A stretch of 13,241 nucleotides of DNA from positions 1-13,241 of the forward strand of contig CAZFVS010000021.1 of the NCBI GenBank assembly GCA_964522265.1. The letters run 5' to 3'. The position numbers were made by a program, and so were the translations under genes. Numbering within the stretch: the stretch's first letter is position 1; every line of letters starts with the position of its first letter. Shown piece by piece: positions 1 to 13,241 of the stretch. The DNA comes from an uncultured Gammaproteobacteria bacterium (GTDB lineage: Bacteria > Patescibacteriota > Microgenomatia > Daviesbacterales > UBA10151). The notes under the pieces were generated by a model. That model ran no database searches. It saw nothing but the letters and a program-made list of their open reading frames with translations, and was not told the origin of the DNA.

Positions 1-1061
1 CCCCCTTCCCCCACATAACCATAGTCGCTGTCTGCCATCTCCCCCGGGCCATTCACAATACATCCCATCACTGCAATTGTTAAATTTTTTAAGTGGCTGG
101 TTTTTGATTGTACCTCAGTAAGCACTAAAGGCAGGTCAAATTTTGTCCTGCCGCAGGAAGGACAACCGATAAATTCTGTTTTTGTTCTGCGTACTCCTAC
201 TGCCTGCAAAATATCAAAACATACCGGAACCTCTTCCATAGGATCTTCCGATAAGGAAACCCTGATCGTATCCCCTATCCCTTCCATTAAAAGTGTTGCC
301 AATCCGGCTGTAGATTTTATCCTGGCATACTGGCCATTTCCTGCCTCTGTTACTCCCAGATGAATCGGGTAATCCATACCGTTTTGCTTCATCCTCTCTA
401 CCATTAAACGGTTCGCAGCAATCATAACAGGAACTCTGCTCGCTTTCAGTGAAATAATTAAGTTCCGGAAATTATACTGTTCAAAGATGTTTATATACTC
501 CAGCGCTGACTGGACCATCCCTTCCGGACTGTCCCCGTACAAAACCATCATCCTGTTGGAAAGGCTTCCGTGATTTACCCCAATCCTTACAGCTGTTCCG
601 TTTGCCTGACAAGATAATATCACCGGTTTTAAGGCTTTATCTATTCCGTCAAGTCTTTTGTCAATATCGTTTTGCGAATAATCCCCAATTTTTTCACTTC
701 TGCCCTGGTCTACAAAAAGCCCGGGGTTGATCCTTATTTTGTCTGCATATTTTGCAGCTTCCTCAGCAATTTTACTTCCCTGGTGATGGACATCAGCCGC
801 CAACGGAACAAACACCTGGAGATCTTTAAGTTGTTTTTTAATTTCTCTCAGGTGATTTACATCATTCAGAGACGGCACAGTAACCCTAACAATCTCTGCA
901 CCTGCCCTATACAAGTTAATAACCTGATTTATTACACCGCCAATATTCCTGGTTTCCTCTGTCACCATTGTCTGGACAACAACCGGGTTATCCCCGCCAA
1001 CAGTCACACTGCCAATTTTAACCTCTCTTGTCTTAAACCTGGGATAGAGTAATTCTTGCAT
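1..1061 (-). CDS. ispG: 4-hydroxy-3-methylbut-2-en-1-yl diphosphate synthase IspG/GcpE (MEP isoprenoid pathway); C-terminus cut by window edge
   Basis: Absent from the ORF track because it runs off the window. Hand translation of the minus strand from the ATG at 1059-1061 gives MQELLYPRFKTREVKIGSVTVGGDNPVVVQTM...RINPGL...RIGVNHGSL...HLGVTEAG...GDTIRVSL...GCPSCGRTKFDL...IAVMGCIVNGPGEMADSDYGYVG. These are the typical IspG barrel motifs plus the Cys/Cys/Cys/Glu [4Fe-4S] ligand pattern. The frame stays open to position 1. Confidence 0.9.
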   Translation of the reverse strand, partial: MQELLYPRFKTREVKIGSVTVGGDNPVVVQTMVTEETRNIGGVINQVINLYRAGAEIVRVTVPSLNDVNHLREIKKQLKDLQVFVPLAADVHHQGSKIAEEAAKYADKIRINPGLFVDQGRSEKIGDYSQNDIDKRLDGIDKALKPVILSCQANGTAVRIGVNHGSLSNRMMVLYGDSPEGMVQSALEYINIFEQYNFRNLIISLKASRVPVMIAANRLMVERMKQNGMDYPIHLGVTEAGNGQYARIKSTAGLATLLMEGIGDTIRVSLSEDPMEEVPVCFDILQAVGVRRTKTEFIGCPSCGRTKFDLPLVLTEVQSKTSHLKNLTIAVMGCIVNGPGEMADSDYGYVGEG

Positions 1062-1071
1062 TAGTTTTGAA

Positions 1072-1080
1072 ATTATACCA
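1072..1080 (-). promoter_or_regulatory. Putative extended -10 promoter element (TGGTATAAT) upstream of ispG
   Basis: The minus strand reads TGGTATAAT, matching the TGnTATAAT consensus, 10 nt before the ispG ATG. No Shine-Dalgarno sequence lies between them. The upstream spacer contains AACTTGCTTCTT, which also occurs in the promoter at 10743-10772. Confidence 0.35.
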
Positions 1081-1115
1081 GAAGAAGCAAGTTAAAATTA
1101 GTACTATGATAAAAT

Positions 1116-1622
1116 TTACTGCTCAAAACAATACAGCCTGGATTTTCTAGCACAGGAGGAGGTATAGTTGTCTGCAGTCCACCAGGCAGAATTGCTATTC
1201 ATCATCCCTGATTTGCCTGAATACGGATCAGAGCCTGAGATATATTCAGGGCCATAAGTCCAGTTATTACATGAGGTATACTGGCTGAAGATATTTCCAA
1301 AACCATTAGTGTTAGTCCAAACTGCATTAGTTTCCATACCATCTGCAGGGGCACCTGTTTCTGTAATATTAATGGGGTTTTGGATATATCCATTAAGCAC
1401 TATATCATCCCAATTACTTCCTACAACTTTTCCATTAAGAAGTTTATAGGGAAGTTTGGCATGAGTAAGCCTGGATGAGGCTGAAATTGTACTGGATGAA
1501 AGCCAGGCTTTAAATGTACCTCCAAGCTTTGCAGCATCTGCTGCGGATTGGCATTTCTGGTCTGCTCCTGTTAATCCTCCTAAATTACCATTATAGGTAG
1601 ATTTGGTAACAAAGACTTTTTT
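1116..1622 (-). other. Endostatin-like four-Cys module, copy 1 (C-terminus of the metalloprotease)
   Basis: KKVFVTKSTYNGNLGGLTGADQKCQSAADAAKLGGTFKAWLSSS...VWTNTNGFGN...SCNNW...SCARKSRLYCFEQ followed by a stop codon. The module is mosaic at the DNA level relative to copies 2 and 5. Confidence 0.75.
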
Positions 1623-3911
1623 CTCCGTAGGACATTTATTAATTTTAAAGCTAGCGGGCGAACCGCCGTCACCTGCACCCCACAACCTCACATAATAAGT
1701 AGTATCTGGATTAAGAACTAGCGGGCCATAAGGACCATAAATGGTTCCATAGAAACCAAGCGGAGCTGTTGTTGATTTTGCAGGAGAGACGTATTTCCAA
1801 GAAATATTGTAAAAATCAGGGTTAAGTGAAAAATCAACATAATAGATATTCTCATCTGTCCAAGATACTAATACATCACTCCCAACATACCCAGGATTAA
1901 TACAGCTGACATTTACTTTTATCGTAGGGGGGTTAGGCGGTTCAATCCCATAAACCCAAACAGAAGTAAGAAAAATATCATCTGAATATAATTCAAAATT
2001 ATTGCCATGGTTTGTAATAAAAGTTGCTTGTTGGGACCCTGATGTGCCAGTTGCAAAAACTTTACCACCTTCTTTGACGGTTACATTAGTAGCATTAGCG
2101 GTAGACCAAGTAATAGTGGTTATACAGGTGGAAGCTCCTAATGCTATCGTACAAGGATTAGGAGAAGCTGAGATAGCCCCTTTTGGGGAAGGGACATAAC
2201 TGACATCAACTGTTGCCTTACCTGGAAGTGTACCTAATCTTGCTGTATGACTGGTTTGTTTTACAGAAACATTATAGAGCGTATCTTGAAACGTCAAACC
2301 GTCCGAGAGTGAGGAATCATTGATATACCCACGTGTTCCAAGGGTGGTGTCTATTAATCTTGTTTGCCACCAATTATCATCATTCCAAAGGTGAACACTT
2401 ACTCCCCCTGTAATGCCGGGTGGAAGATTTGCATCATATCCAAAACCTTGCCTATAGCTTATATAATATGACCAATAATTAGGTAGGGGTATTTTTAATA
2501 TTTGAGTTTCTGTTGAAGCTGTCTCTATATCAGAAATAGTATAAGTACCGCTTCCGGTCAATTCTTTAACGTTTTCTGGAGGTAACCAATTCTCAGCAAC
2601 TTTATGCGGGCCATTAAAATGCAGCATGTCGGGGGTCACATTCCAAAAATTTCCCATAACGTCGTAGTAATCCCCATATTCTAAATTGCTACAATTTAAA
2701 TAATCTACTGAACCAACTGAACAATCTGCTAAATTTGCATGGTGGACGCCTAAATTGTGACCCATTTCATGAGCGTAAATCCTTAAGTCAGTCAGACTAC
2801 TAAAAATCCAGGATATTGAAGGATTTCCTCCTATAGTGCCAAACCCCCCATAGGAACAATTTACAGAACTTGGAAAAACGTAAACCTTTCTTTGGTACTG
2901 GTCTAAGTTTACCCCGGCAGCTCTTGCGACTAGATCTGCTTCATCTCCCCATTGATAATAAGGACAACCAGAATTTGAAGAAGGAATTGTCAACCAACCA
3001 TACACCTCACCGCTAAAAGAAGCTTTATTATACGAGTTTTCCTTATAATATCCGGCTAAAGAATTAGTTGGATTAAACATGAGAGATTTGATTTGATCAG
3101 TAGTAACTGGTCTAGAAGTATCGTTTGAAAAATTCACAAGTAAAACTACTGTTTTTTGTTCACCAAGGGCATACGTTCCTAACCCAAGTACTTTATCATC
3201 TTTTTTTAAATTGTAATTTGGCCCGGTTTTGTCACCAGTTTCCAGTACCAAATTATTGTCAATCGAAAGACCGGTCACTACAACTTCGGTATCAGTTAGT
3301 AATTTTGGAGGATTTTTTACAAAATGGAGCTTAATGCTTTTAGGCTCAGCAGTTACTTTGAACCCTGATTGTCGAATTGTACTTGGATCTTCCAAGAAGT
3401 ACTCAAATTTGCTTTTCTTGCCCTCAAAATCGTCCATATGAACAACCCTTAACTTACCTTTTATCTGTTGATGCTGTTCAATATTTAATTTAATTTCTTC
3501 AGTAAAACTTTCTCTTTTATCGATAAGGATTGCGTGTTTTAGAAATTCTTGAGGATTATTTTCTGCTTCTTTGAGTAATAACTCTTTTCTTCTTTTCGCT
3601 TTATCAGCTAAATTTTTATTATTTACAGGCTTTTGCACCTCATCCAATTTTGCTTCCCCCAATAAATCCTTGGTTAATTTATCTATCTCCTGGCTAATTT
3701 CTTGAGCTTCTGACGGCGGTTTTGGGAAAAGGGTGGAGAAGAGCTGGTCTTTAAAATTAAAGGTATTAGTTATTAAGAAAAATCCCAACAGTCCAACTAC
3801 AGCTACTATCAACAGCAGATGTCCAACACCCGCTTCGCTTGCGAAGCGAGGCTTGTTGTTTCGCTGCAAGGCGAGCAAGCCTTTTTGGTTAATTTTTTGC
3901 CAAGAGAGCAT
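1116..3911 (-). CDS. Membrane-anchored/secreted multidomain Zn-metalloprotease (HExxHxxGxxH, gametolysin/M11-like metzincin) with Ig/FN3-like spacers and a C-terminal endostatin-like (DUF1554-like) module
   Basis: 931-aa ORF with ATG at 3909-3911. The leader MLSWQKINQKG...EAG is followed by the hydrophobic helix VGHLLLIVAVVGLLGFFLI and then FNFKDQLFSTLFPKPPSEA. The zinc motif HEMGHNLGVHH is encoded at 2739-2771. The context (VVLLVNFSN...YYKENSYNKASFSGEVYGWLTIP...) resembles bacterial M11-like proteases. The last 168 aa are paralogous to four other modules in this window. Confidence 0.9.
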   Translation of the reverse strand: MLSWQKINQKGLLALQRNNKPRFASEAGVGHLLLIVAVVGLLGFFLITNTFNFKDQLFSTLFPKPPSEAQEISQEIDKLTKDLLGEAKLDEVQKPVNNKNLADKAKRRKELLLKEAENNPQEFLKHAILIDKRESFTEEIKLNIEQHQQIKGKLRVVHMDDFEGKKSKFEYFLEDPSTIRQSGFKVTAEPKSIKLHFVKNPPKLLTDTEVVVTGLSIDNNLVLETGDKTGPNYNLKKDDKVLGLGTYALGEQKTVVLLVNFSNDTSRPVTTDQIKSLMFNPTNSLAGYYKENSYNKASFSGEVYGWLTIPSSNSGCPYYQWGDEADLVARAAGVNLDQYQRKVYVFPSSVNCSYGGFGTIGGNPSISWIFSSLTDLRIYAHEMGHNLGVHHANLADCSVGSVDYLNCSNLEYGDYYDVMGNFWNVTPDMLHFNGPHKVAENWLPPENVKELTGSGTYTISDIETASTETQILKIPLPNYWSYYISYRQGFGYDANLPPGITGGVSVHLWNDDNWWQTRLIDTTLGTRGYINDSSLSDGLTFQDTLYNVSVKQTSHTARLGTLPGKATVDVSYVPSPKGAISASPNPCTIALGASTCITTITWSTANATNVTVKEGGKVFATGTSGSQQATFITNHGNNFELYSDDIFLTSVWVYGIEPPNPPTIKVNVSCINPGYVGSDVLVSWTDENIYYVDFSLNPDFYNISWKYVSPAKSTTAPLGFYGTIYGPYGPLVLNPDTTYYVRLWGAGDGGSPASFKINKCPTEKKVFVTKSTYNGNLGGLTGADQKCQSAADAAKLGGTFKAWLSSSTISASSRLTHAKLPYKLLNGKVVGSNWDDIVLNGYIQNPINITETGAPADGMETNAVWTNTNGFGNIFSQYTSCNNWTYGPEYISGSDPYSGKSGMMNSNSAWWTADNYTSSCARKSRLYCFEQ
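3828..3878 (-). repeat. 51-nt GC-rich palindromic in-frame insert in the leader (copy A)
   Basis: Encodes LLALQRNNKPRFASEAG between the leader KG and the VGH helix start. It contains the hairpin CGCTTCG-CTTG-CGAAGCG (3831-3848) and a second imperfect hairpin. The S8 and 237-aa paralogs lack this segment. Confidence 0.7.
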
Positions 3912-3918
3912 TAATTCC

Positions 3919-3947
3919 AGTTTAGATTATTCAAATGGCTTAAGCAA
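3919..3947 (-). promoter_or_regulatory. Putative sigma70-like promoter for the metalloprotease gene (TTGCTT-N17-TAAACT)
   Basis: The minus strand reads TTGCTT (3942-3947), a 17-nt spacer, then TAAACT (3919-3924). Seven nt later comes the ATG, with no Shine-Dalgarno sequence. Confidence 0.35.
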
Positions 3948-3955
3948 CTATTTAA

Positions 3956-4357
3956 TTAATTGACGAGCCTTTTAATATCAGGGAATTTATCAAAATCTTT
4001 ATCAAAAGAATAAATTTGATTGATTTTTCTCTTATTCATTAAAGCAACATGATATGCATCTGCCAGGCTAATATTTTTCTTAATAAAGTAGTCAAAAGTA
4101 GATTTTATCAAATTTTCTTGCTCTATTTTAACATTTTCTAAGTTTAATATAGGAATTAATTTCCCTTGAATTTCATCTTTGCTAAGTTTGTGGGTATTCT
4201 GCATTACAAAAACAGTTTCAAAGATTACAATCCATGAAATATAAACTTTAATTTCCCCATTATCAATTTTTTTAAAAATCTTTTCGGACTTTAGAGCATA
4301 AATTGGGTGATCTTGCAGGATAAAACGCAAAATTACATTAGTATCAAGCAAAATCAT
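3956..4357 (-). CDS. vapC: PIN-domain ribonuclease toxin (VapC family)
   Basis: 133-aa ORF. MILLDTNVILRF carries the N-terminal PIN acidic residue. Further conserved acidic positions occur in IFETVF, SLADAYHVAL and IYSFDKDFDKF. The start codon abuts the stop of the upstream antitoxin gene. Confidence 0.85.
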   Translation of the reverse strand: MILLDTNVILRFILQDHPIYALKSEKIFKKIDNGEIKVYISWIVIFETVFVMQNTHKLSKDEIQGKLIPILNLENVKIEQENLIKSTFDYFIKKNISLADAYHVALMNKRKINQIYSFDKDFDKFPDIKRLVN

Positions 4358-4651
4358 CTATTTTAAATGGGCGCTTTGTAATATTTTCAAATCTTTTTCT
4401 GCTGCTACTTTTGCCCAAGCGTGCTTTTCTTCTTGAAGAACTTCTGAAATATTTTTAAACTTTACCCTTGATTTTAAAGAACCATACAGGTGCATTATAG
4501 AAGAGCGTTTAGCAGGTTTAATTTTAACCTCTTTTTTGGCAGTAACCAAAAACTTGACTTGGTCACCACGCTTTAGGTTTAACAGTTTCCTGATTTCAAC
4601 AGGTATGGTCACTTGCCCTTTTTGGGTAATAGTGGTTGCTGAAGTTTGCAT
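4358..4651 (-). CDS. vapB: AbrB/SpoVT (MazE-fold) antitoxin, VapB-type partner of the PIN toxin
   Basis: 97-aa ORF. TITQKGQVTIPVEIRKLLNLKRGDQVKF is a typical SpoVT-AbrB swapped-hairpin DNA-binding motif. It lies immediately upstream of vapC with no gap. Confidence 0.8.
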   Translation of the reverse strand: MQTSATTITQKGQVTIPVEIRKLLNLKRGDQVKFLVTAKKEVKIKPAKRSSIMHLYGSLKSRVKFKNISEVLQEEKHAWAKVAAEKDLKILQSAHLK

Positions 4652-4677
4652 AGTAATACCTATTTTAAGGTATTACT
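4652..4677. promoter_or_regulatory. Perfect 10-bp inverted repeat (AGTAATACCT-N6-AGGTATTACT), candidate VapB operator
   Basis: Arms at 4652-4661 and 4668-4677 are exact reverse complements. The 6-nt spacer is the putative -10 hexamer (TAAAAT on the minus strand). The repeat ends 1 nt before the vapB ATG. Confidence 0.6.
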
Positions 4678-4690
4678 ATTTAAATTGCAA
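4662..4690 (-). promoter_or_regulatory. Putative vapBC promoter (TTGCAA-N17-TAAAAT)
   Basis: The minus strand has -35 TTGCAA (4685-4690), a 17-nt spacer and -10 TAAAAT (4662-4667), 10 nt before the ATG. The -10 lies inside the inverted repeat. Confidence 0.45.
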
Positions 4691-4693
4691 ACA

Positions 4694-5182
4694 TTACTGC
4701 TCAAAACAATAAAGCCTGCCATTCCCGTCACAATAAGATCTGGTAGGATAATTTGTCCACGCATTATTGATTGCATTTGTATTGCCAACCCTAGCAGTCC
4801 TAATATCCCGCACCGTCCAGTTATTACAGGACATTGAGAATTTTCCATCCAAAGAACTGATGTTACCATCTGATTTAGTATTTGTCCAAACTAATTTTAT
4901 ACCTGTTAACTGGACATTACTTTCATCTATATTGATTGCTCCGGATAAATTACCATCTATCAAATCGGTCCAGTCATTGGCAACTATTGTACCGTTTAAT
5001 AATTTATACGGGACTGCGGCATGGGCGAGTCTTGACGAAGCAGAAATCGTACTTGATGAAAGCCAGGCTTTAAATGTACCACCAAGCTTTGCAGTATCTG
5101 CTGCGGATTGGCATTTCTGGTCTGCACCGGAAAGTCCCCCTAAATTACCATTAAAGGTAGACTTGGTAACAAAAACTTTCTT
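4694..5182 (-). other. Endostatin-like four-Cys module, copy 2 (C-terminus of the S8 protease)
   Basis: KKVFVTKSTFNGNLGGLSGADQKCQSAADTAKLGGTFKAWLSSSTISASSRLAHAAVPYKLLNG...VWTNTKSDGN...SCNNW...SYCDGNGRLYCFEQ followed by a stop codon. Confidence 0.75.
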
Positions 5183-7216
5183 GGAGGTTGGGGATGGAAC
5201 AGGAGTTGGTGTGGGTGTAGGAGTTGGTGTTGGTGTTGGTGTTGAAGTAATTACTGAGGATAAAGTTACGTTATCAATATACCATCCTTCGTAATTATTA
5301 AACAGGTTATCAACAGTATCAAAGAAGAAACGTATCTGTATTGAACTTCCGGCATATGCAATAAGATTTATCTTATGAAGAACCCATTGCTCTGAGATAC
5401 CTGATACTTGGTAAATTTTTTGCCATGGACCACCATTTACTGAAATCTCAACCGTCTTTTTGTCCCATGTAGTACCTGTGGTTTCTGTTTGATACCAACT
5501 ATAAAATGACAGACTGGGGTTCGTTGATAGCGTCACAGACGGAGATGTAAGATATCCGGAATTTTTTGTACCGTTGTCATAATTACCTGTTAACTCTTGG
5601 CCATACCAAAAACTTCTCCCCCCAGAAGAGGGCGATGAAGGGGTTGGTGTAGGGGTTCCACCGCCTTCACGGATATCTAATGCAACCTGTTTATCACTAC
5701 TAAGATCTTTTCTTTTTGTACTATGCCAAAAACCGGTTGTGGCAAATCCCTGGTCCGAATCATCAAATGTATATGTAATACCCGGTTGAGGTGGTATTGG
5801 AGTAGGCGATGGACGGGGTGAATCAGTTATAGCAGCTGCAACATTTAACCTTCCCCCTGTAACTGTTTTACCATTAAGCGAACTCGTATCTGTGGTTGTT
5901 CCTAAAATAGCATTTTTAATCTCTAAGGCTGTTTTGCCGGGATGAGCTGCTGCGTATAAAGCAGCTGCACCTGACACATGGGGGGTAGCCATTGATGTAC
6001 CGCTATAAGCTCCATATTTGCTATCCGGAAGAGTAGAATAAACACCAACTCCCGGCGCACCTAAATCTACAGTCAAGGATCCCCAGTTGGAAAAAGAAGC
6101 TAGACTCCCGGTGGTGTTAATAGCTGCAACAGTTATAACATTGTCGTTTGGATAACTGGCAGGATAAAAAGAGTTGCTATCATTATTGTTGCCATAATTA
6201 TTGCCGGCTGCTGCAACAAATAAAATGTTTGCCTGTTTTGCCCGTTCTATAGCATCATAGAGCGCCTGGGAATAACCTCCTCCACCCCAAGAGTTTGAAC
6301 TGGCAACTATATTTAAACCATGCCTAACCTTCAGGTCTGTTAAATAGTCTAAGGCTTTAACAGCATCAGAAATGTAACCCCCATACGGACCTAAAAATTT
6401 AGTGTTAATAATTGTTGCTTTCCAATTGACTCCTGCCACACCAATACCGTTCCCTCCAATTCCTGCAATTGTTCCTGTCACATGAGTTCCATGATCATCC
6501 CCATCAGCTGCATCATAAATTGAATTGTCTTTGTTCCAAAAATCCCAACCATGAATATCATCAATATATCCATTCCCATCATTATCTATCCCGTCTTGAG
6601 GATCAAAAGGGTTAGTCCAGATATTGGCTGCCAAATCAGGATGGGTAAATTGGATCCCTTCGTCTATCACACCTATATAAACCGTATTGTTTCCAATATA
6701 ACCTCCAGCCCAGGCTTTAGAAGCTTGAGAACCATATTGGGATACAGGTGATGTTGAATCACTCCCCATTCCCCACAGTGAACCGTTTAAATAATACGGA
6801 TCATTCGAGGTTTCCTGATGAGTATTTAAAAAATCCGGCTCGGCAAATTCAACTGATGGATCCTGATTTAACTGTGCAATAACTTCACGGACTGTTTTAC
6901 CGGATTTTATATTACGGAGTTCAAGATCTCCTTTATCTTTATCCGCTTTTTTGAGTGTTTCTTGTTTGGAAATATTTACATTAGACTCAGTTCTTTTTTT
7001 TACACTTTCATCGGTCCCCTTTTTAAATTGGACAATAACCCTATCTTTAGCATATTCAGGTTCAGCAGATTTTTGCTCTGCTTCTGACGGCGGTTTTGGG
7101 AAAAGGGTGGAAAAAAGTTGGTCTTTAAAATTGAAGGTATTGGAAACCAGCAAAAAAGCAATCAAACCCAAAACTGCAAATATCAACAGTAGATGACCAA
7201 CGCCTCTGGTATTCAT
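4694..7216 (-). CDS. Membrane-anchored/secreted subtilisin-family (S8) serine protease with I9-like propeptide, jelly-roll (MAM/LamG-like, tentative) domain, TP linker and C-terminal endostatin-like module
   Basis: 840-aa ORF. The catalytic triad contexts are GVIDEGIQFTHPDL (Asp), HGTHVTGTIAG (His) and GTSMATPHVSGAAAL (Ser, 5969-6001). The N-terminus reads MNTRG then VGHLLLIFAVLGLIAFLLV then FNFKDQLFSTLFPKPPSEA. GWYIDNVTLS ends a beta-rich domain. The start overlaps the upstream gene's stop in an ATGA arrangement (7213-7216). Confidence 0.92.
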   Translation of the reverse strand: MNTRGVGHLLLIFAVLGLIAFLLVSNTFNFKDQLFSTLFPKPPSEAEQKSAEPEYAKDRVIVQFKKGTDESVKKRTESNVNISKQETLKKADKDKGDLELRNIKSGKTVREVIAQLNQDPSVEFAEPDFLNTHQETSNDPYYLNGSLWGMGSDSTSPVSQYGSQASKAWAGGYIGNNTVYIGVIDEGIQFTHPDLAANIWTNPFDPQDGIDNDGNGYIDDIHGWDFWNKDNSIYDAADGDDHGTHVTGTIAGIGGNGIGVAGVNWKATIINTKFLGPYGGYISDAVKALDYLTDLKVRHGLNIVASSNSWGGGGYSQALYDAIERAKQANILFVAAAGNNYGNNNDSNSFYPASYPNDNVITVAAINTTGSLASFSNWGSLTVDLGAPGVGVYSTLPDSKYGAYSGTSMATPHVSGAAALYAAAHPGKTALEIKNAILGTTTDTSSLNGKTVTGGRLNVAAAITDSPRPSPTPIPPQPGITYTFDDSDQGFATTGFWHSTKRKDLSSDKQVALDIREGGGTPTPTPSSPSSGGRSFWYGQELTGNYDNGTKNSGYLTSPSVTLSTNPSLSFYSWYQTETTGTTWDKKTVEISVNGGPWQKIYQVSGISEQWVLHKINLIAYAGSSIQIRFFFDTVDNLFNNYEGWYIDNVTLSSVITSTPTPTPTPTPTPTPVPSPTSKKVFVTKSTFNGNLGGLSGADQKCQSAADTAKLGGTFKAWLSSSTISASSRLAHAAVPYKLLNGTIVANDWTDLIDGNLSGAINIDESNVQLTGIKLVWTNTKSDGNISSLDGKFSMSCNNWTVRDIRTARVGNTNAINNAWTNYPTRSYCDGNGRLYCFEQ
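5183..5248 (-). repeat. Thr-Pro low-complexity linker (imperfect ACN-CCN tandem codon repeat)
   Basis: Encodes TSTPTPTPTPTPTPTPVPSPTS. The plus strand shows reiterated ggtgtt/ggagtt units. Confidence 0.8.
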
Positions 7217-8160
7217 TGGGGATCAGCCGGGTCTGTTTTATTACCACACTGGATCCTGCCAGACAACAGCTGACTTGTTGGCACTACTTCTTCGGATAAT
7301 CCCGGCGCGCTCCAGGAAAGTTTAAGATAAGGTATACTATTTTTAACAACCTGATATTTAATTTGAATATCATATACCTCATCTGCCTCTAAGTTGATTG
7401 TTTTCAGTGGCACTACTTTAGTCTTTTGAGATTTATCAGTCCAGGAGTCTATTATTAAATCTTTATTAACCCAAACTCTCACTCCATCTTTAGTCTCAGC
7501 AGAAAATGTATGTTCTCCGAAAACTTTGGCCTTAACAGACCCATTCCAGGTTACACCGTAACGCACAGAAACAATATCTTTTGGCAAAGATATCGCACCT
7601 GATAAATTCTCATCTATTTTCCCACCTCTTCCGGAGGTTAAAGTACCACGATTATCATCTAATTGACCGCCGTTATAGTATTGTCCATATAAACCCTGCA
7701 GCTGCGGAATCGGATCGCCCACTACTTCAACACTACACTGTGCTTTAGCACTCTTACCGGGACCTAAGGCAATTATTAGACGGGCGGTTTGTTTACCCAA
7801 TTTACAATAAGCCACTGTTTTAGTCTTTGCCCTACTGGGAGTACCTTTACTAACAGCACCATATGCTTGCCAAACATAATCTATCCCCTTTAAACTTGGG
7901 TCATCTAAATCTCCGCTAAATGTTACATCTTCGTTGGGAGCAACAGTTTGTTTATCAGCACTGCAGTGGGCCGAAATTATAGAAGACGTTACTCCGGATG
8001 GCAATTCATAACCTCTCTTATTCCGTAGCTCCAAAGCCTTAGGCAAAAAACCTGTTTGTTGGCCAACCAAATAAACACCCACTGCCACACCACCTAGTAA
8101 GATACCTAAAATAATAACTTGGGAAAACCCTTTTTGGTTGATATTTTTAAAAGAGGGCAT
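7213..8160 (-). CDS. Membrane-anchored PKD/Ig-like plus PA14 domain protein (adhesin/glycan-binding type)
   Basis: The ORF track gives 327 aa from an upstream TTG at 8196. I prefer the ATG at 8158-8160 (MPSFKNINQKG, 315 aa) because the same ATG-led leader begins the gene at 9971 and a promoter-like motif overlaps the TTG extension. GLYGQYYNG...DGVRVWVNKDLIIDSW...YDIQIKYQ is a PA14 signature. The hydrophobic helix FSQVIILGILLGGVAVGVYLVG follows KG. This protein has no endostatin-like module. Confidence 0.85.
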   Translation of the reverse strand: MPSFKNINQKGFSQVIILGILLGGVAVGVYLVGQQTGFLPKALELRNKRGYELPSGVTSSIISAHCSADKQTVAPNEDVTFSGDLDDPSLKGIDYVWQAYGAVSKGTPSRAKTKTVAYCKLGKQTARLIIALGPGKSAKAQCSVEVVGDPIPQLQGLYGQYYNGGQLDDNRGTLTSGRGGKIDENLSGAISLPKDIVSVRYGVTWNGSVKAKVFGEHTFSAETKDGVRVWVNKDLIIDSWTDKSQKTKVVPLKTINLEADEVYDIQIKYQVVKNSIPYLKLSWSAPGLSEEVVPTSQLLSGRIQCGNKTDPADPQ

Positions 8161-8234
8161 CAGTTCAAGTATTGAATAGATTGACTGGTTTGTCAATTAA
8201 CAGGACTAAACGGTTACTGCTCAAAACAATACAG
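8129..8234. repeat. Gene-junction repeat, copy 1 (~105 bp, near-identical to 9940-10044)
   Basis: By hand alignment the two copies differ by one 1-nt indel and two substitutions. The repeat spans the last codons and stop (LYCFEQ) of the upstream gene, the whole intergenic spacer with its promoter-like motif, and the first 11 codons (MPSFKNINQKG) of the downstream gene. Confidence 0.9.
8168..8196 (-). promoter_or_regulatory. Putative promoter TTGACA-N17-AATACT for the PA14 gene
   Basis: The minus strand has a consensus -35 TTGACA (8191-8196), a 17-nt spacer and -10 AATACT (8168-8173). Seven nt later comes the ATG, with no Shine-Dalgarno sequence. The same element recurs at 9979-10007. Confidence 0.4.
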
Positions 8235-8702
8235 GGCAGCCTGCAGGTTGCAATTGTTAATATCCAACCAGGTCCACCTGCCGTCCCAAAAGGAGGAGTG
8301 CCCTGTCCTCCCCCTTTCAAAACCTGAAGATGAACTAGATTGCCAATTATTACAGTGCAGTGGCCCATCCTGGTCTCCGGTTCTGACTCCATTAGGCAAA
8401 GTATTAGTCCAAACATAATTAGATTTATAGGTATTATATTCTGTAATGTTAATTGGATTAATATAACTATCAAACAGATCATTTCTATCTGCTGCAACTG
8501 TAACCCCATTTAATAATTTATATTTCCCCTCAAAAAATCTAAACCTAAGATTTGGGGAGCTGTCAACTGTACTGTCGCTTATCCAGGCTTTCCATTTTCC
8601 ACCTAAGCTTGCTGCATCAGCGCTGCTTTGACATTTATAATCTGCACCTAATATTCCGCCTAAATTCCCTGAATAATTATTACTGGTAACAAATACCTTT
8701 TT
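8214..8702 (-). other. Endostatin-like four-Cys module, copy 3 (C-terminal module of the bivalent protein; most divergent)
   Basis: KKVFVTSNNYSGNLGGILGADYKCQSSADAASLGGKWKAWISDS...VWTNTLPNG...HCNNW...NCNLQAALYCFEQ followed by a stop codon. Confidence 0.7.
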
Positions 8703-9971
8703 GGGCGGGATTTCGCCCGCTATTTTTATTTTGTAGGTAATTTTTGGTCCGAATGCCCAAACCCCATCTGGTTTGGTATATCTTAAGGTTACTTCCCCTG
8801 TGTATAACTGCTCTTTATTCCCTACCCTTTGAAAATTATTGTTATCAAACACCATACGTAAAGAAACTTTTGCTGATTGTCCGGTTTTTAATTCCCCTAC
8901 TTGCGGGATCAAGCCGTATAACACATACCCGTAATCTGGAACTTCGGTGGTTAGATCCCATTTTGTGTCATAAGGAGTGTAAATTGTAATACCTTCCGCA
9001 TCAACCATTCCGTTATTTCCGTCAGGCCGATTGATGGTCGCCTCAACCGAAGTTTTATTAACAGTTACCGTTATCGGCAAAGGGCTGGGAGACGGACTAG
9101 GACTCGGGCTGGGTAAGGGGGAGGGACTTGGGCTTGGTGAAAGAGAAGGGCTTGGTGATGGGAAAGGTGATAAACTGGGTGGAAGAGAAGGGCTGGGTGA
9201 AGGGGAGAGGCTGAAATCAGGTTGTTCTATACAATAGAGTCTTGCCTGTCCTGTACACCACATGGAATTATTACTCTCGGTCCACCAACTAGCTGAATTA
9301 GGAATACTCGTATAATATGTGTTTCCGTGTACTAATCCCCCTCTGCCTTGTTGGTCAGTTCTGGTCCAATCCTGACAACTGCCTTGAGTCTGGGATATAT
9401 TTCCATTAGGTAATGTGTTCGTCCAAGCTATATGATTTTTAGTCAGATCAATTTTTATCCCTTTTTCGTTAATGTTTATGGGGTTTTGAATGGTACCATC
9501 TGTTAAATCAGCCCAATTATTTGCAACAATTGTATTATTTAATAGTTTATATTGCACAGTACTCTTAAAAAGCCTTGAAGAAGCAGGTACTGAGGATGAA
9601 GATATCCAAGTTTTAAAAACCCCTCCTAAGTTTACACTATCTGCAGCTTGCTGGCATTTCTGGTCTGCTCCAGCAAGCCCTCCTAAGTTACCATTATATT
9701 GAGTATTAGTTACAAACATTCTATAAAATGTTTTGGGTGTGGGTGTAGAGATTGGATCAGAGGCTGCTCTGGATTGAGGTTTTGGGAAAAGGGTGGAGAA
9801 AAATTGGTCTTTAAAATTAAAGGTATTTGAAACCAGCAAAAAAGCAATCAAACCCAAAACTGCAAATATCAGCAACAGATGCCCAACACCCGCTTCGCTT
9901 GCGAAGCGAGGCTTGTTGCTTCGCCGCAAGGCGAGCGAGCCTTTTTGGTTGATATTTTTAAAAGAGGGCAT
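8214..9971 (-). CDS. Membrane-anchored protein with two endostatin-like modules separated by a Ser-Pro linker and an Ig-like beta domain (bivalent lectin-like protein)
   Basis: The ORF track gives 597 aa from the TTG at 10007. I prefer the ATG at 9969-9971 (585 aa). The order is leader MPSFKNINQKG, the 17-aa palindrome-encoded insert, VGHLLLIFAVLGLIAFLLV, FNFKDQFFSTLFPKPQSRA, module A (ends ARLYCIEQ), the SP linker, a beta-rich domain, then module B (ends ALYCFEQ and stop). Confidence 0.88.
   Translation of the reverse strand: MPSFKNINQKGSLALRRSNKPRFASEAGVGHLLLIFAVLGLIAFLLVSNTFNFKDQFFSTLFPKPQSRAASDPISTPTPKTFYRMFVTNTQYNGNLGGLAGADQKCQQAADSVNLGGVFKTWISSSSVPASSRLFKSTVQYKLLNNTIVANNWADLTDGTIQNPININEKGIKIDLTKNHIAWTNTLPNGNISQTQGSCQDWTRTDQQGRGGLVHGNTYYTSIPNSASWWTESNNSMWCTGQARLYCIEQPDFSLSPSPSPSLPPSLSPFPSPSPSLSPSPSPSPLPSPSPSPSPSPLPITVTVNKTSVEATINRPDGNNGMVDAEGITIYTPYDTKWDLTTEVPDYGYVLYGLIPQVGELKTGQSAKVSLRMVFDNNNFQRVGNKEQLYTGEVTLRYTKPDGVWAFGPKITYKIKIAGEIPPKKVFVTSNNYSGNLGGILGADYKCQSSADAASLGGKWKAWISDSTVDSSPNLRFRFFEGKYKLLNGVTVAADRNDLFDSYINPINITEYNTYKSNYVWTNTLPNGVRTGDQDGPLHCNNWQSSSSSGFERGRTGHSSFWDGRWTWLDINNCNLQAALYCFEQ
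9075..9221 (-). repeat. Ser-Pro low-complexity linker (49 aa; imperfect TCN-CCN tandem repeat)
   Basis: Encodes PDFSLSPSPSPSLPPSLSPFPSPSPSLSPSPSPSPLPSPSPSPSPSPLP. The stretch is locally GC-rich with ggg/ctt/ggt reiteration. Confidence 0.8.
9222..9731 (-). other. Endostatin-like four-Cys module, copy 4 (internal, N-proximal module of the bivalent protein)
   Basis: FYRMFVTNTQYNGNLGGLAGADQKCQQAADSVNLGGVFKTWISSSSVPASSRLFKSTVQYKLLNN...AWTNTLPNGN...SCQDW...WCTGQARLYCIEQ, followed directly by the SP linker rather than a stop. Boundaries are approximate. Confidence 0.7.
9888..9938 (-). repeat. 51-nt GC-rich palindromic in-frame insert in the leader (copy B)
   Basis: Encodes SLALRRSNKPRFASEAG. By my count 33 of 51 nt are G/C, in an otherwise AT-rich window. 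It contains the hairpin CGCTTCG-CTTG-CGAAGCG (9891-9908) and a second stem CGCC-GCAA-GGCG. It is homologous to 3828-3878. Confidence 0.7.
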
Positions 9972-10044
9972 CAGTTCAAGTATTGAATAGATTGACTGGT
10001 TTGTCAATTAACAGGACTAACGGTTACTGTTCAAAACAATATAG
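9940..10044. repeat. Gene-junction repeat, copy 2 (near-identical to 8129-8234)
   Basis: See copy 1. This copy covers the stop of the 237-aa gene, the spacer, and the first 11 codons of the bivalent-module gene. Confidence 0.9.
9979..10007 (-). promoter_or_regulatory. Putative promoter TTGACA-N17-AATACT for the bivalent-module gene
   Basis: Identical to the element at 8168-8196. The ATG lies 7 nt downstream of the -10, with no Shine-Dalgarno sequence. Confidence 0.4.
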
Positions 10045-10527
10045 CCTGGATTTTCTGGCACAGGAGGAAGTATAATTGTCTGCAGTCCACCAGGCAGAGT
10101 TGCTATTCATCATTCCTGATTTGCCTGCATATGGGTCAGAGCCTGAGATATATTCAGGGCCATAGGTCCAGTTATTACATGAGGTATACTGGCTGAAGAT
10201 GGTACCAAAACCATTAGTGTTAGTCCAAACTGCTAGAGTCTCCGCACCGTTTGCAGGGGCACCGGTTTCTGTAATATTAATGGGGTTTCGGATGTATCCT
10301 TTTGTCAGACCAGCCCAGTTATTGGCAATGGTTGTACCATTTAGTAATTTATAGGGAACAGTGGCATGGGTTAGTCTGGATGAGGCAGAAATTGTACTTG
10401 ATGAAAGCCAAGCTTTAAATGTACCTACTAGGTTTGCATTACTTGATGCAGCCATGCATTTTTGGTCTGCTCCGGAAAATCCCCCTAAGTTTCCACTAAA
10501 AATAGCTTTGGTGACAAAGACTCTCTT
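10024..10527 (-). other. Endostatin-like four-Cys module, copy 5
   Basis: The 3' ~276 nt are about 91% identical to 1116-1391 (about 25 mismatches by hand count). Confidence 0.75.
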
Positions 10528-10737
10528 AGAAGTAGCTTGTGGTGTGGGTGTAGGAGTTGGAGTAATAGGACCAGAGATTGGATCAGAGGCTGCTCTAGAT
10601 TGAGGTTTTTGGAAAAGTTGACCAAATAACCTGTTCTTAAAATCAGCTGATGAGGCTACAACTAAAAAGGCCACTATCCCTAGTACTGCTATTAAAAAAA
10701 AGATATGGGTAATACCTTTTTCATTAACAAACTTCAT
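10024..10737 (-). CDS. Minimal family member: leader plus hydrophobic helix plus TP linker plus a single endostatin-like module
   Basis: 237-aa ORF. It reads MKFVNEKG, then ITHIFFLIAVLGIVAFLVV, then ADFKNRLFGQLFQKPQSRAASDP, then TPTPTPTP, then KRVFVTKAIFSGNLGGFSGADQKC...CARKSRLYCFEQ. Confidence 0.9.
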   Translation of the reverse strand: MKFVNEKGITHIFFLIAVLGIVAFLVVASSADFKNRLFGQLFQKPQSRAASDPISGPITPTPTPTPQATSKRVFVTKAIFSGNLGGFSGADQKCMAASSNANLVGTFKAWLSSSTISASSRLTHATVPYKLLNGTTIANNWAGLTKGYIRNPINITETGAPANGAETLAVWTNTNGFGTIFSQYTSCNNWTYGPEYISGSDPYAGKSGMMNSNSAWWTADNYTSSCARKSRLYCFEQ

Positions 10738-10742
10738 AATTC

Positions 10743-10772
10743 ATTGTAGGAAAGAAGCAAGTTATTTGTCAA
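10743..10772 (-). promoter_or_regulatory. Putative promoter TTGACA-N18-TACAAT for the 237-aa gene and the island
   Basis: The minus strand has a consensus -35 TTGACA (10767-10772), an 18-nt spacer and -10 TACAAT (10743-10748). The ATG begins only 5 nt downstream and there is no Shine-Dalgarno sequence, implying a leaderless or near-leaderless mRNA. Confidence 0.5.
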
Positions 10773-10796
10773 CACATCAGTGAAGGATTGTAAGAT

Positions 10797-12470
<1,674 letters not shown>

Positions 12471-12650
12471 CTATCCTCCACATCTCTGTCGCGCATAATA
12501 TGCCAACTTTAGTTCCCATTCCCTTTCTTGTCTTTTCTGTATCTCATTTAATTCCTTTCTTAATCTTTTTATTTCTTCTCTTAACTCTCTGTTTTCCGAT
12601 TCTAATTTAGCTATAACTACATCTTCACTTGGTTCAAGTTCCTGCACCAT
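12471..12650 (-). CDS. Small (59 aa) coiled-coil protein of unknown function; below the ORF-track length cut-off
   Basis: Hand translation from the ATG at 12648-12650 gives MVQELEPSEDVVIAKLESENRELREEIKRLRKELNEIQKRQEREWELKLAYYARQRCGG, ending at TAG 12471-12473. It starts 1 nt after the stop of the upstream ORF and ends 15 nt before the groEL ATG. The charged heptad-like pattern suggests a coiled coil. Confidence 0.5.
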   Translation of the reverse strand: MVQELEPSEDVVIAKLESENRELREEIKRLRKELNEIQKRQEREWELKLAYYARQRCGG

Positions 12651-12651
12651 T

Positions 12652-12921
12652 TTAGTAAGCTACCCCCGGTTCTTCACCTACCCTTTCGTCTTTAAATATA
12701 TCCCCATCTCCATTACCGGCTTCAAGATACAATGTTCTGTCAGACAAATATATCTCGGGATGGGCAATATTAAGTATTATCTGCAAAGCATTTCTATAAG
12801 CCCACAAAACCCGGTCATCAATACTGTTTACATATTCTCCGCGCAGCATTTTGTCTCCTAACCTATTCCACTCAACACCAATCTGATCCAATAAACTTCT
12901 TGCTTGTCTTTCTGTCATCAT
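12652..12921 (-). CDS. Hypothetical small protein (89 aa)
   Basis: ORF-track entry with no recognisable motif. It is tightly packed, 2 nt after the upstream ORF's stop. A GAGGA Shine-Dalgarno-like motif lies about 9 nt upstream of the ATG, inside the end of the upstream ORF. Confidence 0.55.
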   Translation of the reverse strand: MMTERQARSLLDQIGVEWNRLGDKMLRGEYVNSIDDRVLWAYRNALQIILNIAHPEIYLSDRTLYLEAGNGDGDIFKDERVGEEPGVAY

Positions 12922-12923
12922 AA

Positions 12924-13178
12924 TTATTTTTCCTCATCCAGTGTAAATTCAAACTTACCCCCTGATACTCTATCAACACCTATCGAATCAGTCTTCCTTC
13001 TAACCATCATCAGCAAAGCTTCCATCACTTCTAATGCATATAAATTCTCTTTGTACGGCAGACTGGCTCCGGCACTATAAATGTCAAACTTTGGCATTAA
13101 GTTTTTCAGTTGATTTTTTCTATTTTCTATCATACCTTCTATTGTTTTTATTCTTCGCTTAGAAATTCTCTCCTCCAT
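12924..13178 (-). CDS. Hypothetical small protein (84 aa)
   Basis: ORF-track entry with a basic N-terminus (ISKRRIKTIEGMIENRKNQLK) and no recognisable family motif. Confidence 0.5.
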   Translation of the reverse strand: MEERISKRRIKTIEGMIENRKNQLKNLMPKFDIYSAGASLPYKENLYALEVMEALLMMVRRKTDSIGVDRVSGGKFEFTLDEEK

Positions 13179-13183
13179 ATTTT

Positions 13184-13241
13184 TTATTCTAAAATTGCCA
13201 TCTGTTCATCATATTTTACAAGCTTATACTCAATCCCGTTA
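13184..13241 (-). CDS. Possible 3' end of a further minus-strand ORF entering from beyond the window
   Basis: An open frame reads ...NGIEYKLVKYDEQMAILE and ends at TAA 13184-13186, 5 nt before the next ATG. Only 18 codons are visible. Confidence 0.25.
   Translation of the reverse strand, partial: NGIEYKLVKYDEQMAILE

Follow-up and report, generated by a model that had tools for sequence, protein, structure and literature searches.

A bacterial endostatin-type module on two proteases and two further predicted secreted proteins of a probably Patescibacteria-type organism

The window, by which we mean the whole stretch of 13,241 nucleotides that was analysed, encodes in five copies a module of about 160-165 residues, common to the tails or other parts of its predicted secreted proteins, whose kinship with the endostatin domain of animals is genuine and well beyond chance. 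Within the C-type-lectin-like fold the module falls into the endostatin-type branch, and 'Len motif' (in Leptospira) and DUF1554 are other names for this domain. We consider it probable (about 0.7) that it works outside the cell, stabilised by disulfides, in binding or targeting. The homology claim itself is not new, having been stated already by Pfam, by NCBIfam and by the Leptospira papers of 2007-2008; particular to this window are the fusions to an S8 (thermitase-type) and an M11-like protease, the shared membrane leader and the cassette-like recombination. Since the module is of a known kind (Leptospira adhesins) and is found here on two proteases, the find is solid yet largely ordinary.

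The Len (leptospiral endostatin-like) proteins, LenA-F, were described from 2007 onwards as adhesins that bind laminin, fibronectin and factor H (PMC2063517). The sequence-only reading had described DUF1554 as still lacking any known function, which these experimentally characterised binders correct: in Leptospira the DUF1554 proteins include Len and lipoproteins such as Lp95, the likeness of Len proteins to endostatin is, like their binding, already in print (PMC2063517, PMC2387172, PMC4109591), and a paper of 2008 tied DUF1554 to the endostatin structure 1koe. Each Len motif ends in CVEQ, and in the Len families the paralogues diversify by intragenic duplication as well as by recombination (PMC2063517). 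Far from being confined to animals, the endostatin fold makes up a very large family of extracellular domains in prokaryotes, whose studied members so far come from Leptospira only; to this family the window contributes two protease fusions and a compact case of paralogue recombination in the variable part.

Module copies and carrier proteins

The module copies, their carriers and the adjoining features are the following:

1116..1622, minus strand: module m1, C-terminal in the M11-like metalloprotease (Pfam Endostatin E 1.4e-5, DUF1554 E 2e-5)
1116..3911, minus strand: Carrier 1, M11-like metalloprotease of 931 aa (Pfam Peptidase_M11 E 1.9e-16)
4694..5182, minus strand: module m2, comprising the stop codon (4694-4696) and the last 162 residues of an 840-aa ORF
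4694..7216, minus strand: Carrier 2, S8 protease of 840 aa (Pfam and NCBIfam)
5183..5245, minus strand: linker rich in Thr and Pro, TPTPTPTPTPTPTPVPSPTS, joining the MAM-like domain to m2 (from the translation)
7078..7204, minus strand: DNA of the shared N-terminal hydrophobic leader, GVGHLLLIFAVLGLIAFLLVSNTFNFKDQLFSTLFPKP (repeat family D3)
7213..8160, minus strand: PA14 (plus weak PKD) neighbour protein (Pfam PA14 E 7.5e-15; start codon reassigned)
8214..8702, minus strand: module m3, C-terminal copy of the two-module protein (Pfam DUF1554, best stretch 443-570)
8214..9971, minus strand: Carrier 3, two-module protein of 585 aa from the ATG at 9971
9222..9731, minus strand: module m4, N-proximal copy of the two-module protein (Pfam Endostatin, stretch 98-223)
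10024..10527, minus strand: module m5, in the stand-alone 237-aa protein (Pfam DUF1554 E 3.7e-6, Endostatin E 5.2e-5)
10024..10737, minus strand: Carrier 4, 237 aa, consisting of leader, TP linker and m5

The translation of m2 reads KKVFVTKSTFNGNLGGLSGADQKCQSAADTAKLGGTFKAWLSSS...AAVPYKLLNG...VWTNTKSDGN...SCNNW...SYCDGNGRLYCFEQ, which agrees exactly, as do the coordinates, with what the sequence-only reading had quoted; it matches Pfam DUF1554 with E 7.1e-8 (32.8 bits) and Endostatin with E 2.9e-5. In the alignment the other four copies start at the residue equivalent to the start of m2, the five have 46 invariant columns in common, and m2 is 44-60% identical to the others. The anchors GAD-x-x-C, GTFKAW-LSS, VW, C-x-x-W and LYC[FI]EQ are kept in all five, as had been supposed, and each copy ends in CFEQ or CIEQ (in m4 the ending LYCIEQ is followed by a Ser/Pro-rich linker). 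Four of the modules are mildly basic (pI 8.6-9.25, net charge +3 to +6); m3, the most divergent copy, is the sole acidic one (pI 6.1). Every module contains exactly four cysteines in matching columns. An additional fifth cysteine seen in a longer slice of m1 lies upstream of the module.

Carrier 2 consists, in this order, of a hydrophobic leader, a fervidolysin-type prodomain, a thermitase-type S8 subtilase, a MAM-like or choice-of-anchor-J-like domain, the TP linker, within which lies a tandem repeat (5201-5244), and m2 (Pfam: Peptidase_S8 E 6.4e-50, Fervidolysin_NPro-like and InhA-like_MAM; NCBIfam: choice_anch_J, 24.6 bits). In Carrier 1 the leader is followed by a Peptidase_M11-like zinc metalloprotease (HEMGHNLGVHH), a beta-rich middle region and m1. 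The TTG at 10007, at which Carrier 3 starts in the ORF list, is the -35 hexamer of a promoter-like site; a library protein (P0039) likewise has 585 aa and two modules. The leader-linker-module layout of Carrier 4 is the commonest among close homologues (about 240 aa).

The leaders are hydrophobic segments of about 20 residues followed by FNFKDQLF..KP, and hydrophobic N-terminal windows of 19 aa with a mean Kyte-Doolittle hydropathy of 2.5-2.8 are present in all five proteins. The leader DNA of family D3 recurs at 3704-3830 and 9764-9890 with 78-88% nucleotide identity, and the translations of the window's leaders contain no lipobox cysteine. TP or SP linkers are situated N-terminal of the modules. 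The fusion to proteases and the PA14 neighbour had both been noticed from the letters: the former are the S8 and M11-like carriers, and the latter, which likewise has a hydrophobic leader but lacks an endostatin-like module, is part of the same same-strand cluster of predicted secreted proteins. Collagen repeats were not found in the translations or among the Pfam matches of the four carriers, and neither the Rfam nor the tRNA scan of the window gave a match.

Relation to endostatin and to the Len proteins

DUF1554 (PF07588), to which the sequence-only reading had tentatively assigned the module, and Endostatin (PF06482) are the sole Pfam families that match it in all four carriers. The gathering scores being 29.4 bits for Endostatin and 27.5 bits for DUF1554, the two-module protein exceeds both (40.3 and 54.1 bits, respectively); the single-module carriers remain below the first (23.4-25.3 bits), and with DUF1554 the S8 carrier lies above the threshold (32.8 bits), the 237-aa protein is borderline (27.3 bits) and the M11 carrier scores 24.9 bits. 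Most homologues carry a precomputed PF07588 annotation.

That endostatins or C-type-lectin-like domains should be the top matches had been set beforehand as a test of the proposed kinship, and the searches bore it out. From the PDB, phmmer with a single module returned endostatins alone (1bnl, 1koe and 1dy0; E 2e-4), and a profile built from 37 homologues returned only collagen XVIII/XV endostatins, 1koe with E 9.5e-17 over chain residues 11-169 and with the four cysteines aligned. With the AF2 model of m2 (pLDDT 93.8, pTM 0.90) the five best Foldseek matches were 1koe, 1dy1, 1dy0, 1bnl and 1dy2 (E 1.5e-9 to 4e-8, TM 0.72-0.79, rmsd 2.8-3.3 Å), followed by a weak second tier of C-type lectin-like domains, namely snaclecs and mannose-receptor CRDs (E at least 0.03, TM at most 0.34). 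Neither the PDB sequence profile nor the Foldseek search found a solved structure of a bacterial family member.

In an alignment with human endostatin, the invariant columns comprise the four cysteines, GAD, L, G, S, R, W, G and the E at the end. The PDB endostatin sequences show the anchors GAD-x-x-C, GTF[KR]A[FW]LSS, VW, C-x-x-W and C-[IF]-E-[NQ] in common with the module, which upholds the asserted sameness of their order, and all four cysteines do occupy equivalent positions, column for column. Endostatin (collagens XVIII/XV; 1koe, 1bnl, 1dy0/1dy1, 1dy2) also resembles the module in fold and in alignment with the profile over the full length, and like m2 it is C-terminal in a larger secreted protein (secretion is predicted here). 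The two differ in that they are only about 20-26% identical, that the module's loop between the PIN.xE region and VW is shorter, and that endostatin is the C-terminal NC1 of a multiplexin collagen, whereas the carriers here are without collagen, trimerisation domain or hinge.

One could argue from the low pairwise identity, and from the single-module proteins that stay under the Pfam Endostatin gathering threshold, that the resemblance is due to chance or convergence and not to homology. The probability of this is close to nil, the profile search, in which endostatins were the sole PDB matches at full length, and the Foldseek comparison, with its TM values of 0.72 and above, having effectively refuted it; it is also contradicted by the cysteines, all four of which occupy identical columns, and by the motif LYC[FI]E[QN], which the last strand has in both.

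The disulfides of endostatin are 1-4 and 2-3. Among 460 family domains C1 and C4 are conserved in 100%, and the only true losses of cysteines are those of C2 and C3 jointly (three domains) and of C3 alone (two domains). This pattern of losses, together with the column-for-column alignment, is consistent with a 1-4/2-3 pairing in the module as well.

The NCBIfam family 'endostatin-like outer membrane protein, LenA/LenB family' matches all four carriers with E 3.4e-6 to 7.5e-12 (the 237-aa protein with E 1.2e-9 over residues 13-237). An equivalog-level match is not reached, the carriers scoring 26.6-45.1 bits against cut-offs of 300 bits for LenA/LenB and 400 bits for LenF (NF047482/NF047483); judged by these scores, the modules are domains homologous to Len and not Len orthologues. 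Window proteins and Len proteins are alike in that both occur with one or two motifs, in the ending of the motif (CVEQ in Len, CFEQ or CIEQ in the window modules), in the predicted endostatin fold and in the recombination among paralogues. Len proteins are outer-membrane lipoproteins with a lipobox, whereas the window proteins have a long hydrophobic leader without one; and two of the window's carriers are proteases (S8 and M11-like), an architecture not described for Len. Since the organism is not Leptospira, its nearest genomic relatives being a Daviesbacteria MAG and an unclassified MAG, ligands from the mammalian extracellular matrix are unlikely; the Len ligands, being mammalian proteins, have no bearing on an organism that is environmental and probably of Patescibacteria type.

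Proposed function and alternatives

We propose that the module forms a domain of about 160 residues outside the cell with two disulfides, C1-C4 and C2-C3, in which the conserved N-terminal third (beta1-alpha1-beta2, with GAD-x-x-C and GTFKAW-LSS) would be the scaffold and the variable C-terminal two-thirds most likely the ligand-binding face. The shared hydrophobic leader would take each protein out of the cytoplasm, and the Thr/Pro or Ser/Pro linker would present the module at the far C-terminus. Its likeliest job would be the binding of a macromolecular surface ligand, protein or glycoconjugate, by which the attached S8 and M11-like proteases would be tethered or targeted, while the stand-alone and the two-module protein would act as adhesins. 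The ligand, if identified, could reveal how ultra-small Patescibacteria-type cells attach to or digest their partners or substrates.

In favour of a binding role we count the Len ligands, the adhesin-type partner domains, the C-terminal position, the TP/SP linkers, the hydrophobic leaders and the PA14 neighbour. Beside the module, 72 family proteins have partner domains of adhesin or extracellular types (fn3, Big, cadherin-like, dockerin, RTX, EGF, TIG and CBM96); tandem copies are frequent, many family proteins having 2-12 modules beside adhesin domains; and in 126 of 182 proteins the module is C-terminal, typically ending in C[FVIL][EQ]Q directly before the stop codon. The sole protease among the 72 is the window's own M11 protein, and DUF1554 and Endostatin are absent from all of the 120 best S8 homologues. 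The fusion of the module to proteases is not recurrent.

Endostatin binds zinc via H1, H3, H11 and D76 (human numbering), a trait of collagen XVIII endostatin and not of the fold, and heparin mainly via the arginines R24, R27 and R139, as the mutagenesis literature has it. In the alignments H1 and H3 have no counterpart in the module, H11 is replaced by K and D76 by G, and the positions of R24, R27 and R139 hold G, S/T/L/A and T/Q in all five copies. Because neither set has equivalents, the function of endostatin is not simply transferable to the module, and the heparin-like ligand at which the sequence-only reading had hinted is unsupported. Binding of polyanions of the heparin or heparan sulfate kind via a basic patch, as in endostatin, would accord with the mildly basic charge of four of the modules and with the laminin binding of LenA and LenB, which is salt-sensitive and competed by heparin (PMC2063517), but besides the missing arginines there is the acidic m3, and R57 is the sole basic residue conserved in at least 80% of the 460 family domains, so that we hold it to be rather unlikely. 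A classical Ca2+-dependent carbohydrate-recognition domain is quite improbable too. Although classical C-type lectin-like domains (Lectin_C) have the superfold of the module and are its next-best structural match after endostatin, although the adjoining gene encodes PA14, which is frequent in glycan-binding proteins, and although CBM96 and a GH85 C-terminal domain are found among the partner domains of other family proteins, the Ca2+ and sugar motifs are missing in the module (EPN, QPD, WND and WIGL are absent from all copies), there is no Lectin_C among the Pfam matches at E <= 0.1, and the lectin structures match weakly when compared with the TM of 0.79 for endostatin; moreover, to our knowledge endostatin-type CTLDs have no Ca2+ site.

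Two further alternatives dispense with a foreign ligand. The module might attach the proteins to an envelope layer of the producing cell itself (cell wall, S-layer or capsule) and so retain them there, as SLH or choline-binding modules do; its extreme C-terminal placement after flexible linkers recalls cell-wall-binding modules, and at one other locus (L001) an O-antigen-ligase-like gene adjoins the module gene. This is unlikely, however, since the N-terminal hydrophobic segment could already anchor the proteins, a recombining and variable C-terminal part is unexpected in a module that binds a constant self polymer, the characterised Len relatives bind foreign ligands (PMC2063517), and many family proteins combine multiple copies with adhesin domains. 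A C-terminal pro-domain or secretion aid that binds no ligand and is cleaved off (compare PPC domains and the release of endostatin) would explain why the module follows protease-sensitive TP linkers on two proteases, and S8 homologues do bear many alternative C-terminal extensions; it is very improbable nevertheless, for the module also occurs alone behind a leader (in the 237-aa protein as in most close homologues), in tandem and on proteins that are not proteases.

Paralogue recombination and distribution of the family

Within the module the mean identity is 67% in the N-terminal part and 46% in the C-terminal part. By sliding identity m1 is a mosaic, the 5' part being 85-96% identical in nucleotides to m2 and the 3' 279 nt 91-97% identical to m5; in a homologue on another contig (P0001) the N-terminal part is m5-like and the remainder, by eye, identical to m2. 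As these sequence comparisons demonstrate, the variable C-terminal two-thirds are exchanged cassette-like among paralogues. If the module binds a surface ligand as proposed, such a swap of the variable part would alter the binding specificity.

Diversity-generating retroelements (DGRs) are common in Patescibacteria and DPANN, and their variable proteins (Mtd/TvpA type) are like the module in having the CTLD superfold and a variable C-terminal part. DGR variable proteins vary at template adenines, whereas the variation in the window modules is that of paralogue recombination. Hypermutation of a CTLD variable region of this type was rejected: the 26 differences between m1 and m5 in their 279-nt 3' ends have a mixed spectrum without adenine bias, and 18 of them are at third codon positions, a pattern that is consistent with purifying selection. 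No reverse transcriptase is found among the window's ORFs and Pfam matches.

The family comprises 16,905 cluster representatives at E <= 1e-3. Genome contigs were searched with narrow patterns derived from the five window copies, which biases the resulting list of taxa; the module loci found in this way are in Patescibacteria, one Woesearchaeota archaeon, Myxococcota, Bdellovibrionales and Micavibrio, and the closest genomic relatives, those named above, have 46-47% identity. Among the Patescibacteria/DPANN loci L001, L002, L005 and L010 there is no recurrent gene neighbourhood, the neighbours being PGK, the O-antigen ligase-like gene and Ig-like and DUF4215 proteins. Downstream at L010 lies a weakly M11-like ORF.

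It is conceivable, although doubtful, that two things hold together: that in episymbiotic or predatory prokaryotes the module recognises the surfaces of other cells and delivers proteases and adhesins to the envelopes of host or prey, its specificity being retuned by exchange of the C-terminal cassette, and that the endostatin domain of animals is an offshoot of this large bacterial family and not a metazoan invention.

As to carriage by phages, the scan of viral contigs gave no match, and there was no fold match in BFVD at E <= 0.001. One homologue (P0008) sits within a phage-like gene array.

Endostatin homology of the module

The module at positions 4694-5182 (m2) consists of the stop codon and the final 162 residues of an S8 protease of 840 amino acids. 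All strings quoted for it in the sequence-only reading were found in the translation, and the four further copies proposed there, m1 (1116-1622), m3 (8214-8702), m4 (9222-9731) and m5 (10024-10527), begin at the residue equivalent to that of m2. The five copies, each with exactly four cysteines as claimed, align with 46 invariant columns and are 44-60% identical to m2.

The likeness to endostatin, proposed from an alignment by eye, is real, as four independent lines (Pfam, PDB sequences, profile and predicted fold) all support it. Pfam matched the module of every carrier to two families and no others, DUF1554 (PF07588), under which the bacterial relatives had been expected, and Endostatin (PF06482). 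A search of the PDB sequences with a single 168-aa slice found endostatins only: E was 2e-4 for 1bnl, 1koe and 1dy0, and 0.07 for 1dy2, a collagen XV endostatin; the alignment to human endostatin agrees with these. The family profile, built from the five window copies and 32 database homologues, matched 1koe (E 9.5e-17, chain residues 11-169) and aligned to it the four cysteines, GAD-x-x-C, GTF[KR]A[FW]LSS, VW, C-x-x-W and the last strand LYC[FI]E, which confirms the same order of anchors and the equivalent cysteine positions. An AlphaFold2 model on the family-profile alignment (mean pLDDT 93.8, pTM 0.90) was compared with the PDB by Foldseek: five endostatin entries ranked first (E 1.5e-9 to 4e-8, TM 0.72-0.79, rmsd about 3 Å), followed by a second tier of C-type lectin-like domains at E 0.03 or worse.

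The pairing of the first with the fourth (C1, C4) and of the second with the third cysteine (C2, C3), expected from endostatin, is indirectly supported by three points. The cysteine columns of the family profile are equivalent to those of endostatin; in the model, as in endostatin, C1 belongs to the long helix and C4 to the final strand; and each of 460 full-length domains taken from 182 proteins of the family keeps C1 and C4 (100% conservation), the only true losses, counted after correction of alignment shifts, being those of C2 and C3 jointly (3 domains) and of C3 alone (2 domains).

In 2007 Stevenson et al. described six paralogues from Leptospira interrogans, named Len for leptospiral endostatin-like, in which each Len motif, ending with CVEQ and present twice in the larger paralogues, was placed on endostatin by fold recognition; recombination and intragenic duplication were the source of their diversity, and their ligands were laminin (salt-sensitive and competed by heparin), fibronectin and factor H (PMC2063517). 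The earlier statement that DUF1554 is still without a known function needs correction, since the family has characterised members. A genome survey of 2008 explicitly connected Len, DUF1554 and PDB 1koe (PMC2387172), and Lp95 is a further DUF1554 lipoprotein (PMC4109591). The window modules match the existing NCBIfam LenA/B and LenF models at E 3.4e-6 to 7.5e-12 and, because these scores are far under the equivalog cut-offs, are homologous domains and not Len orthologues. Bacterial endostatin-like domains were therefore already known; new here is the architecture with fusion to proteases.

Gene cluster and protease fusion

The window is a gene cluster transcribed from one strand.

Genes of the cluster, in minus-strand order
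10797-12455, minus: groEL
10024-10737, minus: 237-aa protein (m5)
8214-9971, minus: two-module protein (m4 and m3)
7213-8160, minus: PA14 protein
4694-7216, minus: S8 protease, 840 aa (m2)
3956-4651, minus: toxin-antitoxin pair, AbrB/MazE-PIN
1116-3911, minus: M11-like metalloprotease, 931 aa (m1)
1-1090, minus: 5′ part of an IspG/GcpE-like (HMBPP synthase) gene running off the window start (about 360 N-terminal residues; translation, by eye)

The S8 protease belongs to the thermitase-type subtilases, has a fervidolysin-type prodomain and shares 55-60% identity with many enzymes of about 470 amino acids. Its 120 best homologues have no extension or fn3, Calx-beta or cadherin-like ones. Because none of the 120 carries DUF1554 or Endostatin, the module and, with it, the (TP)n linker and the MAM-like/choice-of-anchor-J-like domain are a lineage-specific addition to the protease.

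Each of the five cluster proteins has a strongly hydrophobic N-terminus, with a mean hydropathy of 2.5-2.8 across 19 residues. Three otherwise different genes share the leader GVGHLLLI[FV]AV[LV]GL..FNFKDQLFSTLFPKP[PQ]S with 78-88% nucleotide identity (repeats at 3704-3929, 7078-7204 and 9764-9989); related leaders are found in the 237-aa protein, in a more divergent version, and in a homologous locus of another genome (L001). The leader matches no Pfam or NCBIfam model. From the hydrophobic leader and the disulfide-dependent fold we infer that the cluster proteins are exported. Past the hydrophobic core the leader has a conserved stretch that exceeds the length of a standard signal-peptidase c-region.

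The PA14 and two-module genes have an exact 81-nt direct repeat (8129-8209 and 9940-10020) over their 5′ ends and the sequence upstream; on the minus strand it contains a promoter-like TTGACA-17-AATACT (8196-8168 and 10007-9979). The TTG start codons listed for both genes were rejected, as they belong to the −35 hexamer; the actual ATG (MPSFKNINQKG) lies 8 nt past the −10 hexamer, which suggests that the mRNAs are leaderless or nearly so. Before the 237-aa gene, TTGACA-18-TACAAT ends 6 nt ahead of the ATG.

The PIN-domain toxin (133 aa) and AbrB/MazE-type antitoxin (97 aa) form a VapBC-like pair inserted between the two protease genes, in a markedly AT-rich stretch (GC 0.32 versus about 0.40-0.43 in the flanks). 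In the region 10797-12921, groEL has no groES directly upstream; the 196-nt gap there holds a 21-nt tandem repeat (12534-12589), and the two small ORFs beyond it (89 and 84 aa) have no NCBIfam match. The long ORFs 4767-5294 (plus), 10361-10603 (plus) and 8165-8509 (minus), which lie antisense to the module genes or in another frame, are artefacts of coding-strand composition and not genes; one, for example, has the run GVGVGVGV opposite the region of the TP linker. The 840-aa S8 protein gave no self-hit in the protein collection, although two other products of the contig, the 237-aa protein and GroEL, are there; the S8 gene may be uncalled or called differently in the source annotation.

Recombination and proposed function of the module

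The DNAs of m1 and m2 are 85-96% identical over the first 150 nt or so, and those of m1 and m5 91-97% over the last 279 nt. P0001, a homologue of 238 amino acids encoded on another NCBI contig (3,305 bp), is m5-like from its leader through the linker into the first part of the module, and its last 110 or so residues seem by eye identical to m2. Relative to the window it is a chimera of the type reciprocal to m1, and this arrangement, m5-like at the N-terminal part and m2-like in the rest, implies that cassettes were exchanged reciprocally among related genomes or strains. The breakpoints lie near the conserved SSSTISASSRL; mean identity over all pairs is 67% in the N-terminal third and 46% in the C-terminal two-thirds. 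Since 18 of the 26 m1/m5 differences are at third codon positions, the genes are probably under purifying selection. A diversity-generating retroelement was ruled out, the m1/m5 differences being without an adenine-specific pattern.

We conclude that the module is probably a binding domain of the endostatin/Len type, extracellular and stabilised by disulfides. Its conserved N-terminal third would be the scaffold and the variable, exchangeable remainder most likely the binding surface. Behind its flexible linker on the proteases the module would target the enzyme to substrate or surface, and it would serve as an adhesin head in the 237-aa protein and the two-module protein.

Binding of a heparin-like ligand, at which the sequence-only reading had hinted, is not supported, because the alignments to endostatin show equivalents neither of its zinc ligands nor of R24, R27 and R139, and one module is acidic; nor is a classical lectin, since the Ca2+/sugar motifs are absent from the modules. 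That the module anchors the proteins to the cell's own envelope, or serves as a cleavable pro-domain, is less consistent with its occurrence in stand-alone, tandem and recombining forms than is a binding domain.

Family size and distribution

Out of 1.84 billion, the five-copy profile found 16,905 cluster representatives at E ≤ 1e-3, 12,482 at E ≤ 1e-10 and 2,753 at E ≤ 1e-30. The top-scoring proteins contain 2-12 modules, and in 126 of 182 family proteins the module is the protein end, typically C[FVIL][EQ]Q followed by the stop codon. Partner domains in 72 sampled proteins are of extracellular or adhesin types (fn3, bacterial Ig, cadherin-like, dockerin, RTX, EGF, TIG, CBM96), the sole protease being the window's own M11 protein.

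A pattern-seeded scan of species-representative genomes yielded 24 loci, a sample biased by the narrow seed patterns, from Patescibacteria (Daviesbacteria, Falkowbacteria, Saccharibacteria and one unclassified), many Myxococcota, Bdellovibrionales, Micavibrio, one Woesearchaeota archaeon and other proteobacterial MAGs. No paper in the literature collection searched links endostatin to Patescibacteria, Woesearchaeota, Myxococcota, Bdellovibrionales or Micavibrio. The 241-aa homologue P0008 (L026, 4308-5033; L027, 4819-5544) has a lipobox and is 47% identical; it is encoded in an array of some 25 small ORFs, closely spaced on one strand, along with a GH25 lysozyme, ParB_N and a sigma-70 region-4 protein, and the locus looks like a phage or prophage, although no relatives came up in the scans of viral contigs and BFVD. 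Several loci of predatory-type bacteria have paralogue clusters with 3-6 module copies.

Dense module clusters
2400-8100: L011 (Micavibrio MAG)
4960-8930: L009 (Polyangia MAG)
3690-8850: L003 (Nannocystis punicea)

Several carriers are extremely cysteine-rich, with up to 127 cysteines in 858 amino acids (L008).

Follow-up and report, generated by a model that had tools for sequence, protein, structure and literature searches.

The N-terminal segment of a 237-amino-acid (aa) protein encoded in the window, by which we mean the whole 13,241-nt stretch of DNA analyzed, belongs to what is, judged from profile and sequence comparisons, a large and previously undescribed family of N-terminal signals. 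On balance, we think that this segment is a hybrid, cleavable export signal of Daviesbacteria and other Microgenomates of the CPR, and that the proteins carrying it are probably secreted enzymes and lectins, not pilus subunits. The signal profile matches 489 protein clusters (counted by representatives) at E ≤ 1e-3, 125 of them at E ≤ 1e-10, and all matches lie at residues 1–70, the extreme N-terminus. The hosts are Candidatus Daviesbacteria, for the named sources, and other Microgenomates, ultra-small groundwater bacteria. A first, sequence-only reading of this DNA had taken the block from the Gly through the helix to L-F-x-K-P for a dedicated sorting signal and had proposed searching for other proteins with the same motif; its occurrence on hundreds of other proteins, N-terminal without exception, bears this out. 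Neither Pfam nor NCBIfam has a match to the signal itself, and literature searches with motif strings, for Microgenomates signal peptides, and for CPR pilin-like signals returned no paper describing it. A word-index homology search with the 59-residue N-terminus of the window S8 protease gave no matches and a scan of the genome collection with narrow patterns gave no relative; the alignment of 36 signals is too diverse as a basis for pattern scanning. One candidate, L013 ('Mageeibacillus'), had no better than E = 0.01 in the comparison with the family profile and was taken as spurious.

The consensus consists of a [NS]-[QE]-[KR]-G leader, a 19-residue helix (+3 being His or Pro) that contains an A-x-x-G motif, and the block F-K-D-x-L-F-x-x-L-F-P-K-P-x-S-x-A, for a total length of about 45–70 residues. 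Among the best 150 matches, the Gly precedes the helix in 136 of the 137 aligned members. In the same set, Ser occupies position −3 of the putative S-x-A site 148 times and Ala position −1 in all 150. The +3 position is His in 80 members and Pro in 55, and the columns matching +5 hold L, I, or V. L-F-P-K-P precedes S-x-A, with Pro at −7 and −5; position −2 is variable, +1 is A, S, Q, or V and never Pro, and conservation ends immediately past the Ala. Ser(−3) is encoded by both TCN and AGT and Ala(−1) by four different codons, which points to selection at the amino-acid level. All four Gly codons are likewise used for the boundary Gly across loci. When signals were retrieved by the downstream motif alone, 19 of 25 had this Gly and the six without it all kept S-x-A. 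Together with the 136/137 conservation and the use of four codons, this places the Gly beyond chance at the family level. The two halves are separable: type B signals lack the Gly leader, and type C signals lack the F-K-D helix and S-x-A. By contrast, F-P-[KRQ] is kept in all variants, both of these included, and no full-length signal lacks S-x-A.

The 237-aa protein begins with MKFVNEKG/ITHIFFLIAVLGIVAFLVV-ASSADFKNRLFGQLFQKPQSRA/A (slashes mark putative cleavage positions), a full-length, 'type A' signal that scores 76 bits against the family profile (table 1). Exact look-ups of this protein and of GroEL in public records gave no match. A Pfam scan identified DUF1554 and Endostatin matches behind the signal, and the AlphaFold model, compared by Foldseek, has endostatin as its best PDB matches (E = 2e-10) and no fold match other than endostatin. 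The model consists of helices at 7–29 and 31–41, a disordered stretch at 42–70 (pLDDT 54–59), and a globular part with pLDDT mostly above 90; nothing packs against the N-terminal helix. The first reading had described the segment behind the membrane helix as amphipathic. AlphaFold still gives a separate helix at 31–41 in this region, but the hydrophobic moment of FKDQLFSTLF (0.24–0.36) is no higher than that of shuffles, and the description is not borne out. Because the segment is not demonstrably amphipathic, we can only infer that it would run along the membrane surface.

Table 1. Signals, inserts, and cargo located in the window (signal types as defined in the text; slashes mark putative cleavage positions).
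Feature	Position	Strand	Basis
Codons 1–50 of the 237-aa gene (10024-10737)	10588-10737	minus	translation
Full-length type A export signal (predicted), residues 1–49 of the 237-aa DUF1554 protein	10591..10737	−	translation, profile
Leader M1–G8 of the 237-aa protein	10714-10737	−	
Helix I9–V27 of the 237-aa protein	10657-10713	−	
Back end A28–A49 of the 237-aa protein	10591-10656	−	
S47-R48-A49 (S-x-A) of the 237-aa protein	10591-10599	−	
Cargo of the 237-aa gene: Pro/Thr-rich linker and endostatin-like DUF1554 lectin-type domain	10024..10590	−	Pfam, AlphaFold, Foldseek
Type A signal, 2xDUF1554 protein (gene 8214-9971), residues 1–69	9765..9971	−	profile, translation
51-nt GC-rich palindromic in-frame insert in the 2xDUF1554 leader, encoding SLALRRSNKPRFASEAG	9888..9938	−	
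Short type C signal, PA14 protein (gene 7213-8160), residues 1–42, MPSFKNINQKG/FSQVIILGILLGGVAVGVYLVGQQTGFLPKA	8035..8160	−	translation, profile
Type A signal, S8 subtilase (gene 4694-7216), residues 1–46, MNTRG/VGH...FPKPPSEA/E	7079..7216	−	profile, translation
Type A signal, M11/M6-like metalloprotease (gene 1116-3911), residues 1–69, with the same 17-codon insert	3705..3911	−	profile, translation
Second copy of the 51-nt insert, in the metalloprotease leader, encoding LLALQRNNKPRFASEAG	3828..3878	−	

The N-termini of the other four genes were read from the ATG at 9971, 8160, 7216, and 3911; the same starts are given in the public records of two of the proteins (585 and 931 aa), and the record of the 2xDUF1554 protein begins at MPSF. 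Translation confirmed the N-termini quoted in the sequence-only reading, and in each of the five proteins the hydrophobic stretch is immediately preceded by a Gly. The leaders comprise 5–28 residues and end in K-G, R-G, or A-G, and the hydrophobic stretch after the Gly has 19 residues in each of the four full-length signals and 22 in that of the PA14 protein. Other details of that reading proved equally accurate: Phe at +1 is restricted to the PA14 protein, His occupies +3 in four of the five, and a distant S-x-A (PPSEA or QSRA) lies 22 residues past the helix in four. The F-x-F-K...P-K-P block, on the other hand, is present in four of the proteins and missing from the PA14 protein. In the latter, the match to the family profile (3.7 bits) is confined to the leader and the helix's first half; it has the same leader and Gly without the F-K-D helix and S-x-A. 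By its sequence, it is a member of the second, shorter signal type, type C, with L007 (801 aa), L010 (290 aa), P0152, P0153, and P0158 as relatives. Type C signals end in F-[FL]-P-[KRQ]-A, that is, with Pro at −3.

Two of the full-length signals carry the same 17-codon insert, which in the 2xDUF1554 gene separates NQKG from the helix. The copy in this gene folds at −30.3 kcal/mol (z = −3.15) and restores a Gly adjoining the helix. A start codon 3' of the insert was considered and rejected: the interval from insert to helix contains neither ATG nor GTG, and the sole in-frame TTG is inside the helix. Four of the five window signals are paralogous copies of one signal, those of the S8 and 2xDUF1554 genes being almost identical in DNA. 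The PA14 and 2xDUF1554 genes have in common a near-identical block of about 95 nt, which covers the upstream region and the first 11 codons, Gly codon included. Because of these paralogies and of this shared duplicated 5' DNA, the five window cases are not independent.

Seventy-four members that we examined carry 60 Pfam families. Cargo includes S8 domains with prodomain (18), dockerin (12), GH5, carbohydrate-binding modules, cohesin, and sulfatase, as well as lectins, and no pilin family is found among the 25 commonest cargo families listed for these 74 members. On one 507-kb contig, five consecutive genes for secreted enzymes all have the signal. In 21 S8 proteases of the family, S-x-A lies 3–11 residues (mode 8) ahead of the first prodomain strand, at the pre-pro junction, and the spacing is equal in an S8 protease of L003 that has an ordinary signal peptide (AEA/Q). 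In the window S8 protease, Pfam places the beginning of the prodomain match at residue 43. According to the (−3,−1) rule of von Heijne, type I signal peptidase sites have residues that are small and uncharged at −1 and −3, exclude Pro between −3 and +1, and contain a helix breaker at about −4 to −7. Full-length signals obey this rule; the PA14-type short signal breaks it with its Pro at −3. The Gly is missing in a subfamily, whereas S-x-A is near-invariant and sits both at the end of conservation and at the start of the S8 prodomain. This pattern therefore favors a signal peptide with a distant S-x-A site, which the first reading had named as its alternative.

In the mechanism that we favor, the front half is prepilin-like, with its [NS]-[QE]-[KR]-G leader, 19-residue membrane helix, His/Pro at +3, and A-x-x-G, and is most likely descended from a prepilin N-terminus. 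This half would direct the protein to the Sec translocon, with the N-terminus kept inside. The back half consists of a second short helix, F-K-D-x-L-F-x-x-L-F, followed by P-K-P-x-S-x-A, an ending with the features of a type I signal-peptidase site. A cut after the Ala of S-x-A would free the cargo, that is, proteases, glycoside hydrolases, dockerin proteins, and lectins, outside the cell; the predicted products start at ASDPISGPITPTPTPTPQATSK for the 237-aa protein and at EQKSAEPEYAK for the S8 protease. We therefore read these proteins as putative secreted enzymes and lectins with an unusual pre-sequence. This interpretation has difficulties of its own. The site is 22 residues beyond the helix, whereas the c-region between hydrophobic core and cut ordinarily has about 3–7 residues. 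The short type, whose Pro at −3 departs from the (−3,−1) rule, has the F-P-K core in common with the full-length type, so that F-P-K may be the recognized element in place of S-x-A. Furthermore, the interpretation leaves unexplained the conserved [QE]-[KR]-G, its identity with pilin leaders, and a weak specific similarity to prepilin profiles.

The unusual distance between helix and S-x-A would suit an uncleaved signal anchor, in which the N-terminal helix tethers the proteins to the cytoplasmic membrane and the conserved juxtamembrane block serves as a spacer or for interaction with the envelope. The helix, with its 19–22 residues, is long enough to span the membrane, and the PA14-type signal lacks a good (−3,−1) site. 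Cell-bound enzymes might also suit a tiny cell in flowing groundwater. We nevertheless regard such an anchor as quite improbable, as a spacer does not account for near-invariant small residues at the −3 and −1 positions flanking a variable −2, with no Pro at +1. The prodomain of subtilases is auto-cleaved and the mature protease then detaches from any N-terminal anchor; prodomain removal would thus free the S8 enzymes regardless. Similarly, dockerin/cohesin pairs imply free subunits assembling outside the membrane. Lipoprotein, Tat, sortase, and other C-terminal-anchor readings were rejected: the signals contain neither Cys nor twin-Arg, and the C-termini end in ...RLYCFEQ.

The sequence-only reading had preferred a class III signal, cut after the Gly by a PilD-type peptidase, with the helix retained and the proteins acting as pilin-like subunits that display their enzyme or lectin modules on a type IV pilus or keep them in the membrane. 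Bacterial pilins almost universally have Glu at +5. As had been pointed out, none of the five window proteins does (L, L, L, F, or I), and across the family the position equivalent to Glu5 alternates between His and Pro, which excludes a shared charge role. Class III signals are defined by a hydrophilic leader, typically of 6–26 residues, ending in Gly(−1) and followed by about 21 mostly hydrophobic residues (PMC4471445), and the layout of leader, Gly, and 19 hydrophobic residues fits this definition. Glu5 is dispensable for cleavage by PilD (PMC4471445), an enzyme encoded in Microgenomates (PMC7143001), and Glu5 is likewise absent from some of the genuine minor pilins of L014 and L015. The NQKG leader is itself found on genuine pilins of Microgenomates pilus operons, as in MKNQKG/QTLVE and FNNQKG/FTLVE (L015).

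Among solved structures, the signal profile is matched best by the N-terminus of a Geobacter prepilin (9egp_A), at a marginal E = 0.0056, with Gly aligned on Gly, His on Glu5, and F-K-D-K-L-F against Y-R-Q-K-A-F. Comparison of the signal with 14 Microgenomates pilin N-termini by hhalign gave a probability of 71% (P = 3.9e-5). Most of this score appears to come from the layout: permuting only the 22 helix columns of the pilin alignment yielded 17.5 ± 3.3 versus a real score of 25.8, which 3 of 200 permutations reached. The curated prepilin models PF07963 (N_methyl) and TIGR02532 and the archaeal class III models match none of the full proteins (Pfam E ≤ 0.01; NCBIfam E ≤ 1), and curated prepilin models match none of ten isolated N-termini at E ≤ 10. 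The curated-model scan gave a single faint PilA match (E = 0.07), in one relative. The prepilin reading is thus partly supported: the front half resembles local prepilin leaders in layout and in NQKG, but neither Glu5 nor any curated model agrees.

Beyond the signal, the proposed role of the window proteins as modular pilins is not supported. Pfam scans of the window proteins identified no pilin domain; a disordered Pro/Thr linker follows the helix in place of a pilin globular domain. S8 prodomain auto-cleavage would detach the mature protease from a retained helix, dockerin cargo implies release, and a cut after Gly explains neither the near-invariant S-x-A nor the subfamily without Gly. By phmmer with Microgenomates PilB, PilT, PilC, PilD, and pilins from L015, neither the window nor some 160 kb surrounding 13 signal-bearing loci yielded a homologue of PilB, PilT, PilC, PilD, PilM, or pilin. 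Queries with Bacillus subtilis SipS and Pseudomonas aeruginosa PilD and PilT gave no match in the examined loci, and the 13-kb window contig has no A24 peptidase.

Modular pilins with a lectin module do exist in Microgenomates, as the first reading had noted for other bacteria. P0201, P0216, and P0228, which carry the module at 40–48% identity, are genuine DUF1554 pilins with G/FTL[IV]E, N_methyl, and a T2SSG (PF08334) pilin domain of about 150 residues, and they sit in pilus operons with PilB, PilT, PilC, PilD, and PilM. That DUF1554 rides on pilins elsewhere speaks for a class III signal; that the window genes, unlike these, have no linkage to pilus genes speaks against it. The comparison shows that the same DUF1554 lectin module is deployed in two ways in this group. 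Taken together, these data make pilin-like subunits cut after the Gly look unlikely. A pilus-dependent secretion route, with a true class III/class I hybrid signal in a single-membrane CPR bacterium, appears very improbable. In this scheme, a prepilin peptidase would trim NQKG, type IV filament machinery would lift the enzymes and lectins through the cell envelope by their pilin-derived helix, and the S-x-A cut would release them. Pilin-like N-termini would then be borne by the secreted substrates themselves, much as if a type II secretion pseudopilus were fused with its cargo, or as in an archaeal bindosome.

The separability of the two halves, with F-P-[KRQ] always kept, raises the possibility of a dedicated route, beyond the housekeeping enzymes, for sorted release or surface attachment. 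This could take the form of double processing, by a prepilin peptidase at the Gly inside the cell and by a second protease at F-P-K...S-x-A outside. In another version, a special membrane protease or receptor would recognize the basic leader, helix, and F-P-K-P, an arrangement that would mirror the C-terminal signals of sortases and exosortases. Conservation far above that of ordinary signal peptides, spanning both halves, agrees with this, as does the further conserved motif S-x-P-I-S-G-P-I that directly follows the S-x-A site in about 7% of members. Ordinary signal peptides are present in the same loci, which implies that the family signal marks a subset of the exported proteins. The Pro at −3 of the short type argues against plain recognition by type I peptidase. 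However, no candidate processing enzyme adjoins any of the 13 loci examined, and we know of no precedent for an N-terminal mirror image of a sortase-type signal. Moreover, the full-length type fits the (−3,−1) rule perfectly, so a special enzyme is unnecessary. A dedicated route therefore seems somewhat unlikely, and the hybrid, cleavable export signal is the interpretation that we retain.

CPR bacteria are abundant and for the most part uncultured, and they are thought to subsist on other cells or on polymers, which makes export central to their lifestyle. In one major CPR group, a large and varied fraction of the hydrolases, lectins, and cellulosome-like parts that are exported bears this signal. 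The length and spacing of the signal might mislead standard signal-peptide predictors, and its profile allows the secretome of these bacteria to be listed directly from metagenomes. The hybrid make-up of the signal suggests recruitment of a pilin N-terminus as a general export tag, and poses the question of which peptidase cuts the hybrid signal, and where.

Among known systems, class III signals share with the family the short hydrophilic leader ending in Gly, the run of about 20 hydrophobic residues, possibly a weak profile similarity, and an A-x-x-G that lies as far from the family His(+3) as from the pilin Glu5. They differ in that the family lacks Glu5, its His/Pro being two residues nearer the Gly, and in that its helix is followed by F-K-D...P-K-P-x-S-x-A and a linker, not by a pilin head domain. 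Its genes also lie outside pilus operons, and one subfamily has no Gly. A further comparison is with modular pilins such as Streptococcus sanguinis PilB (PMC8179133) and the DUF1554 pilins P0201, P0216, and P0228. The latter come from the same bacterial group and have the same endostatin-like module behind a Pro/Thr linker; their G/FTL[IV]E, N_methyl, T2SSG, and pilus-operon context have no counterpart in the window proteins. Geobacter PilA-N ('geopilin domain 1') is a truncated pilin of about the alpha-1 helix that aligns in profile from leader through helix; unlike the family signal it has Glu5, is a filament subunit, and lacks both P-K-P-x-S-x-A and cargo. The sugar-binding proteins of the Sulfolobus 'bindosome' have a prepilin-type signal, often without Glu5, on proteins that do not form filaments (PMC4471445). 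They are a precedent for such a signal on binding proteins; they are archaeal, processed by PibD, and devoid of a downstream S-x-A block. The CPR 'Pam' pilus (described in a preprint) consists of unrelated Ig-fold pilins with ordinary signal peptides.

The YSIRK-G/S and KxYKxGKxW signals of Gram-positive bacteria are also lineage-restricted and motif-bearing, and they too single out some of the proteins that are secreted or placed on the surface. Their motifs lie in the n-region and are unrelated in sequence to the family signal, which the corresponding NCBIfam models do not match. Compared with class I Sec signals, the family signal is set apart by its conserved 22-residue spacer between core and site, by its total of 46–69 residues, by its conserved boundary Gly, and by high sequence conservation over hundreds of unrelated cargo proteins. 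Like them, it combines a hydrophobic core with an n-region containing a basic residue, and its full-length form has Pro at both −7 and −5, Ser at −3, Ala at −1, and a +1 position free of Pro. In pre-pro subtilases, it occupies the 'pre' position.

The first 50 codons of the gene for the 237-aa protein encode an N-terminal secretion signal that belongs to a large, lineage-specific family. The translation begins with MKFVNEKG-ITHIFFLIAVLGIVAFLVV-ASSADFKNRLFGQLFQKPQSRA-A, followed by a Pro/Thr linker and a DUF1554/endostatin-like domain identified with Pfam. In the window, which is a complete NCBI contig of 13,241 bp, four neighboring genes of the island encode secreted-type proteins (table); the only other genes in the window recognizable with Pfam and NCBIfam are GroEL and a PIN/MazE toxin-antitoxin pair. 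AlphaFold (mean pLDDT 86.6) models the 237-aa protein with helices 7-29 and 31-41 ahead of low-confidence residues 42-70 and a compact domain, and with nothing packed on the helix; the only significant PDB matches of this domain are endostatins (E about 1e-10). The PIN-domain toxin and its MazE/AbrB-type antitoxin are encoded between the metalloprotease and S8 genes, and three small ORFs (59, 89, and 84 aa), the last two without a Pfam match, lie downstream of GroEL. The ATG of the S8 gene overlaps the stop codon of the PA14 gene, which suggests translational coupling.

Coordinates of the features discussed (in the window unless another locus is named)
Feature	Position	Strand	Remark
237-aa gene	10024-10737	minus	codons 1-50, 10588-10737
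S8 subtilase gene		minus	prodomain and C-terminal DUF1554
PA14 gene		minus	
2xDUF1554 gene		minus	two DUF1554 domains
Metalloprotease gene		minus	M11/M6-like, with DUF1554
Toxin-antitoxin pair	3956-4651		
Three small ORFs	12471-13178	minus	
S8 start/PA14 stop overlap	7213-7216		ATGA
Motif after S-x-A, 237-aa protein	10561-10590		ASDPISGPITP
Near-identical ~95-nt block	8125-8225; 9936-10036	minus	upstream of PA14 and 2xDUF1554 genes
51-nt palindromic element	9888-9938; 3828-3878	minus	
Short signal, PA14 protein	8035-8160		
Short signal, 801-aa protein	L007, gene from about 7549		
Short signal, 290-aa protein	L010, gene from about 8770		
140-aa ORF	L012, ~13005		MRRKLKNQGFSAIILL...
P0216	L014, 1143-2213		amid other pilin genes and pilM
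P0228	L015, 5774-7048		in-frame upstream extension included

Among 1.84 billion representative proteins, a profile built from the four window signals matched 489 at E ≤ 1e-3 (125 at E ≤ 1e-10), in every case inside the first ~70 residues. The sequence-only reading had proposed a dedicated sorting signal, and the size of this family and its invariable position near the N-terminus bear this out. The named sources are Candidatus Daviesbacteria (Microgenomates group, CPR/Patescibacteria). Among the top 150 matches, an [NS]-[QE]-[KR] leader is followed by Gly before the helix (G 136, A 1, unaligned 13), H (80) or P (55) at +3 after Gly, and, in mid-helix, A (136), three residues on G (137), then F (130). 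The back half starts with F (148), K (124), D/N (140), then L (131) and F (144), and ends with L (143), F/Y (149), P (130), K (147), and P (121) before S-x-A, where S occupies -3 in 148 sequences and A occupies -1 in all 150. The +1 residue is A, S, Q, or V, never Pro, and conservation stops there. Across loci, Gly and Ala are each encoded by all four codons and Ser by TCN and AGT; the signal is thus conserved at the amino acid level. It is covered by no Pfam or NCBIfam model and is missing from the literature searched. In 10 of the 150 (P0002, P0004, P0044, P0057, P0059, P0069, P0070, P0086, P0117, and P0121), [AIL]-S-x-P-[IV]-S-x-P-[IV] directly follows S-x-A, as ASDPISGPITP does in the 237-aa protein; this motif may serve as another sorting or modification site, or be a mere linker. 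A weak match (E = 0.079), probably due to chance, links the back half of the profile (dFKDkLFstLFpKpsSkA) with SFVDDLFSQWFPDPESQAN, residues 91-109 of the cyanobacterial Tll0404 protein (PDB 9i83 chain 3/8c7i).

The five N-termini quoted in the sequence-only reading agree with the translation: in all five, the hydrophobic run comes right after a Gly, His is at +3 in four, Phe at +1 in the PA14 protein only, and Glu at +5 in none. S-x-A lies 22 residues past the helix in four of the five. These are not independent cases, since four signals are paralogous copies of one, those of the S8 and 2xDUF1554 genes being almost identical at the DNA level, and since the PA14 and 2xDUF1554 genes share a duplicated block of ~95 nt that takes in upstream sequence and codons 1-11, Gly included. 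The PA14 protein lacks the downstream part of the signal, and the family profile matched it over the first 18 positions only (3.7 bits). Each near-identical copy of the ~95-nt block runs from a DUF1554 gene end (...LYCFEQ stop) across the intergenic region to the codons for MPSFKNINQKG; together with the near-identity of the S8 and 2xDUF1554 signal DNA, this suggests recent cassette-like recombination among island genes. FKDQLFSTLF has a hydrophobic moment no higher than that of shuffled sequences, which makes the label amphipathic a weak one, although AlphaFold does model a separate helix at residues 31-41.

The front half of the signal is prepilin-like. Genuine pilins of the Microgenomates locus L015 have the leaders MKNQKG↓QTLVE and FNNQKG↓FTLVE (arrow, cleavage point), with the NQKG that is also found in the signal family. 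Among solved structures, four of six weak matches of the profile were type IV pilins, the best being Geobacter prepilin 9egp_A (E = 0.0056). HMMER paired Gly with Gly and, after a two-residue gap, His with Glu5, A-x-x-G with A-I-I-G, and F-K-D-K-L-F with Y-R-Q-K-A-F. Compared profile to profile with the N-termini of 14 Microgenomates pilins, the signal gave a probability of 71% (P = 3.9e-5, 31 columns) and a score of 25.8. By the controls, this similarity is mostly one of layout with a modest sequence-specific surplus: the score is 9.6 ± 9.0 with all pilin-alignment columns permuted, and still 17.5 ± 3.3 with the 22 helix columns permuted and leader and Gly kept, 3 of 200 such permutations reaching the real score. 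Gly(-1) is critical for PilD cleavage while Glu5 is dispensable (PMC4471445), and PilD is present in Microgenomates (PMC7143001), including locus L015, so cleavage after Gly could occur. That His and Pro alternate at the position equivalent to Glu5, for its part, speaks against a role like that of Glu5 in filament assembly. We consider a PilD-cleaved pilin-like anchor, as the sequence-only reading proposed, improbable.

Loci were also scanned for the downstream motif only, which avoids a bias toward Gly. Among the 25 signals found, 19 have Gly at the helix boundary and six lack it (L003b, three in L004, L006a with NQRAAAH, and L012); these six have longer and different leaders and keep F-K-D...P-K-P-x-S-x-A. 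A short signal, QKG-[FI]-A-[HQ]...G-V-Y-L-V-x-Q-[QK]-T-x-[FIL]-[FL]-P-[KRQ]-A, has a polar +3 residue, neither the F-K-D helix nor S-x-A, and Pro at -3 of the terminal Ala. It is carried by the PA14 protein, by proteins of two other loci (table), and by P0152, P0153, P0158, and P0186. In close DUF1554 homologs, the sequence past its Ala aligns with that past the full-length S-x-A (A-[SI]-S-D-P-I-S...). As Gly-less and short variants each occur, the two halves are separable; all types share nothing more than the membrane helix and an F-P-[KRQ] core that ends in Ala. A Q-K/Q-G front end with a hydrophobic helix also starts other small N-terminally anchored proteins with unrelated downstream sequences (a minus-strand 238-aa ORF of L008, MQKGQILVW..., the 140-aa ORF of L012, and P0161); the use of the leader-Gly module thus extends beyond the full signal. 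A GC-rich palindromic element of 51 nt, encoding S/LLALR/QRS/NNKPRFASEAG, lies in frame between NQKG and the helix in exactly two window copies (0 expected; fold -30.3 kcal/mol, z = -3.15). It seems to have entered within the Gly codon, and it regenerates this codon. Related inserts occur in signals of other genomes (P0057 GSPRFASEAG, P0044 GSPREAG, P0005 SPRSLREAG, and P0063 LPRLLSEAG). The element is reminiscent of Rickettsia palindromic elements, which likewise insert in frame into genes.

Seventy-four signal-bearing members carry 60 Pfam families, among them S8 with its N-terminal prodomain (18), Big_7 (17), dockerin (12), GH5, carbohydrate-binding modules, cohesin, sulfatase, PA14, and DUF1554; no pilin family is among the 25 commonest listed. 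The signal also begins each of five consecutive genes on a 507-kb contig, which encode glycoside hydrolase, cohesin, dockerin, and carbohydrate-binding proteins. Ordinary signal peptides occur in the same loci, as in the S8 protein of L003 (...VATGAEA↓Q), so the special signal marks a subset of exported proteins. In 21 S8 members, 3-11 residues (mode 8) separate S-x-A from the first prodomain strand, a spacing equal to that behind the L003 signal peptide; in the window S8 protein, the prodomain match starts at residue 43, overlapping P-P-S-E-A. Subtilase prodomains are removed autocatalytically, and the N-terminal helix therefore could not hold the mature protease. For at least the S8 cargo, the block would act as a "pre" sequence. 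An uncleaved signal anchor, with the N-terminal helix tethering the protein to the membrane, seems distinctly improbable.

On balance, we lean toward a hybrid, cleavable export signal. Prepilins insert through SRP and Sec. The prepilin-derived front end would enter the membrane by this route with the N-terminus inside the cell, the cargo would be translocated, and type I signal peptidase, or an enzyme of the same -3/-1 specificity, would cut past S-x-A, freeing the enzyme or lectin. P-K-P-x-S-x-A, at seven residues, has about the length of an extended c-region, and the F-K-D helix may lie at the membrane surface and so bring the cut site within reach, although the hydrophobic-moment test gives this geometry no support. 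Weak points are the spacer of 22 residues, the short type's Pro at -3, and the conservation of the QKG leader, which a hybrid signal leaves without explanation. A dedicated or dual-processing route is a less likely, minority reading. For work on the CPR secretome the signal is a useful handle, and which peptidase cuts where is a clean, testable question.

Modular pilins with a DUF1554 lectin module are real in Microgenomates, and we did not find them described in the literature searched. At least ten homologs of the DUF1554 domain of the 237-aa protein (40-48% identity) have a canonical prepilin N-terminus, ...[KR]-G↓F-T-L-[IV]-E-L-L, and match Pfam N_methyl, several also T2SSG. In each of the ten (P0156, P0183, P0201, P0216, P0219, P0225, P0230, P0235, P0248, and P0263), a PulG-like pilin part ~150 residues long is joined by a Thr/Pro linker to DUF1554 behind it. 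Two DUF1554 pilins were located on contigs, P0216 (L014) and P0228 (L015). The annotated start of P0228, a pilin with a C-terminal DUF1554/endostatin-like module, is truncated, with ...KRKKG↓FTLVELV in frame upstream; pilB, pilT, pilC, a pilin gene, and, directly before it, pilD lie on its 5' side, and five more pilin genes and pilM on its 3' side. Candidatus Levyibacteriota, a further Microgenomates lineage, is the source of the nearest named relatives of this PilD. No pilus genes were found in the window or in ~160 kb around 13 signal-carrying loci. That pilus machinery drives the export of substrates with pilin-like N-termini is a more exotic, very unlikely reading. Of the prepilin interpretation, the likeness of the front end holds and the assignment to modular pilins does not: the real DUF1554 pilins have Glu5, a pilin head domain, and a pilus-operon context, whereas the island proteins of the window carry their DUF1554 and other modules with none of the three.
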